From sequence record PV733669.1: a DNA stretch of 53,728 nt. The stretch is one strand, 5' to 3'. The position numbers were made by a program, and so were the translations under genes. Source of the stretch: Escherichia phage ES2-BCU-3. Shown here piece by piece: positions 1-53,728 of this stretch. Every line of letters starts with the position of its first letter. Positions within the stretch are counted from its first letter, which is position 1. The notes beneath the pieces are model-generated. The model was not told the DNA's origin and did no database searches. It saw nothing but the letters and a program-made list of their open reading frames with translations.

Positions 1-127
1 TACCTATGACAGCCCACCGAATACTGCTGCCGGTGTCTCATTCTATCTTGGCTTCAGAAGGCTACAACAATATAGGTGAGTTGGCAGCAGCACTTGAAGA
101 CCGTGGTTCAGACGTTTGGGTTGTTGG
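1..127. repeat. Terminal direct repeat, copy 1 (identical to 53602..53728)
   Basis: Bases 1..127 match the last 127 bases of the window exactly; consistent with an assembly overlap of a circular or circularly permuted genome. Confidence 0.9.
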
Positions 128-344
128 CGGTGCACAGTTAATACTTGCGGCTCTCGAAGAGCATGCTAAAGGTACACTCCGTGTTGACAACATGTTTATC
201 AGTACAATCAAAGAAGCAGGTCCAAGTGATATATTAATGGACCGTAGCAAATTAATGATGTACATTGATAGCGACTTCACTTATAATGATGAATATGTTG
301 ATAACAAATCTGTGCTGATACAGCGTTACCGGAGTGTAAAATGA
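1..344 (+). CDS. Dihydrofolate reductase, 3' portion (same frame as 53274..53601 across the wrap-around)
   Basis: Frame is continuous with the ORF at the window end; contains VWVVGGAQL resembling the DHFR GGxxxY region; stop TGA at 342..344 overlaps the next ATG (ATGA). Confidence 0.7.
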   Translation, partial: PMTAHRILLPVSHSILASEGYNNIGELAAALEDRGSDVWVVGGAQLILAALEEHAKGTLRVDNMFISTIKEAGPSDILMDRSKLMMYIDSDFTYNDEYVDNKSVLIQRYRSVK

Positions 345-841
345 ATATCATAGTTGAGGGACCTGACAATGCTCGTAAATCTACACTTATTAAGTTCCTT
401 GAACCTCATCTTGGCCGCAGCATTATTCATAATACTGTTGACAAAGATGCCGAATCGGTTCTGGTTAAACAAGCCAAAGAAAACGCGCTCGAAGGCAATA
501 GTATTTACGACCGCAGCGCTGTTATATCTGAGTATATCTATTGCATGGTTCTTCAACGTGCGCCTGTCATCGATATTGATATATATTCTGTAGCTGAGTT
601 GGTAGACAATAGTATCACCATCTTTTGTCTGCCGCCAGTAGCAGAATGCCTGAAGACCACTAAAGACGAAATGCCTGGCGTGGTAGAAAACCTTCAGGCT
701 ATCTATGACGCTTATGACAAGATGGTTGATGAACTGTCTTGCATGGGTAAACAATTCTTCGTATTCGACTGGACTATTGACAGTCAGGAAGAAGTGCTTG
801 AATACATTAACGAACGTATTATGAAGGAGTGGAAAAAATGA
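341..841 (+). CDS. P-loop nucleotide kinase-like protein (thymidylate/dNMP kinase-like)
   Basis: N-terminal IIVEGPDNARKST resembles the thymidylate kinase P-loop (atypical R before K); DRS motif; GGAG 5 nt upstream; sits next to DHFR. Confidence 0.45.
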   Translation: MNIIVEGPDNARKSTLIKFLEPHLGRSIIHNTVDKDAESVLVKQAKENALEGNSIYDRSAVISEYIYCMVLQRAPVIDIDIYSVAELVDNSITIFCLPPVAECLKTTKDEMPGVVENLQAIYDAYDKMVDELSCMGKQFFVFDWTIDSQEEVLEYINERIMKEWKK

Positions 842-1641
842 GCCCAGTATTTAACCAGACAATTACCAAAGAATTGCAAGTTGGTGAACTGCGTAAAGTT
901 GTAACAGTATCATCAACTCGTCCTGACCTCAGCTTTGAAGACCTGGTGGCTTTTGCTAACCTGGCTCTCGAAGAGAACTCAATCTCCAGCTGTGAAGGCG
1001 TCAGTATTGAGCTGAATGTTGAAGGCATTCCTGCCAGACCCTTTGTGGGTGCAGTCGCTAAGCCAACGCGAGACCCGTTTGCTGAAGTACTTGTGGCCGT
1101 ATTTGGCCCTTCTCGTGGTACTGACCTTTATGACCGCCTGAAAAGAGCAGACTCACAGGCCGAGCGTGCTAGTAAGGAAGCACGTGAAGCTGAGAAGTTC
1201 AACAGTGAACTCGAATGCCGTACCAGCCAAATGGAAGTCAATGCTTTTGACTGGTTCAACGCAAAAGTAAACGGCACTAAGTGTGACCGTGACGGTATGG
1301 AAAAGGTATTGCATACCGGTGCACGTGAAATTGCAAAAGGCTGGGCTCATGTGCAGATGCTGCAAGAAAAGATTGTTCATATGGAAAAGAACCATCTTGA
1401 CGGCGTAGAGCTAATCAACGCCTATAAAGCCCAGATTAATGAGCTGCAGCAATTAATGGGCAAACGTGCTGAAGAACATGAAGCACAAATCCGTGAGCTG
1501 CATGGTACGTCTGTTGCTGCTAATCGTGCCTTTGACCGTGAGCGCGAAGCACGTATTGCAGCAGAAAAAGAGCTTGAAGAAGTTAACCGTAAAATCAAGC
1601 GCATGAAAGATTATGCCGTACGTTTGAATAGTGTTTGCTAA
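838..1641 (+). CDS. Hypothetical protein with C-terminal coiled-coil region
   Basis: ATG at 838 overlaps the upstream stop (ATGA) with AGGAG 8 nt upstream; track ORF begins at an upstream GTG (829). Confidence 0.55.
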   Translation: MSPVFNQTITKELQVGELRKVVTVSSTRPDLSFEDLVAFANLALEENSISSCEGVSIELNVEGIPARPFVGAVAKPTRDPFAEVLVAVFGPSRGTDLYDRLKRADSQAERASKEAREAEKFNSELECRTSQMEVNAFDWFNAKVNGTKCDRDGMEKVLHTGAREIAKGWAHVQMLQEKIVHMEKNHLDGVELINAYKAQINELQQLMGKRAEEHEAQIRELHGTSVAANRAFDREREARIAAEKELEEVNRKIKRMKDYAVRLNSVC

Positions 1642-1928
1642 TGGACCTCTTCGAACAGCTTGACAAGCCAGAAATTAACAGTATGGCAGAAGAAAGGCCG
1701 TTCGACTGGGAAGCTTTCAAGGCCGGTGAACCGGCCTTAACGTTTACCGGTGAAGTGGCTTATTACGGTGGACCTTGTACACATCCTATGTGTTTAGAAA
1801 GGTTCATAGCTATCGTTACTGTTCCGGACCATGCTATTATCAAGTATGGCAAGGATGTAATGCCGTACATTATCAATGAAGAAGGCTTATTTGAAGGCAG
1901 AAGCCCTTTTCTGGTAAAAATGGCGTAA
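1635..1928 (+). CDS. Hypothetical protein
   Basis: 97-aa ORF overlapping the upstream gene end; no recognisable motif. Confidence 0.45.
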   Translation: MLMDLFEQLDKPEINSMAEERPFDWEAFKAGEPALTFTGEVAYYGGPCTHPMCLERFIAIVTVPDHAIIKYGKDVMPYIINEEGLFEGRSPFLVKMA

Positions 1929-2043
1929 AACCGGATAAATATAAAGGCGTCTAGGTAGTCCTTATATAGATGTAAGCTACTTATTCGCCTTCCTACTGTA
2001 GACCTCCTCCTTATCTCTTTAGACATCCCAGATTCATCTCTTG

Positions 2044-2072
2044 TTTACATATCCTTTCTACCTCGTTATAAT
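2044..2072 (+). promoter_or_regulatory. Sigma70-like promoter (TTTACA-17-TATAAT)
   Basis: TTTACA at 2044..2049 and TATAAT at 2067..2072 with 17-nt spacer; -10/start region flanked by inverted repeat cctcgt(2061)/acgagg(2091). Confidence 0.55.
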
Positions 2073-2104
2073 CCGAGCTATCCGGATTGACGAGGACAAT
2101 ATCC

Positions 2105-2401
2105 ATGGCAAAATTGAAAAGTACCCGTGACGCAACAGAAGAACTGTTGAGCACGATGCGTCGTATTAAACTCGAACCTCTGGAGATAATGCAACGGGCT
2201 ATTACACAGGCTGAAGCCGAAAGTGATTATAAAGCCATGATGGACGGCGCTCTTGGTATCATGCCATACATGTACCCTAAACTGAAAGAGTCTGTTGTTA
2301 AAGCAGACATCGACCAGACACTTAACGGTAACGGCGTAAACCTGAACATTACTATCGGCGACCAAAAAGTTAACGTCGACGATGAGGATAAGGAAGAGTA
2401 A
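2105..2401 (+). CDS. terS: Putative terminase small subunit
   Basis: Small ORF immediately upstream of the large terminase with TAATG junction; ATG 2105 preceded by GAGGA (track ORF starts at TTG 2087). Assignment by position only. Confidence 0.35.
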   Translation: MAKLKSTRDATEELLSTMRRIKLEPLEIMQRAITQAEAESDYKAMMDGALGIMPYMYPKLKESVVKADIDQTLNGNGVNLNITIGDQKVNVDDEDKEE

Positions 2402-3849
2402 TGAATCTCGACTTCCACCTGCACGACAGACAAGGTGCCGCTCTGCAGTCTCAGGCAACTGAGATTCTGTACGGCGGTGCTGCAGGTGGTGGCAAGTCCC
2501 ACCTTATGCGTGTAATGTCCATCATTATGTGCTGCATGATTCCTGACTTGCAGATTTATCTGTTCCGACGCAACTATAATGACTTGACGGCTAACCATAT
2601 GGTTGGACCCACAAGTTATCCTGCCTTGCTGGATGGCATGTGTAAAGCCGGCAAGTGTAAGATTAACTATTCCAGTAACACAATCAAGTTCTGGAATGGC
2701 GCAAACATCAAGCTGTGTCACCTGCAGTATGAGAAAGACATCTATACCTACCAGGGTGCTGAGATTCACGTTCTGCTGATGGATGAGCTTACTCACTTCT
2801 CAGAAACGATGTATCGATTCCTTCGTAACCGTGTTCGACTCGGTGCACTGAAGGTACCTGAGAACTTCTTCCGGCCGCTGCCTCTCATCTTTTGTGGGTC
2901 GAACCCCGGCGGTGTAGGACACAACTGGGTTAAGCGTACGTTTGTAACTGCTGCTCCTCCAATGAAGATTGTTAAGCAGGACAAACGTGAAGGTGGTATG
3001 GCTCGACAGTACATCCCAGCTAAAATGACTGATAACCCGACGCTGATGGAAAACGACCCTGACTACGGCGACCGTCTTGAAGGTCTGGGTGACCCTGCTC
3101 TTGTGTCTGCAATGAAAGAAGGTGACTGGGATATTGTTGCTGGTGGTGCACTTGACGATGTATGGTCGACTAAATGTATCATACCTCGTATGCGTATACC
3201 TCGCGGATGGACAATTGAACGTTCTCTTGACTGGGGTTCTACTCACCCGTTCTCTGTCGGCTTCTGGGCAATTGCTAACGGCGCGCCTCTTATGGACGAC
3301 GAAGGCAATGAGTACTATATACCGCGCGGCTCTATTATCCGTATTGCTGAGTGGTATGGTTGTTCTGAAAAAGAAGCTAACAAAGGTATTAAGCTGTCCG
3401 CCGTAGAAGTTGCTGAAGGTATTCTCCGAATCCAGGAGAACCTGCAAGCTGGCGGATGGATAGATAGTAATGTCAACGCAGGTCCTGCTGATGGTCAAAT
3501 CTACGCGAGCAAAGAGAAGGACGTGGAGACTATTGCGAAGAAAATGGAAGACGCCGGAGTAACCTGGGTCAAAGCCGATAAATCGCAAGGGTCGAGAATA
3601 AATGGCCTCGAGCTATTCCGTCAGCTCCTGAAAAATGTTAAGATGGACGAAACGGAAAAGCCGGGTATTTATTTCATGGAAAACTGTCCGGCAGCAATAA
3701 ACACGTTGCCAGTTCTTCCTCGTGATAAGAACAACACTGAGGACGTAGATACCAACTCGGAAGACCACGTATATGATGATTGTCGTTACATGGTTGTAAG
3801 AGGTATCAACCGTTATACTACATCAATCAAGATTAATATGGGACGGTAA
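2401..3849 (+). CDS. terL: Terminase large subunit
   Basis: Walker A GGAAGGGKS near the N-terminus and Walker B-like VLLMDE; 482 aa; followed directly by a portal-sized gene. Confidence 0.8.
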   Translation: MNLDFHLHDRQGAALQSQATEILYGGAAGGGKSHLMRVMSIIMCCMIPDLQIYLFRRNYNDLTANHMVGPTSYPALLDGMCKAGKCKINYSSNTIKFWNGANIKLCHLQYEKDIYTYQGAEIHVLLMDELTHFSETMYRFLRNRVRLGALKVPENFFRPLPLIFCGSNPGGVGHNWVKRTFVTAAPPMKIVKQDKREGGMARQYIPAKMTDNPTLMENDPDYGDRLEGLGDPALVSAMKEGDWDIVAGGALDDVWSTKCIIPRMRIPRGWTIERSLDWGSTHPFSVGFWAIANGAPLMDDEGNEYYIPRGSIIRIAEWYGCSEKEANKGIKLSAVEVAEGILRIQENLQAGGWIDSNVNAGPADGQIYASKEKDVETIAKKMEDAGVTWVKADKSQGSRINGLELFRQLLKNVKMDETEKPGIYFMENCPAAINTLPVLPRDKNNTEDVDTNSEDHVYDDCRYMVVRGINRYTTSIKINMGR

Positions 3850-3850
3850 A

Positions 3851-5413
3851 ATGTCAATACCTTCAGCGACTACTCCGAATGTTGGTTACCAACGTCCTGA
3901 GTTAACGAAGAATTCTGGCAAATACAATATGATTAAAGATTGTATTGAAGGCCAGCAGGCTGTTAAACGTCGTAAAACGTTTTATCTTCCGCAGCCAGAC
4001 CCTACTAACTGTACGGCGGAAAACATTCGCCGTTATGAACAGTACCTTGAGCGTGCTGTATTCTATAACGTGCTGCAGCGTACCCTGTCAGGTATGACTG
4101 GTCTTGTTTTCCAGCAGCCACCTGAGATGCTCATGCCGGATGATATGGAAGTCCTGCGTGTAAATATCGATGGTGCTGGTATTGGTGCAATCCAACAGAT
4201 GCGCCGTTGCTTTAAATCTGTATTGGCCTTTGGTCGCGCAGGTATACTTACTGACTTCCCGCCGGCTCGTGTCGACAGCGAAGGCAAGCAACTTGGTTTT
4301 ACTCGCCAAGAGCTGATGGATGGTACAGTACAACCTACCGTTACACTGTACATGCCGTGGCAAGTCATTAACTGGCGTGAAGAGTATCGCGAAGGTAAAG
4401 TTGTACTGACTCAGGTAGTTATCTGTGAGCAGATTCCTGGCGTTACAGACGGATTCCAGCAGGACTACACTCCTGTGTGGCGCCACCTGTTCCTTGACAG
4501 CAATGGTGATTGCACACAAACAATCTGGGTTAACAAGGGTGACCCCAAAGCTGATAACGTTTCTGGCGGCGCACTGTACGTTGCACAGCAGACTGCGGTT
4601 ATGAAAGACTCGAACGGTAAGCCTCTCAAGTTTATCCCGTTCAAGTTCATTGGTTCTGAAACCAACAGTGCTGAGATTGACCCGCCGCCAATGTATGACC
4701 TGGCTGTGCTGAACATCGCGCACTATCGTAACTCAGCTGACTACGAAGAATCATGCTTTATCACAGGTCAGCCCACAGTATGGGCGTCTGGTCTGACAGA
4801 AGCATGGGTCGAAGATGTTCTCAAGGGTGAACTGCGCCTTGGTTCTTACGGCGGTATTCCGCTGCCAGCTAATGCTGCTGTGGGCATGATTCAGACGAGC
4901 CCTAACACCCAGCCGTTCGAAGCAATGAAACAGAAAGAAGCGCAGATGATTGCTATCGGTGCTCGACTGATTCGTGAGAATGGTAAAGTAGAACGTCGTG
5001 AAGTTGAAATTAAAAACGAAGCAGCATCTGAAGCCTCGTTAATCGTAACTGTTGCGCAAAACGTTGAAGCAGCATATCGTGAAGCACTTGGTTGGTGCGC
5101 TCTGTTCTACGGGCATGACCCCAAAGAACTGACTATCAACCTGAGCTATAACTTCATCTACAGCCAGATGACATATCAGGAACGTCAGCAGCTGGTAAAT
5201 GAATGGCTCGCAGGTGCAATCACCTTCACCGAAATGCGTAGCAACCTGAAACAAGCTGGCATTGCTAAACTTACTGATGATGAAGCTAAGAAAGCCATTG
5301 ACGAAGAGATGGCTGAACGTGACGCACGGGAAGTAGCAAAAGAAGCTGAAAAGAATGCTCAAGCAGCTAAGAACAACAATGTGGAAGAAAATAATCCAGA
5401 AAAAGTTGAGTAA
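3851..5413 (+). CDS. Portal protein (putative)
   Basis: 520-aa ORF directly downstream of terL, the conserved position of portal genes; acidic C-terminus. Confidence 0.55.
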   Translation: MSIPSATTPNVGYQRPELTKNSGKYNMIKDCIEGQQAVKRRKTFYLPQPDPTNCTAENIRRYEQYLERAVFYNVLQRTLSGMTGLVFQQPPEMLMPDDMEVLRVNIDGAGIGAIQQMRRCFKSVLAFGRAGILTDFPPARVDSEGKQLGFTRQELMDGTVQPTVTLYMPWQVINWREEYREGKVVLTQVVICEQIPGVTDGFQQDYTPVWRHLFLDSNGDCTQTIWVNKGDPKADNVSGGALYVAQQTAVMKDSNGKPLKFIPFKFIGSETNSAEIDPPPMYDLAVLNIAHYRNSADYEESCFITGQPTVWASGLTEAWVEDVLKGELRLGSYGGIPLPANAAVGMIQTSPNTQPFEAMKQKEAQMIAIGARLIRENGKVERREVEIKNEAASEASLIVTVAQNVEAAYREALGWCALFYGHDPKELTINLSYNFIYSQMTYQERQQLVNEWLAGAITFTEMRSNLKQAGIAKLTDDEAKKAIDEEMAERDAREVAKEAEKNAQAAKNNNVEENNPEKVE

Positions 5414-5418
5414 AGCTA

Positions 5419-5447
5419 TTTACTTTATGCTTACTGGGTTATATAAT
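5419..5447 (+). promoter_or_regulatory. Sigma70-like promoter (TTTACT-17-TATAAT)
   Basis: TTTACT 5419..5424, TATAAT 5442..5447; followed by the structured GC-rich leader 5455..5529. Confidence 0.45.
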
Positions 5448-5591
5448 CCGTTTTGTCAACCGCGCAACAGCCGGCCACGAGAGTCTGCAGGGCTCAGTGG
5501 ATTTCGGATGGCTGGCTGCGCGGTTTGACCCAAACCTGTTCGGAGCCCACTTGAGTGGATTGAGCCCCTCTCATATAGGATTGAAAATATT

Positions 5592-6308
5592 ATGGCACTT
5601 AAAACAGTTGTAACTGACCTGAACGAAATTGACGAAGGCTTCCGTGGCCTGTACGTCAAAGACGATGCTTCTGGTGCGTACCGTCTGGACGTTGAGCCTG
5701 ACGAGAAAACCACCAAAGAGCTGGAAGAGCTGCGCAAAGAAAAACAGCGTATGGAACAGCACACCAAAAAGCTTCTCGAAGAAAAGAAAAAAGAAGCTGA
5801 ACGTGCTCGTCTGGCTGAAGAAGAACGTGCTCGCCGCGACCGTGACGTTGAGTCGCTGGAACGTTCTCTGCGTGAAAAGCACCAGGCTGACATCGAAAAT
5901 GCGAACAGTCGCACAGCATTACTGCAGGCGCAACTCGAAAGCCAAATGGTTGATAACCTGGCAATGCGTCTGGCAAACGAACTCTCTGACACACCAGCAC
6001 TGATTATGCCGCACATCAAATCTCGACTGCGCGCTCAAGAGATTGATGGTAAGTGGCGTACCTCTGTTGTTGATGTCATGGGTAACCCGACTGCTACCAC
6101 GCCGGATGAGCTCGTTGAGCACATGCGCGCTGATAAGCAGTTTGCACCTCTTGTGCGTGGAACCAAGGCTGGCGGTGGCGGTGCCAACGGCGGCGGAGCT
6201 AATCCTGGTGGGAACGGCAATGGTGAACAACAGCACTCCTTTGGGGGCGGGGACGACCGCGTAGCACGTGCTCGTGCTAAAATTCAAAATACTCAATGGG
6301 GCAAATAA
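5592..6308 (+). CDS. Scaffolding protein (putative)
   Basis: Charged, coiled-coil-rich 238-aa protein between portal and capsid genes; Gly-rich C-terminal segment. Confidence 0.5.
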   Translation: MALKTVVTDLNEIDEGFRGLYVKDDASGAYRLDVEPDEKTTKELEELRKEKQRMEQHTKKLLEEKKKEAERARLAEEERARRDRDVESLERSLREKHQADIENANSRTALLQAQLESQMVDNLAMRLANELSDTPALIMPHIKSRLRAQEIDGKWRTSVVDVMGNPTATTPDELVEHMRADKQFAPLVRGTKAGGGGANGGGANPGGNGNGEQQHSFGGGDDRVARARAKIQNTQWGK

Positions 6309-6311
6309 AAT

Positions 6312-7289
6312 ATGTCACTGTATATCTTTAACGAACAGGTACGTTCCACAGCTACCGAGCTGGTCGACCAGGACGTACAGAAGTTTAACGAAGCTTCCGC
6401 CGGCACCCTCATCCTGGGTAACCAGTACGTAATCGGTGATTACGTTGAGCAGGCCATGTGGCAGCTGGTTGATGGTATCGCTAACCGCCGTAACGCGTAT
6501 GCTGGTACCAACAAAGTTAGCGCTCAGACTCTGGGTCAGATTCTGGACCGCTCTGTTAAAATCGACGGCCGCGTTGGTCCTCTGAACATCACCTCTACCA
6601 TGATGCGTCGCATCGGTGCTGGTGACTCTGAGCCGGCTGCTGTTGTTGCTGCGCAGGCTTCTGCCGCAATGTTCCAGGATTACCTGAACACCACTGCTGC
6701 GTGTCTGGTAGCTTCTATCGGTAACAACGCCGATGTTGTTCTGGACGTTACTTCTGCTTCTGGTACCGCTGCAAACGTTACCATGCAGAACCTGAACAAA
6801 GTCAACGCGAAGATGGGTGACCGTTCTCAGCAGATTCGTGCGTACATCATGCACTCTACTGCGTTCCACTCCCTCATCGACCAGGCTATCAACAACACGG
6901 AACACCTGTTCCAGATTGGTGACCTGAACGTGTACAAAGACTTCCTGGGTCGTCGTTATGTCATCTCCGACATTCCGTCCCTGGTTGATGGTTCTGGCGC
7001 TACCGCTAAGTACCATGTTCTGGGCCTGACTCCGTCGGCTGCTATCGTTCAGGTTGGTGGCCTGTACGACATGGTGACCTCTGAGCAGACTGGTGGTGAG
7101 AACATCCTCCGTCAGATGCAGGGTGAATACGACTTCAACGTGTCGCTGAAAGGCTACAGCTGGGTCGGTCACAAAGCTGGTCAGTCTCCGACTGATGCAG
7201 ACCTGGCAGATGCTGCTTCCTGGTCTAAAGTTGCGACTTCCAACAAAGACACCGCTGGTGTTATGTTGACTGCGAAGTCTGCAATCTAA
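6312..7289 (+). CDS. Major capsid protein (putative)
   Basis: 325-aa ORF after the scaffold gene; followed by a strong intrinsic terminator, typical of a highly expressed capsid gene. Confidence 0.6.
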   Translation: MSLYIFNEQVRSTATELVDQDVQKFNEASAGTLILGNQYVIGDYVEQAMWQLVDGIANRRNAYAGTNKVSAQTLGQILDRSVKIDGRVGPLNITSTMMRRIGAGDSEPAAVVAAQASAAMFQDYLNTTAACLVASIGNNADVVLDVTSASGTAANVTMQNLNKVNAKMGDRSQQIRAYIMHSTAFHSLIDQAINNTEHLFQIGDLNVYKDFLGRRYVISDIPSLVDGSGATAKYHVLGLTPSAAIVQVGGLYDMVTSEQTGGENILRQMQGEYDFNVSLKGYSWVGHKAGQSPTDADLADAASWSKVATSNKDTAGVMLTAKSAI

Positions 7290-7308
7290 ACCCACAAACG
7301 GGACTAAC

Positions 7309-7340
7309 AAAAGGCGTGCTGACGAGCACGCCTTTTTTAT
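7309..7340 (+). terminator. Rho-independent terminator
   Basis: Stem ggcgtgct(7313..7320), loop gacg, stem agcacgcc(7325..7332), then TTTTTTAT. Confidence 0.8.
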
Positions 7341-7368
7341 TTACAGCAATAAAGTTCTGGTGTATAAT
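7340..7368 (+). promoter_or_regulatory. Sigma70-like promoter with extended -10 (TTTACA-17-TGtTATAAT)
   Basis: TTTACA 7340..7345; TG at 7361..7362; TATAAT 7363..7368. Confidence 0.55.
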
Positions 7369-7396
7369 CGGACTAAACTTGCTGGAGGATTGGTTG

Positions 7397-7897
7397 ATGG
7401 CTTACAACATTATTGTCGAAGACGGTACAATCGTCCCAGGCGCAAATTCATATGTTAACACTCAAGAGATTGATGAGTTCATCACAAACGAAGGCATCAT
7501 TCTTGAACCAGGTGTTGACCCGTATTACCAGGCAACTAAAGCAGCAATCAAACTTGATACTCAGTACAACTGGATTGGTTTCAAGGTAAGTAAGACACAA
7601 CCTATGTCATGGCCTCGTACAGGTCTTGGTTGCTGTAATATCGATATTGCTGAAAACGTTATACCACGTGAGGTCAAGCTAGCACAGCTTTACTTGCTCG
7701 CAGATAAGCTTACAGCAGCAAGTGAAGAAGGTGTTCGTGGCGACCAGGCGTTGCGTCGTAAGAAGGTCGGTAACCTGGAGATTGAATACTTCGACTCCAA
7801 GTCTGGTGTAACTGGTGCTTCATCAGACTGGATTACAGATACTCGCGCTCTGCTTAAACACCTTGTGGGTGCAATGCTGAGAACTCGGAGGGTGTAA
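7397..7897 (+). CDS. Hypothetical virion protein (head completion region)
   Basis: ATG 7397 with GGAGGA 7384..7389; the track ORF (7316) begins inside the terminator/promoter region. Confidence 0.5.
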   Translation: MAYNIIVEDGTIVPGANSYVNTQEIDEFITNEGIILEPGVDPYYQATKAAIKLDTQYNWIGFKVSKTQPMSWPRTGLGCCNIDIAENVIPREVKLAQLYLLADKLTAASEEGVRGDQALRRKKVGNLEIEYFDSKSGVTGASSDWITDTRALLKHLVGAMLRTRRV

Positions 7898-8397
7898 TGT
7901 TTCGCATACGCCTTGAACGTCGCGACAAACAGAAGTTCGAATTTACCTACCGAGCATTCAAGTCGTTCAACGGACAAGGTGTGACGGTAGGTGTTCACCC
8001 AGATAAGAACCGTCGAAGCGACCCTAAAGACGGTATAGGTAATGCTGAGCTTGCAATGGTTCACGAGTATGGCTTGAACAACGTACCTGAGCGTAGCTTC
8101 CTGCGTTCAGCGGTAGGTGGACGAGGCAAAGGTCGTAAGGCAATCAACAGGGCGTTTAAAGAAGGTGTTCCTGCTGTACTGCGAGGTGACATGACAGCCG
8201 AACAGCTTAACGACCAGATAGGTCAAATGCTTGTAGAAGCTGTACGCGCCAGGATGCGCGAGAACATACCGCCACCGCTCAAACCAGAAACAGAACGAAA
8301 GAAAACTGGACCAGGTACCCTCCGCGAATCTATGGAGTTGTACGAATCCATAGGATACAAGGTTGGTAGAAACTGGAGGCTAGTAAATAATGCTTAA
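7897..8397 (+). CDS. Putative head-tail joining / virion morphogenesis protein
   Basis: TAATG junction with the upstream gene; basic 166-aa protein in the head-to-tail gene block. Confidence 0.4.
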   Translation: MFRIRLERRDKQKFEFTYRAFKSFNGQGVTVGVHPDKNRRSDPKDGIGNAELAMVHEYGLNNVPERSFLRSAVGGRGKGRKAINRAFKEGVPAVLRGDMTAEQLNDQIGQMLVEAVRARMRENIPPPLKPETERKKTGPGTLRESMELYESIGYKVGRNWRLVNNA

Positions 8398-8767
8398 GAT
8401 TACCTCTCTGCTGAAAGACAAGTTGTTTGTTACGAAGACTGACGTGCTGCTTCGTAATGACACACGTAAGCCCAATGGTGACTTTGAGGACGAATACGAG
8501 CCCAAAGTATACCTTTGTAACATTCAGCCAGGTGCAGCTACTAACCAGCCTAACCTGCTGACAAAAGATGATGGTGAGCATGAGTTCCCACGAATTGCTG
8601 TTTACAGCAATCAAGAGCTTAAGCTAGGTGACTTTGTTATATATGAGTCACAGCCATATCGTGTATTCCGAATCGACCCATGGAGTCGTCATGGCCACTA
8701 CTACGTTACAGCAGTTCTCCATATTGGACCTCAGGGAGCTCGTGCGACAGCTTTTACAGTTACCTGA
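8390..8767 (+). CDS. Hypothetical structural protein
   Basis: ATG 8390 with GGAGG 8375..8379. Confidence 0.45.
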   Translation: MLKITSLLKDKLFVTKTDVLLRNDTRKPNGDFEDEYEPKVYLCNIQPGAATNQPNLLTKDDGEHEFPRIAVYSNQELKLGDFVIYESQPYRVFRIDPWSRHGHYYVTAVLHIGPQGARATAFTVT

Positions 8768-9218
8768 TGGTTCCTGTATTGTTGGCGAAGAGTCTGGCAC
8801 AGTAGATGGCCAGCCATACATCTACCTTAAACCTGGTGATGCTGACGACTTTGGACCTGCTCGTACATATCAAGACGACCAGGGCATGGAGACAGTTGTA
8901 CAGCCTATGGTGATTGACGTTAAGGTCACAGCTGTAGGCAAGAACTCAGACGCTATCATGCGCAAACTTCGTGTAGCACTTGGTAGTTCACCAGCCAAAC
9001 AATTTAATAGACTGCGCCACTTTGCAATAACTAAAATGTCGCCACTGAAAAACGTAGGCGGTGCAATAGGTGCAGGCTATGCTCAAAAGACTTTATTGAC
9101 TCTTGAGATTACTTACGTGCACAAAGTTATTATTAATCAGCCGTACATTTACAAGGTTGATATTACTTGTGTTGATGATAACGGCGGGAAAGCCACTGGA
9201 ACAGTTGAGGTGCCGTAA
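8691..9218 (+). CDS. Hypothetical structural protein
   Basis: ATG 8691 preceded by GGAG; overlaps the upstream gene by 77 nt in another frame (track ORF starts at 8628). Confidence 0.4.
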   Translation: MATTTLQQFSILDLRELVRQLLQLPDGSCIVGEESGTVDGQPYIYLKPGDADDFGPARTYQDDQGMETVVQPMVIDVKVTAVGKNSDAIMRKLRVALGSSPAKQFNRLRHFAITKMSPLKNVGGAIGAGYAQKTLLTLEITYVHKVIINQPYIYKVDITCVDDNGGKATGTVEVP

Positions 9219-9838
9219 TGGCAACAGCAATCGACCCGGATTTGCAAGCACAGCTTGATAAGCTAACTGTTGCGGTTCAGCTTATCCATGACTTCGGTAT
9301 GTCTGACGACCCGAGCATACCTAACCCAGAAGGCGGTGTAATCCGTACGCTGGAAGGTATTAACGAAGCAATCAACGAAGCTATTCCAAACTTCGAAGAT
9401 GCTAACCAGGCAGCTATTGAAGCACGAGCAGCCAGGGACGCAGCTCAGTTAGCACAGCAAAAAGCAGAAGACGCGGCTGCATCTGCTTCCAACTCTTCTA
9501 CTTCAGCACTGTATGCTTTTGGTAATGTAGCAAGTGCGCCTACTGTTACTATACCTGCTTCATCTAAAACTGTTGTTGACGTTACACTCAATGCTGTAAC
9601 TACTCAGATTAATATTGGTGCTGTAACTGACCCAGCTACTATAGCCCGTCAGATTACTATTGCTGTGAAGCAGGGCACAGGTTCCAACAAAGCTACCTGG
9701 GACTCACGTATCAAATGGGCAAACAACAGAAAGCCTGTGCTTTCATTCCTTGTGGGTTACGAGGACTTTGTTACGCTTATTACCCGTGACTCCGGTAACA
9801 CATGGACTGGCTTCTTTAACGGTGGATGGGTTGGCTAA
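9218..9838 (+). CDS. Hypothetical structural protein
   Basis: ATG 9218 with GAGG upstream; 206 aa. Confidence 0.5.
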   Translation: MATAIDPDLQAQLDKLTVAVQLIHDFGMSDDPSIPNPEGGVIRTLEGINEAINEAIPNFEDANQAAIEARAARDAAQLAQQKAEDAAASASNSSTSALYAFGNVASAPTVTIPASSKTVVDVTLNAVTTQINIGAVTDPATIARQITIAVKQGTGSNKATWDSRIKWANNRKPVLSFLVGYEDFVTLITRDSGNTWTGFFNGGWVG

Positions 9839-12795
9839 TGCATACATTGATAATGAAGAATGCTGACCATCGAGCTAATGTTGAAAGCATTATCGAAGGT
9901 CACCATCACTTCTTAGAACGCAATACGGGCAGAACTGACGACGCTACAAAACAACACTATGTCTTTAACCCAGAAGGCATAGTGTCAAACAACCGTCACT
10001 TCATTGCCCATACAATGATGGAGTATCAACCTAATGGTGATGCTCCGTCTGAGAGTCAGTCTCTGCTGATTCTGGGAGAAGTCCATGCTTACCTGGCTAC
10101 TAAGGAACAGCGATACCTCGATAAAGCTATTGAGTACTTCGACGCATACGTTAAGTATTATTACGAGGGCGACCCTATTCCAGATACACCAAGGCGCTGG
10201 ATTGCTAACTGGCTTTGTAACGGCAAAGAACCAGTGCTTGCTAATTTCCCTATTAATGATTCGCAGCCAACTCAGGGCGGCTACAAGAACGTACCAATAC
10301 GTTTTGTTAATGGGAAGGCTATGGTGCCTCAGGGCTCTCCTTTTTGGGGCGAGTATATGGATGTGGCGACATGGGCTCACCGCGGACACATGGCGTGGCC
10401 TGCTATTAACGGTGGCGTACGTGCTATACAAGATACCGTAGACTGGGATGATATTTACGATAACTATCGTATAACCACTATGCCTGCTAATCCTGCAGAC
10501 CAGTTAGCATGGATTGATTGGCCGCGCTATCTTGGTAAACCGTCGTACACAGTCGACTGGTCTTCTCCTGAACCTCCGTTGCAGCTGATAGAATATATTG
10601 TTGCATGGACTGGCGACAGAATCGGTGTACTGCCAGGTAAGAACGACGAGCTATGGGGTGGTGAGATTCTGGAATCTGGTTTACCTGACTCACGTAAAGG
10701 TGAGATTCAGCTTCGTGACCATACTGTCAATGGGGTTTACCTGCTCAACTACTCTGTTAAGCTGCCAGTCGATAAAGGTGGTTACTTACTGAAGCGTAAT
10801 GAGGTATGGCACAACCGTCCTATTAACGTTCCGCTTCATGGCGAACTGCAACGTGGTAACGCTGCTGACGCCGAGCTCTGGTTCTGTGACTGTTGCTATA
10901 TGCTGTGGCGCATTACTAACGAGCAAAAGTATTATAACGCATGGCAAGCTGTACTATTTACTTTGGAGGAATATCTTGACATCGACAGACAAGACCAGTT
11001 CTTCCGACAAGACCCGTCTGCGTCTTCGCCATTCACTGATGGCATTTCTTACGACTGGTCTTATCCAGAAGAAGCACAAGCTCTGTACTCTCGCGATGCT
11101 AATGGGTATATTGATTTACGTCAAAATGAGATTGCTCAGTCATCACTTGAGCAGCAAGCTGTCTGGTTTAAAGTAAAACCAAGTGCGAAGATTCGTACTG
11201 AAACAGGCGGTCTTGACGATGCTGGTGGTAACATTAGCGTTAAGGTTGAGATGTACATGAACCGTGAGAAAGTCGATGTCGATGCAAACATCTATCGTTT
11301 TGTGGCTCAGCTTCCACCTCTGGCAGCTACACCCACAAACTATGACATTCCGCTCAGTGACTTCGTTGCTGGACAGAAAGGTGATGGTTCTGAGTATATC
11401 CTTGCTGATATACGAGCTGCTGTTGATTATGGGAATACAGTAGTCCGTCAGGTATATCGCACTGACATTCTCGATAATCGTCGCGGTAACACTATTCAGT
11501 TCACTATCCCAGACGGTTCGTCTGGTGGTATTATCGGTTTCTGGTTGCTGGAGTCTTCACGTTCTCCTTTAACTGGTTTAACCTATACATCCACAGGTCC
11601 GCTGTTGCTTAAAGCGACTGACGACCAGGGTTGGAACTGGGAACGTCCATTACCTGCCGCAGGTGGCTGGACAAGTATAACTATCAAGAACAGCGACTTT
11701 ACTTTGGCGTCATACCAGGAGAATCCTGGTACACCTGGTAAAGACCATCCTACGTGGACGGACATACCGCAGTTCTCTTTTGTACTGCCTGACGGAGTAG
11801 AGACTAGCACAATGCTAAGCTACTACTGTGTCAACGATGTTCCTCCTCGTTATGACTGGGACATTGGCTACACAATCAAGTATCGCTTAACGTTCTCTGC
11901 TGAGCATCCATACTTGGTTAAACTTGGTGACTGTACAGTTATTGATTATGAGCCTGACAACCTGGCGTACGTGCCTGGGTTAGTTCCGTTCTCAAACATC
12001 TATAACACGGAATCACAGCAGTTCGATGGCTGGCATGGTATGCCTTACCCTGGCTACCAATACCCATTCATCTTTACGCATGATGATACAGCTGTTGGTG
12101 CTAAGCGAATGGAGAACATGACTAACTTCTTGTACGACTCTCAGCAGTGGTACTTTAAGCGGTTTGGTCAGTTAGGTCCTGGCGCCTCAGCTTACATCTG
12201 GAACCGTTGGGATAACTTCAAGTATGGCGTTGCTGATACTTTCACTATGTATCACTGGGGGAACGGTAGTGCTTGGTCTGGTTATCAGCCTCGTGCTTAC
12301 TTCAGTGCTGCACGTGCTGTTTACGAGATGAAGAATCGCGGTAAGACACCACCTGCGAAACTTGTCAAGTACGTAGAGAACTGGACAACTTGGTTACTCG
12401 ACTTTATGGAACGGTCTGGCGGTGTGTCACCTACTAACTTCCCTCAGGAAGGTGTAGCAATGCCTGACCCTACTGACTTCACTGGTCACATGTGTGGCTT
12501 GTGGCTGGCAGGCGCATCTATGGATGCCCTTTGTGGGTCGAGTGTTAAAGGCGTTGAACGACTGATGGACCTGCTTGTTAATGAGCTGGAAGACCATTAT
12601 GATATTACCGGAGTACCTGGTCATATTATGGATGGCGGATGGTCGCCAGCTTTACGACTGAGTACTGGTTCAGGTCCTGAAAGCAATGCGATGTATTTCG
12701 GATTCTATTCAGGTGAGATTCTTCGCGGGTTAAGTTTGTACCTGCTGTACAAAAATAAAGGCGTCGGGGCAGATATTTACGACCTGGGCAAATAA
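9826..12795 (+). CDS. Large virion-associated protein of unknown function (989 aa)
   Basis: Longest ORF in the window, between head-completion and Ig-like genes; Trp/Tyr/Asp-rich; an alternative in-frame ATG at 9838 makes a TAATG junction. Confidence 0.6.
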   Translation: MGWLMHTLIMKNADHRANVESIIEGHHHFLERNTGRTDDATKQHYVFNPEGIVSNNRHFIAHTMMEYQPNGDAPSESQSLLILGEVHAYLATKEQRYLDKAIEYFDAYVKYYYEGDPIPDTPRRWIANWLCNGKEPVLANFPINDSQPTQGGYKNVPIRFVNGKAMVPQGSPFWGEYMDVATWAHRGHMAWPAINGGVRAIQDTVDWDDIYDNYRITTMPANPADQLAWIDWPRYLGKPSYTVDWSSPEPPLQLIEYIVAWTGDRIGVLPGKNDELWGGEILESGLPDSRKGEIQLRDHTVNGVYLLNYSVKLPVDKGGYLLKRNEVWHNRPINVPLHGELQRGNAADAELWFCDCCYMLWRITNEQKYYNAWQAVLFTLEEYLDIDRQDQFFRQDPSASSPFTDGISYDWSYPEEAQALYSRDANGYIDLRQNEIAQSSLEQQAVWFKVKPSAKIRTETGGLDDAGGNISVKVEMYMNREKVDVDANIYRFVAQLPPLAATPTNYDIPLSDFVAGQKGDGSEYILADIRAAVDYGNTVVRQVYRTDILDNRRGNTIQFTIPDGSSGGIIGFWLLESSRSPLTGLTYTSTGPLLLKATDDQGWNWERPLPAAGGWTSITIKNSDFTLASYQENPGTPGKDHPTWTDIPQFSFVLPDGVETSTMLSYYCVNDVPPRYDWDIGYTIKYRLTFSAEHPYLVKLGDCTVIDYEPDNLAYVPGLVPFSNIYNTESQQFDGWHGMPYPGYQYPFIFTHDDTAVGAKRMENMTNFLYDSQQWYFKRFGQLGPGASAYIWNRWDNFKYGVADTFTMYHWGNGSAWSGYQPRAYFSAARAVYEMKNRGKTPPAKLVKYVENWTTWLLDFMERSGGVSPTNFPQEGVAMPDPTDFTGHMCGLWLAGASMDALCGSSVKGVERLMDLLVNELEDHYDITGVPGHIMDGGWSPALRLSTGSGPESNAMYFGFYSGEILRGLSLYLLYKNKGVGADIYDLGK

Positions 12796-12801
12796 CGACT
12801 A

Positions 12802-12830
12802 TTTACATGGTTGAAGCGCCAGCTTATAAT
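12802..12830 (+). promoter_or_regulatory. Sigma70-like promoter (TTTACA-17-TATAAT) with -10 inside a palindrome
   Basis: TTTACA 12802..12807, TATAAT 12825..12830; 8-bp perfect inverted repeat gcgccagc(12816..12823)/gctggcgc(12833..12840) brackets the -10. Confidence 0.55.
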
Positions 12831-12864
12831 AGGCTGGCGCACATCCAATAAGAGGATTCTCCAG

Positions 12865-13506
12865 ATGGCAAATCGCACAACCGCTAACCGTCCTATCGAA
12901 GACGCAGACCTGCGTCAGGAAGAGGTTACGCAGTTCCCGCCAGCTAAACCGACTAAGCTCGATGAGAATGGCAAGTTCATTCCTACGCCGGTTACTGGCA
13001 TCACTGTAACACCTGATACCGCCAGCTTGCTGGTAGGTGAGTTCAAAACTCTTACCGGTACCATTGCGCCTGCTGACGCAGACGATGTTACTGTGCTGTG
13101 GTCGTCTGACGACGAAACCATCGCGACTGTTGACGGCTCAGGTCGTGTGCAGGGTATTAAAGTTGGCTCTGCAACTATCACGGCTAAGTCCAAACTGGAC
13201 CCAACCAAAACTGATACTGCAGCTATCACCGTTACAACTCCGCCTGTTGCAGTTACCGGCGTTACTGTTGCTCCTAAGACCGCCACGCTTTCCCTGGCAG
13301 GTACTAAGACTCAGCAGCTGACTCCTACCATTGCACCGGCTAACGCTACCAACAAAGCCGTGACCTATACCTCCAGCGACGCGACAGTAGCATCTGTCAA
13401 CTCTTCTGGTCTGGTAACTGGTCTGAAAGAAGGTACAGCGACCATCACTGTTAAAACCACTGATGGCAACAAAACTGATACCTGCGCTGTAACCGTTACC
13501 GCGTAA
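12865..13506 (+). CDS. Ig-like (BIG2-type) domain protein
   Basis: Repeated ~80-aa units with TVTP...A...TxTA...P..A....V.W.SSD..(I/V)ATVD pattern; ATG 12865 with AGAGGA 8 nt upstream. Confidence 0.6.
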   Translation: MANRTTANRPIEDADLRQEEVTQFPPAKPTKLDENGKFIPTPVTGITVTPDTASLLVGEFKTLTGTIAPADADDVTVLWSSDDETIATVDGSGRVQGIKVGSATITAKSKLDPTKTDTAAITVTTPPVAVTGVTVAPKTATLSLAGTKTQQLTPTIAPANATNKAVTYTSSDATVASVNSSGLVTGLKEGTATITVKTTDGNKTDTCAVTVTA

Positions 13507-13518
13507 CAGGAGCATACG

Positions 13519-15393
13519 ATGTCGCTTCCACTTAATGAGGTTGTCGACGTCCAGTTCAGCAAAAGCAACGGGGGTAAAGGTTTTACCCCCGAAGTAAAGC
13601 TGAAGGGTATATGGGCGAGCAGATACCTTTACGAAATGCTGTCGAATGATAGCCGCGTATTAATCGGTATCATGTACGACCCTGCTGATGCAACTAACAA
13701 GGGCATGACCTGGAAGTCAAGTAAGCCTCTTGTCGTAACTGTAGATGCCGAAGGCTATGTTACACCAGTGTCTGCTGGTGAAGCATTTGTAACTGGCACA
13801 TCAGACGATGGTGGTTTTACTGTTGTGATTCGGTTTATTATAACCAAAGCACCTGTGCCTGTTACTGATGTTACTGTTACACCCACAAGTCTCTTGCTTG
13901 AGGTAGGTGCTACCGGTCAACTCAGTTTCACTTACTTGCCAGCTGACGCAGACGACCTCAACTTCTCATGGCAGACTGATAACCCTGCGATAGCTACTGT
14001 TGATACAAACGGTAAAGTTACAGCTGTTGCGCCTGGGTCTACTGTCGTAACCCTTTTCTATTCTGCAAGCGTATATGATACGTGTGCAGTAACTGTGATT
14101 CCGCCTACTGTGCATGTTACCAGCGTACAGTTTGATACTCAGGAACCACTAAACGTAAACATCGGTAACACTGAAGAAACCGAGATAACTGTTTTACCGG
14201 CTAACGCTACTGACAAATCTGTTACGTACAAAAGCAGTGACACGGCTATTGCCACTGTCGATGCTGATGGCAAGGTAACAGGTGTAGCAGCAGGTAACGC
14301 AACAATAACTGTGACTACTACTGACGGTGCGAAGACTGACACCTTGGCTGTTGTTGTTAAGGTTCCTGTTGTTCCTGTCACTGGTGTTACTATTGACGAA
14401 GGTTCTACAGCTAGCATGACTGTTGGAGACACTCTTCAACTTCACGCAACTGTTGCACCTGCTAACGCAACAAACAAAAACGTGTCATGGCAATCGTCAG
14501 CACCTTCTGTGGCTACTGTAGGTTCTGCTGGTTTGGTAACAGCAGTTGCAGGCGGAAGTGCTAACGTAACTGTTACGACAGAAGATGGTAGTTTTACTGC
14601 TACTATCGGAATAAGTGTTGGTGTTCCTGTAGTTCATCCTACAGGTGTAACCATCGACCAGGGTGATGCTGCAGATGTTGTTAAAGGTACAACCTTACAG
14701 CTAACAGCCACAGTCGCCCCGGCTGATGCAACCAATAAAGCTGTCACTTGGTCTTCTGCCACACCTGCCAATGCGACAGTAGATTCAAATGGACTTGTGA
14801 CTGGTATTGCTTTTGGTACCTCTGTCATTACTGTCACTACTGTTGACGGTGGAAAGACAGATACCATTACAATTACTGTACCGTCACCCGCTAGCTTAAC
14901 GACGGACTCGTTCCCGAGTAACCTACTTGTGGGTAACAAGGTACAACTGACGTATACGACAAACCCGCCAAACTCGCCGTTGACTGATATTGCTTACTCA
15001 TCGTCAGATGAGACTATTGCGACTGTCGACTCTACGGGTCTGGTAACCATGTTAGCAGAAGGAAGTGCCACTATTAACATGAGTGCTAAGTCGTATGGTG
15101 AGGCAGTTAGTGACGGGTCTGGTATGTACCCTGTAACATTAAGTGTGCACACCGATTCGTTACCTTCGTTGGCAGTAGGTGCAACACAAAGTCTTGTTGT
15201 TTCAACTACTCCATCCTGGGCCTTAACTGACCCAGCAAGTACGGTCGAGTATACTACGACAGACGCCACTGTGGCAACTGTCGATACTACAGGCCTGATA
15301 ACTGGCGTCGCCTCCGGTGGTTGTAGGATAGGTGCGACAGTAAAAAATGGACTGGTAGAAGCATCTGATAGTTCCTATCAATCAGTTGACTAA
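13519..15393 (+). CDS. Ig-like domain repeat protein (about five tandem BIG2-like domains)
   Basis: Same domain pattern repeated; AGGAG upstream of ATG 13519. Confidence 0.6.
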   Translation: MSLPLNEVVDVQFSKSNGGKGFTPEVKLKGIWASRYLYEMLSNDSRVLIGIMYDPADATNKGMTWKSSKPLVVTVDAEGYVTPVSAGEAFVTGTSDDGGFTVVIRFIITKAPVPVTDVTVTPTSLLLEVGATGQLSFTYLPADADDLNFSWQTDNPAIATVDTNGKVTAVAPGSTVVTLFYSASVYDTCAVTVIPPTVHVTSVQFDTQEPLNVNIGNTEETEITVLPANATDKSVTYKSSDTAIATVDADGKVTGVAAGNATITVTTTDGAKTDTLAVVVKVPVVPVTGVTIDEGSTASMTVGDTLQLHATVAPANATNKNVSWQSSAPSVATVGSAGLVTAVAGGSANVTVTTEDGSFTATIGISVGVPVVHPTGVTIDQGDAADVVKGTTLQLTATVAPADATNKAVTWSSATPANATVDSNGLVTGIAFGTSVITVTTVDGGKTDTITITVPSPASLTTDSFPSNLLVGNKVQLTYTTNPPNSPLTDIAYSSSDETIATVDSTGLVTMLAEGSATINMSAKSYGEAVSDGSGMYPVTLSVHTDSLPSLAVGATQSLVVSTTPSWALTDPASTVEYTTTDATVATVDTTGLITGVASGGCRIGATVKNGLVEASDSSYQSVD

Positions 15394-15419
15394 CCAGGCA
15401 ATAAACATTTTCTTGGCCA

Positions 15420-15448
15420 TTTACACAGACTTTATTCCTGTGTATAAT
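15420..15448 (+). promoter_or_regulatory. Sigma70-like promoter with extended -10 (TTTACA-17-TGtTATAAT)
   Basis: TTTACA 15420..15425; TGTGTATAAT 15439..15448. Confidence 0.55.
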
Positions 15449-15480
15449 GGCCGGAAAGTCCACCCCATGAGGTAAACAAG

Positions 15481-16620
15481 ATGCCGTTGAATGTCAACCA
15501 GATTGTCAACGTTCAACTGAACAACACGCCGACTGGTATCAGCAAAGGTGACTTCGGTAAACTGGCTCTCCTGACTCAGGACCCAGGCACTGCATTCCCT
15601 GATGGTGACAATGGTCACTATGTTGAAATCTCTCAAATCTCAGAAGCTAATGCTTACTGGGGTACAGGCTCTGTTGTCATTGAAGCGTTAAAAGTATTCT
15701 TTGCACAAAGCCCGCGTCCTAAGTCGGTAGTCATCGGCTCATGGGACCCGGACGGTACTCTCGAAGACGCGCTGAACTCGTTCAACGACGCTTACCCTAA
15801 CTGGTACGTTGTTCGTCCGCTTCCGCCAACTGCTCAGCTCACTGCTGACGAGCTTACCGCACTGGCCGGCGCAGTAGCTGCATACGACAAAAAGCGTATG
15901 AGCTATACCACGCTGAACGCTGCAGACATCGAAAACTCTGACACCAACAAGATTAAAATTCTTGCTGGCAAAGGTTACGATAATATGTGGCTGCAGTACG
16001 ACAAGAACAACCAGAAGTACGCTGACATCTCCGCGATGGCCCGCGCACTGTCTGTTAACTTCTCAGGTAACCGCACAACGATTACCATGAAGTTTAAACA
16101 AGAGCCTGGCATTACGCCGAACAACACTCTGACGCTGACTGAAGCGAATAAGTGTAAAGCTCTGGGCATTAACTGGTACACCTACTACAGCACGTTTGCG
16201 ATGCTGGCTGAAGGTACTGTTCTCGGTACTTCCAACCCGCCACGCTTCTGGGATGAAGTGCACGGCCTGGACTGGTTCTGTAACGCTGTTCAGACCTATG
16301 TCTTCAACGCCCTGGCTACGTCACCCACGAAGGTGCCGCAGACTAACAAAGGTCACGAGCGCCTTACTGGTGCTGCAGCTGTTGCATGTCAGCAGGCTGT
16401 GGACAATGGTCTGGTTGCACCTGGCATCTGGTATGGCGATGAGTTCGGTACGCTGTCTTATGGCGACCGTCTGGAAACTGGCTTCTACATCTATATCCCT
16501 GATGTTGATGACCAGCCTCTGGAAGAGCGTGAGAAACGTGAAGCAGTTGTGATGCAGATTGCAATCAAACTGGCTGGCGCTATCCACTCTAGCGACATCC
16601 TCATCAACTTCACACGTTAA
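15481..16620 (+). CDS. Tail sheath protein (putative)
   Basis: 379-aa ORF with its own promoter, directly upstream of a tube-sized gene, chaperone and tape measure. Confidence 0.45.
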   Translation: MPLNVNQIVNVQLNNTPTGISKGDFGKLALLTQDPGTAFPDGDNGHYVEISQISEANAYWGTGSVVIEALKVFFAQSPRPKSVVIGSWDPDGTLEDALNSFNDAYPNWYVVRPLPPTAQLTADELTALAGAVAAYDKKRMSYTTLNAADIENSDTNKIKILAGKGYDNMWLQYDKNNQKYADISAMARALSVNFSGNRTTITMKFKQEPGITPNNTLTLTEANKCKALGINWYTYYSTFAMLAEGTVLGTSNPPRFWDEVHGLDWFCNAVQTYVFNALATSPTKVPQTNKGHERLTGAAAVACQQAVDNGLVAPGIWYGDEFGTLSYGDRLETGFYIYIPDVDDQPLEEREKREAVVMQIAIKLAGAIHSSDILINFTR

Positions 16621-16630
16621 GGAGTTATCA

Positions 16631-17062
16631 ATGATCATCGATTCTTCTGAATGCGTGCTGAGCCTTAACGGTGTCCAGTTGTCAGACTGGGCTGATGGCG
16701 CCGATGTAATCGACGTTCAATGGGTGGACCCTGCGTCCACCTACCTGGCTGGCGCAGATGGTAACGGCATTCAGATTATGAACCCGTCGAAAGCCATCAA
16801 GCTGACCGTTAAGGTTAAGCAGTCTGGTCCTGACGCCAAATGGCTGAACGACCAGTACAACCTGCAGCGTAACAACATCCGTGGATTCGTCCCGTTTGTT
16901 CTGCAGGCTAAAGACCTTCTGAACCAGGACCTTGCCTGGGGTAAGAAAGGTTACTTCACTGACGGTTCCCCTTGGACCCGCGGTAATGGCCACAACCCAA
17001 CTACATTCGCGATTGTCTTCCACAACGGTGGTATGACTCTGACCGAAGGTTTTGACGCTTAA
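16631..17062 (+). CDS. Tail tube protein (putative)
   Basis: 144-aa ORF after the sheath candidate; ATG 16631 preceded by GGAG (track ORF starts at 16559). Confidence 0.45.
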   Translation: MIIDSSECVLSLNGVQLSDWADGADVIDVQWVDPASTYLAGADGNGIQIMNPSKAIKLTVKVKQSGPDAKWLNDQYNLQRNNIRGFVPFVLQAKDLLNQDLAWGKKGYFTDGSPWTRGNGHNPTTFAIVFHNGGMTLTEGFDA

Positions 17063-17078
17063 TAAAAGGAACTGACAA

Positions 17079-17507
17079 ATGACTGAGCCCAAATCATTTG
17101 ACATCGACGGTGTAACGTATAACATGAACCTGGCAAACGCACTACCTGCCTGGGCAGTCCTGAAGAAAGCAGGGAAACTGTTCAAAGGCATCGGTAATGC
17201 TGACATTGTGGGTAAAGACAATAAGGTCGACGGTAAGAAGGCCATGTTGGTTATCCTTGACGCTGTGCTCGACAACGCAGGCTCTGATGAAGTGACTGCG
17301 ATTGAAGACCTCATCTTCAAGAACACCGTTGTTGTTGTAAATGGAACCCCGCGAAAACTCGGCGATGTAAAAGACCAGCACTTCAACCAGTATCGCAGTC
17401 ACATCTTGCCGATTCTGAAAGAAGGTCTGCTCTTCCAATTCGCGGATTTTTTCAAAGGGAATGGCCTGTCAGGAATAGCGGGTCTAGCCATGCCCTCGAC
17501 GAAATAG
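17079..17507 (+). CDS. Tail assembly chaperone (putative)
   Basis: Small ORF between tube and tape-measure candidates; assignment by position only. Confidence 0.35.
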   Translation: MTEPKSFDIDGVTYNMNLANALPAWAVLKKAGKLFKGIGNADIVGKDNKVDGKKAMLVILDAVLDNAGSDEVTAIEDLIFKNTVVVVNGTPRKLGDVKDQHFNQYRSHILPILKEGLLFQFADFFKGNGLSGIAGLAMPSTK

Positions 17508-17517
17508 AGCGTAAACG

Positions 17518-17560
17518 AAACCAGTCAGGGACGCAAGAAACTGACTGGTTTATTTGGTTG
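17518..17560 (+). terminator. Hairpin / possible intrinsic terminator
   Basis: 11-bp perfect stem aaaccagtcag(17518..17528)/ctgactggttt(17541..17551) with 12-nt loop, followed by a T-rich tract. Confidence 0.5.
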
Positions 17561-17672
17561 CCAGTTATCAAAGGCCATATAAAGCTGGAGGAGCTGAAGA
17601 CCAGTTACACTCTATGCGAATTGTGTGACCTGCATATAGCTATTCTCGACTATGCCGAGTTAGAGGAAATCC

Positions 17673-19334
17673 ATGGCGACAATAATCGATAGCTTCCTGG
17701 TATCGCTAGAGAGTAAGGCCGATAGTTCTGGCTTTGACCTCTTCGACCAGCTGTCTCGCCGTTTTGTGATTACCCTCGGTGACGTAATCAATCTGGCTGA
17801 GCGTGCCGCAAGTGCGCTCGGCAAGATGTTTGCGCCCGCGTTAGAAGCGGATGTAATTGGTGCCAAGATTCGAGGCTTCGGTTACGACGTAGAATCGACG
17901 TGGAAAACGCTGATGGATATGTCTCTGCAAATGGGTACACCATTCCAGGAGGCACTCGACGGCTTTACCAAATTAAAAGCATATGGCGTTGACCCGTTAA
18001 ACGGTTCACTTCAGATGCTCAAAACTATCACTGCCGCAACAGGCGGTGACTTGGCACGTACCATTATTGCGTATGGCCAGGCTACTGCGATGGGTTCATT
18101 GCAGGGCCAAGAAAAGAACCAGTTCATTAACGCCGGTGTCGACATCTGGGGTGCCCTGTCTCGCTACCTCGATAAACCACTTGGTGAACTGCAAGACATG
18201 ATGCGCAAGAAGCAAATCACGTCTGACATTCTTACCAGCGCTCTGAAAAAAGAAGCTGAGCGTTTAAAACCAATTGCAGAACAAGTTGCTAACACGCTGA
18301 AAGCTCAGCTTACCAACTTGAGTACAATCTGGTATGCTGCACGAGCTAAGTTCTCGCAGACCAGAATCTGGAGTGAAGCAACCAAAGGTGCTATCTCTCT
18401 GGTTAAGACGTTGACATCTGTTCTTAACGATGCAACGCTTACTGCAGCGTTTAAAAAGTTTGATGACCTTGTATTCGGCTTAATTGAAGACGTTAAGCGT
18501 CTGGTATACGTAGTCGGTGATAACTTCCCACTGATGGTCGCCATAACTACCTTTGCATTGATGCAGCTTATTCCTGTGCTTGCTCGTGTAGGTAATGCGT
18601 TTATGGCGCTTGCAGCCAAAATACTGATGAACCCGTTAACCTGGCTGATTCTCGGTATTGCTGCAATCATCTCACTGCTTGCTGACCTTGATGATGCGTT
18701 AGCAGGCCGTGAGACAATGGTCAACTGGTCCAAGGAAGCTGTTCAGGCTTGGAGCCTTGTTAAGCAGTATGTACTTATCATCGCTGATGCCATACTGGCA
18801 ATCTTCGATGGCAGGGCATGGGACAAGCTGACAGGTTGGTGGGACAACCTGATGGTCAAGATTAAGAAAGGCATCGAAGACATTAAGCTTTGGATTACTG
18901 AAGCTATTGCTCAGTTGCCTGGTGGTCAATACCTGCTGAACATGTTTAGCAAGATGCCGAACATGAATAACCCTCAGGCTATTGCTGACGGTTATGGTAC
19001 AGGACCTTTGCCGCCGCAACAACCTAAGCCGCAAGGTGGTGGATTCAGTTTCAGCGACTTGCTTAACTGGTCTGCCCGTAATTTCAACCCTATTACGGGT
19101 GAGCTTACTCCTGGTGGTCAGGCGATGCGTGCAGCAATGAATAGTGCAAACCAGTCTGCTAACAACAGCGGCGCACCTACGGTTATCCACCAAGATAACA
19201 GCGTCAAGGTCGATGCAACTATTACAGGTGTTGAGAACCCACAACAGGTAGGCAAGGAAGTTGCAGACCAGACTAAGCTGGCGCATCAGAATGCTTCGTC
19301 TAAATCTAACTCGCAGACGGCGGTGAAACAATGA
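17673..19334 (+). CDS. Tape measure protein (putative)
   Basis: 553-aa protein with helical N-terminus, central hydrophobic segments and Gly/Gln-rich C-terminus; sits between chaperone and baseplate genes. Confidence 0.55.
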   Translation: MATIIDSFLVSLESKADSSGFDLFDQLSRRFVITLGDVINLAERAASALGKMFAPALEADVIGAKIRGFGYDVESTWKTLMDMSLQMGTPFQEALDGFTKLKAYGVDPLNGSLQMLKTITAATGGDLARTIIAYGQATAMGSLQGQEKNQFINAGVDIWGALSRYLDKPLGELQDMMRKKQITSDILTSALKKEAERLKPIAEQVANTLKAQLTNLSTIWYAARAKFSQTRIWSEATKGAISLVKTLTSVLNDATLTAAFKKFDDLVFGLIEDVKRLVYVVGDNFPLMVAITTFALMQLIPVLARVGNAFMALAAKILMNPLTWLILGIAAIISLLADLDDALAGRETMVNWSKEAVQAWSLVKQYVLIIADAILAIFDGRAWDKLTGWWDNLMVKIKKGIEDIKLWITEAIAQLPGGQYLLNMFSKMPNMNNPQAIADGYGTGPLPPQQPKPQGGGFSFSDLLNWSARNFNPITGELTPGGQAMRAAMNSANQSANNSGAPTVIHQDNSVKVDATITGVENPQQVGKEVADQTKLAHQNASSKSNSQTAVKQ

Positions 19335-20227
19335 CTGACATCTTTACAGGTATTGTTGACTCGGCTACGCAGTTGGCGAATGACGCTCGTAACACACTCA
19401 TGGGCGATGGTACCGCCACACTCCGTTTCAGGAACTGTGGCGGTATTAAGATGGATGCAGTCACCAACGAAGAGCACTCCTCTGAGTTGGAGATTGCAGA
19501 CAACGAACTTGAGTCTGGTGCTAAGGCGTCAGACCATGCTGCTATCCAGCCAAAGGTGATAACTGTCACAGGCGTGGTTGTGGGTTACCTGGACACATCA
19601 ATTCAGGAAGACACAATCAGTGATATTACCGGCCTGAGAACGCTTGATTTCTTGGATGATATAGAGCTTCCTAAAGTAGTGTCTACTGTCCTCGAAAGTA
19701 CAAGGGACTTAGCAGTAAACAAGCTAGCTTCCTTTATAGACTGGGGTGGTTTAGACGCTACCATTTCTAGTTCTTTAGTTCCTTGGTTGCCTGACTTTAG
19801 TATAGCGGAACAGCTGAAGCCTTCGGACAACTTACGTATTGAATCTGTGTACCGTAAGTTACTGGACTTCCAGAAAAACGTTATCTACTGTGACGTTGAC
19901 ACTGGTATTTTTAAATACACGAATATGCTTCTGAAGTCTGTTCGTGTGGTACAGGAAAAAGATGGTTCTGCCACTTTTACCTTAACCTTCCGTGAGATAC
20001 TGGAAGTACCAATTGTTGTTACCAATGCTGTAGCCGCTAAGTCAACTGGCAGACCTGCTAACACAGGCTCAAAGAAAAGCGGACGAGCGCAAGCTCAGGG
20101 TGACGCAACGACGAAGAAAGATATTAACACAACTACATCTATTAGTGATAAGAAGGCGAACGATAACCGAGGCTTTAACGTTACGCTAGGTGACATCTTC
20201 GGCGTTAACCTGCGAGGTCTGTTCTGA
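19331..20227 (+). CDS. Hypothetical tail/baseplate protein
   Basis: ATGA overlap with tape-measure stop; 298 aa. Confidence 0.5.
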   Translation: MTDIFTGIVDSATQLANDARNTLMGDGTATLRFRNCGGIKMDAVTNEEHSSELEIADNELESGAKASDHAAIQPKVITVTGVVVGYLDTSIQEDTISDITGLRTLDFLDDIELPKVVSTVLESTRDLAVNKLASFIDWGGLDATISSSLVPWLPDFSIAEQLKPSDNLRIESVYRKLLDFQKNVIYCDVDTGIFKYTNMLLKSVRVVQEKDGSATFTLTFREILEVPIVVTNAVAAKSTGRPANTGSKKSGRAQAQGDATTKKDINTTTSISDKKANDNRGFNVTLGDIFGVNLRGLF

Positions 20228-20619
20228 TGATTATGACAACCACACACTTCCTTGATATTATCGGGAATGACGGTTCTGGTATTTACGACCTTGAACCGAC
20301 TAGTGCTGGACGTCAGTCAATCTCAATTCAGATTGCAGGTTATACCTACCAGGTTGACCTACGGTTCAATACCATAGGTCAGCTCTGGCAGGCAACAGTA
20401 ACCGACGTCTCATCTAACAATGTACTTTGTTCCAGTTATGCTTTACAATATGGCCGAGTAGCTTTTGGTGGCTGGGACACTCGTATTGCGCTGATAGTCA
20501 GCGATAAGTCCTCAAGCCGTATTGGTCCCATGACCGCTGATGATATGGGAGGACGTTGCAGTGTCTTCATCGTCGACAAAACAGCCTACCCGTCAGTTTG
20601 GCCGAGCGTTAAAGCTTGA
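20227..20619 (+). CDS. Hypothetical tail/baseplate protein
   Basis: ATGA overlap with the upstream stop. Confidence 0.5.
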   Translation: MIMTTTHFLDIIGNDGSGIYDLEPTSAGRQSISIQIAGYTYQVDLRFNTIGQLWQATVTDVSSNNVLCSSYALQYGRVAFGGWDTRIALIVSDKSSSRIGPMTADDMGGRCSVFIVDKTAYPSVWPSVKA

Positions 20620-21511
20620 GGTCAGTAACGGGAAAGAAGGTATAATCATTTCCAACCTTCGCGTTACCTTTGATATTCAAAAAGGTAATGCGAAGCATCC
20701 CAATAAAGCAACAATCACTGTATTCAACCTGACTGAATCCAACCGCTATAAACTTGCTTCTGGTGAATGGGATTACGTCCGTCTCTCTGTGGGTTATGGT
20801 CTTACAGATGTTGTGTACCGTCAAATTTTCGAAGGTGACATAACCAGGACTAACGACCAGCGTAACGGTATGGACATACAGACTGTGCTTGAATGTGCAG
20901 ATGCTCTCAAGTCATATACAACTGGATTCATGTCTGCCACCCTGACTAAGGGTTCAACGCACGACGACCTTGTTGATATGTGTCTTGCCAGTATGCCGAA
21001 GGTTGATGAAGGCTTTATCTGTCTTGATAACAACATCAAACCGTTTATGCGTGCCCGTACTATGTTTGGCCAGACTCACCAGATTCTGGACCAGATAGCT
21101 GGGGCTAATAACGCCACGTGGTCAATTCAAGACAACAAGCTAAACATCATTCCTAACAACGGATATACTGATGCCGAGGTAATCGTGCTGTCAGTGTCGT
21201 CAGGTATGGTTGGTGCTCCTCGCGGTACAGACAAAGGTCTTGAGGTAACGTGTAACCTCAATCCTACTCTTTCTGTCGGTGGACTCGTGCAGATAAATTC
21301 TATGTTTACACAGTACGACGGACAGTATAAAATCGACACAGTAAGATTCCGAGGTGACAACAAACCGAAAGGACCGTGGCTGGCTGATTTGACGTTACTT
21401 GGCGGTGACTTCGCCAAGAAAGTACGTCGACTCAAGAAGCCGCGTAAGAAGTCTGAAATCCAGTACGACTATGTAACCGAGCCAGGAGTTAACAATACAT
21501 ATGGCCGTTAA
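20561..21511 (+). CDS. Baseplate hub-like protein (putative)
   Basis: GTG 20561 preceded by GGGAGGA (7-nt spacer); track ORF begins at ATG 20540 without an RBS; position before V/W/J-like genes. Confidence 0.4.
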   Translation: MSSSSTKQPTRQFGRALKLEVSNGKEGIIISNLRVTFDIQKGNAKHPNKATITVFNLTESNRYKLASGEWDYVRLSVGYGLTDVVYRQIFEGDITRTNDQRNGMDIQTVLECADALKSYTTGFMSATLTKGSTHDDLVDMCLASMPKVDEGFICLDNNIKPFMRARTMFGQTHQILDQIAGANNATWSIQDNKLNIIPNNGYTDAEVIVLSVSSGMVGAPRGTDKGLEVTCNLNPTLSVGGLVQINSMFTQYDGQYKIDTVRFRGDNKPKGPWLADLTLLGGDFAKKVRRLKKPRKKSEIQYDYVTEPGVNNTYGR

Positions 21512-22145
21512 CGACTTTAAAACAGCAACGCTTGACGAAGCGCTTGAAGCTGCTTTGTTTGCTGCTGCTATCGGCAAGCGTCATTGCTTACCTGGTAGGG
21601 TAATGTCATTTGACAAAGACACACAGACCATAACTGCTGAACCGATGATTAGTGCAGAACGCCCTGACGGTTCAATGCTTCGCTTACCGCCTATCGCTGA
21701 TGCTCCTTTATTCCAGCTAGGTGGCGGTCTGTTTGTTATCACTGTTGAACCTAAAGAGAATGACCCATGCCTGTTACTCGTAGCCGACCGTTGCATTGAC
21801 AACTGGTACGAGACTGCTGAGAACAACGTACCTGGCGACTTCAGACAAAATGATTTGTCCGACTGCTTCGTACTTGTGGGCTTCAGACCTAGACCGATGA
21901 AGATAACCAACTGGATGGAAGGTATCACAATTCGTAAGGTTGACGGTTCGCACTATATCAACATTAACAACAGCGGCAAAGTAAGTGTTAAAGCAACTGA
22001 GCTTGACCTTACTTCAACACCTACTTTAACCGCACCAAACACGTCTGCAACGTTCAAAGAAGCAACGATAGGTGGTATTAAGTTCAGTACCCACAAACAC
22101 AAAGAGAACGGCGACGGTGGCGGTATTACAGACGGTCCACAATAA
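21501..22145 (+). CDS. Baseplate spike / assembly protein V-like (putative)
   Basis: 214-aa ORF ahead of W-like and J-like genes; Gly-rich C-terminus. Confidence 0.4.
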   Translation: MAVNDFKTATLDEALEAALFAAAIGKRHCLPGRVMSFDKDTQTITAEPMISAERPDGSMLRLPPIADAPLFQLGGGLFVITVEPKENDPCLLLVADRCIDNWYETAENNVPGDFRQNDLSDCFVLVGFRPRPMKITNWMEGITIRKVDGSHYININNSGKVSVKATELDLTSTPTLTAPNTSATFKEATIGGIKFSTHKHKENGDGGGITDGPQ

Positions 22146-22153
22146 GGTGGCTT

Positions 22154-22525
22154 ATGAGAACCAGACGACTTGATTCAAACTGGGACTGGAACTTCGGACG
22201 TGGTCGTCTGGACTACGCCGAAGAGTCTGAGTCCATTGAACAACGCATCAAACAGATTCTGCAGTGTTATACAGCAGACTGGGTTCATGACCTGGAGTAT
22301 GGCATAGACTGGTTCGGTCTCATGGATAAGCCTGTTCAATGGGCTGAGCTTGAGGCGGCAATCAAGACTGCTATACTGTCAGAATATGGCGTTGTATCTA
22401 TTGACAGCTTTACCCTTAACTTCGACCCTGACTCACGTCATGCTACTTACACGGTAGAAGTTAATGACATTTATCATAACCCAATTAGTGTTAACAGAAG
22501 TGTTAACCTGGCAACGGCGAGGTAA
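22154..22525 (+). CDS. Baseplate wedge protein (gpW/gp25-like)
   Basis: 123-aa protein immediately upstream of the J-like gene; AAGGTGG RBS. Confidence 0.5.
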   Translation: MRTRRLDSNWDWNFGRGRLDYAEESESIEQRIKQILQCYTADWVHDLEYGIDWFGLMDKPVQWAELEAAIKTAILSEYGVVSIDSFTLNFDPDSRHATYTVEVNDIYHNPISVNRSVNLATAR

Positions 22526-22528
22526 TCA

Positions 22529-23692
22529 ATGGGCTCGGTAACTCAAACCGGTTACACGCCAGTAATGCTTGACGACTGGATTTCCAGATTCGAGACATTA
22601 TTCCGTCGCGTGTATGGTGCTGACATCGACCTGTCAGCTAAGTCCGCAGACGGACAGATGGTCGGCATACTGGCACAAATCTTTGCAGACCAGGACGAGC
22701 AAGTTGCTATCCTGTTCTCTATGCTTGACCCTAACCAGGCATCAGGCGTTTATGTTGACCAGTTCCTTGCTTACCTCAAGCTTTCTCGTAAGTCTGAGCA
22801 GGTTACACTGCTGACTAAAGTTAAGATTGAAGGCAGCAAGAACTTAATCGTACGTGTGCCTTATATCGTAGCTGATGCTGCTGGTAATGAATATCAGCTC
22901 AACTCTACTGTAGCGCTTGACGATACAGGTGTTGTTGAAACTAGCTTCAGCTCCACTAAGACTGGCCGCTTTGTCGTGCTAGCTAACGATGTGCTGACAC
23001 CAAAGACTATCCTGCCTGGCGTTACTAAGGTTACTAACCTGCAGGTATCTTCTGGCGGTGCATCCACTGAGCTCGACTCTGAAGCTGTCGACCGGGCATA
23101 TGACTCTTACGGTATTACGTCACAAAATACAGTGGACGGTATCGTGGCTGAGATTCGTCAAATGCCAGATGTAATCGCCGCTGCTGGCTACGAGAACGAC
23201 GAAGATACTACTGACCCGTTAACAGGTCTGCCTGCTAAGAGTATGCAGATTGTAGTTGATGGCGGTACTCCTGCTAAGATTGCAGACTGTATCTTCAGAC
23301 GTAAATCTACAGGCTGTAAGCAGATTGGTACACAGTCATATAACGTAACAGATAAGACTGGCAAACCTCGTACAATGAAATGGAGCCAGCCGACTTACGT
23401 CAATATGTATGCGTCGATTGTTGTTGCTCGTAAAGAGCTGTTTACTGATGTGTCTGAGGACTTGATTAAAAATGCAATCTTGTCCAAAGTGTTTAACATC
23501 GGTGAAGAAGTATCTACTTACGAACTGGGCCAGTTGGTTCAAGGTGCAAACCCGAACTTCTACATTCAGTCCTTCTTTGTGGGTACAACAGCAAATCCGA
23601 CGTCTGGCACTATACAGAAGATTACTGCATTACAGCGAGCAATCTTCTCAGCAGACAGAATCACTATTGCGGTGGTAAACGCTGATGGCTAA
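22529..23692 (+). CDS. Baseplate J-like protein
   Basis: 387-aa ORF in the conserved W-J-I order. Confidence 0.5.
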   Translation: MGSVTQTGYTPVMLDDWISRFETLFRRVYGADIDLSAKSADGQMVGILAQIFADQDEQVAILFSMLDPNQASGVYVDQFLAYLKLSRKSEQVTLLTKVKIEGSKNLIVRVPYIVADAAGNEYQLNSTVALDDTGVVETSFSSTKTGRFVVLANDVLTPKTILPGVTKVTNLQVSSGGASTELDSEAVDRAYDSYGITSQNTVDGIVAEIRQMPDVIAAAGYENDEDTTDPLTGLPAKSMQIVVDGGTPAKIADCIFRRKSTGCKQIGTQSYNVTDKTGKPRTMKWSQPTYVNMYASIVVARKELFTDVSEDLIKNAILSKVFNIGEEVSTYELGQLVQGANPNFYIQSFFVGTTANPTSGTIQKITALQRAIFSADRITIAVVNADG

Positions 23693-24338
23693 TTACAAGC
23701 AACTGTTAATCCAACAGTATGCTGACAAACCAAAAGCCCTGGCAACAATCCAGGGTTTTGACGATGCGATTCAACCTATCTGGGACGGTGCACAACAGGT
23801 TGTTGATAGTCTTAATATCGACAAAGCTTTTGGCAAAGGCCTGGATAATGTTGCTGCTCGTGTAGGTGCGTCACGCGTACTGAAAAAAGGTGTTGACCGT
23901 AAGTTCTTCGGCTTCACCAATAAGATTCCTGATGTACTGGGCTTTGGTGGTTCTTCTGGCAAAAAGGGTGGACCATTCTATCGTTACGGTGCATCACTGT
24001 TTGACCCAGTTGTTCTTGATGATGTTGACTTGCGTACATACATCAAGATGAAAATCTGGAAGAACTTCCAGGAAGGTACAATGCCTTACTTGATTGACTT
24101 CCTGATTGAATTCTTTGGTGAGAACAACTTTGTTGTTACTGACAACGAAGATATGTCTCTCACGTTAGAAATTTATGGTACACTCACGCCATTGAAACAG
24201 GTGCTCATCCAGAACTATGACATCTTGCCGAGACCGATGGGTGTTAAGATTAACCTGAACACAAGCGTAGATGCGACAGATGCATTGTATCGTTACGCTA
24301 CTGTAAACTTACCAGCACAGGTGAACGTATATGGCTGA
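23685..24338 (+). CDS. Baseplate / tail fibre-associated protein
   Basis: Overlaps the J-like gene end; precedes the fibre gene. Confidence 0.4.
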   Translation: MANYKQLLIQQYADKPKALATIQGFDDAIQPIWDGAQQVVDSLNIDKAFGKGLDNVAARVGASRVLKKGVDRKFFGFTNKIPDVLGFGGSSGKKGGPFYRYGASLFDPVVLDDVDLRTYIKMKIWKNFQEGTMPYLIDFLIEFFGENNFVVTDNEDMSLTLEIYGTLTPLKQVLIQNYDILPRPMGVKINLNTSVDATDALYRYATVNLPAQVNVYG

Positions 24339-25680
24339 TGTACAGACTAGACCGGATAATGACATCTTCGCGAGTGCTGCAGGCACTGGTGAACTGTTAC
24401 CATTCGGCGACCTTGCCCGTGGTTGGGGTGCGACCCTGGGTTACTCAGACGGTATTCCGCCTATGGAGTGGTTCAACTTCATTGGTAACCGTACTGACAA
24501 AGGCATCCACTATATTCTGCAGCAAGGCGTTGACGTCTGGGTTGCCACTGAGACTTATCCTGTTGGTGCTCTTGTTAAAGTGCAAGCAAGCAACATGCTC
24601 TATCGTTGCCTTGTACAGAACATTAACATGGCGCCAGCTAACAACCCAACTCAGTGGCGTCCTGTTCTAGACCTTACTGCTGCAACTGCTGCAGCAAGAC
24701 AGGTCGGCAAGAACTCAGGCAACCTGATTCAGGTTGGTGCGTTTGGTCTAGGTGGTAATGCTGAAGTTGTTACTAACGCATCGTCAATTACCAACGATGG
24801 CTTGTATCAGCTTACACCCACAGGGGTAGGTGGTCCAGAGTCAGGCGTTGCATGTGAGCTGGTTCATATCCAGATTGATGCTAATAACGCTACTCAATGG
24901 GCTAAGCCTGCTAACAAACGAATCCTGTACCTGCGCGATAAGATTAACGGTACCTGGAACTCATGGGAAGGTCAGTACGGTCCTAGCAACAAGCCGTCCG
25001 CTGCAGACCTGAACATTGACCAGGACTTCATCCCTATGGATGGTTCTGATTCAATCCGTGGTAATCTCGGTACAGTAGGTTGGGTTCATATTGCACGCAA
25101 TACTTCTGACCTGTTCCGTGCTGCTAACTCTTCTGGTGTTGCAGTTCACGAGGTATCTGGTAACGTAGCAGGCGGTACGGCAGTTACTGAGTACATGACC
25201 TCCGTATCTGTTTCGGCCAACAGTAACTTGATTACTGCGGCACGCTGGGGTTCAGTACCTATGACGCACATCCAGCACATCCTGGTGTCTGGTGGTGCAA
25301 CCCAGATTAACCTGGCTGTGTCTCGTGCTGGTGGTATTGCTGACAGACGTATTGCCGCATTGTCTGTAGATGGTGCAAATAACCGAGTCACCACACTAAA
25401 TAGCTTTACTTTATGTGAAAATGGAACTAGAGTATATTCACCAAATAACCCTCAGCCTGTTGACTTATCGAGTGTCGTGAATAGCGTCCGTTGGGGTTCT
25501 GAAGTAACTAACCCAAGAACTGGCGGCGAATCCTTTGTGCTACGCGTCCCGTCGGGTCACGCAGCAACTGGCTTCGATATTCATTCTAAGAGTGGTCGTG
25601 AAGATGAATTCCGTAATGTCTTCTCTCGTCCGCTTCAGATTCTCGTTAACGGTAGCTGGTTCACTGTAGGACAAATTTAA
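24331..25680 (+). CDS. Tail fibre protein (putative)
   Basis: 449-aa Gly/Ala/Asn-rich protein at the distal end of the tail block. Confidence 0.5.
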   Translation: MADVQTRPDNDIFASAAGTGELLPFGDLARGWGATLGYSDGIPPMEWFNFIGNRTDKGIHYILQQGVDVWVATETYPVGALVKVQASNMLYRCLVQNINMAPANNPTQWRPVLDLTAATAAARQVGKNSGNLIQVGAFGLGGNAEVVTNASSITNDGLYQLTPTGVGGPESGVACELVHIQIDANNATQWAKPANKRILYLRDKINGTWNSWEGQYGPSNKPSAADLNIDQDFIPMDGSDSIRGNLGTVGWVHIARNTSDLFRAANSSGVAVHEVSGNVAGGTAVTEYMTSVSVSANSNLITAARWGSVPMTHIQHILVSGGATQINLAVSRAGGIADRRIAALSVDGANNRVTTLNSFTLCENGTRVYSPNNPQPVDLSSVVNSVRWGSEVTNPRTGGESFVLRVPSGHAATGFDIHSKSGREDEFRNVFSRPLQILVNGSWFTVGQI

Positions 25681-26222
25681 TGAAGATTGCCAAAACGTTC
25701 GGTCCCTTTACTCCTCGCTTACCTGCGAGTGAAAGCGAAGAACATATGGCAAACACCCTCGGCGTCGCCTATCTTGGCGCGCCGGATGGGCGTTGCTGGT
25801 ATGATGTTATCCCTGAACTTGAAACTGAATGTAAAGGGATGCACTTCGTTACTGTGAATGACGATAAAGCTGTTACAGCTGTTTCTGCGGATGCGTCAAC
25901 GTTGTTCCCGTCTGGCTGCTATGTGATGGCTGTTACAGGTGCACCTGACGCTATGGTGCAACGCGTAGGTACGTGGCTGTTTAACGGCAAAGGCTTCGAG
26001 CTCGACCCTTCTGTGGGTATCGAACAAGCAAGACGTCGTAAAGCGTCGGCGCTGGAAGAAGCTACTTTGCAGGTTTCTATTCTGCGCGATGCAGTTGATT
26101 CAGGTAAAGCAACTGACAACGAAAAACGTCTGTTTGAGTTGTGGCGTGATTATCGTATTGCTGTTAACCGCCTTGACATCAACGAAGGTACTGTAATGAA
26201 GTTACCTGCTAAACCGGAGTAA
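25680..26222 (+). CDS. Hypothetical protein (possible tail fibre assembly)
   Basis: TAATG junction with the fibre gene. Confidence 0.4.
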   Translation: MKIAKTFGPFTPRLPASESEEHMANTLGVAYLGAPDGRCWYDVIPELETECKGMHFVTVNDDKAVTAVSADASTLFPSGCYVMAVTGAPDAMVQRVGTWLFNGKGFELDPSVGIEQARRRKASALEEATLQVSILRDAVDSGKATDNEKRLFELWRDYRIAVNRLDINEGTVMKLPAKPE

Positions 26223-26224
26223 CT

Positions 26225-26734
26225 ATGGAACTTGCACAGTTTAATAACTTTACCGAATATCGCCCACAAAGGACGGCTGTCAACTTAGCTAAGTTTAAAG
26301 CTGGCTGCACGTTCATTCGTGATGTAGGCGGTAACGACTGGTACGAGGTTGTAAGGCTAATAGCCCGTCAGTACAAAGACGCATGGTTTATTACTGTGGA
26401 TGAGTACAATGTCGTTGTTGCTGCAACCAAACTGCCTGGTCAGATGTTCCCTGTTAACGCCAGTGTTTATGTTGTTGACGAGGTTCCTGACGTTAAGAAC
26501 TTCTCTGAAGTATGTCATCAATGGCTGTACTTCAATGGCAAGTTTATGCTGCACGCTGACAAGCTAAAGGAAGATGCTTCATACAAACTTAAGTCTGAGT
26601 TAGCTTGGGTTGGTGATGAGATTGATAAGGAAGAGGACCCGACACGCCGTGTGCTGCTGAGTAAATATCGAGCAGCTCTTACAGTTCTTGACATGTCAGC
26701 CGCACCTCATATCGACTGGCCTGAGCGACCATAA
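26225..26734 (+). CDS. Hypothetical protein (possible tail fibre assembly)
   Basis: 169-aa ORF; last gene before a terminator. Confidence 0.4.
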   Translation: MELAQFNNFTEYRPQRTAVNLAKFKAGCTFIRDVGGNDWYEVVRLIARQYKDAWFITVDEYNVVVAATKLPGQMFPVNASVYVVDEVPDVKNFSEVCHQWLYFNGKFMLHADKLKEDASYKLKSELAWVGDEIDKEEDPTRRVLLSKYRAALTVLDMSAAPHIDWPERP

Positions 26735-26742
26735 GTTATTGA

Positions 26743-26780
26743 TGCCAGCAAGCTTAATCAGTTGCTGGCATATTTCTTTT
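26743..26780 (+). terminator. Rho-independent terminator
   Basis: Stem tgccagcaa(26743..26751)/ttgctggca(26762..26770), 10-nt loop, then TATTTCTTTT. Confidence 0.65.
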
Positions 26781-26801
26781 GGCAAACAATCGTGCTATAA
26801 T
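26773..26801 (+). promoter_or_regulatory. Promoter with extended -10 (TGcTATAAT), weak -35
   Basis: TG 26793..26794 and TATAAT 26796..26801 about 30 nt upstream of the holin RBS. Confidence 0.4.
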
Positions 26802-26835
26802 CCACTCTGAGTGTACAACCAACCGGAGCTAAGGG

Positions 26836-27099
26836 ATGCACGACTTATTCGAGCGCTGGTGCTATACAATTGGCCAGTTCATTGCCTGGCTTACAATAAC
26901 AGTTAGTACATTGTCTTTAAGCGATTGGGGTACTATCATTGGTATTATCTCATCCCTTATAATGTTAATTGTTGTTACCTATAACCAGACACGTCGAACC
27001 AAAATTATGTCGGACTATTACAGACGTAAGAAGCCGGTGGAAGATGAGGTAGCTTCCGAAGAAGAGGTGTTGCGTGAGTCTAAAATCAACAGCGACTAA
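26836..27099 (+). CDS. Holin (two predicted TM helices, pinholin-like)
   Basis: 87 aa with two hydrophobic helices (IGQFIAWLTITVSTLSL; WGTIIGIISSLIMLIVV) and charged C-terminus; directly upstream of the lysozyme. Confidence 0.55.
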   Translation: MHDLFERWCYTIGQFIAWLTITVSTLSLSDWGTIIGIISSLIMLIVVTYNQTRRTKIMSDYYRRKKPVEDEVASEEEVLRESKINSD

Positions 27100-27619
27100 A
27101 GGTGGTTGTTCCGTACTTGCTATTATTGGTCTGGTACTATCAATGACCAGTACGCATGTACGGACTAACCAGGAAGGTCTTGAAATAATCGGCAATGCAG
27201 AAGGTTGTATGCGCAACCCATATGTTTGCCCTACTGGCTATCTTACCGTTGGTATTGGTAGCCGCATCTACGAAGATGAACCGGCAGTGCGTAAAGCAGG
27301 TTTGACTGACCAGGAGATTGCTGACCGCTGGGTCAAGAATATCCAGGAAGCTGAGACCTGTGTTAATAACTGGTTCCACGGAAAGGAAATGAACGACAAC
27401 CAGTTTAGCGCAATGACCTCGATGGTATTTAACCACGGTTGCACTAAGTTGCGTCGTAATAAAGATGGTTCTCCAACCCGCATCTATACTGCAGCTCGCT
27501 ACCAGAACTGGACGGAGATGTGTAACCGTATTACTGACTGGGATATGGGCGGCAAGTACAGAGGCTTGACTATACGTAAGCAGAAGGAAAAAGCCTTATG
27601 TCTAAAACCGGTGCAGTAA
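27074..27619 (+). CDS. SAR endolysin (T4-type lysozyme, GH24-like)
   Basis: N-terminal weakly hydrophobic Gly/Ala-rich SAR-like segment (GGCSVLAIIGLVLSM), then EGLEIIGNAEG...YLTVGIG resembling the lysozyme catalytic region; GTG start with GAAGAGG RBS. Confidence 0.7.
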   Translation: MSLKSTATKGGCSVLAIIGLVLSMTSTHVRTNQEGLEIIGNAEGCMRNPYVCPTGYLTVGIGSRIYEDEPAVRKAGLTDQEIADRWVKNIQEAETCVNNWFHGKEMNDNQFSAMTSMVFNHGCTKLRRNKDGSPTRIYTAARYQNWTEMCNRITDWDMGGKYRGLTIRKQKEKALCLKPVQ

Positions 27620-27927
27620 TAATCACGTTGTTCGGAATTGCCATTGTTCTGCTGTGTTTGTGGGTTAAGTCACTCAAGCAGGACATTCAAATCAAGGATG
27701 ATACTATTGAGCAGATTACAAAGGACAACAAAGAATTGTCCACTGCCAATACTGAGCTGCGCGGTCAGATAGCTGTTGAGCGCAATGCTTCTGCTGACAT
27801 GGCCCTTAAGAATAAAGAGCTTGAGGACAAGCTCAAAGAAAGGAAACCAAAGTATGACGCAGCTACAAAGAATGATGCTTGTGCCAATACTAATGCTCCT
27901 GACGGTGTTATCGACCTCATGCAGTAA
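27598..27927 (+). CDS. i-spanin (Rz-like)
   Basis: N-terminal TM helix (AVIITLFGIAIVLLCLWV) then coiled-coil periplasmic domain; overlaps endolysin stop. Confidence 0.5.
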   Translation: MSKTGAVIITLFGIAIVLLCLWVKSLKQDIQIKDDTIEQITKDNKELSTANTELRGQIAVERNASADMALKNKELEDKLKERKPKYDAATKNDACANTNAPDGVIDLMQ

Positions 27928-28132
27928 CAAGCCTGAGGTTATTTACAAGGACAGAATCGTCAAGCAGTACCCGCCTCAGGCTTATCTTGTTACGTGTAAA
28001 AAGCCTGTGTTACAGGGTAAGACCTGGAAGGATATAGGTCAGTTGGCAATAGACAGGGGAGTGGCTCTTGAAGATTGTACTTACAAGATAGATAAGATAA
28101 TCGAATGGAGTAATGGAAAGGGCCCCGAGTAA
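27854..28132 (+). CDS. o-spanin lipoprotein (Rz1-like), overlapping the i-spanin in another frame
   Basis: ATG 27854 with AAGGAAA RBS; signal-like MTQLQRMMLVPILMLLTVLSTSC with Cys as candidate lipobox; begins inside the i-spanin gene. Confidence 0.45.
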   Translation: MTQLQRMMLVPILMLLTVLSTSCSNKPEVIYKDRIVKQYPPQAYLVTCKKPVLQGKTWKDIGQLAIDRGVALEDCTYKIDKIIEWSNGKGPE

Positions 28133-28147
28133 GGGCCCTTTATTTTA
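28118..28147. terminator. Bidirectional rho-independent terminator between convergent genes
   Basis: Stem aaagggccc(28118..28126)/gggcccttt(28133..28141), 6-nt loop, flanked by A- and T-runs; the o-spanin stop codon (28130..28132) lies in the loop. Confidence 0.75.
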
Positions 28148-28369
28148 TCGCTTGGCTTTGCGTTCGTTAAAGTTGGCGCAGTGAGAACAAAGTACTGTAC
28201 CGGCAATCAGCTCACGACGCTTTGACTCAATAGGTTCGCCACACTGATAACAATCAATAGGACTCACACCTTTATATTGCACGCGACTTGCTATTGCTGC
28301 ATCACGTGCAATCTGCTCAGCATCCGATGCCATATCGTTAACGTCTGAAGTGCGGGTAGTCTCAATCAT
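28145..28369 (-). CDS. DksA/TraR-type C4 zinc-finger protein
   Basis: 74 aa with CYQC...(17)...CSHC near the C-terminus, the TraR/DksA zinc-finger spacing. Confidence 0.5.
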   Translation of the reverse strand: MIETTRTSDVNDMASDAEQIARDAAIASRVQYKGVSPIDCYQCGEPIESKRRELIAGTVLCSHCANFNERKAKR

Positions 28370-28641
28370 TTACATTCTTCTTCACAGTAGATAGTTTCTA
28401 ACTCGTCGCATAGCTTCTGTGTCCATGCGTCGTCCTCGCCTCGTATCTCAAAACACAGGGCGGTAATATCATAACCGTTGATACCGCTTTTGTAAAGCTT
28501 TTTGGCAACATCTTCCGGTTCTTCCTGGAATATCCGCATAAACCAGTCCAGTCCCGTCTTACATTCTGAGGCGTCTAGTATCTCCTTCGCCCTTGCCTTA
28601 AGCGTTTCATCTACTGGGTATTCTAAACCTATATTAGACAT
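28366..28641 (-). CDS. Hypothetical protein
   Basis: 91-aa acidic ORF, ATGA-coupled to the downstream gene. Confidence 0.45.
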   Translation of the reverse strand: MSNIGLEYPVDETLKARAKEILDASECKTGLDWFMRIFQEEPEDVAKKLYKSGINGYDITALCFEIRGEDDAWTQKLCDELETIYCEEECK

Positions 28642-28652
28642 ATAATAGACCT

Positions 28653-30623
28653 TTAGTGTGCCTCATCCCAGTTCATACCTATTTGCGCATCTGTAAGAAC
28701 AGGAACACGGAGTGGTAATACAGTTTCCATGACCTTTACAAAGTCTTTAAATCCTGCTTCTGCACTCTTAGTGTTTGGGATAGAGAAGTTTAATTCATCG
28801 TGTACTGTAAGACGTGGAACACCAATCTCGTCAAAGTACCCGTCCTCGTAACCTTTCAGCATACTGGCTTTCATCTGGTCCGCAGAAGAACCTTGAAGGA
28901 CTCGGTTGATTGCTTTGTGGGTGTTAGCCAGTTTAATGTTACCACGGTTGTAGGTAGCAAGAGCTTCATCTTTCGGAAGCGGAGTAAAGCCTTGTCCGCC
29001 CCATTCAGGCACCCACAAATCAAACCACGTTTTGCGGCCCATTATAGTTTCAACGTAACCCTGTGAGTAACATAGCTCTTCATAGTGTTTCATTGTTGCA
29101 CCGATGAATGGTGCACCTTGGTGGTAAGCCGCAAGGATTGGTTCTGCTTCTTCAGGAGTCATAGCCAGCTTACGGGCAAGCGCTTTAAGCATCATGCCAT
29201 ATAACAGACCGAAGTTAATTGTCTTCGCTGGTTTACGTTCTATAATGTGACCTGAGGCTTCCTTAATAATGTCGACCATAACAGCGTGGTAATCTGCTTC
29301 CGGGTTAGCCGCAAAAATTGCTCGTAACTCATCAGCACCCGGTCCGACTGCAAAATGCGCCATGAATCGATACTCGATTTGGGCGTAGTCGGCGGAAGCC
29401 CATCTGTGTCCAAGGTCCGGTACGAAACAAGAACGAACGAGTGGTCCCAATACTTTGTGTCGAGACGGTATATTCTGCAGATTAGGGTCAGATGAGCTAA
29501 ACCGACCACTAACGGTTCCGCCGTCATCACCGCGCATTTGATGGAATTGACCGTGAAGGAAGCCATTTGTATTCATCCCCAAGATGTAGCCACGAATGAA
29601 CGTGGACTGGATTTTCTCATAGGACTTAATCTCGGAAATAAGCTCTGCAAACGGATGATGCAGGCCTGCAAGAAAGTCCGCCGTAAATGATGGGTTACCT
29701 GCTTTAGTTCTGCCATACTCCAGACCTAAATGGTCAAAGGCAAGAGCAAGGTCACTACCCGAGTTGACGTTAACATTGAAACCAAGCTGGTCACGTATCT
29801 GCTTGTGCATCTTCTTAATCTCCTCGGACAATCTGTCGTCGGCGACCTTCGCTGCATCCAAGTCAACACGTACGCCTGCAAAACGCATTTTCAACATTAA
29901 TGGAATGAGCTTGCACTCCATATAAAACACGTCAGTTAAAGCCCAGCGTTGAAGTAAAGGCCACTGGGCTTTCATGATGTGGATTGGTAAGTCCGCATCT
30001 GATTCTGCATAGTAGCCCACAAGACGTGGAGGCGTTTTGTAGATGTACTTACGGGCTTCACCTGTAGGTTTACACCCGTAAGCTTCCGCAATCCACTCAT
30101 ACATTTCTGCTGAGTCTTTGCCTTCACCTACATATTTTCTTCCAAGTCCTTCCAACGCCACACGCGCACCTGGATCGAGAAGAGCTTCTGCATATTGAAC
30201 ATCCATGCACAGTCCTTTGACTTCCACGCCTTCTGCAGAAAGCCAGCCCAGGTCATATGTGATGTTAGCACCGACTTTAGTCTGCTCAGGTCGCGAAAGT
30301 TCCCGTCGTAACCAACCAAATACTTGCTCAACTGGTAGGTTATCCTCTGCTCCGAGTTCGTGTCGTATTGGGTAGTAAGCTTTGAATCCGTTGTCAGTGG
30401 CGACACTAACTCCAACGATATGACCTTCCCGCCTGGCCCAACCAGAACCATTTGTGTCCATCCCTGGGTCCCATGTTTCACAGTCAATACCGATAAGCTT
30501 CGCAGAAGACAAATCCGGGTAATGCGCGCGCGGCCGCCATCCAGTATCCCTGACATGCGGAATAGGACGGTTGATAGGTTTAACATTCTTGACCCCTTCG
30601 AATCCATCAAAAAGAAAACTCAT
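28653..30623 (-). CDS. DNA polymerase I (family A) with 3'-5' exonuclease domain
   Basis: Exo motifs IGIDCETWD, ITYDLGWL, YAESDADL; polymerase motifs A (DYAQIEYR), B (RKPAKTINFGLLYGM), C (VHDELNF). Confidence 0.85.
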   Translation of the reverse strand: MSFLFDGFEGVKNVKPINRPIPHVRDTGWRPRAHYPDLSSAKLIGIDCETWDPGMDTNGSGWARREGHIVGVSVATDNGFKAYYPIRHELGAEDNLPVEQVFGWLRRELSRPEQTKVGANITYDLGWLSAEGVEVKGLCMDVQYAEALLDPGARVALEGLGRKYVGEGKDSAEMYEWIAEAYGCKPTGEARKYIYKTPPRLVGYYAESDADLPIHIMKAQWPLLQRWALTDVFYMECKLIPLMLKMRFAGVRVDLDAAKVADDRLSEEIKKMHKQIRDQLGFNVNVNSGSDLALAFDHLGLEYGRTKAGNPSFTADFLAGLHHPFAELISEIKSYEKIQSTFIRGYILGMNTNGFLHGQFHQMRGDDGGTVSGRFSSSDPNLQNIPSRHKVLGPLVRSCFVPDLGHRWASADYAQIEYRFMAHFAVGPGADELRAIFAANPEADYHAVMVDIIKEASGHIIERKPAKTINFGLLYGMMLKALARKLAMTPEEAEPILAAYHQGAPFIGATMKHYEELCYSQGYVETIMGRKTWFDLWVPEWGGQGFTPLPKDEALATYNRGNIKLANTHKAINRVLQGSSADQMKASMLKGYEDGYFDEIGVPRLTVHDELNFSIPNTKSAEAGFKDFVKVMETVLPLRVPVLTDAQIGMNWDEAH

Positions 30624-31618
30624 TGTCCTGCCCTCACGTACGCAAGTACAACTGTACGCGTGTCGTTCTCCATCTTAAGCGCCTGACTTCCTAGTCCAAT
30701 ACGTTGCATGCCTTTTGCAAGTTTGCTCACTTGACTTATAACACAGTTAAATGGCTTTGTAAACTTAGTTGACTCAAAGTTGATGTCAACAGTCATCTTT
30801 GGAATCACATCGTCTGGAAGGTTAGCCTTTGCCTTGCTTTCGCTTATAACCTGCAAGATTGCTTGACCTTCGTCGTAACCCGTAAGCTGGTCCATAACTT
30901 CCAGGAACTCAGGTGTGATGTCTTCCATGTTCATTTCCATGCTGAAGAACTTGGAGATGTCTGGCCATGTTGCCGCAAGCACAGGTGAATCCATCTGCAC
31001 GTTATCTTCAAACCCGAAGAACATCTGGCCGCGAGTATAACCTACACTTGTGGGTTCCATCTTCAGCTTAACCAAAGCATCAAGCATTGGCTTTGAAATA
31101 GCACATTCAAATTCAAAGTCAACGTTAAGCTTCTCACGAATCATATACTTACCATTTGTCGCGTAAGCATAGCCATCGCGTAAAAGTAATGATGTCGCCC
31201 AGACTTGTGGAGCCTCGCTAGGTACCCATTTTGCGAGAGCTGATAAAACTGGGAGGAGTTCTCCATGTGCGGAGTACCACGTATTGACTGAAGTAACTGG
31301 TGGCAGAACTTCAGATAAGCATTGCATTCTTGTCTTAAGAACTCCTGCTGTGACAGTGAGGTTCCCTCCGGCGGTGATATTGAAAGTAATCTCTTTAGTC
31401 CGTGCAGCATTAACGGCCTTGCGAAATGATTCAGCATCAACTTGTATGTCTGGGAAACCTGGCGATGGTACTCGTAATAATACGTTCTTGTAGAACGAGT
31501 GCATGACTTCCTTGTCCACCCATAGCTTGCCCATAAGACCGCTATCATTGTACTTGACAGGACGAACCCTTTCAACGATTTTCTGTAAGGCTTTGGTGTC
31601 ATAGTTAAATTTGCCCAT
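30620..31618 (-). CDS. Hypothetical replication-associated protein
   Basis: 332-aa ORF ATGA-coupled to the polymerase gene; no motif recognised. Confidence 0.5.
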   Translation of the reverse strand: MGKFNYDTKALQKIVERVRPVKYNDSGLMGKLWVDKEVMHSFYKNVLLRVPSPGFPDIQVDAESFRKAVNAARTKEITFNITAGGNLTVTAGVLKTRMQCLSEVLPPVTSVNTWYSAHGELLPVLSALAKWVPSEAPQVWATSLLLRDGYAYATNGKYMIREKLNVDFEFECAISKPMLDALVKLKMEPTSVGYTRGQMFFGFEDNVQMDSPVLAATWPDISKFFSMEMNMEDITPEFLEVMDQLTGYDEGQAILQVISESKAKANLPDDVIPKMTVDINFESTKFTKPFNCVISQVSKLAKGMQRIGLGSQALKMENDTRTVVLAYVRAGQ

Positions 31619-31650
31619 AGTTAAAAGGGCGACCTAAGCCGCCCGTCTCC

Positions 31651-32535
31651 TTATACAGCCATTGGTAACTTAATGTTTGCCATCGGCGTATATTCCGCCA
31701 TCAGGCCGTTCAAATCATCAACGCGGAAGTTGAAGATTGATTTGTCGTAGATTGCGTTGATTGATGGTCGACGACGTGCGTTAGTGTCATACATCTCATC
31801 AGCGTTCTCTACGATACGCTCAAGAAACTGCTTTGAAGCGTCAACATGGTTTTCGTAGATATGGTAATCACCCAGGGTAACAGTCAGGTCACCAATGGCA
31901 CAACCTACTTCAGCCGCCAACATAATCTGCAGTAACTGATGCAGGAGAATGTCATGTGGCAGGCCAAGAATCACGTCAGCGCTACGCATATGGAACATCA
32001 GCTCAAGCTCATTTGCCCCATTAACAAAACACTGGAAGCCATGATAGCAAGGCGGTAGGGCCATGCTCGGCATCTCTTGTGGGTTCCATGCCGTTACATA
32101 CATACGGCGGTCTGTAGGATTGGTCTTCAGCGTATGCACCAGCTCTTGCAACTGGTCTGTCAGCTCGCCGTTCTTCCAGTACTCTTTAACCCATTGAGCA
32201 CCATATACAGGACCTAAGTCACGGTTATCAGGTGTGCCCCAACGTTTGTTTGCGTCCTGCAGGTTAGCTTCCCACCAGTTACAACCCAACATCTTCAAAG
32301 TATCGACGTTGGTAATGCCGTTGATAAAGCAATAAAGCTCAGCACCTACAGCTTTGATGTTAACAGGCTTGAAGATTGGAACCATCAGCTTGTTGTCTTT
32401 AAATGCCAGTTTGAAAGCAGTGCCAAACAGGCGGCGAGTACCGGTACCGGTGCGGTCACCTGACTGCTCACCCTTATTCAGGATGGTAGAAATCAGGTCG
32501 TCGTACAGTGCGTCAACAGTTTGGTATGTTTTCAT
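31651..32535 (-). CDS. thyA: Thymidylate synthase (ThyA family)
   Basis: Motifs DLGPVYGAQW, RSADVILGLP, DYHIYENH (Asn retained, dUMP-type) and active-site Cys in LPPCY (canonical PCH). Co-occurring DHFR favours a true synthase. Confidence 0.75.
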   Translation of the reverse strand: MKTYQTVDALYDDLISTILNKGEQSGDRTGTGTRRLFGTAFKLAFKDNKLMVPIFKPVNIKAVGAELYCFINGITNVDTLKMLGCNWWEANLQDANKRWGTPDNRDLGPVYGAQWVKEYWKNGELTDQLQELVHTLKTNPTDRRMYVTAWNPQEMPSMALPPCYHGFQCFVNGANELELMFHMRSADVILGLPHDILLHQLLQIMLAAEVGCAIGDLTVTLGDYHIYENHVDASKQFLERIVENADEMYDTNARRRPSINAIYDKSIFNFRVDDLNGLMAEYTPMANIKLPMAV

Positions 32536-33128
32536 TACAGCAGTTCCAGTTGGTTAGGGTTAGTGTGTGCATTGATAATTGCCTGGATGTCAGGTTTGAC
32601 CCAACCTTCTGGCTTAACAATGTCCTGGCCTGATTTGTGCTTACTGTTGCTTGCATCAGGTTTAGCACGTTCTTTCGCCATGTTGGCTTTCTGTACAGCG
32701 TCCCATGCATCATCCAGCGGCCAGTTGTTTGCAGCACACCAGTTGATAAGATGGATGATAAGCTGTGCCAGGCGGTCGCAGTGAGTGTCTTCGGTATCTT
32801 TAACATATACACGAAGACCCTTGGCATCAAACTTCTCCATCCAGCTGCATGGGTCAATGAAATGAATAGGGTATTCAAATTCATTTGAGAACCAGGTAGT
32901 CTGGTCATACAGGTAGAGAGTACCTGCAGCGATATAGATAAGGTCAACAATGCCGTCCAGGAATTCAGCTTTGTCGCCTTCCTTGATGGCTTTCTCAATC
33001 TCATCCATCTCTTCGATGAGACGGTCATAGCGAAGTTTGAACTCAGGCTTACCGCCTTCACTGATAGGTTTGAGGTCAAACTTCTGGTGGAAAGCAGTTA
33101 CACCTGCAGCAATTTTACTGAATCGCAT
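32535..33128 (-). CDS. MazG-like nucleoside triphosphate pyrophosphohydrolase (putative)
   Basis: EEMDEIEKAIKEGDKAEFLDGIVDLIY resembles the MazG/all-alpha NTP-PPase acidic helix; ATG at 33128 with AAGGAG 7 nt upstream (track ORF extends to 33200); TAATG junction with thyA. Confidence 0.45.
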   Translation of the reverse strand: MRFSKIAAGVTAFHQKFDLKPISEGGKPEFKLRYDRLIEEMDEIEKAIKEGDKAEFLDGIVDLIYIAAGTLYLYDQTTWFSNEFEYPIHFIDPCSWMEKFDAKGLRVYVKDTEDTHCDRLAQLIIHLINWCAANNWPLDDAWDAVQKANMAKERAKPDASNSKHKSGQDIVKPEGWVKPDIQAIINAHTNPNQLELL

Positions 33129-33513
33129 CACGGAGCTCCTTACATACAGTTTCGATGAATTTACGTTTGGTCTCAGTAGACCAGATAATATGACGGGCAC
33201 GTTCTACAACGTCGTAACGGTCTTTACCCACAGGAAAGGGAACAATGAAAAGGCCAGTACGGGAGATGCGCTTGATATACGGAAACTTGCAGCGCATGGT
33301 TGTTTCAAATGCTGTGAAGGCACGTTGTACGCCAGCTGTGAATTTTACCTTATCAAACTCATATTCAATGTCTTTGGCATACTGACACACTTTGGCGAAA
33401 GCATCTGCAGGCAGATAGTCTTCACGACCAGTGTTATTGACAAAATCTATTTGACCCTGCAGACGCAGAATCCAGATGTGGTAATATGATTCGGCAACAC
33501 GTTGTAAGTTCAT
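33115..33513 (-). CDS. Hypothetical protein
   Basis: 132-aa ORF with AGGAGAG RBS and its own promoter. Confidence 0.5.
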   Translation of the reverse strand: MNLQRVAESYYHIWILRLQGQIDFVNNTGREDYLPADAFAKVCQYAKDIEYEFDKVKFTAGVQRAFTAFETTMRCKFPYIKRISRTGLFIVPFPVGKDRYDVVERARHIIWSTETKRKFIETVCKELRDAIQ

Positions 33514-33541
33514 TGTACTCTCTCCTAATGAAATATAACTT

Positions 33542-33570
33542 ATTATACTACATCACTCTCTAGGGGTAAA
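33542..33570 (-). promoter_or_regulatory. Sigma70-like promoter (TTTACC-17-TATAAT), minus strand
   Basis: Reverse complement of ggtaaa(33565..33570) and attata(33542..33547). Confidence 0.5.
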
Positions 33571-33600
33571 GCACTTTTTTATATTCGGGTAAAAGAAAAA

Positions 33601-33624
33601 GGACCAGCGCAAACTGGTCCTTTT
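33601..33624 (-). terminator. Rho-independent terminator (works on either strand)
   Basis: Stem ggaccag(33601..33607)/ctggtcc(33614..33620), loop cgcaaa; minus-strand reading is followed by TTTTTCTTTT. Confidence 0.7.
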
Positions 33625-34087
33625 GGCAGGGCTGGATGATTACACAAGGAGTAGAAACAATGCAACTGTCAACGTCATGCACTTCCGGTACACTTGCTGT
33701 GCGCTCTCCTCGGCGAAGTATATAGCGTTACACTTATCACAAGGATTAAGAGAAGAGCACACAGCAAGTAACCAGCTTAGTTGTGGTGTTTCAGCGACCT
33801 GGTGTTATTGTGGATAACCTGCCATCCCGCGAGGATGTCAAAAAGGAAAATGCCAAAACACCACAACTAAATTGGTTGACCGCCATCTACATCCGGCGCC
33901 AGGGTCAAGGTAGCGAGCCAATACCCCTTATGGCGTCCTGGGACTCAAACCCAGGCATCATGGCATTTCCCAAATCTCGGTCAGCGAGCAGAATTGAACT
34001 GCATTCACTGGACACCCTCACTGAACACCAACGCACCAGGCTTAATCAGTTTGTTGAAAAGGAGAGTTGTAAGGATGTCCATTGAAT

Positions 34088-34105
34088 GCACCTCCGAAGA
34101 GGTGC
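34088..34105 (-). other. Stable UUCG-tetraloop hairpin just 3' of the 156-aa gene
   Basis: Minus strand reads GCACCUC-UUCG-GAGGUGC; no U-tract follows, so more likely an RNA-stability or processing element than a terminator. Confidence 0.5.
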
Positions 34106-34123
34106 GTTCGTGATCAGCGCCGA

Positions 34124-34594
34124 TTATTCTGCGTCGTTGTCAACGTCAGTTTCGGTATTACCGCCAGCCAGTGCAGCCGCTTCAGCTTTAGCAGCTTCGG
34201 CTTTCTGACGAGCTTTTTCAGCTTTCTCTTCAGCTTTGCGAATCTGCTCAGCAGCTTTCGCTTCGGCTTTTTCAGCTTTAGCTTTAGCACGCGCTTCAGC
34301 TTTCAGACGCTTCTCTTCGGCTTTAGCCGCATCACGTTCTGCTTTCGCAGTATCGATGCGTTTAGCCAGAACTTTACCGGTCGCTTTACGCCAGTAGGTC
34401 AGCTGAGAAGAAACGGTGCCGCGGGACATTTCGGTTTGTGCAACCACTTTGTCCATAACGTCAGAGCTGGATTCGCCTGCTTCGTGTGCCTGGTCAGCCA
34501 GGTCCCAAACAAAACGCGCACCAGTGCCAGCTGCCGGGTACATAACGCCGTTTACTTCTTCTTTACCAGATACAAAAGTCAGTTTCTCGCTCAT
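34124..34594 (-). CDS. Ala/Lys/Glu-rich low-complexity protein
   Basis: 156 aa; C-terminal half is near-repetitive KAE/AKA helix (AKAEEKRLKAEARAKAKAEKAEAKAAEQ...); GAGGA RBS; own promoter. Confidence 0.55.
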   Translation of the reverse strand: MSEKLTFVSGKEEVNGVMYPAAGTGARFVWDLADQAHEAGESSSDVMDKVVAQTEMSRGTVSSQLTYWRKATGKVLAKRIDTAKAERDAAKAEEKRLKAEARAKAKAEKAEAKAAEQIRKAEEKAEKARQKAEAAKAEAAALAGGNTETDVDNDAE

Positions 34595-34639
34595 AATTTT
34601 TTCCTCGTCTACAGGGCTTAATGTTTGTTTACGTGGTTA

Positions 34640-34668
34640 AGTATAACCCTTTTAAAAAAGTATGTACA
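34640..34668 (-). promoter_or_regulatory. Early-type promoter (GTGTACATA -35 region, TATACT -10), minus strand
   Basis: Minus strand reads GTGTACATAC-N15-TATACT; tgtaca at 34663..34668, agtata at 34640..34645. Confidence 0.5.
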
Positions 34669-34697
34669 CATCTTTTTTAAACTTTTTTCATACGCGT

Positions 34698-34931
34698 CTA
34701 AAAAGGAATGTCATACTCAAAATCTTTACAACCGGATGCTTGTATCTTCGGCGGCGGTAACTTGCCTCCGAACCGTGTACAAACATCTTCCTTATAATAG
34801 AGGCACTGCACACAACTCATATCCTGTAAAAAGATGATGAGTTGTCTACGAGCTTCTGGCGGCAACGTCTTTGCGATTGCTGCCACTTTATTGAATTCAT
34901 CTTGGTTGGCCAAAACCATTCCCCCAGTCAT
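34698..34931 (-). CDS. Small Cys-rich protein
   Basis: 77 aa with CVQC...C...C spacing suggesting a zinc-binding fold; overlaps the 3' end of the helicase gene by 35 nt. Confidence 0.4.
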   Translation of the reverse strand: MTGGMVLANQDEFNKVAAIAKTLPPEARRQLIIFLQDMSCVQCLYYKEDVCTRFGGKLPPPKIQASGCKDFEYDIPF

Positions 34932-36570
34932 AGTTCATGATTTGTGGGTAAGGGCGTTTAATCCATACCTTCAGTTGCTTAGGTACAGCAAGCTCACCCT
35001 TACGTTTGATAAACTCGTCACATGTTGATGGAGGTTCAGTGCCTGCAGCATTCTTCCACCAAGCATCTGCCATATTCTTAGCAGACCCATAAGCTTCAAC
35101 GTTGACCCATGTTGTGTATATCTCCAGGTTAGAATAGTATATTACCTTTATACTATCGGGTCTTCCTGGTTTCTGAAACAACGAATAGTTTACCAGCGTA
35201 ACTGATTTGTCTACAACACGAAGCTGTCCATTCGTCATTACTTCTTCTTCCGAAGATTCCATTGCAATAGCAGGACCTGACGTCTGGAATGTGAATTCAT
35301 GCCCGCAAGCAGGATATACACCGTTTTCATCAGGCTTACTTCCTTTAGCAGGATGCTTACAGAACTTGGCTGCAAATCCACTTACCTGATGGCAGATAGG
35401 ACATTCCTTGCCACCAACAGTCTTTGGTCCGCCTTTCTTTTTCTTCTTGCCAAGACGCGGAGGTACTGCAGGGTCGTCGATAGGACCAAGGTCAATAGTG
35501 TTAGATGTAAAGTCCATTACCAGGCAGTTCTCTTTACCCGGCGCAGTACGTAAACCACGACCCAGAATCTGTACCCACAAAGCGACAGAAGTGGATGGTC
35601 TGAGAATCCCGAGCATATCAATCTCTGGATAGTCAAACCCTGTTGTCAATACGTTTACGTTAACACAGACACGAGCTCTACCACTTGTAAACTCATCAAG
35701 CAGATGCTCTCGCTCTTTCTTACTTAACCCGCCATGTATGACAACTGTCTTCCATCCGCGTATCTCGAACTCATCGGCTACTTCATACGCATGGTCAACA
35801 CTTACTGCAAACACAAGTATGTGATGCCTGTCACTACCATAGTGCATCATCTCACGAATGGCTGCACCGGTTATGTCTGCCTGATTGACTGCTGCTTCAA
35901 GTTCGGAAGGTATGTAATCACCCATACGTGTTCCGACATTCGAAGTGTCAATCTTAGTTAATACTTTCTTATTGACAAGGCGTGACAAGAAACCTTCATT
36001 CACCAGACGAGTGAATGAGTCAGGTGTTGTCAGGTCATAACAAATGTCTGTAAAGATACCGCAATCAAGTAAGTGACCACCGGCTAAACGATACGGAGTT
36101 GCTGTAAGACCAGTAACCTTAATCTTCGGGTTAACTTCCTTGAAGTGCGCAATAACCTTACGATAAGTTGTCTCGGACTTCTCTGGAACAAGATGAGCTT
36201 CGTCAATGAAGATAAGGTTGAACTTACCAGCTTCTTCCAGGTTGTTGATGATGGACTGAATTGATGCTACAACAATACGACCTGATAAGTCTTTACGACC
36301 TACAGATGATGAGTAGATTGAAACTGGTGCATGTGGCCAGTGACGAGTAATAGCCTTGGCATCCTGCTCAACAAGCTCTTTAACGTGTGTCAGGATAAGA
36401 ATACGTTGACGAGGATATTGAGTAAGAATATCCTTCATAAGCATACCGAGTACAGGAGACTTACCTGACCCAGTAGGCATGACAATCAATGGATTGCCTG
36501 AATGTGAATTGAAGTAAGACCACCAAGCGGTGACTGCTTCTTGTTGATACCAGCGAGCTTCAAAAGCCAT
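34897..36570 (-). CDS. DEAD/DEAH-box (SF2) DNA helicase
   Basis: Motif I MPTGSGKS, II FIDEAH, III LTATP, VI QILGRGLR; C-terminal Cys pairs (CPICH...C) suggest a zinc finger. Confidence 0.8.
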   Translation of the reverse strand: MAFEARWYQQEAVTAWWSYFNSHSGNPLIVMPTGSGKSPVLGMLMKDILTQYPRQRILILTHVKELVEQDAKAITRHWPHAPVSIYSSSVGRKDLSGRIVVASIQSIINNLEEAGKFNLIFIDEAHLVPEKSETTYRKVIAHFKEVNPKIKVTGLTATPYRLAGGHLLDCGIFTDICYDLTTPDSFTRLVNEGFLSRLVNKKVLTKIDTSNVGTRMGDYIPSELEAAVNQADITGAAIREMMHYGSDRHHILVFAVSVDHAYEVADEFEIRGWKTVVIHGGLSKKEREHLLDEFTSGRARVCVNVNVLTTGFDYPEIDMLGILRPSTSVALWVQILGRGLRTAPGKENCLVMDFTSNTIDLGPIDDPAVPPRLGKKKKKGGPKTVGGKECPICHQVSGFAAKFCKHPAKGSKPDENGVYPACGHEFTFQTSGPAIAMESSEEEVMTNGQLRVVDKSVTLVNYSLFQKPGRPDSIKVIYYSNLEIYTTWVNVEAYGSAKNMADAWWKNAAGTEPPSTCDEFIKRKGELAVPKQLKVWIKRPYPQIMNYDWGNGFGQPR

Positions 36571-36628
36571 TTAACGTCTCCTCACTTAATATAGACATTA
36601 TATCACTTCCATGTGATAACGTACACTT

Positions 36629-37504
36629 TTACTTTAAGGAGAAGGTGACTGGTTCTTCACTTTGTGGGAAGACGTCTGCAGGTTTATAATCCCCGCATGC
36701 TGCCAGTTGTGTTTGAATTGTTTCAAGGTTATGGTTATGCTTTTTACAGTACCATACCTTGCCCTGTACAGGAGATGAATATGCACAGGTCCGGCAGTTC
36801 TTATCTGGTGCAGCACCTTTGTGGCACAGATGATGGTATTCACACATACCTACACGACACTGCCACCACAACGGCGATTCAGAAAGCTTCGGCATATCAA
36901 GACCAGACTCAGCAGTAATCACGGCTTCTGCTTTTGACAGCTGCATATCACTTTCTAACAGGTCAAGAGTAATCTCTTCATAATACATCTCATCGGTGTT
37001 CTTGTTGATTGCGATGTATAACGCCCTGTCAAGCTTCAGCTCTCGCATATAAACCTGCATCTGAGAATAGTGAACAGGCTTACTTGCTTTAACAGACTTG
37101 TGCTTAATCAGCTCTTTGAATGACTTGTCGCCGTGTGTCTTAAACTCGGTTAAAGCCCATACGCCATTGAACTTGATTACACAGTCACACGAACCAGAAA
37201 AGATGTCGTTGAATTTACTGATTCGCCATTGCTTACCCGTCTTAGGGTTTACAGGCAATACTTCTTCACAAACAGAGCGAAGCCAACCGATAATACGGTC
37301 TTCTTCCAGCGTACCACGGTTAAACAATCGTAACTGCTTAGCTGTGAACTTCTCTTTGTATGACCAGTGCAATACGTGCCACAGGTAACGGTAGCACTCG
37401 TGTCCAATTTGTGAAGCGCCTAAATGTCCGCGACGTTCTTCCTTCTCGTGGGCTTCTACAATAGCAACATCAATACGTTTGCCAATCTTATCCAGCAATC
37501 CCAT
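36629..37504 (-). CDS. PD-(D/E)XK nuclease with Cys cluster (Cas4/RecB-like, putative)
   Basis: D...EFK-type core (DCVIKFNGVWALTEFK), an N-terminal Cys (HECY) and C-terminal C-x4-C-x5-C cluster plus CRTC...C...H; start placed at ATG 37504 with GGAG RBS (alternative ATG 37540; track 37627). Confidence 0.45.
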   Translation of the reverse strand: MGLLDKIGKRIDVAIVEAHEKEERRGHLGASQIGHECYRYLWHVLHWSYKEKFTAKQLRLFNRGTLEEDRIIGWLRSVCEEVLPVNPKTGKQWRISKFNDIFSGSCDCVIKFNGVWALTEFKTHGDKSFKELIKHKSVKASKPVHYSQMQVYMRELKLDRALYIAINKNTDEMYYEEITLDLLESDMQLSKAEAVITAESGLDMPKLSESPLWWQCRVGMCEYHHLCHKGAAPDKNCRTCAYSSPVQGKVWYCKKHNHNLETIQTQLAACGDYKPADVFPQSEEPVTFSLK

Positions 37505-37505
37505 T

Positions 37506-37970
37506 CTAGTCTCCTGCAAGGTCTCCAGGTTCAAACTCATCGTAGATAACTCCTGCTCCCACAACCAGGTGAGAGACGGCGTTTGCCATGCTGTCTTTCC
37601 ACTTGGATTGCTTAGCCTTGTGTACAAAGGCTACAACACGTCTGACGTGTAAATTGGCAGTAAGCATCTTCGCACAATGTTCGCACGGAGGATATGTGAT
37701 GTATACAGTAACCGGGCCTAACGAGGAAGCGTCTAACTCCTTCCTTATATTAGCTAGTGCATTTACCTCACTATGTATAGTGAGAGCGTTCTTAAGCTCA
37801 TTAGGCACCTCCTTTAAGGCGTCTAACTGCTCAGGCAAACCGTTATAACCTGTTGATATAATTCGCTTTTTGGCATCGACGATTACACATCCAACCTGGC
37901 GCTTAGGGTCCTTAGACCAGCTAGCAATCTCCTGAGCCACTCGTAAAAAACGCTTATCCCACTTATCCAT
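37506..37970 (-). CDS. dCMP deaminase
   Basis: Zinc-binding motifs HSEVNA and PCEHC; ATG at 37970 with GGAGGA RBS (track ORF starts at TTG 37988). Confidence 0.75.
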   Translation of the reverse strand: MDKWDKRFLRVAQEIASWSKDPKRQVGCVIVDAKKRIISTGYNGLPEQLDALKEVPNELKNALTIHSEVNALANIRKELDASSLGPVTVYITYPPCEHCAKMLTANLHVRRVVAFVHKAKQSKWKDSMANAVSHLVVGAGVIYDEFEPGDLAGD

Positions 37971-37981
37971 AGTATCCTCCG

Positions 37982-38010
37982 CATACAAAAACAGGAGCCG
38001 AAGCTCCTGT
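37982..38010 (-). terminator. Rho-independent terminator with UUCG tetraloop, minus strand
   Basis: Minus strand reads ACAGGAGC-UUCG-GCUCCUGU followed by UUUUUGUAU; stems at 37991..37998 and 38003..38010. Confidence 0.6.
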
Positions 38011-38030
38011 TTGATTATACCTGGGTTAGA

Positions 38031-38570
38031 TTACTCTTCCCAAGGAGCCGGTTCGTCGGTCTTACCAGACGTTGCACCAGCAGCGGCACTTGCCCCCGCA
38101 CCCGCAGTCACTGTTTGTTTCTGCGAGGTCGTTTGAGATGCACCTTGCGTTGAACCAACAGCAGTAGTTGCTTCAGACGCATTTTTGTATTCTTTAATAT
38201 CGTTGCGGTCGTCGTACTGACCGGTCTTATCAATCTTAATACCGACCTTACCCATTACGATGCGGTTTTCCAACAGGTCAGTGCTGGTAAGTTCAACGAT
38301 ACCAACTGCACGGCACAGCTGAGACAGTTTGCGGTGGCCAATATCAACAGCCTGTTGATTCGGGTTAGAGTAGGTAATCATGTCAAACACGACACGGTTA
38401 GCGAACTCACCTTCATTAACACGCAAACGAAGGGACAGGTATGAACCAGTTCCTGCAGCAGTCGGCTTAAGCTCGACTTCTTCAATCATCAGTTGATACC
38501 AGTTCTTAGGAATTGGGTCAAACGATGCTTGTGGTTCGACTTCTGCAGAGTTAAACTGTAATTCAGCCAT
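38031..38570 (-). CDS. Hypothetical protein, possible ssDNA-binding protein (DUF669-like)
   Basis: 179 aa with Gly/Ala/Thr-rich acidic C-terminal tail ending PAPWEE; adjacent to the RecA-like ATPase gene. Confidence 0.4.
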   Translation of the reverse strand: MAELQFNSAEVEPQASFDPIPKNWYQLMIEEVELKPTAAGTGSYLSLRLRVNEGEFANRVVFDMITYSNPNQQAVDIGHRKLSQLCRAVGIVELTSTDLLENRIVMGKVGIKIDKTGQYDDRNDIKEYKNASEATTAVGSTQGASQTTSQKQTVTAGAGASAAAGATSGKTDEPAPWEE

Positions 38571-38639
38571 GGGTTTTACCTTTTCAATAGTTTAAGTTTT
38601 GGTTTAACGCTTTACCGGCAGCGTTCGGCCGTGGAACAC

Positions 38640-38669
38640 ATTATACGCCACTTTTTATCGCGGCGTAAA
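38640..38669 (-). promoter_or_regulatory. Sigma70-like promoter (TTTACG-18-TATAAT), minus strand
   Basis: Reverse complement of cgtaaa(38664..38669) and attata(38640..38645). Confidence 0.45.
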
Positions 38670-38674
38670 CGTTT

Positions 38675-39565
38675 TTATTCGCCGGATTCTTCTTCGGCTT
38701 TAGCCTGTTCAGCCGCCTTCTTGGCAATCCAAGCCATATGCCTTTCTTTCGATTCATCTGAACCGATTTTGGTAACACCACCTGGGTCAGTGTTATTCGC
38801 TTGTTCTGCTTCACGCCCAGTCATAAGCACATAGCTATCAGACTCAGCATGGTAGTACCAAAGCTGATAAGGATGATACCCCTGCAGCTTGTCGTAAATC
38901 CAGCCGAGGTTAGCAGGTTCACGTGCATCCAGCTCACGGCCTGGTGCGTTACGACACTTAGCTTCCCATTGGAAGTCAGGTTGTGTCTGCAGGTAACGTT
39001 CACAGTTACCATCCTTGTCAGGTGCAGTCATGCGTAAAGCAAGTACAGCATCCATAAGATAAGGAAGTTGTTTCGGTAACTGCTGACCAGGCATGAGAGG
39101 CGAATAAAGCATTGCACCGGTAACTTCATCTTTATTCTTCTCCAGCTTACAAAGGTAAGCAACGCTGAAAGGCAGGTCACGGAACTGACGCATGATATAC
39201 ATCATCTTGTCGTTCGTGTTACCATACGCCTGGCGTTTGTCATTGACCTGAGTCTTCTCATAGTCAAGACATACTTCAGCGACGTCAGAAAGAGAATCGA
39301 AGATAAGGTGCTTGTACTTCTTCGCTTCTTTGCTTTCAGTTAGCCATTTGTACAGGTCCAGAATATCCTGGAACTTACCAATGGGAGTTGAGTCAATGTC
39401 TGCATCAGCTACAGACATCAAGCCACCTTCAGCATCGATGATAAGCACTTCACCGTGAGGCAGTGTTTTAGCCAGGCTGGTCTTACCTACACCAGACTGG
39501 CCGTACACCGCAACCTTTGGCAGTTTGTTTTCAACTGCCGATTTGGTAGAGCGGATTTGTACCAT
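38675..39565 (-). CDS. RecA-like AAA ATPase (Sak4-type recombination protein, putative)
   Basis: Walker A GQSGVGKTS near the N-terminus, Walker B-like LIFDSL; sits beside SSB-like and nuclease genes. Confidence 0.55.
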   Translation of the reverse strand: MVQIRSTKSAVENKLPKVAVYGQSGVGKTSLAKTLPHGEVLIIDAEGGLMSVADADIDSTPIGKFQDILDLYKWLTESKEAKKYKHLIFDSLSDVAEVCLDYEKTQVNDKRQAYGNTNDKMMYIMRQFRDLPFSVAYLCKLEKNKDEVTGAMLYSPLMPGQQLPKQLPYLMDAVLALRMTAPDKDGNCERYLQTQPDFQWEAKCRNAPGRELDAREPANLGWIYDKLQGYHPYQLWYYHAESDSYVLMTGREAEQANNTDPGGVTKIGSDESKERHMAWIAKKAAEQAKAEEESGE

Positions 39566-39795
39566 TAATGATAGTCCTCGTATAACATTTCAGTGTCAGC
39601 GTACATCAGATAAAGTGCCTCGACGGCATCGTCCAGACTCTCGAATTGTTCACCGCAAACGTAGAACTCGGACACTCCGTCTTGTGGGTAACGTTCTTCA
39701 ACTACCCAGTCATGACGAATACCGTAAGTCCAATAGTCACAGGCTTCACCTGCTTTCAGTTTACGGGTGGCTTTGAATTGGTTGAGTGTTAACAT
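39565..39795 (-). CDS. Hypothetical protein
   Basis: 76 aa; GAGGAG RBS; own promoter. Confidence 0.5.
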   Translation of the reverse strand: MLTLNQFKATRKLKAGEACDYWTYGIRHDWVVEERYPQDGVSEFYVCGEQFESLDDAVEALYLMYADTEMLYEDYH

Positions 39796-39821
39796 GGCTC
39801 GCTCCTCATGTGTATAGGAGT

Positions 39822-39851
39822 ATTATACCCCACTTACATGGGGTATGTACA
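39822..39851 (-). promoter_or_regulatory. Early-type promoter (GTGTACATA -35 region, TATAAT -10), minus strand
   Basis: Minus strand reads GTGTACATAC-N16-TATAAT; tgtaca 39846..39851, attata 39822..39827. Confidence 0.5.
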
Positions 39852-39854
39852 CTA

Positions 39855-40280
39855 CTATTTCACACGAGTTGCGTTACACGCCATCGGATGGTGACCAAGT
39901 CTTGTGATAAGACCGTCAAGCAGAATTCCAGCGTGAGTCTCGTTGTATGCTTCTACCCACAATGGCAATTCCATGTTCGGCATGTACACGTTGAACTTGT
40001 ACACTTCTTTGAATGCCTTGCTGACAAGCATAATGGCAAGAGGTTTCGGAAGTTCAATACCTTTGTTCTTCCAGAAGTTATGGAACTCATCACCGTTGAC
40101 AATACCGTGCAGTATACGCTGAGTCAAGTCAGTCTTGAGGTCTGCCCTTGCTCTGGTATTGATATAGAAACGGCAAGAGAAGAACTCATTGACGTTAACG
40201 ACATCAACCGCATAAACCATGTTAGGTTCATCGGTTGTTGGTGCGGTGTATACTACGTGTTTAGTTTTGAACAGTTCCAT
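39855..40280 (-). CDS. Hypothetical protein
   Basis: 141-aa ORF. Confidence 0.5.
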   Translation of the reverse strand: MELFKTKHVVYTAPTTDEPNMVYAVDVVNVNEFFSCRFYINTRARADLKTDLTQRILHGIVNGDEFHNFWKNKGIELPKPLAIMLVSKAFKEVYKFNVYMPNMELPLWVEAYNETHAGILLDGLITRLGHHPMACNATRVK

Positions 40281-40326
40281 CGTACTCTCCTTGGAGGAAG
40301 AGGCGGGATTGCTCCCGCCGTATTGA

Positions 40327-41646
40327 TTATTGCAGTTGGTCTTTCAGTGCAGCGATACCCTGGAGCAGAGAAGCAATCTCAGGATTGGTCTGAGCCAGCT
40401 CCATTACAACAGACTGCTTACGACGGTCCATCTCAGCCTGTACTTCCAGGTCAAGACGTGCAGATGCTTCACGCAGTAACTGTTCAGCTTGCTGACGACG
40501 TTCATACTTCTCGAAGTCAGGTACAGACACAATCCACTTCAGCGTCGCGCTGTTAAAGCCTGACGAGTTGGCTTCAGACACAGACACAACATCAACCAGC
40601 TTAGTACCTGCCAGCTCAGGATAGTTGCTGTTACGAACATCAACAACAGCTTTGTCACCGACTTTAACTTTGCCGATGTATTTGTAAGTATACACACGAC
40701 CGTTAGGTTCAAACTTAACGCCGACATACTTCAGTTTGTCGTCCGCAGTTTCAACACCCTGAGTCAGGTTAATCGACACAGGTGCAGAATGAGTATGGTT
40801 AGCCAGCTGTTGAGCAGACATCATTTTAGATGTCAGGTACTGCTCAGAGAAGATTGGCTTAATAGAGCTGAATACATTTTCATTGTAAGTCAGCCAGTTA
40901 CCAGTCTCGTCGATACAAGCAATCTGGCTTGTACCATCCAGCGAACGAACGCCAGGACGGTTCTTTTCGATGTTGTACAGTTTACCGATGTTCAGGTTAG
41001 CATACTGCTTGCACGCAATACCCCAGTTCTGTTTTTCGGATTTGAACTGTTGGAAACGGTTGGTGCTGAAGTTCTGCTTCAGACCGCGGTCGTCGATAAT
41101 CCAGATGTTCTCATACGCATTATCGGTGGCGCCGAGATTAGCGTACACCTTGCCCTGAGTCAGCAAGCGAGTGTTACCTTCGTCAACACAGATAACGAAG
41201 TTAACTGCATCGTGAGCTTTACCGTTTTTATCGAATACTTTAGCCATTGTCTTTGTTTCCTTTGTCTGATGAACGCTTTTGATACGAGCTGTATATTGAC
41301 CAGGTTTAATTGGTCCGTCTGTTGTAAGTGCCAGCTTAACGCAAACACCTTTACCTATTAATTGTGTTAATTCCACTTGAGTCACCTCAGGTTGTGGGCG
41401 GGAAAAGAACTCAGCCATCTCAAACGAACTCCACCAAAAAGAAGCGTTAAATGGATGTTCGCTCAAATCAAGGATAGGTTTTCCCGCGCTGAAGTGAGCC
41501 GGTGCCTTACCCTGGTAGTTGACGCTCTTACCGATGTTTGAAGCATCCATGGCAATCTGTTCCAGACGAGCGATTGCTGCTTCATACTTACGTTCAAAAG
41601 CTGTAGGACCAAACAGCGCACGACGAATACTGGACAGATTGAACAT
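40327..41646 (-). CDS. Hypothetical protein (439 aa)
   Basis: Long early-region ORF with AAGGA RBS and own promoter; C-terminal coiled coil. Confidence 0.55.
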   Translation of the reverse strand: MFNLSSIRRALFGPTAFERKYEAAIARLEQIAMDASNIGKSVNYQGKAPAHFSAGKPILDLSEHPFNASFWWSSFEMAEFFSRPQPEVTQVELTQLIGKGVCVKLALTTDGPIKPGQYTARIKSVHQTKETKTMAKVFDKNGKAHDAVNFVICVDEGNTRLLTQGKVYANLGATDNAYENIWIIDDRGLKQNFSTNRFQQFKSEKQNWGIACKQYANLNIGKLYNIEKNRPGVRSLDGTSQIACIDETGNWLTYNENVFSSIKPIFSEQYLTSKMMSAQQLANHTHSAPVSINLTQGVETADDKLKYVGVKFEPNGRVYTYKYIGKVKVGDKAVVDVRNSNYPELAGTKLVDVVSVSEANSSGFNSATLKWIVSVPDFEKYERRQQAEQLLREASARLDLEVQAEMDRRKQSVVMELAQTNPEIASLLQGIAALKDQLQ

Positions 41647-41680
41647 GATTGTGTTTCCTTATTGCTTAACCGTTAAAAAG

Positions 41681-41710
41681 ATTATATCACTAGTTAGTGG
41701 TGATGTATAC
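41681..41710 (-). promoter_or_regulatory. Early-type promoter (GTATACAT -35 region, extended -10), minus strand
   Basis: Minus strand reads GGTATACATCA-N-TAGTGATATAAT; gtatac 41705..41710, attata 41681..41686. Confidence 0.45.
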
Positions 41711-41712
41711 CT

Positions 41713-42009
41713 TTATTTTAATAAAGAAGTGCAAATAGCATCACACAAACAATGATGAGGTTGCTCGTAGTCTGCAAACATAAACTGCTTACCATTAGCA
41801 ATGACAAGCTCATCCTCAATGCGCAGTTCAATACCAGCCTTCAGCATTAAGTCAAAGGCTTGCTCTTTGTTCTTGTACGGGTCATAGATAAGATGAAACC
41901 CAGACCCACAAAGAAGACAAGGTTTGCCTTCCAGTTTGTATGCAGCAGACTCTTTGACAGTGACACCTGCAATGTGCGCCAGCTTCGCTAAATCATCTAA
42001 CTTAGCCAT
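41713..42009 (-). CDS. Hypothetical protein
   Basis: 98-aa ORF with Cys/His pairs (CLLCGSGFH; HHCLCDAIC). Confidence 0.45.
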   Translation of the reverse strand: MAKLDDLAKLAHIAGVTVKESAAYKLEGKPCLLCGSGFHLIYDPYKNKEQAFDLMLKAGIELRIEDELVIANGKQFMFADYEQPHHCLCDAICTSLLK

Positions 42010-42077
42010 GTGTAATGTACTCCACTATTTGTGTGGCAAGATAACACCCGTAAACCAGGCAACCAACTACGATAGCA

Positions 42078-42422
42078 TCAAGAATCAGACTTGCTAGTTT
42101 CATCTGGCATCACCTGTATAATAATACGTTCTTTGTCAATCACTTCAATTGAGATACCAACCAGCTCTTTACCTGGTTCAGTGAATGCTTTACATTGTAT
42201 GAACGATGTACCATACAACATAGCCTGGTCGATTGCATGACGAAGCTTGACATTATCCTGGTACATATGACGCACACGAGGTAAGACATTACAAAGAGGT
42301 TCTTTCTCGTCCATACCAATTGAGCGCATAATTGATTTGAGTATGCCCAGATGGTGGTTGTACTTATCTTCCAGCGTATAACGCTGACCAGTCTTATTAT
42401 CCATTACCATGTTAGTCTCCAA
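42078..42422 (-). CDS. Hypothetical protein
   Basis: 114-aa ORF. Confidence 0.45.
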   Translation of the reverse strand: METNMVMDNKTGQRYTLEDKYNHHLGILKSIMRSIGMDEKEPLCNVLPRVRHMYQDNVKLRHAIDQAMLYGTSFIQCKAFTEPGKELVGISIEVIDKERIIIQVMPDETSKSDS

Positions 42423-42455
42423 TAAAGAAGGGGCTTGTGTTAAGCCCCTTGTTAA

Positions 42456-42908
42456 TTACTCGGCGTCGTCCGTTTCAGCCGCAGTGAATGTTACAGTCGG
42501 AATACCTGGTGACACTTTAACGATTGGGTCGACAATCGCAAGCTGTTCAGGAGTCAGGTTACGATATGCTGTAATACTCATATCATACTTGGCTTTGAAC
42601 AGTTTAGCCGCAACAACCTTCGGCAACTTCTTCATGACTTCTGGAACAAGTTTCTGCTCCAGGCTACGGTTGATTTTCTGTTCAACCTTCAGCTTACCAG
42701 GTACACCATGCAAGGAGAAGTCGGTAGTCTGTGTACCTTCTTTACCCTTGCTGATAATCATGTCACGTTCAAGACGAGACTTGATTGTCCGGCGCAGAAG
42801 CTCCTGGTCTTCCTTCGCCTTCGCCATCCACTTGTTCAGGTTGGACAGGTTGTCCAGCAGCTGTTCCGTTGTCAGCTGTTCCATTGCTTCCGGTGTTAGT
42901 TTGGTCAT
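42456..42908 (-). CDS. Hypothetical protein
   Basis: 150-aa ORF with helical charged N-terminus; its 5' end overlaps the 3' end of the next ORF by about 140 nt. Confidence 0.45.
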   Translation of the reverse strand: MTKLTPEAMEQLTTEQLLDNLSNLNKWMAKAKEDQELLRRTIKSRLERDMIISKGKEGTQTTDFSLHGVPGKLKVEQKINRSLEQKLVPEVMKKLPKVVAAKLFKAKYDMSITAYRNLTPEQLAIVDPIVKVSPGIPTVTFTAAETDDAE

Positions 42909-43179
42909 TACTTGTTTCCTCGTCAGGAGTAGATTGAACTGGCAACAGCACAGCCAGATAGTTATTGTATGCTTCCCGGAACAGAGCTATCGCTTTGCTT
43001 CGCTTGAGCTCTATTATACCATTAGTGGTATGCACACGTAAAACATTATTTTTCTGCTTGCCAATCCCCTTAACGAGGAACTCAATCTTGCGAACATCTT
43101 CAAGCATGATGATGTCGATTGTGCCGCCCCATTCGTCACTACCTTCGGGCTTGGCTTGGTGCATGAATGCAAAATTCAA
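42769..43179 (-). CDS. Hypothetical protein (3' end overlaps neighbour)
   Basis: 136-aa ORF whose C-terminal 45 aa are low-complexity and overlap the start of 42456..42908; one boundary is probably wrong. Confidence 0.35.
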   Translation of the reverse strand: MNFAFMHQAKPEGSDEWGGTIDIIMLEDVRKIEFLVKGIGKQKNNVLRVHTTNGIIELKRSKAIALFREAYNNYLAVLLPVQSTPDEETSNDQTNTGSNGTADNGTAAGQPVQPEQVDGEGEGRPGASAPDNQVSS

Positions 43180-43517
43180 AATGGTAACTCCCTGAAGTAA
43201 TACGGTTTAAAGTTAATACGTGCAAGTGCATTCTTCATACTGAGGTCTGTTGCATACAGTTCAGTGAAGCCAAACACAAGTTTGAACTTGTCACCTGCAA
43301 GTATTCCTGACTGGTCGTCATACCACTTCTCAACCAGCTTACGACGTTTACGCCAACGTATATCGACGTAAACACAGATACTACCGTCAGCCATGTCACT
43401 GATAGATTCAACATAACCGATAAGAGGCTTGCTGGTAGGGTCAGCAATAAGTACACGGTCACCTTTAGCAAGCTCATTCAAATTCTCAACGCGCTTGATA
43501 TAGTTCTTAGTTTTCAT
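43176..43517 (-). CDS. Hypothetical protein
   Basis: 113-aa ORF, ATGA-coupled. Confidence 0.45.
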   Translation of the reverse strand: MKTKNYIKRVENLNELAKGDRVLIADPTSKPLIGYVESISDMADGSICVYVDIRWRKRRKLVEKWYDDQSGILAGDKFKLVFGFTELYATDLSMKNALARINFKPYYFRELPF

Positions 43518-43909
43518 CGTTCGTTCCTTACCAGTTCACAAGCACGTTCAAAATTCTTTTCACCGAACTTCTTACGGCAGTCATTAGCAAAATAACCGTC
43601 ACCAACCAGGTAGTTACCTGGTGTGTTAAACTCGCCGACACCCATCAGCTTACGTGCAGCTTGCATACAAGAGTGTGATGGCCTTGACACAGGACGAGTC
43701 AATCCACGTTCAGCTTTTGTGGGTACCTTATGCAGGTTGTTCAATTGCTCAAGCACACCAGGTAAATAGTCGGTGTGGAAGTGTGCAATACATTCAGATT
43801 CTGCTTCGTCAGGTGTACCAAGCCAAAGCTCTACAACACCACCTTCAACACGAGCACGAATACCAAAGTTAGGTTTACGCATATTACCTCCAGCGAGGAT
43901 GGTCGTCAC
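43514..43909 (-). CDS. Hypothetical protein
   Basis: 131-aa ORF with scattered Cys/His residues. Confidence 0.45.
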   Translation of the reverse strand: MTTILAGGNMRKPNFGIRARVEGGVVELWLGTPDEAESECIAHFHTDYLPGVLEQLNNLHKVPTKAERGLTRPVSRPSHSCMQAARKLMGVGEFNTPGNYLVGDGYFANDCRKKFGEKNFERACELVRNER

Positions 43910-44108
43910 AGGTGTACAACCACTCAGTTACAAACATTGGATAACCACCAGTAGGATTACCTTTGCCATCATAGGTAGTAATCCAAGTCATACGCTGGCG
44001 TGACTCCATTGTCTGTTGGCAGTTATGTTTCTTCATATCTGCCCTATCCCAAAAGAACCAGGCAGTTATCCCGGCAATGAACAACACGATTACAATTACT
44101 TTGCCCAT
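43884..44108 (-). CDS. Small membrane-anchored protein
   Basis: 74 aa with N-terminal hydrophobic helix (VIVIVLFIAGITAWFFW). Confidence 0.4.
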   Translation of the reverse strand: MGKVIVIVLFIAGITAWFFWDRADMKKHNCQQTMESRQRMTWITTYDGKGNPTGGYPMFVTEWLYTCDDHPRWR

Positions 44109-44198
44109 GTTAATTTACCATGAAGTAAGCGGTAATACCCCATACCAAACCACAGTACACGACACAGGCGATAGCCATATAACCACGATTAGATAGTT

Positions 44199-44573
44199 TC
44201 ACAGACCTAGCACCTCTTTAATTAACTCCATCATTTCATAATCACGACAAGCATCTTTACGGTCTTCTGGAACAAGAGCCGTCTGCTCTTGTTCACGGGC
44301 AAACTCAATCTCTTTGTCGAGTAAGCCTTTCAGGAAATGCATAGCCGCTTTATGTTTTGACTCAATAACAGCAACACCTACCTCTTCAGGCTCACCTTGC
44401 TCACCTGGGAAGATACGACTAAACACTGCCGGATTATTGAACTTAGTTGCATCATCTATATTGTTGACAGGTACACAACTAGGCTGTTGTTTAAAGTTCA
44501 AATGTCCCATACGTGCGTAACGTTGAGGACGGTTAACCGGTGTAGGTAACTTAAATACAAACATTGTTTTCAT
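44199..44573 (-). CDS. Hypothetical protein
   Basis: 124-aa ORF. Confidence 0.45.
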   Translation of the reverse strand: MKTMFVFKLPTPVNRPQRYARMGHLNFKQQPSCVPVNNIDDATKFNNPAVFSRIFPGEQGEPEEVGVAVIESKHKAAMHFLKGLLDKEIEFAREQEQTALVPEDRKDACRDYEMMELIKEVLGL

Positions 44574-45025
44574 TTGTAAATGTCCATCCAGTTACGATAC
44601 TCGTCATAAAAGTGCGGCCACTCTTCTGTGGGATGCAGTTTAATAGATACACCGTTAACCAGATGCAATGTGTAGGTCTGGCGATTGACGTACATGATGT
44701 TACTGTACGGGAAGATATTGCCTGCAGTGTCGGTGAAGTAAGTTGGTGTGTTGTGTAACACTTCTGCCAACGCAACTAACTGGTCCAGCTCAGCACTGTA
44801 GTGTTCACGATTAAAAGACACAGCAGTATTATCACCTTCAGTTACTGAGTCAGTTGTTAACCAACCACGAATAGGAATACCTGCCGCATCTTTTTCAATT
44901 GTAATGTCCTTAATATCGGACGAACGAAAAGTCATACGGGTTACAAACTCGTCGTCTTCCTTTTTGGTGCGACGAATCACGATTGAATGGTACATTGATT
45001 GTGTCTCCTCGTTGTTAATCTTCAT
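44570..45025 (-). CDS. Hypothetical protein (first gene of the long minus-strand cluster)
   Basis: 151-aa ORF, ATGA-coupled to the downstream gene. Confidence 0.5.
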   Translation of the reverse strand: MKINNEETQSMYHSIVIRRTKKEDDEFVTRMTFRSSDIKDITIEKDAAGIPIRGWLTTDSVTEGDNTAVSFNREHYSAELDQLVALAEVLHNTPTYFTDTAGNIFPYSNIMYVNRQTYTLHLVNGVSIKLHPTEEWPHFYDEYRNWMDIYK

Positions 45026-45066
45026 TTATTATGCATATAAAGGAGGGACATGTACATAGATAATTT

Positions 45067-45119
45067 AGTATAAAATACTTAAAAGTCTATGTACACTGAT
45101 GTCTTTTTGGTTATATAAT
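45067..45119. promoter_or_regulatory. Divergent promoter pair sharing a palindromic TGTACA -35 element
   Basis: TGTACA at 45090..45095; plus-strand TATAAT at 45114..45119 (18-nt spacer); minus-strand TATACT is the reverse complement of 45067..45072 (17-nt spacer); second TGTACA at 45051..45056. Confidence 0.5.
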
Positions 45120-45147
45120 GGAGGTCCGCTAAAAGAGGAGAGTCACA

Positions 45148-45480
45148 ATGATTAAGCCAAAGCTGTTACGGCACATTCGTAACGGTGTTAAACTGCTTGC
45201 CGAAGGAAATGAGTATACTTGCAAGCAACGAGGTATCACAAAAGTCGGTCTATTTAATAAAGAACTGCCAATGCGATATTTCACCAAGTCACCATTGACC
45301 CTGGTTCCTGCAGCAGAGTATTACAAAGACCCCGAAGCAGCACGTGCAAAGATTAAGGATGCACTTGATTTGCTTGTCGAGGAAGGCTACTTGACTATTC
45401 GTCAACACACTGAATCATCTTTCTATTATAAGCCAACCCTCAAGGTAACCAGCAATGACAATGACGAGTCAGCCGAGTGA
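45148..45480 (+). CDS. Hypothetical protein
   Basis: 110-aa ORF with AGAGGAG RBS. Confidence 0.5.
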   Translation: MIKPKLLRHIRNGVKLLAEGNEYTCKQRGITKVGLFNKELPMRYFTKSPLTLVPAAEYYKDPEAARAKIKDALDLLVEEGYLTIRQHTESSFYYKPTLKVTSNDNDESAE

Positions 45481-47983
45481 TATTTTAGGGCTGAAGTTCT
45501 TCAAACCAGAAGGCATCCCTCAAGTCTTCAAAGATATGAAGCGCTGGGGTATCTTCGAATTAACGTACGAAGACGATAAGCTCGAAGTACAATCAAAACC
45601 TAAGAAACCGGCAAGGGCCCCGTCCGGGCGTTCCTTTAGCACCACTGTACCTGAAGAGTGGATGACATTCGACGAAGCATTGAATCGATGCATTCGCAAC
45701 CGTGAGATGAAGATTAAAGCTGTACAGGGTAATATAACCTTTGTACCAGCATTGATTGTTCCTCGCCAATGGTACTTTGTTGACCTGGACAACCATGAAG
45801 ACAACCCAGATATTGAGGCAACCCACAAAGCCATAATTGAAGGGACTCGCGGTGCTTATGCTGAGACATCTATCTCGGGTAAAGGTCAGCACATCGCTAT
45901 ACCATTACCATGGACTGCAGCAACGTCCAAAGAGAAAGACGACCTGCTGGACATCAAAATCCAGAAGGCTGAGATGTTCCTGGTAATGACAGGTAACGTG
46001 TTGAGTGAGTTCAATGCCAACCCTGTATCAGCCAAGCAATGGCATGAAGCTATTGAGCGATTCTTCCGTGATGCTTCAGCTCCTGATATTGATGTACAGT
46101 TTGAGCAAGACCCTGACCTGGGTGAAGAGCATGACAAAGAGCTGTATGCTCAGTTAGCCGAGAATACTCGTTGGGCATTAGAACACCCAATGAATGAGCA
46201 TGCACCTGATGGTGTTGGTGTAAGTAATGATGGTTCCGAACGTCTTAGCCGTATATTGAAAGACTTACTTCGTGTTACCCGTAATTACGAAGTCACACAG
46301 CGCATCTTTATGTCAAGTGCTGCAGCTCAGTACTCAGGACGACGTGCAAGCCGTATCAATTTGAGTGAGACACAATATCTGCAATGGTTCAGCCGTGTAG
46401 GTAAGACTGTACTCAAAGAGATGCAACGTGACGGACTGTTTGTCAAGACTGCATTTGCTCTGGACATTAACAAAGAGCTGATGAAGAAGTCTGGCATTAA
46501 ACTTGCCGACAATGTAGAGTTCAAGGTTGATGAAGACATTCTACCGTCTGAAGAGTTTGTACGTACAGCCCCAACAGGTTTCAAAGCTCTTATCGCCGAA
46601 GTGCAAAGCAATATTGCACCAAGCAAACGAGTGAATGACTACGCCATCGGCACCGCACTCAATATCCTGAGTAACTGTGCAGGACGCAAGTATGTTTGCC
46701 CTGTTGAAGGTCATGCAAACTTCCTGGTGACTAACATCATCCTTGTGGGTGGTTCATCTATCGGTAAGTCACTTTATACCGAGATGTTCCCGCAGATTCA
46801 GGCCGGCCTTCCAGAAGGTTCACCGCTGAGTCTGTTACGCATACCCCGTGAGCAGACGTTTGCAACCAGGACATTCGCCGAGATGATGGCTAACCCGTCA
46901 TTCCACTCGGTACAACTGTTCTACCCTGAATTTGGCCTGGCATTAGGTTCTGGTTTACGCATGAACCCTAACAACCCAGACAACTTCCAGAAGGCTTTAA
47001 TGGATGCTTCAACCAAGCGTAAGGTTGGCGGTATCTTAACAGGCATTAAACGTGCCAATGCTGAGAATGATGTTAAGGCGGTTCACGAACCTTGTTACTC
47101 TATCTTTGGTGACTCGACTCAAGAGCTTATCCTTGACAACACTCGTAAGCAAGACTTCTCATCTGGCTTCTTACCTCGCTTCCTGTTCATTCCGAACTAC
47201 GAACGAGCAGACTTTGCACAACCTGAGAAGGTAGGACGCCGTAAAGAAGTTCGCCGAGTACAGTTCAGCAAGGATATGATTGAACAGCTCGAGGCAATTG
47301 CTTATGTCAATGCTATTCCACCAAACGGACGGCTGAGACACGAACCAATCGCCATTTACGATGAGTCCGACGATGATGACATCTTGTATGAGTACCAATG
47401 CAAGATTAATGACATGCGTCGCTACTATCGTGATAACGAAGTTGCATCAGCCTTTGTGGGTCGTATGGGAGAATATGTCTTCAATATCGCCTCACTAATT
47501 GGCTTGCTTGATAATTGGGACAATCCTGTAATGACTCGTGATAACATTGAATGGGCATACAAATATGTTCTTCGTTGTATCACAGCCTGGGTTAACAATG
47601 CCAGCAAGGTAATTGCTCCACCTACAACTGACGCTGAAGTGGTTGACGGCTTCCTCAAAGTGTATCGGGACCTTTTGGCCCAGTACAACAAGAAAGGCTG
47701 GAAAGGTATTGTCAAGCATTATCCTGATAACATTGTACGCAATCTCAAGGAAGACCACCTCAAGATGAATGGCTTATCAATATATGCTATTCGTCAAAGT
47801 ATGGGCTGGTTTAAGACTTCTTACAACTTTGAGATTAAGAACAAGGCAATTGACGGCATGCTCAAGGATATGATAGACCAGGACTACCTTGCTGTCCAAG
47901 TATATAAGCCACCCACAGGTAAGTCGTCCAATTTGTACTGCTTAACTGAACGCGGTTACTCAGAAGCCAAGAAACTTAAATAA
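45455..47983 (+). CDS. Primase-helicase (AEP-type primase/polymerase domain fused to SF3-type helicase)
   Basis: N-terminal VDLDNH and SGKGQHIAIP resemble the archaeo-eukaryotic primase catalytic core; C-terminal P-loop VGGSSIGKS with downstream acidic motifs typical of D5/SF3 helicases. Confidence 0.6.
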   Translation: MTMTSQPSDILGLKFFKPEGIPQVFKDMKRWGIFELTYEDDKLEVQSKPKKPARAPSGRSFSTTVPEEWMTFDEALNRCIRNREMKIKAVQGNITFVPALIVPRQWYFVDLDNHEDNPDIEATHKAIIEGTRGAYAETSISGKGQHIAIPLPWTAATSKEKDDLLDIKIQKAEMFLVMTGNVLSEFNANPVSAKQWHEAIERFFRDASAPDIDVQFEQDPDLGEEHDKELYAQLAENTRWALEHPMNEHAPDGVGVSNDGSERLSRILKDLLRVTRNYEVTQRIFMSSAAAQYSGRRASRINLSETQYLQWFSRVGKTVLKEMQRDGLFVKTAFALDINKELMKKSGIKLADNVEFKVDEDILPSEEFVRTAPTGFKALIAEVQSNIAPSKRVNDYAIGTALNILSNCAGRKYVCPVEGHANFLVTNIILVGGSSIGKSLYTEMFPQIQAGLPEGSPLSLLRIPREQTFATRTFAEMMANPSFHSVQLFYPEFGLALGSGLRMNPNNPDNFQKALMDASTKRKVGGILTGIKRANAENDVKAVHEPCYSIFGDSTQELILDNTRKQDFSSGFLPRFLFIPNYERADFAQPEKVGRRKEVRRVQFSKDMIEQLEAIAYVNAIPPNGRLRHEPIAIYDESDDDDILYEYQCKINDMRRYYRDNEVASAFVGRMGEYVFNIASLIGLLDNWDNPVMTRDNIEWAYKYVLRCITAWVNNASKVIAPPTTDAEVVDGFLKVYRDLLAQYNKKGWKGIVKHYPDNIVRNLKEDHLKMNGLSIYAIRQSMGWFKTSYNFEIKNKAIDGMLKDMIDQDYLAVQVYKPPTGKSSNLYCLTERGYSEAKKLK

Positions 47984-47989
47984 ATACAA

Positions 47990-48027
47990 GGGCTTAGGTG
48001 TTATATGCATCTAAGTCCTTCTTTTTT
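47990..48027 (+). terminator. Rho-independent terminator
   Basis: Stem gggcttag(47990..47997)/ctaagtcc(48011..48018) with one G-U pair, 13-nt loop, then TTCTTTTTT. Confidence 0.55.
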
Positions 48028-48034
48028 AAGCTCT

Positions 48035-48342
48035 TTTTTCCGGCGGAGGCAATGCATATAATCATATATTTGAATATATATCACTTAAACCTTTGTTTTA
48101 TATACTCTTTTCGAATCCATAATCCATATAGCTTTCTTTAAATAATTAAGGGGGTAATAAGGGTACACAAGACCAGATAAAGGGGTAGATATTATTATTT
48201 ATTTATTATATATATTATATATATTTATATATTAGATAAAGAGTAAGTAAAACAGCTACTTAGAAGGCTAGAATCCATATTCACGGGAATATAGTTATAT
48301 GGATTACAGACCGGATAAAGAAAATCCTCCGCCGGCGGAAAA
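48035..48342. other. AT-rich block bounded by inverted repeats (candidate replication origin)
   Basis: Inverted repeats tttttccggcggagg(48035..48049) and cctccgccggcggaaaa(48326..48342); a 45-bp run of only A/T (48191..48235); internal aatccatat/atatggatt inverted repeats; two AGGGGTA direct repeats. Confidence 0.45.
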
Positions 48343-48379
48343 TTTAAAAAAGTCGGATTGCTAAATAAATTCGTAGACG

Positions 48380-48408
48380 TTTACACTGTGATTAATATGT
48401 AGTACAAT
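48380..48408 (+). promoter_or_regulatory. Sigma70-like promoter (TTTACA-17-TACAAT)
   Basis: TTTACA 48380..48385; TACAAT 48403..48408. Confidence 0.45.
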
Positions 48409-48458
48409 AATCACCAATATCCCAAATTAGCAGAATTTTCAACAGGATTGAATACAAT

Positions 48459-48887
48459 ATGGTTAACATTCGAGTAAAAGGCCAAAACTTTGAGCGTAAA
48501 ATGGCAAAAAAATTCAATGAATCATTTGGATTGAGTGTTGAACGCAATCTTCAACAGTCTATTAATGGCGGGGATGACTTACTCGGGGTACCGTTTTTCA
48601 GCGTTGAGCTTAAAAAACACAATACAAAAGCCATCGGTACGTGGTGGCGTCAATGTGAGGAGTCAGCAAAGCGTCATGATAAGACGCCTGTACTAATATA
48701 CGAACTTCCACGCCAAAAGCCAGTCGTTGTAATGCGACGCAGTGACGTGGATGTTGGTATATTACCACTTGGTACAACTTTCAAAGAGGCAACTAACAGG
48801 CTCTTTGTGGGCTTGGTAGAGCTAACATGGGAACAATTTTGCCAGGTCTACAACTTTTACGTTGCGCCTGGCGTTGATGTCAGTTAA
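48459..48887 (+). CDS. Hjc-like Holliday junction resolvase (PD-(D/E)XK), putative
   Basis: KGQNFERKMAKKF...G and DDLLGVPFFSVELKK parallel archaeal Hjc motifs KGxxxER and D...ExK. Confidence 0.5.
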   Translation: MVNIRVKGQNFERKMAKKFNESFGLSVERNLQQSINGGDDLLGVPFFSVELKKHNTKAIGTWWRQCEESAKRHDKTPVLIYELPRQKPVVVMRRSDVDVGILPLGTTFKEATNRLFVGLVELTWEQFCQVYNFYVAPGVDVS

Positions 48888-49068
48888 CAGGTTTTAGCTC
48901 GTCGCAGATAACACGCTGGTTTTGTGCAGGCACTAATCCCAGTTCTAACAAAGTGTATGGACTATCGGCAGCACATTGTTCTACGGTAGTCCATTCAGGT
49001 TTCGCTTCGACAACTTTGTATTCACAGTCGTGTGCAGCGATACAAGTAGCAAGAATCAAACCAATCAT
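48880..49068 (-). CDS. Hypothetical small protein
   Basis: 62-aa ORF with hydrophobic N-terminus. Confidence 0.4.
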   Translation of the reverse strand: MIGLILATCIAAHDCEYKVVEAKPEWTTVEQCAADSPYTLLELGLVPAQNQRVICDELKPVN

Positions 49069-49314
49069 TTATTTACTCCTGATGCCAAGTTTATTGAACA
49101 ACCAAATACACATATCAACCCAGGTTACTGGTACAGTTTTCGGGGGTTGATAAGACCATGCTTTTGCAGCTCGCTCCGCATTTTCTTCTCGCCTGCGCGC
49201 TTGGCGTAATACTTGACTGTCAGTAATGCCGGCAGAAAAAACATCGGCAATGTGAGATAAATCGCGTCGATGAACACGTCCAACCAAATCATTCAGTTGC
49301 TCCTCAGAAAACAT
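49069..49314 (-). CDS. Hypothetical protein
   Basis: 81-aa ORF; GGAG RBS. Confidence 0.45.
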   Translation of the reverse strand: MFSEEQLNDLVGRVHRRDLSHIADVFSAGITDSQVLRQARRREENAERAAKAWSYQPPKTVPVTWVDMCIWLFNKLGIRSK

Positions 49315-49426
49315 AACTCAACACCATACATACGATAACAATACCAATTACAATCCGCCACATGCTACGATTAACAGCATATACCGGATTCTCAGTAGTA
49401 TACTCAACAACATGTTTACGGACCAT
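49304..49426 (-). CDS. Small hydrophobic peptide (40 aa), not in the ORF track
   Basis: ATG at 49426 preceded by AAGGAGG (6-nt spacer); encodes MVRKHVVEYTTENPVYAVNRSMWRIVIGIVIVCMVLSYVF with one TM-like helix; stop TGA 49304..49306. Confidence 0.4.
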   Translation of the reverse strand: MVRKHVVEYTTENPVYAVNRSMWRIVIGIVIVCMVLSYVF

Positions 49427-49448
49427 AATCGGCCTCCTTGTGGGTTAA

Positions 49449-49493
49449 TTCAATCATGAGGACTTTCATCAAATCCTCATTGTTGAATTACTC
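49449..49493 (-). promoter_or_regulatory. Conserved-flank intergenic hairpin (early operon element 1)
   Basis: Minus strand reads GAGTAA-TTCAACA-[ATGAGGA...TCCTCAT]-GATTGAA; 7-bp stem between the upstream stop and the next RBS. Confidence 0.5.
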
Positions 49494-49793
49494 ATCATCA
49501 GCAGTATAATTGGAAATATCTTCCGCCAATGTTTCAATGTCAAACACCGCATTCAAGAAAGAATGCTCAACAACAGCTTTATCAAGTTCATCATCATAAT
49601 AAAGCTCAATGTAACTACCATACAACTCTTCTACACTTTCAATTGCAGGATAAATCTCATGCACTGCAGCATAGAAATCATCAAAATTATCAAAACAACG
49701 ACAATTTGTCAACTCTTGACCTTGCATCATTTCAACTAACTCATTAGTCAGATAAAAATAGCAATTGTGCTGGTTAATAATGAATGGTGTCAT
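49488..49793 (-). CDS. Hypothetical acidic protein
   Basis: ATG at 49793 with GAGGAGAG RBS (track ORF starts at TTG 49820); strongly acidic. Confidence 0.5.
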   Translation of the reverse strand: MTPFIINQHNCYFYLTNELVEMMQGQELTNCRCFDNFDDFYAAVHEIYPAIESVEELYGSYIELYYDDELDKAVVEHSFLNAVFDIETLAEDISNYTADDE

Positions 49794-49818
49794 GTTTCTC
49801 TCCTCAGTGATATTAATC

Positions 49819-49839
49819 AAGTCCCGGATACCGAGACTT
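49819..49839 (-). promoter_or_regulatory. Intergenic hairpin (early operon element 2)
   Basis: 9-bp stem aagtcccgg/ccgagactt with 3-nt loop; lies upstream of the 49793 start. Confidence 0.4.
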
Positions 49840-49847
49840 TGTTAATT

Positions 49848-50048
49848 TCACTCAATCATCACCTGAGCTACTATTATACACTCTTTATTGAATCTGGTAA
49901 ACACTTTACCTGCATTGGTACGTTTTGCACCAGCTTTTAATGCAGTTTGTGTCCAGACATTCCACTCTTCAGTTGTCAAAAATTGTTGGTCAACTTTTGG
50001 AGGTAACTGTTGAGCTATATGAACTGTAGTAAATTTGATTAATGGCAT
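49848..50048 (-). CDS. Hypothetical protein
   Basis: ATG at 50048 (MPLIKF...), 10-nt overlap with the upstream gene; track ORF starts at 50078. Confidence 0.4.
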   Translation of the reverse strand: MPLIKFTTVHIAQQLPPKVDQQFLTTEEWNVWTQTALKAGAKRTNAGKVFTRFNKECIIVAQVMIE

Positions 50049-50275
50049 ACACCACCATAACTTTGGATTTGTACACAAAAACTTCTGAAATTGTGAAGAG
50101 GAATATCGTCACAATTAATGAAGTATTGACCAGTTAAAGATTTCAAACCAAACCGCACATAACCTTTGTTAAGGTTGAGACGCACAATCTCACAAAATAA
50201 ATCATATGCGCCCAATTCCTGAACTTTTGGATGATTGATGTCTGGGTTAAAGTCAATCAGCATTTCTACTTTCAT
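50039..50275 (-). CDS. Hypothetical protein
   Basis: ATG at 50275 with AGGAG RBS (track ORF starts at TTG 50302). Confidence 0.5.
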   Translation of the reverse strand: MKVEMLIDFNPDINHPKVQELGAYDLFCEIVRLNLNKGYVRFGLKSLTGQYFINCDDIPLHNFRSFCVQIQSYGGVCH

Positions 50276-50296
50276 GTTTCTTCTCCTGTTGAATAA

Positions 50297-50347
50297 TTTC
50301 AATCATGAACTATCGCAACTTTGATAGTTCATTGTTGAAACTATTGC
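50297..50347 (-). promoter_or_regulatory. Conserved-flank intergenic hairpin (early operon element 3)
   Basis: Minus strand reads TAG-TTTCAACA-[ATGAACTATC...GATAGTTCAT]-GATTGAAA; 10-bp stem 50305..50314/50323..50332. Confidence 0.5.
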
Positions 50348-50529
50348 AATTTTGTACTAATTTGAATCGTGAGTCTGAATTGTTCAAGTAAGTCGCTAAC
50401 GCGAGAATTATCTTCAACACTAGACTCAATTTGATCACTAACAATTTGAGCATTTGATTCAAGAAGTTCAATCAAGTGCGCCAATTCGTCTGCTGTCAGT
50501 TTAAGTTCTTTCATAATTTTAACAACCAT
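50341..50529 (-). CDS. Hypothetical small protein
   Basis: 62-aa acidic ORF. Confidence 0.45.
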   Translation of the reverse strand: MVVKIMKELKLTADELAHLIELLESNAQIVSDQIESSVEDNSRVSDLLEQFRLTIQISTKLQ

Positions 50530-50774
50530 CCCATTACCAGTCCAAGGTCAGCAATATCATCACTGTCACGTTCACCGTCTTTGAATTCAGTACAGAACAT
50601 TCGCATGATTTGTGCCAAATTCATATTGATGACATACGCATGAATTTTCAAGTCTTCAAGAGGAGTGTCAAGTACTAATTGACCAAACTCCTGAAAACTT
50701 TCGTCCCAATTCAAGAACCATTCACGTGCGTAATGATGCAACTTGTCCATCAGGTCTTTGTCGTCAAGTGTCAT
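50511..50774 (-). CDS. Hypothetical protein
   Basis: 87-aa ORF; RBS AGGAG upstream of ATG 50774. Confidence 0.5.
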   Translation of the reverse strand: MTLDDKDLMDKLHHYAREWFLNWDESFQEFGQLVLDTPLEDLKIHAYVINMNLAQIMRMFCTEFKDGERDSDDIADLGLVMGWLLKL

Positions 50775-50796
50775 GTTTTTTACTCCTGTTGATTAA

Positions 50797-50842
50797 TAAT
50801 TTCAATCCAGACCTCTCGTAAGAGGTCTGTCAGAAATTACTC
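50797..50842 (-). promoter_or_regulatory. Conserved-flank intergenic hairpin (early operon element 4)
   Basis: Minus strand reads GAGTAA-TTTCTGAC-[AGACCTCT-UACG-AGAGGTCT]-GGATTGAAA; 9-bp stem 50808..50816/50821..50829. Confidence 0.5.
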
Positions 50843-51403
50843 TTCAGTTTCTTGTTCCGGAGCTTTATCATCAGCTTTATCATCAGTTTTTACAACTGAT
50901 TTACCGTCAGTGATTTTACCGGATTTTACATCATTACGGTAGTATGACATATAAGACTGTACAACACGTTTTGCCTTAATATCATCATCTGCCATTTCAC
51001 AAGCTTTCATTGCATCTGCAAGTGCCAGCTTGGAATCTTCTTTGTCCAGCAAGTTGTAATCTTTGAACACGGTATAGCATGTGTCCTTAGTTGATGGACC
51101 AGTTGAAGTTTTACGGGTGCCACCAGTGCTGGATTTTTGTTTGACTGCAACATGCTGAACTTCAAGCTGATTGAGTTCATCAAACAATGCCTTCATCATC
51201 ACTTCTTTGGAATCTTTGATTGTGCAGGTAGTCTCATCATTGAGACTTTTAATCATTTTCAACAGTTGATTGCGTTCAAAATGCTGGAGAGCATTCTGCT
51301 GCACAATCATTGACGCCATAGTGTCGTCAGTTGTCAGACCGTCCATCACAGCTTCAACAGAAAACGCGGAAGTAATGTAAACGTAGTTGATTGCAGTAGT
51401 CAT
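50837..51403 (-). CDS. Hypothetical protein (188 aa)
   Basis: ORF with GAGAGGA RBS; Lys/Asp-rich C-terminus. Confidence 0.5.
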   Translation of the reverse strand: MTTAINYVYITSAFSVEAVMDGLTTDDTMASMIVQQNALQHFERNQLLKMIKSLNDETTCTIKDSKEVMMKALFDELNQLEVQHVAVKQKSSTGGTRKTSTGPSTKDTCYTVFKDYNLLDKEDSKLALADAMKACEMADDDIKAKRVVQSYMSYYRNDVKSGKITDGKSVVKTDDKADDKAPEQETEE

Positions 51404-51455
51404 GTTTGTATCCTCTCATTGATAGATTTTTGATTGTCAATCCTTGACAAGTAAG

Positions 51456-51501
51456 TCCAATCATGACAACTTTGGTAAGTTGTCATTGTTGGAAATTACT
51501 C
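51456..51501 (-). promoter_or_regulatory. Conserved-flank intergenic hairpin (early operon element 5)
   Basis: Minus strand reads GAGTAA-TTTCCAACA-[ATGACAACTT-ACCA-AAGTTGTCAT]-GATTGGA; stem 51464..51472/51477..51485; a second palindrome ttgtcaa/ttgacaa lies at 51433..51451. Confidence 0.5.
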
Positions 51502-51645
51502 TTGATATTTGACTACTTGTGACTGGATAAAATCAACACAATCGTCCACGTCCATTGACTCAAAGTCTGGAACTGGTCCATTGTTAATGTTGACACACCA
51601 CAGTCCCTCATTGTCATCATACCAAAGTGTATAATTGTCTTTCAT
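51496..51645 (-). CDS. Hypothetical small protein (first gene of the early minus-strand operon)
   Basis: ATG at 51645 with GAGGTGA RBS 6 nt upstream; track ORF extends to GTG 51699 through a hairpin. Confidence 0.45.
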   Translation of the reverse strand: MKDNYTLWYDDNEGLWCVNINNGPVPDFESMDVDDCVDFIQSQVVKYQE

Positions 51646-51675
51646 AATAGTCACCTCATGTATTAGTTTCCAGGT

Positions 51676-51699
51676 GTGACTACTGTTACCAATAGTCAC
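51676..51699 (-). promoter_or_regulatory. Leader hairpin with the same 5' flank as the intergenic hairpins
   Basis: Minus strand reads GTAATAGTTTCAACCA-[GTGACTA...TAGTCAC]; 7-bp stem 51676..51682/51693..51699. Confidence 0.4.
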
Positions 51700-51886
51700 T
51701 GGTTGAAACTATTACTTGTGTTACTATCAACAAGAAACATGTTAACCAGATTGTTAAAGAGCAAAAGACACCATTGACCATCTACCAGATGTGTCTGTTG
51801 ACTGGTTGAGTACTAACAACATAAGTAACTACATAAATCCTCCTGAACCATTCTTGTGTTGAATTGTTCAACACATTCAATAAATA

Positions 51887-51916
51887 TATAATAGTCCAAT
51901 CGCTATTGATTGTACA
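51887..51916 (-). promoter_or_regulatory. Candidate early promoter for the minus-strand small-gene operon
   Basis: TTGTACATAAA at 51910..51920 matches the recurring GTGTACATA -35 region; TATATA/TATTAT -10-like hexamers 17-18 nt away on the minus strand. Confidence 0.35.
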
Positions 51917-51966
51917 TAAAAGAATTGCAAGTTAGTGCAAGTATTTAGAAACGATAATCACTTGCG

Positions 51967-52226
51967 GTTGATAGTGGTTCTCGATTACAATTGATATAGT
52001 TACTCGAGTAATCACTTCGTTTGAAATGGTCGGCAGGGGTTATAGTTACATAGGGGTGCTATCTAATAGGGCCGGCGAAATTATTTATAAAAATATAATT
52101 TCAATCTGAATTGTAGACGCTTTGAACTACTTCGGCCGAAACTGCTACACGGGTAATAGTTACTCTGGTAATGATTGCGTTGGTAATAGTTCACAACGAA
52201 ATAGGGTGCGGGGGGTATAATCACTC
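51967..52226. repeat. Iteron-like array of about 13-bp direct repeats (consensus GGTAATAGTTACTC)
   Basis: Copies at 51993..52005 (gatatagttactc), 52039..52049 (gttatagttac), 52152..52165 (ggtaatagttactc), 52182..52194 (ggtaatagttcac); degenerate copies at 51967, 52006, 52167, 52214; inverted copy at 51707..51715; AT-rich tract 52081..52100. Confidence 0.55.
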
Positions 52227-52412
52227 TGTGTGACCAATTTTAAGCGCCGACGGATTTTTTTATTTTTTGCTCCTTTTTAGACTCCTAGTACTCAATCATC
52301 ATCATATCAATCACGATTGTGTTACCATAAAGCCTTTTGTACAGAAATTGGAGGCCCCTCCAAAAATTTTTTATATTTTTCTGGAATTGTGTAGACATCT
52401 GTTAAAAAGTGG

Positions 52413-52441
52413 TGTACTTTTTTCTCACCACGCGCTATCAT
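52413..52441 (+). promoter_or_regulatory. Early-type promoter (GGTGTACT -35 region, TATCAT -10)
   Basis: TGTACT 52413..52418, 17-nt spacer, TATCAT 52436..52441; -35 inside inverted repeat gtggtg/caccac. Confidence 0.45.
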
Positions 52442-52505
52442 TAATTATCATCAACAACGACGTGTCAACGGACTTGCCTTGACCGTCCCTACTTGTGGGT
52501 TACAT

Positions 52506-53015
52506 ATGGAACTAGTCACTTTGACTCCGTATCCTCCGCAATTAGCTGTTGTGCTGAGTAAAAAACAGCATGATGAGCTGATTAAAGAGATGGATTTGCC
52601 TCCTTTTGGCCACTGGGAGGATGAATTTCCTGTCGCTGCAACAACTTTTACCTTCAACCGTAAGAGCTATCCCTATTGCTTTATAGTCGTAGAGCTCTAC
52701 CTCCCGGACGACCTCCGCTACAATACCATATCCCACGAAGGCATCCATGTCATGTCGTCATTAATGAAGTATGTCGGTCTTAAGTACGACGCAGATAACG
52801 ACGAATGGTATGCTTATCAGCATGATTTTATCGTAAACGCCATTTGTAAGGCTCATGACGAGTATATAAAGGCCAAAAAAGAGCAAGAAATTGCTCCAAA
52901 ACGCATAGAAACGGGCAATCATCCGTCTCTTGATGACACTCCACCTTGGCCTGAGCATGACCCAATGAAGGCCTTACTTTCCGAACCATCATCACAGGAT
53001 TTTTTAAATGACTGA
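52506..53015 (+). CDS. HExxH zinc metallopeptidase-like protein (putative)
   Basis: Contains HEGIH, a zincin-type HExxH motif; ATG at 52506 (track ORF starts at TTG 52479). Confidence 0.45.
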   Translation: MELVTLTPYPPQLAVVLSKKQHDELIKEMDLPPFGHWEDEFPVAATTFTFNRKSYPYCFIVVELYLPDDLRYNTISHEGIHVMSSLMKYVGLKYDADNDEWYAYQHDFIVNAICKAHDEYIKAKKEQEIAPKRIETGNHPSLDDTPPWPEHDPMKALLSEPSSQDFLND

Positions 53016-53277
53016 AGCAAACATCCTCGACCTGCCAGTAATCGAAAAAGGCAAACATCTCGAAGTTACTGTTGCGTATGACGCAAAATGCCGTTTACGC
53101 AAGCTTCGTGGCGGCTTTATCACGCGAAACATACAGGCAACGGCCAAATTTGGCTGTTACGGTGAGTTGGATATTGATTCAGCTAAACATCAGCTTGAAC
53201 ACTTGCTTGCCAATAAGTATGGCGCTCGTCGTATTCGCTGGGAAATGTTCAAAATCGTTTCGGAGGTAGAGCTGTGA
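53008..53277 (+). CDS. Hypothetical protein
   Basis: 89-aa ORF overlapping neighbours at both ends. Confidence 0.45.
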   Translation: MTEANILDLPVIEKGKHLEVTVAYDAKCRLRKLRGGFITRNIQATAKFGCYGELDIDSAKHQLEHLLANKYGARRIRWEMFKIVSEVEL

Positions 53278-53728
53278 TTAATATCATGTTTGCAATGGGT
53301 CAGGAAGGCGAATTTGGCCGCTCGCTTGAACTGCACCGTAAGCTGGTTAGTGAAGCCAAAACCGCAGAAGAGGTCCGTCTGCTTCCATTATCCGGTCTCC
53401 CATGGAAGTGTCCGAGTGACATGCTGTTTTTCAGGACTATGACTAATTCAATCGCAACAGAACCAGGCTATAATGCCTTTGAGCAACTCCGGGGTCTCTT
53501 CCCACAGGAGCATCTGCTCAATATGATTCGCGATGTGACAAGCAGAATGGTCGGTCATAGTGTATTGTTAGCCGGTGTGAAAACGTATCAGACTATGAGC
53601 TTACCTATGACAGCCCACCGAATACTGCTGCCGGTGTCTCATTCTATCTTGGCTTCAGAAGGCTACAACAATATAGGTGAGTTGGCAGCAGCACTTGAAG
53701 ACCGTGGTTCAGACGTTTGGGTTGTTGG
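53274..53728 (+). CDS. Dihydrofolate reductase, 5' portion (runs off the window end; continues at 1..344)
   Basis: GTG 53274 overlapping the upstream stop (GTGA) with GGAGG 7 nt upstream (alternative ATG 53286); LPWKCPSDMLFFRTMT matches the DHFR PWxxPxDxxxF region. Confidence 0.7.
   Translation, partial: MINIMFAMGQEGEFGRSLELHRKLVSEAKTAEEVRLLPLSGLPWKCPSDMLFFRTMTNSIATEPGYNAFEQLRGLFPQEHLLNMIRDVTSRMVGHSVLLAGVKTYQTMSLPMTAHRILLPVSHSILASEGYNNIGELAAALEDRGSDVWVV
53602..53728. repeat. Terminal direct repeat, copy 2 (identical to 1..127)
   Basis: Exact 127-bp match to the window start. Confidence 0.9.

What the first reader, a model, noticed from the sequence alone, without database searches (positions are those of the whole stretch)
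49449..51699. Intergenic hairpins with conserved flanks and covarying stems across the early minus-strand operon
At least five junctions (49449..49493, 50297..50347, 50797..50842, 51456..51501, and the leader at 51676..51699) share the minus-strand pattern stop codon - TTTC(A/C)AACA - hairpin - GATTGAA, while the 7-10 bp stems differ completely in sequence (ATGAGGA, ATGAACTATC, AGACCTCT, ATGACAACTT, GTGACTA). Structure kept with sequence changed points to selection on an RNA or DNA structure. None is followed by a U-tract, so they are unlikely to be simple terminators. RNase III-type processing sites, as found between T7 early genes, are one option; translational-coupling or regulator sites are others. 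A hairpin-less version of the flanks (TTTCAACAGGATTGAA, 48438..48453) sits in the leader of the Hjc-like gene.
Basis: seen in the sequence. Interest (0 to 1): 0.7.

Follow-up and report, generated by a model that had tools for sequence, protein, structure and literature searches.

The report
Two-tier RNA hairpins between early genes
The leader and five gene junctions of this Salmonella phage's early operon each carry a conserved two-tier RNA hairpin built like the RNase III cutting sites of phage T7 early mRNA, so the long early transcript is probably cut into separate stable messages.

Summary
The window is a Loughboroughvirus (99.8% identical to Salmonella phage S144). Its early minus-strand operon carries six elements, not five: a leader element and junctions J1 to J5. 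J4, at 49804-49854, was missed.

Each element is therefore one long irregular hairpin:
- an AU-rich lower stem of 5-12 bp that contains the upstream stop codon;
- a small internal loop, usually CA/GA;
- a variable upper stem of 9-12 bp.

Fold z-scores are -5.2 to -7.6. In 20 related phages the hairpins sit at the same junctions with many compensatory changes and some wholly replaced stems. G·U pairs outnumber A·C mismatches 82 to 2, and the sense strand folds better in 47 of 54 elements. This points to RNA of the sense strand.

None of the six is terminator-like, and none matches an Rfam family. Their geometry matches T7 sites R0.3 to R1.3, including a GC/W/AU "proximal box" and in some elements a UA/UG "distal box". 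RNase III processing of a polycistronic early mRNA is the best explanation (about 0.55) but is untested.

The "hairpin-less" copy is just the resolvase gene's ribosome-binding site. Gene modules between the hairpins are reshuffled among relatives, and two of the three breakpoints read lie in the conserved flanks.

The parts
51659..51715 (-). Leader element L. Lower stem is UAGUUUC/GAAACUA, the internal loop is 5x5, the upper stem is GUGACUAUUG/CAGUAGUCAC (51676-51699) and the loop is GUAA. It lies in the 5' UTR of the first gene (ATG at 51645).
   Evidence: Fold -24.7 kcal/mol, z = -6.13. Model R2 gives 23.7 bits, E = 0.014, on the sense strand only. Relatives show A-U to G-C (BP63) and U-A to A-U (SOI901) compensatory changes. 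In KE26 the same element carries the canonical flanks TTTCAACA...GATTGAAA.
51448..51501 (-). J1, between the 49-aa gene and the 188-aa gene. The stop codon TAA (51498-51496) lies in the lower stem. The internal loop is CA/GA, the upper stem is AUGACAACUU/AAGUUGUCAU (51463-51486) and the loop is ACCA.
   Evidence: Fold -22.4 kcal/mol, z = -7.60. R2 gives 64.8 bits on the sense strand and 37.6 on the antisense. In Sz and birk the stem is AUGGGGACUU/AAGUCCUCAU, with two double-sided changes.
50793..50844 (-). J2, after the 188-aa gene. The lower stem is AGUAAUUUC/GAAAUUAUU, the internal loop is 3x4 (UGA/GAUU), the upper stem is CAGACCUCU/AGAGGUCUG (50808-50829) and the loop is UACG.
   Evidence: Fold -22.3 kcal/mol, z = -5.24. 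Rosemountviruses have GAUGGCACU/AGUGCCAUC at the same junction, with five pairs changed on both sides. SOI901 and fHy-Eco03 change the lower stem from AAUUUC/GAAAUU to AAUAUC/GAUAUU.
50290..50347 (-). J3, after the 62-aa gene. The lower stem is 11 bp (AAUAGUUUCAA/UUGAAAUUAUU) and includes the stop codon TAG. The internal loop is CA/GA, the upper stem is AUGAACUAUC/GAUAGUUCAU (50305-50332) and the loop is 8 nt.
   Evidence: Fold -22.9 kcal/mol, z = -7.14. R2 gives 56.4 bits on the sense strand and 35.0 on the antisense. SOI901 has UUGAACUAUC/GAUAGUUCAA, an A-U to U-A change.
49804..49854 (-). The lower stem is GUGAA-AUUAA/UUAAU-AUCAC and includes the stop codon TGA. The internal loop is CA/GA, the upper stem is AAGUCUCGG/CCGGGACUU (49819-49839, with one U·G) and the loop is UAU.
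   Evidence: Fold -21.8 kcal/mol, z = -6.29. Relatives have AAGUCCCG/CGGGGCUU, AAGUCCUG/CAGGGCUU, AAGUCCUUGC/GUGAGGACUU, AAGUCUCCA/UGGGGACUU or AUGCGGUAU/GUACCGCAU, with the lower stem changed to UUUUUA/UAAAAA. Model R2 does not find it because its lower stem differs.
49441..49495 (-). J5, after the 101-aa gene. The lower stem is UAAUUCAA/UUGAAUUA with the stop codon TAA. The internal loop is CA/GA, the upper stem is AUGAGGAUUU/AAGUCCUCAU (49456-49480, with a conserved U·G) and the loop is GAUGA.
   Evidence: Fold -20.5 kcal/mol, z = -5.35. R2 gives 72.4 bits on the sense strand and 35.9 on the antisense. It is conserved in all relatives read. In yarpen and swi3 the internal loop shrinks to 1x1.
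48880..51645 (-). The early operon itself (S144 ORF80 to ORF71, the paper's "cluster E"): ten small genes of unknown function in tightly packed groups separated by the hairpins.
   Evidence: ORFs and annotation. No Pfam hit; PHROGs hits only to families of unknown function and one membrane-protein moron. The region lies in the 3.7-kb direct terminal repeat of relative fHy-Eco03 and next to the physical genome end in S144.
48322..48345 (-). GC-rich hairpin followed by a U run, on the minus strand downstream of the operon. It is the only terminator-like site after the last operon gene and is given for contrast with the junction hairpins.
   Evidence: Terminator scan.
48437..48452 (+). It is the ribosome-binding region of the resolvase gene (ATG at 48459) and is not part of the family.
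   Evidence: S144 annotates the AGGA as the ribosome-binding site.

Best explanation
Each element is a cis-acting structure in the sense-strand early mRNA, which is made by the host RNA polymerase. It is a hairpin of about two helical turns, interrupted about 10 bp below the apical loop by a small internal loop.

The most likely function is as a host RNase III processing signal of the kind found in the phage T7 early transcript. Inferred steps:
- RNase III binds the roughly 20-bp helix.
- The helix defect restricts cutting to one strand.
- The cut falls about 13 nt 3' of the apical loop, at about ...UCAUGAU^UGAA. Predicted positions, give or take 2 nt, are 51673/51672, 51460/51459, 50804/50803, 50302/50301, 49815/49814 and 49453/49452.
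- The upstream message then ends in the stable upper hairpin, which shields it from 3' exonucleases.
- The downstream message begins with the AU-rich leader GAUUGAAAUUAUUCAACAGGAG...AUG.

The 3' flank is constrained both as a translation leader and as a pairing partner, and the 5' flank must pair with it. Both therefore stay constant, while the upper stem only has to remain a helix.

Shown here: the structure, its conservation with covariation, its strand polarity, its restriction to the early operon, and its likeness to T7 sites. Inferred: that RNase III is the enzyme, where it cuts, and what follows from the cut.
For: Structure:
- Six two-tier hairpins with z = -5.2 to -7.6.
- The same architecture appears in 54 distinct copies from 20 relatives. 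The median upper stem is 10 bp, 26 of 54 copies have a 2x2 internal loop, and the median lower stem is 8 bp.

Selection on pairing:
- 99.3% of cells pair against 84% in shuffles. There are 58 double-sided cells against 13.9, and all slid registers pair in fewer than 50% of cells.
- Whole upper stems are replaced at orthologous junctions J2 and J4.

Sense-strand RNA rather than duplex DNA:
- 82 G·U pairs against 2 A·C 1x1 mismatches.
- The sense fold is more stable in 47 of 54 elements (mean -22.2 against -18.3 kcal/mol).
- Model scores are 20-37 bits higher on the sense strand.

Likeness to T7:
- T7 R0.3, R0.5, R1 and R1.1 fold to an upper stem of 9-10 bp, an internal loop and a lower stem (R1.3 has a 13-bp upper stem). 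They sit in the leader and between early cistrons.
- The 3' side of T7 R1.1 reads UAU|GAUUGA; ours reads CAU GAUUGA.

Published E. coli RNase III rules (PMC1540722): at least 11 bp between cut and loop; proximal box positions pb1 = GC, pb2 = AU or UA, pb3 = AU; a G·C pair at pb2 blocks binding; distal box UA/UG.
- In the window, the first three pairs above the internal loop are AU, UA/AU, GC in J1, J3, J4 and J5.
- None of the six has G·C at the pb2 position.
- UA/UG sits at pairs 9 and 8 above the internal loop in L and J5, as in T7 R1.1. It keeps that register when the stem is 11 bp (SOI901 L and K2).

Context:
- No phage RNA polymerase was found, and the operon lies at the genome end or in the terminal repeat.
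- The elements are not terminator-like.
Against: - No RNA-end data exist for this phage group. The 26 papers that name either genus were listed and two were read; neither mentions the hairpins.
- The cut position is assumed by analogy, so the proximal and distal box reading depends on that register.
- L and J2 have G-C or C-G at the pb3 position. J3 (and K1 in relative KM) has A-U where the distal box wants U·G, a substitution reported to lower reactivity more than 30-fold. J4 has no UA/UG.
- J1, J3 and J5 share AUGA...UCAU and may be paralogues, so their agreement with the rules is not three independent observations.
- In some relatives the internal loop closes to 1x1 or vanishes (yarpen J4 and J5, BP63 J1). 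The defect is therefore not strictly required.
- The strong sequence conservation of the lower stem exceeds what RNase III is known to need. It could instead mark recognition by another factor.
Confidence: 0.55

Rival explanations
1. The hairpins are passive RNA stability or translation devices with no RNase III cut. They would act as barriers to 3' exonucleases after cuts made elsewhere, for example by RNase E. Alternatively they would act as coupling devices: the stop codon lies in the lower stem, so a terminating ribosome melts it and frees the leader of the next gene.
For: - The structure is on the sense RNA and is conserved.
- Every upstream stop codon lies in the 5' strand of the lower stem.
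- The Shine-Dalgarno sequence starts 1-9 nt after the hairpin base.
Against: - The Shine-Dalgarno sequence and start codon are never inside the helix, so there is little to unmask.
- A helix of about 20-24 bp is the standard substrate length for E. coli RNase III (PMC1540722). Avoiding the enzyme would need antideterminants, and none is seen at the pb2 position.
- A plain barrier would not need a helix defect at a fixed depth.
Confidence: 0.2
2. The conserved lower stem and CA/GA internal loop are the binding site of a sequence-specific protein, either one of the unknown early proteins or a host factor. That protein would process, protect or translationally regulate each cistron. The upper stem would be a mere clamp.
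For: - The lower stem and internal loop are nearly constant among paralogous copies while upper stems vary freely.
- The family is confined to one phage clade.
- The ten operon proteins have no known function.
Against: - The lower stem itself covaries or is replaced in some copies: AAUUUC/GAAAUU to AAUAUC/GAUAUU, and AUUAA/UUAAU to UUUUUA/UAAAAA.
- The internal loop differs in J2 and L and closes in some relatives.
- No RNA-binding or nuclease domain was detected.
- Conservation of the 3' flank is also explained by its role as a translation leader.
Confidence: 0.1
3. The primary role is at the DNA level. The conserved junction sequences would be recombination linkers that let early-gene modules be swapped, lost or gained, as proposed for PeSL cassettes of T4-type phages. 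The hairpin would be incidental or act in single-stranded DNA.
For: - Gene order between the hairpins differs among relatives, while the hairpins stay at module borders.
- Breakpoints lie in the flanks. AV127 fuses the J2 3' flank and leader to the gene that follows J3 in BP63. BP63 fuses ...GAGTGAT to TCAACA of J5, losing J4 and one gene.
Against: - The 82:2 excess of G·U over A·C, and compensatory changes inside the upper stems, show selection on folding of one strand. Homology-driven exchange does not need this.
- G·T is tolerated in single-stranded DNA too, but nothing here suggests a single-stranded DNA stage.
- Recombinants are viable only if they break between genes, so breakpoints at junctions are partly a survivorship effect.
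- This is best seen as a consequence of the repeats, not their reason.
Confidence: 0.1
4. They are transcription terminators or attenuators that grade expression along the operon.
For: They are stable hairpins after stop codons. The 3' strand of the lower stem is moderately U-rich.
Against: - None passes a terminator scan, whereas GC-rich hairpins with U runs elsewhere in the window do.
- The stems are AU-rich, and the sequence after the full helix is CAACAGGAG-like.
- One of the elements lies in the leader, before any gene.
Confidence: 0.04

Closest known systems
RNase III processing sites of the phage T7 (and T3) early mRNA: R0.3, R0.5, R1, R1.1, R1.3
   Same: - One site lies in the leader and one lies between groups of cistrons of an early, host-polymerase transcript at the genome end.
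- The hairpin has an upper stem of 9-10 bp, a small loop, an internal loop and a lower stem.
- The base of the upper stem reads AU, AU or UA, GC.
- UA/UG lies near the top in R1.1 and in L, J5 and K2.
- The 3' side reads AUGAUUGA in R1.1 and in J3 and J5.
   Different: - The phage lineage is unrelated: a 53-kb myovirus with no phage RNA polymerase.
- In T7 the upper stem is the conserved part (AAGGUC...GGCCUU). Here the lower stem is conserved and the upper stem varies.
- The internal loop here is usually a symmetric 2x2 CA/GA, not T7's asymmetric loop.
- Cleavage is proven for T7 and untested here.
PeSL (promoter-early stem-loop) cassettes of T4-type phages, from my own knowledge of Arbiol, Comeau and Krisch 2010
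   Same: Short conserved stem-loop-containing sequences flank small early genes of unknown function. They coincide with the borders of modules that are shuffled among related phages.
   Different: PeSLs carry an early promoter. No promoter signal above chance is found in these elements. Here there is clear selection for RNA pairing with covariation.
Integron attC sites
   Same: Gene-sized cassettes are each followed by an imperfect palindrome with conserved outer boxes and a variable centre. The J2 hairpin travels with the 188-aa gene.
   Different: - The outer boxes do not fit RYYYAAC/GTTRRRY.
- I did not look for an integron integrase; none is annotated in the parts of relatives read.
- Other hairpins (J3) change both neighbours.
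- The G·U excess is on the mRNA-sense strand.
Intrinsic (Rho-independent) terminators
   Same: A hairpin directly after a stop codon.
   Different: AU-rich, two-tier, with no U tract; not called by the scan.

Membership tests
E. coli-type RNase III processing signal (T7 early-mRNA kind) | Helix of about two turns (about 20-22 bp) in one RNA strand | tested here: met
   Upper stem of 9-12 bp, internal loop, and lower stem of 5-12 bp (more with bulges) give about 19-25 bp-equivalents in all six window elements and in 54 distinct copies. The length requirement is from PMC1540722.
E. coli-type RNase III processing signal (T7 early-mRNA kind) | Internal loop or bulge near the expected cut, at least 11 bp from the apical loop, which limits cutting to one strand | tested here: met
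   The defect begins after an upper stem of 9-10 bp in all six window elements. T7 R0.3, R0.5, R1 and R1.1 fold the same way (R1.3 has a 13-bp upper stem). The 11-bp rule is from PMC1540722. A few relatives close the loop to 1x1 or 0.
E. coli-type RNase III processing signal (T7 early-mRNA kind) | Proximal box: pb1 GC, pb2 AU/UA (a G·C pair here blocks binding), pb3 AU | tested here: inconclusive
   Taking the T7 R1.1 register, J1, J3, J4 and J5 fit at all three positions. None of the six has G·C at pb2. L and J2 have G-C or C-G at pb3 (rules). The register is assumed, and J1, J3 and J5 may be paralogues.
E. coli-type RNase III processing signal (T7 early-mRNA kind) | Distal box UA/UG about 10 bp from the cut | tested here: inconclusive
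   UA/UG lies at pairs 9 and 8 above the internal loop in L and J5 (and in K2 and SOI901 L of relatives), the same register as in T7 R1.1. U-A at pair 9 is present in 5 of 6. Pair 8 is C-G in J1 and J2, A-U in J3 and G-C in J4. T7's own sites vary likewise.
E. coli-type RNase III processing signal (T7 early-mRNA kind) | Lies in the leader and between cistrons of a polycistronic transcript made by the host polymerase | tested here: met
   Positions relative to ORFs. No phage RNA polymerase. The operon lies in the terminal repeat or at the genome end. That the operon is early and is one transcript is inferred.
E. coli-type RNase III processing signal (T7 early-mRNA kind) | Cut by RNase III in vivo or in vitro | not testable with these tools
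   No transcript-end data for Loughboroughvirus or Rosemountvirus were found among the 26 papers that name either genus (titles and abstract starts listed; two papers read).
Intrinsic terminator | G+C-rich stem followed by a run of U | tested here: not met
   None of the six is among the terminator-like sites in 48000-53000.
PeSL-type mobile regulatory cassette | Early promoter joined to the stem-loop | tested here: not met
   There are 16 promoter-like sites against 17.2 expected, and none lies in the conserved parts of the elements.
PeSL-type mobile regulatory cassette | Marks the borders of shuffled gene modules | tested here: met
   Synteny map of 12 phages and two breakpoints in the flanks.
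Any Rfam family | Match at the gathering score | tested here: not met
   No match in the whole window. Only chance-level hits, at less than half the gathering score, in 49300-51800.

The most novel reading that the evidence does not exclude
The elements could be a lineage-specific, dual-purpose junction module. As RNA they would punctuate the early transcript, cut by RNase III or by a dedicated factor that reads the conserved lower stem and CA/GA loop. As DNA, their conserved roughly 13-nt 5' flank and roughly 35-nt 3' flank-plus-leader would act as portable recombination joints. Small host-takeover genes could then be exchanged, lost and gained as ready-to-express cassettes, a cassette system that needs no integrase.
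Probability: 0.15. Interest if true: 0.7.

Novelty: new member of a known kind. Interest (0 to 1): 0.5.

Why it matters
If confirmed, T7-style RNase III punctuation of early mRNA would not be peculiar to the T7 group. It would also occur in an unrelated clade of polyvalent Salmonella and E. coli myoviruses that are being developed for biocontrol.

It would give exact borders for the expression units of about ten unknown early genes, which are likely host-takeover functions. It would add a well-supported RNA family that is absent from Rfam. It would also offer a natural set of about eight upper-stem variants on one scaffold for testing RNase III substrate rules.

The link between the conserved junctions and module reshuffling offers a concrete mechanism for how early regions of these phages diversify.

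Tried and rejected
- Flanks as promoter hexamers: no consistent -35/-10 match, and the promoter scan is at chance level.
- Terminators: rejected.
- Duplex-DNA palindromes, operators or cruciforms: rejected by the G·U against A·C asymmetry and the sense-over-antisense scores.
- A first unbiased G·U/A·C count over all hairpins in the loci was swamped by unrelated chance hairpins (100 against 70). I redid it on the curated elements.
- "Hairpin-less empty site" at 48437-48452: it is the resolvase ribosome-binding site, and the TTTCAACA part is not conserved.
- An alternative pairing between the leader's 3' arm and the copy of GTGACTATT at the first gene's ribosome-binding site (about 51646-51654): no covariation. 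BP63 has GTGGCTATT in the stem but GTAACTATT at the ribosome-binding site.
- Known RNA families: none.
- A nuclease or RNA-binding protein encoded in the operon: no Pfam hits, and PHROGs hits are only to families of unknown function plus one membrane-protein moron.
- MAFFT could not align the variable upper stems, so I used a covariance model seeded on equal-length copies. That model still misses J4 and scores L and J2 weakly.
- Protein-based search of IMG/VR found only close relatives. A DNA-pattern scan found one further relative, L024. The other five new contigs are single, probably chance, matches.
- Transcriptome-wide RNase III rules (PMC6212723) gave no simple test to apply.

Full report
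**Identity and setting.** The window is a Loughboroughvirus. Positions 49000-52000 are 99.8% identical to Salmonella phage S144 and 99.4% identical to ZCSE2. The Rosemountvirus group (BP63, birk, yarpen and others) matches at about 75-80%. The finding lies in S144's "cluster E" (ORF80 to ORF71), ten small genes of unknown function on the minus strand. The S144 paper reports no phage RNA polymerase. It notes a lower G+C content for this cluster and places the physical genome ends in the gap just upstream of it. In relative fHy-Eco03 the homologous genes lie in a 3.7-kb direct terminal repeat. The operon is therefore plausibly the first DNA to be expressed, by the host polymerase. That it is early is an inference.

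**Checking the observation.** All five listed hairpins are present. A sixth element of the same build (J4, 49804-49854) was missed. The key correction is that the "conserved flanks" are complementary: TTTCAA pairs with TTGAAA, often extended to AATAGTTTCAA/TTGAAATTATT. Each element is one long irregular hairpin with four parts:
- a lower stem of 5-12 bp that contains the stop codon of the upstream gene;
- an internal loop (CA opposite GA in J1, J3, J4 and J5; 3x4 in J2; 5x5 in the leader);
- an upper stem of 9-10 bp;
- an apical loop of 3-8 nt.

All six fold far better than shuffles (z = -5.2 to -7.6; 0 of 200 shuffles as good). The 8-mer TTYMAACA alone is not enriched. A covariance model of the element finds only these sites in the whole window.

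**Comparative evidence.** I read the homologous region in 20 relatives, including one metagenomic contig. All carry the hairpins at the same kinds of junction. In total there are 54 distinct sequences, and every one folds to the same architecture. Examples of change with pairing kept:
- J1: AUGACAACUU/AAGUUGUCAU becomes AUGGGGACUU/AAGUCCUCAU.
- J2: CAGACCUCU/AGAGGUCUG becomes GAUGGCACU/AGUGCCAUC, with five pairs changed on both sides.
- J3: the first pair changes from A-U to U-A.
- J4: six different stems.
- Leader: A-U to G-C, and U-A to A-U.
- Lower stems: AAUUUC/GAAAUU to AAUAUC/GAUAUU, and AUUAA/UUAAU to UUUUUA/UAAAAA.

On a model-made alignment of 27 distinct copies (J1, J3, J5, K2 and one leader), 99.3% of cells pair against 84.0% in shuffles. 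There are 58 cells with changes on both sides against 13.9 ± 3.2. Every slid register falls below 50% paired. That alignment is fitted to the structure and its rows are related, so the shuffle control overstates significance. The slid-register control and the stem replacements do not depend on it.

**Which molecule folds.** In the curated set there are 82 G·U pairs and only two A·C 1x1 mismatches. The sense strand folds better in 47 of 54 elements (mean -22.2 against -18.3 kcal/mol). Model scores are 20-37 bits higher on the sense strand. A duplex-DNA palindrome, whether a protein site or a cruciform, would not tolerate G·T more than A·C. The selected structure is therefore in the sense strand, most simply the mRNA.

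**What it is not.** None of the six is called terminator-like, whereas ordinary GC-rich hairpins with U runs exist elsewhere in the window. Promoter-like hits are at chance level. There is no Rfam match. The "hairpin-less" TTTCAACAGGATTGAA at 48437-48452 lies on the other strand and is the ribosome-binding region of the resolvase gene. In relatives only the AACAGGATTGAA-like part recurs. It resembles the TCAACAGGAG leaders after J2 and J3.

**Comparison with T7.** I folded the five T7 early sites, using cut coordinates recalled from Dunn and Studier 1983. Four of them (R0.3, R0.5, R1, R1.1) show an upper stem of 9-10 bp, a loop of 4-5 nt, an internal loop and a lower stem; R1.3 has a 13-bp upper stem and a 3-nt loop. 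One site lies in the leader and the others lie between cistrons. The recalled R1.1 cut (UAU|GAUUGA) agrees with the geometry in Pertzev and Nicholson 2006: an 11-bp helix between cut and loop, and a 28-nt product. That paper gives these sequence rules: proximal box pb1 GC, pb2 AU or UA (a G·C pair blocks binding), pb3 AU; distal box UA/UG.

In the R1.1 register, the first three pairs above the internal loop correspond to pb3, pb2 and pb1.
- J1, J3, J4 and J5 read AU, UA or AU, GC, a full fit.
- None of the six has G·C at pb2.
- L and J2 deviate at pb3.
- UA/UG occupies pairs 9 and 8 above the internal loop in L and J5, and in K2 and the SOI901 leader. There the stem is 11 bp, and the box keeps its distance from the internal loop rather than from the apical loop.
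- J1 and J2 have UA/CG, as does T7 R0.5. J3 has UA/AU, which is unfavourable. J4 lacks the box.

The fit is suggestive, not decisive. The register is assumed, and several stems may share ancestry.

**Proposed mechanism.** RNase III binds the roughly two-turn helix. The defect limits cutting to the 3' strand about 13 nt after the loop. The upstream mRNA then keeps the upper hairpin as a 3' cap. The downstream mRNA starts with the AU-rich leader GAUUGAAAUUAUUCAACAGGAG. The double constraint on the 3' flank, as leader and as pairing partner, would explain why the flanks are constant and the upper stems are free to vary. Because each stop codon lies in the lower stem, a terminating ribosome should melt it, so processing could be tied to translation. 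This last point is speculation. All of these steps are inferred. I put RNase III processing at about 0.55 and "conserved sense-strand RNA structure under selection" at about 0.9.

**Module reshuffling.** Gene families between the hairpins occur in different orders in different phages:
- The 188-aa gene with the J2 hairpin is second in Loughborough- and Rosemountviruses, but second from the end of the hairpin-bounded part in SOI901, fHy-Eco03, KM and KE26.
- The 101-aa gene follows J4, J3 or K1, depending on the phage.
- J3 follows three different genes.
- Yarpen has J4 and J5 side by side.

Three breakpoints were read directly. AV127 joins the J2 3' flank and leader to the gene that follows J3 in BP63, across a roughly 35-nt near-identical stretch. 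BP63 joins ...GAGTGAT to TCAACA of J5, losing J4 and one gene. A third junction, in yarpen, runs from the J4 3' flank to within the end of the 101-aa gene. The repeats thus appear to serve as recombination joints, as proposed for T4 PeSL cassettes (from my own knowledge). I treat this as a consequence of the repeats rather than their primary role, because homology-driven exchange does not explain selection on pairing.

**Distribution and novelty.** An exact-pattern scan of IMG/VR found several copies only in relatives of this clade. The 26 papers that name either genus were listed and two were read; neither mentions these hairpins, and no listed title concerns transcript processing. This is a new, lineage-specific member of a known kind, the intercistronic RNase III-type processing hairpin. 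Its function is still to be shown.

Noticed in passing
L003, L005, L011 and L016 against window 49441-50844: Gene modules between the hairpins are reshuffled, lost or gained among relatives. Two of the three breakpoints read lie in the conserved flanks. AV127 fuses the J2 3' flank and leader to the gene after J3. BP63 fuses GAGTGAT to TCAACA of J5. Yarpen keeps J4 and J5 side by side with no gene between them, with one deletion end inside that gene's 3' end.
   Followed up: partly
window 51988-52224: Four to six copies of a GGTAATAGTTAC-like motif, in both orientations, lie in the non-coding gap between the divergent operons. The S144 paper places the physical genome ends in this gap. They could be protein-binding, packaging or replication sites.
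   Followed up: partly
window 51855-51875: A perfect palindrome TGTGTTGAA-CAA-TTCAACACA (9-bp arms) lies upstream of the early operon. It looks like an operator, and it contains the TTCAACA heptamer also seen in the hairpin flanks.
   Followed up: no
window 48036-48049 and 48329-48342: The inverted repeat TTTTCCGGCGGAGG / CCGCCGGCGGAAAA brackets a roughly 280-bp TATA-rich stretch between the primase and resolvase genes. The second arm is also a terminator-like hairpin on the minus strand.
   Followed up: no
window 51277-51298 and 49359-49383 (minus strand): Two further two-tier hairpins (about -18 and -20 kcal/mol) lie inside coding sequence, in the 188-aa gene and the 40-aa membrane-protein gene. 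With these exact sequences they were found only in the closest relatives (S144, AEV23, ZCSE2).
   Followed up: no
window 51496-51501, 50837-50842, 49848-49853, 49488-49493: The stop codon of every gene upstream of a hairpin lies in the 5' strand of the lower stem. Four of the five such genes end in GAG followed by the stop codon, so the conserved element reaches into the last codon.
   Followed up: partly
window 51646-51654 against 51690-51698: GTGACTATT occurs both as the 5' arm of the leader hairpin and across the ribosome-binding site of the first gene. This hints at an alternative pairing, but relatives show no covariation (BP63: GTGGCTATT against GTAACTATT).
   Followed up: yes
L007 (fHy-Eco03) 1252-4950: The homologous operon lies inside a 3.7-kb direct terminal repeat in fHy-Eco03, so related genomes deposited as circular or without repeats may be missing a terminal repeat copy.
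   Followed up: no

What the first reader, a model, noticed from the sequence alone, without database searches (positions are those of the whole stretch)
51967..52226. Iteron-like array of GGTAATAGTTACTC repeats in the divergent early control region
Four close copies and several degenerate ones of a ~13-bp motif lie within about 260 bp, next to an AT-rich tract (52081..52100) and between the divergent early promoters (51887..51916 minus, 52413..52441 plus). Arrays like this are typical of origins bound by an initiator, or of operator clusters for an early regulator. The motif does not look like the sigma70 hexamers used elsewhere in the genome.
Basis: seen in the sequence. Interest (0 to 1): 0.6.

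Follow-up and report, generated by a model that had tools for sequence, protein, structure and literature searches.

The report
Repeat array at phage genome terminus
The repeats are real and conserved, but they sit 22-300 bp inside the right physical end of this Salmonella phage's DNA, in two duplicated "repeats plus cut site" modules, so they are more likely a docking platform for the DNA-packaging enzyme than a replication origin or a promoter switch.

Summary
The window is a Loughboroughvirus genome (ZCSE2/S144/AEV23-like, 98-99.9% identity). The array is real. Six sites match the 11-bp near-palindrome GTAAT-N-RTTAC within 2 mismatches in 391 bp, against about 1 in shuffles. Three of them form an exact 15-bp tandem, and the motif is not enriched elsewhere in the genome.

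The array forms two homologous ~100-bp modules, A (51992-52088) and B (52152-52263). Each has 3-5 repeats, a G-run, a GCCGRCG heptamer and an A/T run.

The B heptamer is the right boundary of the direct terminal repeat (DTR), cut at 52248|52249. It aligns to the column with the boundaries in fHy-Eco03 (PhageTerm) and in the Sz record. My boundaries (48334..52248) give 3,915 bp, exactly the DTR length published for AEV23.

The three tandem sites keep position and register in 8 phages of 5 clades while their sequence drifts. I found no DnaA boxes, no Rfam match and no RNA covariation. No site overlaps a promoter hexamer.

Best reading (about 0.45): a terminus-associated protein-binding platform, probably for the small terminase, that positions cleavage. 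This is inferred, not shown. Regulator, origin and T5-like injection-stop readings remain open.

The parts
48334..52248 (+). Direct terminal repeat (DTR), collapsed to one copy in this window; 3,915 bp.
   Evidence: Boundaries were transferred by alignment from fHy-Eco03 (PhageTerm DTR of 3699 bp) and from the Sz record (4263 bp). The resulting length of 3915 bp equals the PhageTerm value published for AEV23.
48331..48343 (+). Site L: GCC|GGCGGAAAAT, the left DTR boundary (cut 48333|48334).
   Evidence: It is homologous to position 1 of fHy-Eco03 and of Sz. The AEV23 record has foreign IS5/host DNA fused exactly here. The 13-nt pattern occurs only at L, A and B.
51992..52088 (+). Module A: repeats a2, a3, (a4) and a5, a G-run, the GCCGGCG heptamer and an A/T run.
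   Evidence: It aligns locally to module B with score 56. Together with the stretch just upstream (51915-52114) it is the best conserved large block of the gap, 0.76-0.90 identity across 5 clades.
51953..51983 (+). Degenerate upstream units: GATAATCACTT (51953) and GTTGATAGTGGTTCTCG (51967).
   Evidence: Read from the sequence. They are nearly invariant in 8 phages. Assigning them to the motif family is my judgement.
51993..52003 (+). Site a2: GATATAGTTAC.
   Evidence: 2 mismatches; invariant ATTGATATAGT in 8 phages.
52008..52018 (+). Site a3: GTAATCACTTC.
   Evidence: 2 mismatches. It is homologous to b2 in the module alignment.
52039..52049 (+). Site a5: GTTATAGTTAC. It is preceded by GGGG and starts 35 nt before cut position A.
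   Evidence: The distance is also 35 nt in fHy-Eco03 and in yarpen (read).
52071..52083 (+). Site A: GCC|GGCGAAATTA, an L-like heptamer. The GCCGGCG core is invariant in the panel; phage KM has TCCGGCG. Whether it is cut is unknown.
   Evidence: The downstream 50 nt resembles the L downstream region: an A/T run, then TAGACG at +41 (A) and +40 (L).
52078..52100 (.).
   Evidence: Equivalent A- or T-rich runs follow L and B.
52152..52263 (+). Module B: repeats b1-b5, a G-run, the GCCGACG heptamer and a T-run.
   Evidence: Conservation is 0.59-0.72, but the motif register is kept.
52153..52193 (+). Three tandem sites at exact 15-bp spacing: b1 GTAATAGTTAC, b2 GTAATGATTGC, b3 GTAATAGTTCA.
   Evidence: Two or three of the sites recur at the same aligned positions, 15 bp apart, in all 8 phages; all three are recovered in 6 of them.
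52215..52225 (+). Site b5: GTATAATCACT, degenerate here. The homologue is GTAATTGTCAC in fHy-Eco03. It is preceded by GGGGGG and starts 34 nt before cut B.
52246..52258 (+). Site B: GCC|GACGGATTTT, the right DTR boundary and right physical end (cut 52248|52249).
   Evidence: The LPSEYT record is linearised 7 nt away.
51888..51916 (-). Leftward sigma-70-like promoter (TGTACA-17-TATTAT) for the small genes inside the DTR.
   Evidence: TTGTACA is invariant. The promoter is predicted, not mapped.
52348..52363 (.). Bidirectional terminator-like hairpin, TTGGAGGCCCCTCCAA.
52422..52451 (+). Rightward sigma-70-like promoter (TTCTCA-18-TATCAT) for ORF01. It lies outside the DTR.
   Evidence: the flanking block TAAAAAGTGGTGTACTTT is invariant.

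Best explanation
The array is the repeated part of a duplicated terminus module. Each module consists of 3-5 copies of the near-palindrome GTAAT-N-RTTAC (half-sites GTAA and TTAC alternating every 7-8 bp), a G-run with a last motif copy, a GCC|GRCG heptamer about 34-35 nt further on, and an A/T run.

Shown:
- The heptamer of module B is where virion DNA ends. It is the right boundary of the 3,915-bp direct terminal repeat, at 52248|52249.

Inferred:
- A phage-encoded sequence-specific protein, most likely the small terminase (candidate ORF 2105-2401), binds as dimers or an oligomer.
- It coats the array and positions the large terminase (2401-3849) to cut at the heptamer.
- This would work as lambda gpNu1 does at cosB next to cosN, or SPP1 G1P at pacL/pacR around pacC.

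The array would then mark the end at which packaging of a concatemer starts or stops. The left boundary (L, 48333|48334) shares only the heptamer and A/T run. It carries different flanking repeats (CCGGAT), so the two ends would be recognised differently.
For: 1. Position. The array ends 22 bp from the DTR right boundary. That boundary falls in the same alignment column in fHy-Eco03 (PhageTerm plus restriction digests) and in the Sz record.
2. Length. The predicted DTR of 3915 bp equals the PhageTerm figure for AEV23.
3. Restriction mapping. The S144 work independently puts a physical end in this gap.
4. Module coupling. A and B are homologous over repeats and heptamer together. All 8 phages keep both modules. 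The distance from the proximal site to the cut is 35 nt (A) and 34 nt (B) in the window and in fHy-Eco03, and 35 and 33 nt in yarpen (read).
5. Selection on the motif. Each of 8 phages has 4-6 sites against about 1 in shuffles. The tandem sites keep position and 15-bp register while module B is only 0.59-0.72 identical.
6. One locus only, as for cos and pac sites. The heptamer-plus-A/T pattern occurs only at L, A and B, all on one strand. GCCGGCG alone occurs 6 times, so further recognition elements are needed.
7. Alternatives that could be tested came out negative.
Against: - No binding or cleavage data exist, and the binding protein is unidentified.
- The putative small terminase has no Pfam or PDB match, and its single-sequence AlphaFold model is poor at pLDDT 60.
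- The left boundary L is cut in relatives but lacks the GTAAT motif. A resemblance seen in the window is not conserved.
- Site A has the best heptamer and the best-conserved array, yet the available DTR determinations (PhageTerm for fHy-Eco03 and AEV23; the Sz record) place the end at B, not at A.
- The array lies 3.6 kb from the terminase genes.
- It is also directly upstream of the leftward promoter, so a regulatory role fits equally well by position.
Confidence: 0.45

Rival explanations
1. Binding sites for an early or middle phage DNA-binding protein that builds a nucleoprotein complex upstream of the leftward promoter, to shut off or activate the small DTR genes. It might also protect the nearby DNA end, as phi29 p6 does at genome ends (recalled from general knowledge).
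For: - The motif is palindromic, which suits a dimeric helix-turn-helix protein.
- The array begins 37 bp upstream of the -35 of the 51916-51888 promoter.
- The DTR genes look like host-takeover genes: they are small, have low GC and no known function. One of them, g05 in fHy-Eco03, is toxic to E. coli.
Against: - No site overlaps a -35, a -10 or the start region.
- The sites span -45 to -340 from the promoter, which is unusual for repression.
- The rightward promoter is at least 165 bp away, beyond the DTR boundary and a hairpin.
- This reading does not explain the fixed coupling to GCCGRCG heptamers or the duplicated module.
- No regulator gene is recognisable nearby.
Confidence: 0.2
2. A replication origin. 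An initiator would bind the repeats and melt the adjacent A/T tract.
For: - Clustered repeats lie next to a 100% A/T tract.
- The cumulative GC-skew minimum lies near here.
- The locus is noncoding and conserved.
Against: - There are no DnaA boxes, and no initiator-like gene is found next to the array.
- The 15-bp period is not helically phased.
- The A/T tract belongs to the heptamer module, which also occurs at L and B.
- GC skew tracks transcription direction throughout the genome, including the small plus-strand island at 45-48 kb.
Confidence: 0.1
3. A T5-like DNA-entry pause or stop signal. The left DTR with its takeover genes would enter first, and the repeat-rich untranslated region at the inner DTR boundary would halt transfer.
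For: The architecture parallels T5 Repeat Region 3. That region is 1.2 kb, untranslated and repeat-rich, lies mostly inside the left terminal repeat, and overruns the boundary by 270 bp. Here about 600 bp lie inside and 257 bp outside. The DTR carries small genes, one of them toxic in a relative.
Against: - The paired DnaA boxes central to the T5 proposal are absent.
- No recognisable family, A1/A2-like or otherwise, was found among the five DTR ORFs scanned; the rest of the DTR genes were not scanned.
- This is a myovirus unrelated to T5, and two-step transfer has never been reported for it.
- The T5 signal itself is not functionally defined.
Confidence: 0.08
4. A structured non-coding RNA, or a neutral remnant of a tandem duplication.
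For: The region is a tandem duplication. PhagePromoter predictions exist within it in the S144 record.
Against: - No Rfam family matches.
- The RNAalifold covariation term is -0.98 kcal/mol for the 70-pair consensus structure.
- The TATAAT at 52216 is not conserved in relatives.
- Both modules and the motif register are kept across 5 clades, which argues against neutrality.
Confidence: 0.03

Closest known systems
Lambda cosB (R3-I1-R2-R1) next to cosN, and SPP1 pacL/pacR or P1 pac repeats flanking the cut
   Same: Several short repeats within 50-150 bp of the terminase cut site. The locus is unique in the genome. Repeats lie on both sides of a candidate cut (site A) and to one side of the proven end (site B).
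   Different: This is a phage with long direct terminal repeats, not a cos or headful phage. The module is duplicated. The sites are not next to the terminase genes. Binding by the small terminase is not shown.
T5 Repeat Region 3, the proposed injection stop signal (Davison, bioRxiv 10.1101/866236)
   Same: A long untranslated, repeat-rich and highly conserved region. It straddles the inner boundary of a long terminal repeat that carries early genes.
   Different: No DnaA boxes, no long inverted repeats of the IRD'/IRC' type, a different phage lineage, and no evidence of two-step DNA transfer.
T7 short repeat arrays (SRL/SRR) beside the 160-bp terminal repeat and the pacB region
   Same: Arrays of short repeats immediately adjacent to a direct-terminal-repeat boundary in a phage that packages from concatemers.
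   Different: The T7 repeat is 160 bp, and packaging is linked to the phage's own RNA polymerase. This phage has no RNA polymerase, and its motif is unrelated.
Iteron-type origins (lambda ori, plasmid Rep iterons)
   Same: Clustered repeats next to an A/T tract.
   Different: The period is 15 bp and the sites are palindromic. There is no adjacent initiator gene and no DnaA boxes. The A/T tract belongs to the cut-site module.

Membership tests
Terminase recognition site (cosB/pac type) | Lies next to the terminase cleavage site or physical genome end | tested here: met
   The array ends 22 bp from the DTR right boundary at 52248|52249.
Terminase recognition site (cosB/pac type) | Several short sequence repeats at one locus, unique in the genome | tested here: met
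Terminase recognition site (cosB/pac type) | Conserved in phages that share the terminase | tested here: met
   Site positions and register are kept in 8 phages of 5 clades.
Terminase recognition site (cosB/pac type) | Bound by the small terminase and required for cutting and packaging | not testable with these tools
   This needs gel-shift or footprinting experiments and mutants. The candidate small terminase (2105-2401) has no informative homology.
Iteron-type replication origin | Tandem direct repeats of about 17-22 bp in helical phase | tested here: not met
   The period is 15 bp and the units are palindromic 11-mers.
Iteron-type replication origin | Adjacent A/T-rich unwinding element | tested here: inconclusive
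   A 100% A/T tract is present at 52078-52100, but the same kind of run follows the heptamers at L and B.
Iteron-type replication origin | Cognate initiator gene, often with host DnaA boxes | tested here: not met
   There are no DnaA boxes in the gap, and the neighbouring ORFs have no family match. An unrecognised initiator cannot be excluded.
Operator cluster of an early regulator | Sites overlap or abut promoter hexamers or the transcription start | tested here: not met
   The nearest site is 37 bp upstream of the -35 of the leftward promoter. The last site is at least 165 bp from the rightward promoter. The promoters are predicted, not mapped.
Operator cluster of an early regulator | Palindromic sites for a dimeric regulator | tested here: met
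   The consensus is GTAAT-N-RTTAC. The SOI901 copy GTAATGATTAC is a perfect palindrome.
T5-type Repeat Region 3 / injection stop signal | Untranslated repeat-rich region that straddles the inner boundary of a long terminal repeat | tested here: met
   The gap spans 51646-52505 and the boundary is at 52248, compared with the T5 description.
T5-type Repeat Region 3 / injection stop signal | Paired DnaA boxes and large inverted repeats | tested here: not met
T5-type Repeat Region 3 / injection stop signal | Two-step DNA transfer | not testable with these tools
   This requires infection experiments.
Structured non-coding RNA | Match to a known family, or covarying base pairs | tested here: not met
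   No Rfam match; the covariation term is -0.98 kcal/mol.

The most novel reading that the evidence does not exclude
Site A (52073|52074) is a second working left-end cut site, so the phage can make two kinds of chromosome from one concatemer: long-repeat genomes (L to B, 3,915-bp repeat) and short-repeat genomes (A to B, 175-bp repeat). The GTAAT arrays on both sides of A would form the switchboard that selects the cut.

Three observations prompt this reading:
- A has the best-conserved heptamer.
- A shares about 50 nt of downstream sequence with L, including TAGACG at +40/+41.
- In the published S144 SspI digest, the 12.6-kb fragment is replaced by two bands of 5-7 kb. Ends at A and B predict 7.1 + 5.7 kb. 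Ends at L and B predict 10.9 + 5.7 kb.
Probability: 0.12. Interest if true: 0.55.

Novelty: new member of a known kind. Interest (0 to 1): 0.4.

Why it matters
How long direct terminal repeats are recognised and cut is poorly understood outside T7. This phage group offers a compact, comparable case:
- three sites share GCC|GRCG plus an A/T run;
- two of them are proven ends in close relatives;
- the third, internal site is better conserved than either;
- a short palindromic motif in a 15-bp tandem sits at a fixed distance from the cut.

That gives concrete targets for footprinting and mutagenesis.

There are also practical consequences. Most GenBank records of these therapeutic-candidate Salmonella, E. 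coli and Klebsiella phages are deposited as circularly permuted or arbitrarily opened sequences without the repeat. The heptamer rule would let them be re-oriented and completed from sequence alone.

Tried and rejected
- Rfam scan of the whole window: no hits.
- RNAalifold on the array in 8 phages: negligible covariation.
- DnaA boxes: only 2 in the genome, none in the gap.
- Chi sites near the ends: none within 3 kb.
- A GTAAT-like stretch 35-50 nt before L in the window: not conserved in S144, Sz, fHy-Eco03 or yarpen, so rejected as chance.
- The 52216 TATAAT as a promoter (annotated in S144): the -35 spacing is 20 nt, and the hexamer is absent in Rosemountvirus relatives.
- Small ORFs inside the array (52081-52224 minus, 52122-52220 plus): treated as non-coding. 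Most records annotate no gene here, and the alignment has single-base indels.
- Candidate small terminase and neighbouring ORFs: no Pfam or PDB matches, and only function-unknown PHROG families. The single-sequence AlphaFold model of the small terminase has pLDDT 60, too poor for fold search.
- Looking for more distant relatives in IMG/VR: one pattern found only 5 known-type genomes. A looser pattern gave mostly chance hits.
- Other copies of the modules elsewhere in the genome: none.
- A literature search for T7 pacB was swamped by PacBio papers, so the T7, lambda, SPP1 and P1 comparisons rest on recalled textbook knowledge.

Full report
**Identity and setting**

The window is an essentially complete genome of a Loughboroughvirus. 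It is 99.7% identical to Salmonella phage ZCSE2 over 51000-53728 (99.9% over the gap itself), 99.2% to S144 and 98.4% to Klebsiella phage AEV23. The neighbouring genus Rosemountvirus matches at about 72-78%.

The finding lies in an 860-bp stretch with no annotated gene. On its left is the first of a run of small minus-strand ORFs, which starts at 51645. On its right is the plus-strand ORF01, with its ATG at 52506.

- The exact 14-mer occurs once, and two further copies have three mismatches.
- The real unit is shorter: an 11-bp near-palindrome, GTAAT-N-RTTAC.
- Six sites match it within two mismatches in 51900-52290. They lie at 51993, 52008, 52039, 52153, 52168 and 52183. Dinucleotide shuffles give 0.96 on average and never more than 4.
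- The last three sites are exactly 15 bp apart, and Tandem Repeats Finder reports the same period.
- Related k-mers are concentrated here. WATAGTHAC has 5 of its 8 genome hits in the gap, and TAATAGT has 5 of 9. Nothing resembling the region occurs elsewhere in the genome.
- Because the motif is palindromic, the array can also be read as GTAA and TTAC half-sites alternating every 7-8 bp.

**Higher-order structure**

The array is not a simple run. It forms two tandem, homologous modules: A (51996-52088) and B (52156-52263). Each module has three parts:
- three to five motif copies, the last preceded by a run of G;
- about 24 nt further on, a heptamer, GCCGGCG in A (52071) and GCCGACG in B (52246);
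- a run of pure A/T.

**The decisive context: a genome end**

- fHy-Eco03 is a relative with direct terminal repeats of 3,699 bp. They were determined with PhageTerm and checked by restriction digests.
- Its right repeat boundary (..AAGCCCC|GGCAAATTTT) aligns with window 52248|52249, inside the module-B heptamer (GCGCC|GACGG).
- The independent record of phage Sz carries 4,263-bp identical ends. Its right boundary falls in the same alignment column.
- The left boundaries of both phages (..GCC|GGCG.. and ..GCT|GGCG..) are homologous to window 48333|48334 (CCGCC|GGCGG).
- These transferred boundaries predict a repeat of 3,915 bp, both in the window and in AEV23's own sequence. The AEV23 paper reports a PhageTerm repeat of exactly 3,915 bp.
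- In the AEV23 GenBank record, 1.7 kb of IS5/host DNA is fused to the phage sequence exactly at the left boundary. That is what a misassembly at a physical end would look like.
- Two other records are linearised within 7 and 12 nt of B and L.

The finding's array therefore occupies the last 22-296 bp of the terminal repeat. In virion DNA it is present twice: once at the extreme right end, and once at the junction between the left repeat and the unique sequence.

**Three related sites**

A 13-nt pattern, GCCGRCGRAWWWT, occurs only at L, A and B, all on the plus strand. I derived it after seeing the sites, so it is a description and not a test. GCCGGCG alone occurs six times in the genome, so the heptamer cannot be the whole signal.

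Site A has two notable features:
- It resembles L downstream of the heptamer: an A/T run, then TAGACG at +41 in A and +40 in L.
- It is at least as well conserved as the two proven ends: the stretch 51915-52114 is 0.76-0.90 identical across five clades, against 0.59-0.72 for module B.

L lacks the GTAAT motif. It is flanked instead by three CCGGAT copies and an upstream (TA/TTA)n tract.

**Comparative evidence for selection on the motif**

All eight phages examined keep both modules. They fall into five groups: window/SE4, yarpen (with Sz), BP63 (with ciri), fHy-Eco03/KM, and SOI901/KE25.
- Each phage has 4-6 motif sites against about 1 expected.
- Two or three of the tandem sites sit at the same aligned positions with 15-bp spacing in every phage, and all three are recovered in six of the eight. 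This holds although the sequences differ. Examples are GTAATAGTTAC, GTAATTGTATC, GTTGTGATTAC and GTAATGATTAC for b1.
- The proximal site starts 35 nt before cut position A and 33-34 nt before cut B in the window, fHy-Eco03 and yarpen (read).

This pattern fits selection on protein-recognition sites. It does not fit a neutral duplication remnant.

**What it is not, as far as can be tested here**

- No Rfam family matches, and the consensus RNA fold has essentially no covariation support.
- There are no DnaA boxes in the gap and no Chi sites near the ends.
- The TATAAT at 52216, annotated as a promoter in S144, is absent from Rosemountvirus relatives.
- No motif site overlaps the hexamers of the two consensus promoters at 51916-51888 (minus) and 52422-52451 (plus). 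The rightward promoter is separated from the array by the repeat boundary and a terminator-like hairpin at 52348-52363.
- GC skew changes sign with gene orientation throughout the genome, so its minimum near the gap is not independent evidence for an origin.

**Most likely mechanism**

I commit to a terminus-associated binding platform.

Shown: the location at the end, the module architecture, the conservation of the motif register, and the uniqueness of the locus.

Inferred: a phage protein, most plausibly the small terminase, binds the half-sites as dimers or a higher oligomer. It then positions the large terminase to cut at GCC|GRCG about 35 nt from the proximal site. This would mark where packaging of a concatemer starts or ends. 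Lambda cosB-cosN, SPP1 pacL-pacC-pacR and P1 pac are the functional models, and I cite these from recalled knowledge.

The direction of packaging, and whether the B cut starts or terminates it, cannot be decided from sequence. My confidence is about 0.45, for four reasons:
- the binding protein is unidentified;
- L is cut without the motif;
- site A is not a reported end;
- the array also lies upstream of the early leftward promoter.

**Rivals**

- A regulator-bound nucleoprotein complex on the early promoter region, about 0.2.
- A replication origin, about 0.1.
- A T5-like DNA-entry stop signal, about 0.08. The architectural parallel with T5 Repeat Region 3 is striking, and a gene in the repeat of fHy-Eco03 is toxic to E. 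coli. However, the DnaA boxes central to the T5 proposal are missing.
- An RNA or a neutral relic, about 0.03.

**An unresolved conflict**

S144 has SspI sites at 40299 and 52903 (the second is taken from the paper's fragment table). Ends at L and B predict that the 12.6-kb fragment becomes 10.9 + 5.7 kb. Ends at A and B predict 7.1 + 5.7 kb. The paper reports two unexpected bands 'between 5000 and 7000 bp' and concludes that the repeats are short.

This fits A better than L, and it conflicts with the PhageTerm result for the near-identical AEV23. I could not inspect the gel. It leaves room for the more novel reading that A is a second functional left end.

**Novelty**

The terminal repeats of this phage group are published, for fHy-Eco03 and AEV23. 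In the papers and records I could read, I found no description of the cut-site heptamer, the duplicated module or the GTAAT array. S144 annotates only predicted promoters here.

Repeat arrays beside phage genome ends are a known kind of element. I therefore rate this a new member of a known kind, of moderate interest.

Noticed in passing
window 51646-51718 (minus-strand transcript, 5' UTR of the ORF that starts at 51645): The second, leftward cluster of motif-like sequences folds as a conserved hairpin: GUGACUAUUG...CAGUAGUCAC, with compensatory changes at 3 of its 10 pairs. An outer stem pairs GUAAUAGUU with the spacer between the ribosome-binding site and the start codon, again with compensatory changes. 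This looks like a translational or RNA-stability element, not part of the protein-binding array.
   Followed up: partly
window 51853-51873: The perfect palindrome GTGTTGAA-TTG-TTCAACAC lies just downstream of the predicted leftward promoter's start region. Rosemountvirus relatives carry a different palindrome (GACTG-GTCAAT-CAGTC) at the same place. It could be a 5' stem-loop of the early transcript or an operator.
   Followed up: no
window 51926-51961: The direct repeat TGCAAGT-TAG-TGCAAGT is followed by TTTAGAAAYGATAATCA. This is among the most conserved stretches of the gap: it is nearly invariant across the 8 phages compared, which include an Erwinia phage. It has no obvious sigma-70 geometry, and its function is unknown.
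   Followed up: no
window 48150-48360 (left repeat boundary): There is a conserved architecture upstream of the left end: G-rich blocks, a roughly 50-bp (TA/TTA)n simple repeat at 48190-48240, and three CCGGAT-type copies that flank the cut (the most upstream one reads CCAGAT in the window). A 10-pair hairpin is centred on the cut site CCGCCGGCGG.
   Followed up: partly
L018 (AEV23, OR810919.1 record 53895-55637): The deposited AEV23 genome (55,637 bp) is chimeric. It carries 1.74 kb of non-phage DNA, annotated as an IS5 transposase and a methyltransferase, joined exactly at the phage's left physical end. The paper interprets these as phage genes.
   Followed up: yes
S144 (MT663719.1), SspI sites 40299 and 52903: The published S144 restriction pattern (two new 5-7 kb bands) fits ends at sites A and B (7.1 + 5.7 kb). 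It does not fit the 3.9-kb repeat found by PhageTerm in AEV23, which predicts 10.9 + 5.7 kb.
   Followed up: partly
window 52348-52383: A bidirectional terminator-like hairpin (TTGGAGGCCCCTCCAA) is followed by an A/T-rich stretch and an invariant block, TAGACA-N17-TACTTT, upstream of the scanned ORF01 promoter. This may be a second promoter with an UP element.
   Followed up: no
window 52506-53015 (ORF01): S144 annotates this first gene after the terminal repeat as a Ku/Gam-like end-binding protein. Here it has no Pfam or PDB sequence match, only a PHROG family of unknown function. Its fHy-Eco03 homologue was detected in virions.
   Followed up: partly
whole genome; literature on S144 and fHy-Eco03: DNA of these phages resists most restriction enzymes whose sites contain G/C, so an unidentified base modification is suspected. 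If G or C is modified, recognition of the GCC|GRCG cut site could be affected.
   Followed up: no

What the first reader, a model, noticed from the sequence alone, without database searches (positions are those of the whole stretch)
52506..53015. Early gene encoding an HExxH (zincin-like) motif protein
The first plus-strand gene downstream of the early control region contains HEGIH in a context compatible with a small metallopeptidase. Early phage metallopeptidase-like proteins can be regulators of repressor cleavage or host-takeover and anti-defence factors. The function is not inferable from sequence alone.
Basis: partly seen in the sequence, partly recalled or inferred. Interest (0 to 1): 0.45.

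Follow-up and report, generated by a model that had tools for sequence, protein, structure and literature searches.

The report
Small phage zinc-protease-like gene
The gene is real and belongs to a widespread but unstudied family of very small phage proteins that carry the full sequence signature of a zinc protease; its target is unknown, and it is not the DNA-end-binding 'Ku' protein it was once annotated as.

Summary
Observation confirmed. The window is a Loughboroughvirus genome (99% identical to Salmonella phages ZCSE2 and S144). ORF 52506-53015 (+) encodes a 169-aa protein with HEGIH at residues 77-81.

The motif is not a chance match. In 159 homologues of about 25% identity, H77, E78, H81 and E100 are 100% conserved and Y104 is 99% conserved. 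The spacing HExxH-x18-E holds in 135 of 158 homologues. This is the Glu-zincin signature.

AlphaFold2 gives a confident 130-residue core with the element order of a minimal zincin, followed by a disordered acidic tail. The tail carries two clade-specific motifs, IETGNHP and a C-terminal DFL[ND]D.

The S144 'Ku protein' annotation is unsupported. An ImmA-like repressor protease and a SprT-type protease both fail their membership tests. 'Early' timing is inferred, not shown.

Best reading: a soluble, non-structural minimal Glu-zincin metallopeptidase, most likely an accessory protease with an unknown host or phage target. It is a new variant of a known kind and of moderate interest.

The parts
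52506..53015 (+). CDS of the 169-aa HExxH protein (orthologue of S144 ORF01 and fHy-Eco03 gp12), stop codon included
52506..52895 (+). Predicted catalytic core, residues 1-130: b1(2-5) b2(12-16) aA(19-28) b3(45-51) b4(58-64) aB(72-90) aC(100-129); pLDDT above 91
   Evidence: the same secondary-structure elements in two independent models
52734..52748 (+). HEGIH (H77, E78, H81): putative two zinc ligands plus the general-base Glu, on helix aB
   Evidence: 100% conserved in 159 sequences; present in 158 of 158 true homologues
52797..52817 (+). NDEWYAY (residues 98-104). E100 is the putative third zinc ligand at the start of helix aC. Y104 lies one helical turn later. N98 is 87% and A103 is 87% conserved.
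   Evidence: E100 100% and Y104 99% conserved; spacing HExxH-x18-E in 135 of 158
52896..53012 (+). Acidic C-terminal tail, residues 131-169 (pI 4.5), predicted disordered with one short helix (153-159). Present only in the Rosemountvirus/Loughboroughvirus clade.
   Evidence: pLDDT about 50-60 in both models; alignment A1; pI; most homologues end at about 130 aa
52905..52925 (+). Conserved tail motif I-E-T-G-N-H-P (residues 134-140)
   Evidence: nearly invariant within the clade; also present in fHy-Eco03 gp12 as IDTGNHP
52998..53012 (+). C-terminal acidic-hydrophobic motif D-F-L-N-D (consensus [DS]FL[DNG]D, with or without K). F166 and L167 are invariant in the clade.
52495..52499 (+). Shine-Dalgarno-like GTGGG, 6 nt upstream of the ATG
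   Evidence: sequence; conserved block TTGTGGGTTA in fHy-Eco03; S144 annotates an RBS here
52422..52451 (+). Nearest sigma-70-like promoter match (TTCTCA-18-TATCAT) upstream of the gene. The -10 block CGCTATCATTA is conserved in fHy-Eco03. This is a consensus match only.
53008..53277 (+). Downstream 89-aa ORF02, whose start overlaps the target's stop by 8 nt (probably translationally coupled). No family assignment.

Best explanation
The gene encodes a soluble, cytoplasmic, non-structural zinc metallohydrolase of the zincin type. It is most probably a minimal Glu-zincin peptidase.

Shown:
- There is a real, conserved and translated ORF.
- The family signature HExxH-x18-E-x3-Y has invariant H77, E78, H81 and E100.
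- The predicted 130-residue core has the element order sheet, backing helix, HExxH helix, Glu helix.
- The family (PHROG 1365) is phage-specific and uncurated.

Inferred:
- H77, H81 and E100 bind one Zn2+.
- E78 activates the water.
- Y104, one turn after E100, supports the metal site or the transition state.
- The enzyme cuts peptide bonds in a protein or an unfolded tail.

In this clade the core carries a 40-residue disordered acidic tail with two conserved short motifs (IETGNHP and C-terminal DFL[ND]D). I infer that the tail either docks the protease on its partner or substrate, or occupies its own cleft as an autoinhibitor.

The gene is the first cistron of the rightward 'cluster A' operon, just inside the unique region next to the terminal repeat, so it is probably made early to middle in infection.

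The homologues have patchy, context-hopping positions in many unrelated lytic phages. This fits an accessory protease acting on a host protein (takeover or counter-defence) better than a core replication or morphogenesis enzyme.
For: - Motif and conservation.
- Structure: pLDDT 88 overall and above 91 for residues 1-130, with HExxH on helix 72-90 and E100/Y104 at the start of helix 100-129. A shallow alignment reproduced the same elements.
- Every recurring sub-threshold family hit, and most of the single-member ones, are to zincin families: DUF5700 in 12 of 149 members, SprT-like in 8, M78 in 2, plus DUF2268, Astacin, M91 and Aspzincin_M35.
- The top PDB profile hits are projannalysin (E 0.5), M3 peptidases and peptidyl-Lys metalloendopeptidase.
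- BFVD fold neighbours (28 with E<1e-3) include viral proteins labelled SprT-like, Metalloprotease and PolyVal metallopeptidase.
- The family is soluble and mostly acidic, with no hydrophobic stretch of 16 or more residues.
- It is phage-only. There were 240 cluster representatives in the exhaustive search. The single plasmid-database hit is a 53-kb, phage-genome-sized record. The single bacterial-genome hit is an 18.5-kb MAG contig.
- Genomic contexts vary.
- The protein is expressed: fHy-Eco03 Gp12 peptides were detected.
- It is absent from the S144 virion proteome list.
- The gene is under purifying selection.
Against:
- No curated HMM matches the protein.
- The authors of the fHy-Eco03 paper report no significant HHpred hit for the orthologue.
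- No substrate, metal content, activity or phenotype is known.
- Timing is inferred from position only.
- The conservation figures carry some ascertainment bias, because the homologues were retrieved with a profile that contains the motif.
Confidence: 0.6

Rival explanations
1. SprT/Wss1/Spartan-like protease that works on DNA, removing covalently trapped proteins or processing replication proteins as part of the phage DNA-metabolism module.
For: Some homologues sit inside replication modules. In Otaku the gene lies between the DNA polymerase and a nuclease. In FPSV-S2 it follows a Pol III epsilon gene and a DNA methylase. In Acinetobacter phage Loki, gp24 is linked to SprT-like domains by HHsearch and lies in the replication cluster, and a Loki protein is a BFVD fold neighbour. 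SprT-like is the second most frequent weak Pfam hit. In this window the gene heads a nucleotide-metabolism cluster.
Against: The query has no SprT-like Pfam hit. hhalign of the family profile against E. coli SprT aligns only the HExxH turn, with probability 3%. The third conserved ligand is Glu, not the His of SprT/WLM, and there is no other invariant His. The family is acidic (median pI 5.8; 78% below 7), and only 7 of 159 sequences have any CxxC pair, so a zinc-ribbon DNA-binding module is not a family feature. Other homologues lie outside replication modules.
Confidence: 0.12
2. Morphogenesis- or packaging-associated protease, or a virion-carried protein that is delivered into the cell.
For: fHy-Eco03 Gp12 was scored 'virion associated' by LC-MS/MS. 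In Skarpretter and IME_EC2 the homologue lies directly upstream of, and overlapping, the large terminase gene. Here the gene lies next to the genome terminus, 6 genes before terS/terL.
Against: The same fHy-Eco03 preparation also contained the primase/helicase, DNA polymerase, thymidylate synthase and DHFR, so it is not specific for virion proteins. The protein is not in the S144 virion proteome, which lists ORF03 and then ORF08 onward. Most homologues are not near morphogenesis genes.
Confidence: 0.08
3. Zincin-fold hydrolase that is not a peptidase, for example one acting on a nucleotide or a small amide in the phage's nucleotide or DNA-modification pathway.
For: The gene is co-oriented and probably co-transcribed with DHFR-like and thymidylate-kinase-like genes. 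DNA of the related fHy-Eco03 resists 9 of 10 restriction enzymes, which suggests base modification. From general knowledge, some HExxH-fold proteins such as E. coli YgjP are reported as nucleotide pyrophosphatases.
Against: The association with nucleotide genes is not conserved across the family. The HExxH+E+Y signature and the strand-before-helix context are those of peptidases. No nucleotide-binding motif was found. My recollection that the fused domain in P0014 is NTP-pyrophosphatase-like got no Pfam support.
Confidence: 0.07
4. ImmA/IrrE-type (M78) regulatory protease that cleaves a repressor, one of the first reader's suggestions.
For: M78 enzymes are also Glu-zincins (general knowledge). 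2 of 149 family members give weak M78 hits, best E 3.5e-4.
Against: The query has no M78 hit. None of the seven neighbouring ORFs scanned, on either side, gives any significant Pfam hit, so no HTH partner is seen. These phages are reported as virulent, without integrase or lysogeny genes. The core is much smaller than ImmA or IrrE and has no sensor domain.
Confidence: 0.04
5. Ku/Gam-like DNA-end-binding protein that protects the injected linear genome, which is the published S144 annotation.
For: The S144 record and paper call ORF01 a 'putative Ku protein' on the basis of an InterPro SPOC-like C-terminal domain superfamily match. The gene is adjacent to a genome end.
Confidence: 0.02

Closest known systems
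Mini-Glu-zincins (MEROPS M95: proabylysin 4JIU, projannalysin 4JIX)
   Same: Soluble proteins of about 100-130 residues made only of the zincin catalytic core. The element order is sheet, backing helix, HExxH helix, Glu helix, with Glu as the third ligand. Projannalysin is the best, though non-significant, PDB sequence hit (E 0.5). From general knowledge, these proteins are autoinhibited by C-terminal tails, a precedent for one reading of the tail here. PMC3890501 describes the mini-zincin concept.
   Different: There is no significant sequence or fold match. The M95 proteins come from archaea and bacteria, not phages. This family has its own signature (G91, D95, N98-D99-E100, A103-Y104) and an extra N-terminal strand.
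Mini-zincin Acel_2062 / TTHA0227 (MEROPS M94; 3E11, 2EJQ)
   Different: M94 has the Asp-zincin/Met-zincin-type motif HExxHxxGxxD, whereas this family has a distant Glu. The match is no better than noise.
SprT-like / Wss1 / Spartan zincins (Pfam PF10263)
   Same: Small HExxH cores common in phages. This is a recurrent weak Pfam hit (8 of 149 members, best E 1.8e-4). Several BFVD fold neighbours carry this label.
   Different: The query does not reach any threshold. hhalign against E. coli SprT gives probability 3%. The third ligand is Glu, not His, and there is no DNA-binding module.
ArdC-type MPTase-PolyVal metallopeptidase domains of plasmids and phages
   Same: A zincin domain of mobile elements used against host restriction (PMC7213743). 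This is the best functional precedent for an anti-defence zincin. One BFVD neighbour is labelled PolyVal metallopeptidase (E 0.044).
   Different: ArdC has an N-terminal ssDNA-binding domain and is plasmid-borne. No sequence relationship was detected here, and the family is absent from plasmids.
M1 aminopeptidase zinc signature HExxH-x18-E
   Same: The ligand spacing is identical. The M1 signature itself is from general knowledge.
   Different: M1 enzymes are large multidomain exopeptidases with a GxMEN motif, which is absent here (sequence). There is no homology signal.
ImmA/IrrE (M78) regulatory Glu-zincins
   Same: HExxH plus a downstream Glu, and use by mobile elements.
   Different: The spacing is longer, there is an extra sensor domain, and the enzyme is paired with an HTH repressor. 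None of these is found here.

Membership tests
Zincin superfamily (MEROPS clan MA) | HExxH on an alpha-helix that directly follows an edge beta-strand of a mixed sheet | tested here: met
   HEGIH at residues 77-81 lies within predicted helix 72-90, preceded by strand 58-64. The motif is invariant in the 159 aligned family sequences.
Zincin superfamily (MEROPS clan MA) | Overall fold superposable on solved zincins | tested here: inconclusive
Glu-zincins (subclan MA(E)) | Third zinc ligand is a Glu on the helix after the HExxH helix | tested here: met
   Met at the sequence and secondary-structure level. E100 is 100% conserved, sits at the start of helix 100-129, and lies 19 residues after H81 in 135 of 158 homologues.
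Glu-zincins (subclan MA(E)) | Zinc binding and peptidase activity | not testable with these tools
   Needs purified protein, metal analysis and a cleavage assay.
Mini-Glu-zincins (MEROPS M95) | Sequence or structural homology to proabylysin or projannalysin | tested here: inconclusive
SprT-like (Pfam PF10263) | HMM match above the gathering score | tested here: not met
   The query has no hit even at E<=10. Only 8 of 149 relatives give weak hits. hhalign against E. coli SprT gives probability 3%.
SprT-like (Pfam PF10263) | Third metal ligand is a His downstream of HExxH | tested here: not met
   No conserved His exists other than H77 and H81. The invariant residue is E100.
ImmA/IrrE (Peptidase_M78, PF06114) | HMM match, and pairing with a cognate HTH repressor gene | tested here: not met
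   The query has no M78 hit. None of the seven neighbouring ORFs scanned gives a significant Pfam hit, so no HTH partner is seen. The phage group is reported to lack lysogeny genes.
Ku / Mu Gam DNA-end-binding proteins (S144 annotation) | Ku or Gam HMM match, or a Ku-like beta-barrel/ring fold | tested here: not met
   There is no Pfam or NCBIfam hit. The predicted fold is a small alpha/beta core with no Ku or Gam among the structural matches.
M1 aminopeptidases | HExxH-x18-E together with a GxMEN exopeptidase motif and a multidomain architecture | tested here: not met
   The spacing is met. No GxMEN is present in the 169-aa sequence (one search prints it), the protein has a single small domain, and there is no Pfam hit.
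PHROG 1365 (phage protein family of unknown function) | HMM match over the whole profile | tested here: met
   E 5.5e-24, residues 4-126 against profile positions 8-125 of 127.
Known anti-phage defence components (PADLOC-DB) | HMM match | tested here: not met
   No hit at E<=10.

The most novel reading that the evidence does not exclude
PHROG 1365 is a phage-specific lineage of minimal Glu-zincins that phages deploy as accessory proteases to cut a specific host protein, either a defence or stress-response factor or a takeover target. In the Rosemountvirus/Loughboroughvirus clade the added disordered tail (IETGNHP ... DFL[ND]D-COOH) would be the targeting peptide that docks the protease on that host protein. 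That would make it a proteolytic counter-defence or host-takeover factor of a kind barely documented for phages.
Probability: 0.2. Interest if true: 0.65.

Novelty: new variant of a known kind. Interest (0 to 1): 0.4.

Why it matters
If this is an active protease, it defines an uncurated family of minimal Glu-zincins that is widespread in phages. The exhaustive search found 240 representatives of 50%-identity clusters. BFVD fold neighbours include crAss-like, Erwinia, Pseudomonas, Ralstonia, Acinetobacter and Achromobacter phages, and sequence homologues occur in Flavobacterium, Klebsiella, Serratia and Enterobacter phages. The family has no Pfam model and no solved structure.

Proteolysis is an under-explored mode of phage-host conflict, so identifying the substrate could reveal a new takeover or counter-defence target.

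More immediately, the result corrects a published functional annotation ('Ku protein' in phage S144) that could propagate to related therapeutic Salmonella, E. coli and Klebsiella phages. It also gives a precise catalytic-residue map (H77, E78, H81, E100, Y104) for mutagenesis.

Tried and rejected
- Curated HMM libraries (Pfam, NCBIfam, PADLOC) gave nothing for the query. PHROGs gave only an unknown-function family.
- PDB sequence searches with the single protein and with three profiles gave nothing significant.
- The Ku/Gam annotation is rejected. ImmA-like repressor cleavage is rejected. SprT membership is rejected.
- No conserved partner gene was found. The downstream overlapping gene differs between phages: an 89-aa ORF here, terL in Skarpretter and IME_EC2, a nuclease in Otaku, and a DUF6965 protein in a metagenomic contig.
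- The family is absent from plasmids and bacterial chromosomes.
- My recollection that the domain fused in P0014/P0049 is NTP-pyrophosphatase-like got no support.
- A second AF2 run with only tail-bearing sequences did not raise tail confidence, so there is no evidence that the tail docks on the core.
- No Rfam family lies in or around the gene.
- Literature searches found no characterised member, no transcriptome for these genera and no phage mini-Glu-zincin report.
- P0037 (870 aa) was a spurious repeat-protein hit and was excluded.

Full report
**What the window is.** The 53,728-bp window is essentially a whole Loughboroughvirus genome. Region 51800-53728 is 99.5% identical to Salmonella phage ZCSE2 and 98.9% identical to S144. 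The assembly is circularly permuted, so the DHFR-like gene that starts at about 53273 continues at the window start.

**Checking the observation.** The ORF at 52506-53015 on the plus strand is present exactly as described. It has an ATG start, a TGA stop and encodes 169 aa. HEGIH is residues 77-81, at nt 52734-52748.

- The ATG is the likely start. All homologues begin at the same Met, an SD-like GTGGG lies 6 nt upstream and is conserved in a different genus, and S144 annotates the same CDS.
- The gene is under purifying selection. Against SE4 there are 11 synonymous and 5 non-synonymous codon differences, and three of the five lie in a tail linker.
- A 38%-identical orthologue, fHy-Eco03 Gp12, has been seen as protein, with 3 peptides and 7 PSMs.
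- HExxH is rare in this genome. It occurs twice in 38,196 residues of stop-free six-frame sequence, and only this copy has the extended signature.

**Is the motif meaningful?** The word-indexed search found only close relatives. An exhaustive HMMER profile search of 1.84 billion cluster representatives found 240 proteins at E<=1e-3. Most of them are 110-150 aa long.

- All 158 true homologues retrieved contain HExxH. The one exception, P0037, is a spurious repeat protein.
- After hmmalign of 159 sequences with about 25% identity to the query, H77, E78, H81 and E100 are 100% conserved and Y104 is 99% conserved. G91 is 89%, N98 87%, A103 87%, D99 75% and D95 74% conserved.
- The second His and the Glu are exactly 19 residues apart in 135 of 158 homologues.
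- HExxH-x18-E is a Glu-zincin signature. By general knowledge it has the same spacing as in M1 aminopeptidases and one residue less than in thermolysin.
- Annotated phage homologues that I translated all carry the signature: Skarpretter, IME_EC2, FPSV-S2, FpV4, Otaku, Entb_48 and an unannotated ORF in VLCpiS6a.
- One caveat applies. The homologues were collected with a profile that contains the motif, so some ascertainment bias exists. Complete invariance against a background of about 12% mean column identity is still strong evidence of function.

**Structure.** AlphaFold2 with the 61-sequence alignment gives mean pLDDT 88, above 91 for residues 1-130 and about 60 for residues 131-169.

- The elements are b1 2-5, b2 12-16, aA 19-28, b3 45-51, b4 58-64, aB 72-90 (HExxH), aC 100-129 (E100, Y104), and a short helix at 153-157.
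- A second run with only the 11 tail-bearing sequences gave the same elements and an even less confident tail.
- The order sheet, backing helix, active-site helix, glutamate helix is that of minimal zincins, as described in PMC3890501.
- Coordinates are not exposed, so I could not measure the metal-site geometry. This is the main gap in the argument.
- Against predicted viral structures (BFVD) there are 28 matches at E<1e-3. They come from crAss-like, Erwinia, Pseudomonas, Ralstonia, Acinetobacter, Achromobacter and Eggerthella phages. A few carry automatic labels of 'SprT-like', 'Metalloprotease' or 'PolyVal metallopeptidase'.

**Family placement.**

- The query matches no Pfam, NCBIfam or PADLOC model even at E<=10. 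It matches PHROG 1365, of unknown function, at 5.5e-24.
- I scanned 149 family members individually against Pfam. Every recurring weak hit, and most of the single-member ones, are to zincin families: DUF5700 in 12 members, SprT-like in 8, M78 in 2, and single hits to DUF2268, Astacin, M91 and Aspzincin_M35.
- PDB profile searches put projannalysin (a mini-Glu-zincin, E 0.5), M3 oligopeptidases and peptidyl-Lys metalloendopeptidase on top. None is significant.
- hhalign of the family profile against E. coli SprT aligns only the HExxH turn, with probability 3%.
- The protein therefore has the defining sequence features of the Glu-zincin subclan but belongs to no curated family.

**The tail.** Only the Rosemountvirus/Loughboroughvirus clade carries residues 131-169. 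The tail is acidic (pI 4.5), predicted disordered, and variable apart from two motifs. These are I-[EA]-T-G-N-H-P at 134-140 and a C-terminal [DS]-F-L-[DNG]-D, with F166 and L167 invariant. The motifs survive in the 38%-identical fHy-Eco03 orthologue as IDTGNHP and GFLDGK. Conserved short motifs in a disordered tail suggest either docking onto a partner or occupation of the enzyme's own cleft. By general knowledge, the archaeal mini-Glu-zincins are autoinhibited by their C-terminal tails. Neither reading is tested here.

**Genomic and biological context.**

- The gene is the first of S144 'cluster A': ORF01, a small ORF02, a DHFR-like gene, a thymidylate-kinase-like gene, two unknowns, and then terS, terL and portal.
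- Upstream lies a 626-bp gap, followed by the divergent, AT-rich block of small genes.
- That gap is collinear with the inner edge of the 3,699-bp direct terminal repeat of fHy-Eco03. The boundary maps to about window 52248, some 257 bp before the ATG.
- The S144 paper maps a physical genome end to the same gap. The 'early control region' is therefore also the genome terminus.
- Early or middle expression is a reasonable inference from this position. No transcriptome exists for these genera.
- The protein is not in the S144 virion proteome list.
- Its detection in the fHy-Eco03 particle preparation is uninformative about location. That preparation also contained polymerase, primase/helicase, thymidylate synthase and DHFR.
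- fHy-Eco03 g12 is not mentioned among the toxic or candidate-toxic genes in the sections I read. I did not check whether it was among the genes screened.

**Distribution of homologues.** Homologues occur only in phages. The one plasmid-database hit is a 53-kb, phage-genome-sized record. The single bacterial-genome hit is an 18.5-kb MAG contig.

Their neighbourhoods vary:
- between DNA polymerase and a nuclease in Otaku;
- after a DNA methylase in FPSV-S2;
- overlapping the start of terL in Skarpretter and IME_EC2;
- among small unknown genes in FpV4, VLCpiS6a and a metagenomic contig.

No partner gene is conserved. Rare fusions exist: to a WYL_2 domain in P0062, and to an unknown domain plus a zinc ribbon in P0014 and P0049. 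The family is soluble and mostly acidic, and CxxC pairs are rare.

**Interpretation.**

- *Most likely, about 0.6:* a soluble, non-structural minimal Glu-zincin. H77, H81 and E100 would bind Zn2+, E78 would act as the general base, and Y104 would support the site. It would act as a peptidase on an unknown protein. The patchy, context-hopping distribution fits an accessory role in host takeover or counter-defence better than a core function. ArdC (PMC7213743) is a precedent for a mobile-element zincin working against restriction.
- *Rival, about 0.12:* a SprT-like DNA-associated protease. Some replication-module contexts favour it. The Glu ligand, acidity and lack of any DNA-binding module argue against it.
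- *Rival, about 0.08:* a packaging or virion protease.
- *Rival, about 0.07:* a non-peptidase hydrolase in nucleotide or DNA-modification metabolism.
- *Rival, about 0.04:* an ImmA-like repressor protease.
- *Rival, about 0.02:* the published Ku/Gam annotation, which no test supports.

This is a new variant of a known kind. It is an uncurated, phage-specific minimal Glu-zincin family, here with a motif-bearing disordered tail.

Interest is moderate at 0.4. The chemistry is familiar and no phenotype is known. However, the family is widespread, has no curated model or solved structure, has been misannotated in the literature, and could reveal a proteolytic route of phage-host conflict.

Noticed in passing
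window 51880-52505 (boundary at about 52248): The intergenic gap upstream of the gene is collinear with the inner end of the 3,699-bp direct terminal repeat of Rosemountvirus fHy-Eco03. The S144 paper maps a physical genome end to this same gap. By collinearity the collapsed terminal repeat in this window would span roughly 48260-52250, covering the resolvase gene and the block of small leftward genes.
   Followed up: partly
window 51988-52224: Three to four copies of a GGTAATAGTTAC-like 12-16-mer, plus a 35-nt imperfect direct repeat (51996-52030 and 52156-52190), lie just inside the inferred terminal-repeat edge. They could be terminase, replication or regulator binding sites. The genome-wide count of the 12-mer is not significant on its own (7 found against 3.7 expected), but the copies cluster.
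   Followed up: partly
window 52348-52363 and 52393-52451: A perfect two-way terminator-like hairpin, TTGGAGGCCCCTCCAA, with a T-run lies between the repeat edge and the gene. It is followed by a block conserved between genera (AAAAAGTGGTGTACTTTT ... CGCTATCATTA) that contains a hairpin and the nearest promoter-like match. A perfect TATAAT at about 52215-52220 sits upstream of the terminator and could drive a short transcript across the repeat edge.
   Followed up: no
window 53008-53277 (+): The 89-aa ORF02 overlaps the target's stop codon by 8 nt. It is 34% identical to fHy-Eco03 gp13 but has no Pfam or PHROG family. No counterpart was detected in the 98-aa ORF of a more distant relative.
   Followed up: partly
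window 53273-53728 and 1-344: The DHFR-like gene is split by the window ends, so the record is a circularly permuted assembly of a linear, terminally redundant genome.
   Followed up: no
L001 4708-5217 (S144 ORF01, QMV47827.1): The 99%-identical S144 protein is annotated and discussed in print as a 'putative Ku protein' similar to Mu Gam. Nothing found here supports that.
   Followed up: yes
L006 2770-3189 (Skarpretter); L010 2240-2671 (IME_EC2): In two podovirus genera the family member (139-143 aa, full HExxH-x18-E-x3-Y signature, basic N-terminal extension) sits immediately upstream of, and overlapping, the large terminase gene. That is the slot usually held by a small terminase.
   Followed up: partly
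L009 about 2400-2800 (Klebsiella phage VLCpiS6a): A family member with the full signature is encoded in a stretch left unannotated in the GenBank record.
   Followed up: partly
proteins P0062, P0014, P0049: Rare fusions of the zincin core exist. P0062 is fused to a WYL_2 (Sm-like SH3) domain. P0014 and P0049 are fused to a roughly 250-aa unknown domain (PHROG 16519/4838-like) that ends in a CxxC...CxxC zinc ribbon.
   Followed up: partly
protein P0009 (Salmonella phage SPHG1): The tail motif KPKIETGNH appears inserted in the N-terminal region and is missing from the tail. This is either a rearrangement or an assembly or annotation artefact.
   Followed up: no
window 49455 (+): The only other HExxH (HEDFH) in a stop-free stretch of at least 60 aa lies on the plus strand. 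The block of small genes from about 48.9 kb onward is annotated on the minus strand in S144. It is probably a chance match.
   Followed up: no
window 49300-51900: The leftward small-gene block has low GC (0.34-0.40, against 0.43-0.49 for the target gene and downstream) and strongly negative GC skew, as the S144 authors noted for their 'cluster E'. In the related fHy-Eco03, a gene from the corresponding terminal-repeat block (g05) is toxic in E. coli.
   Followed up: no
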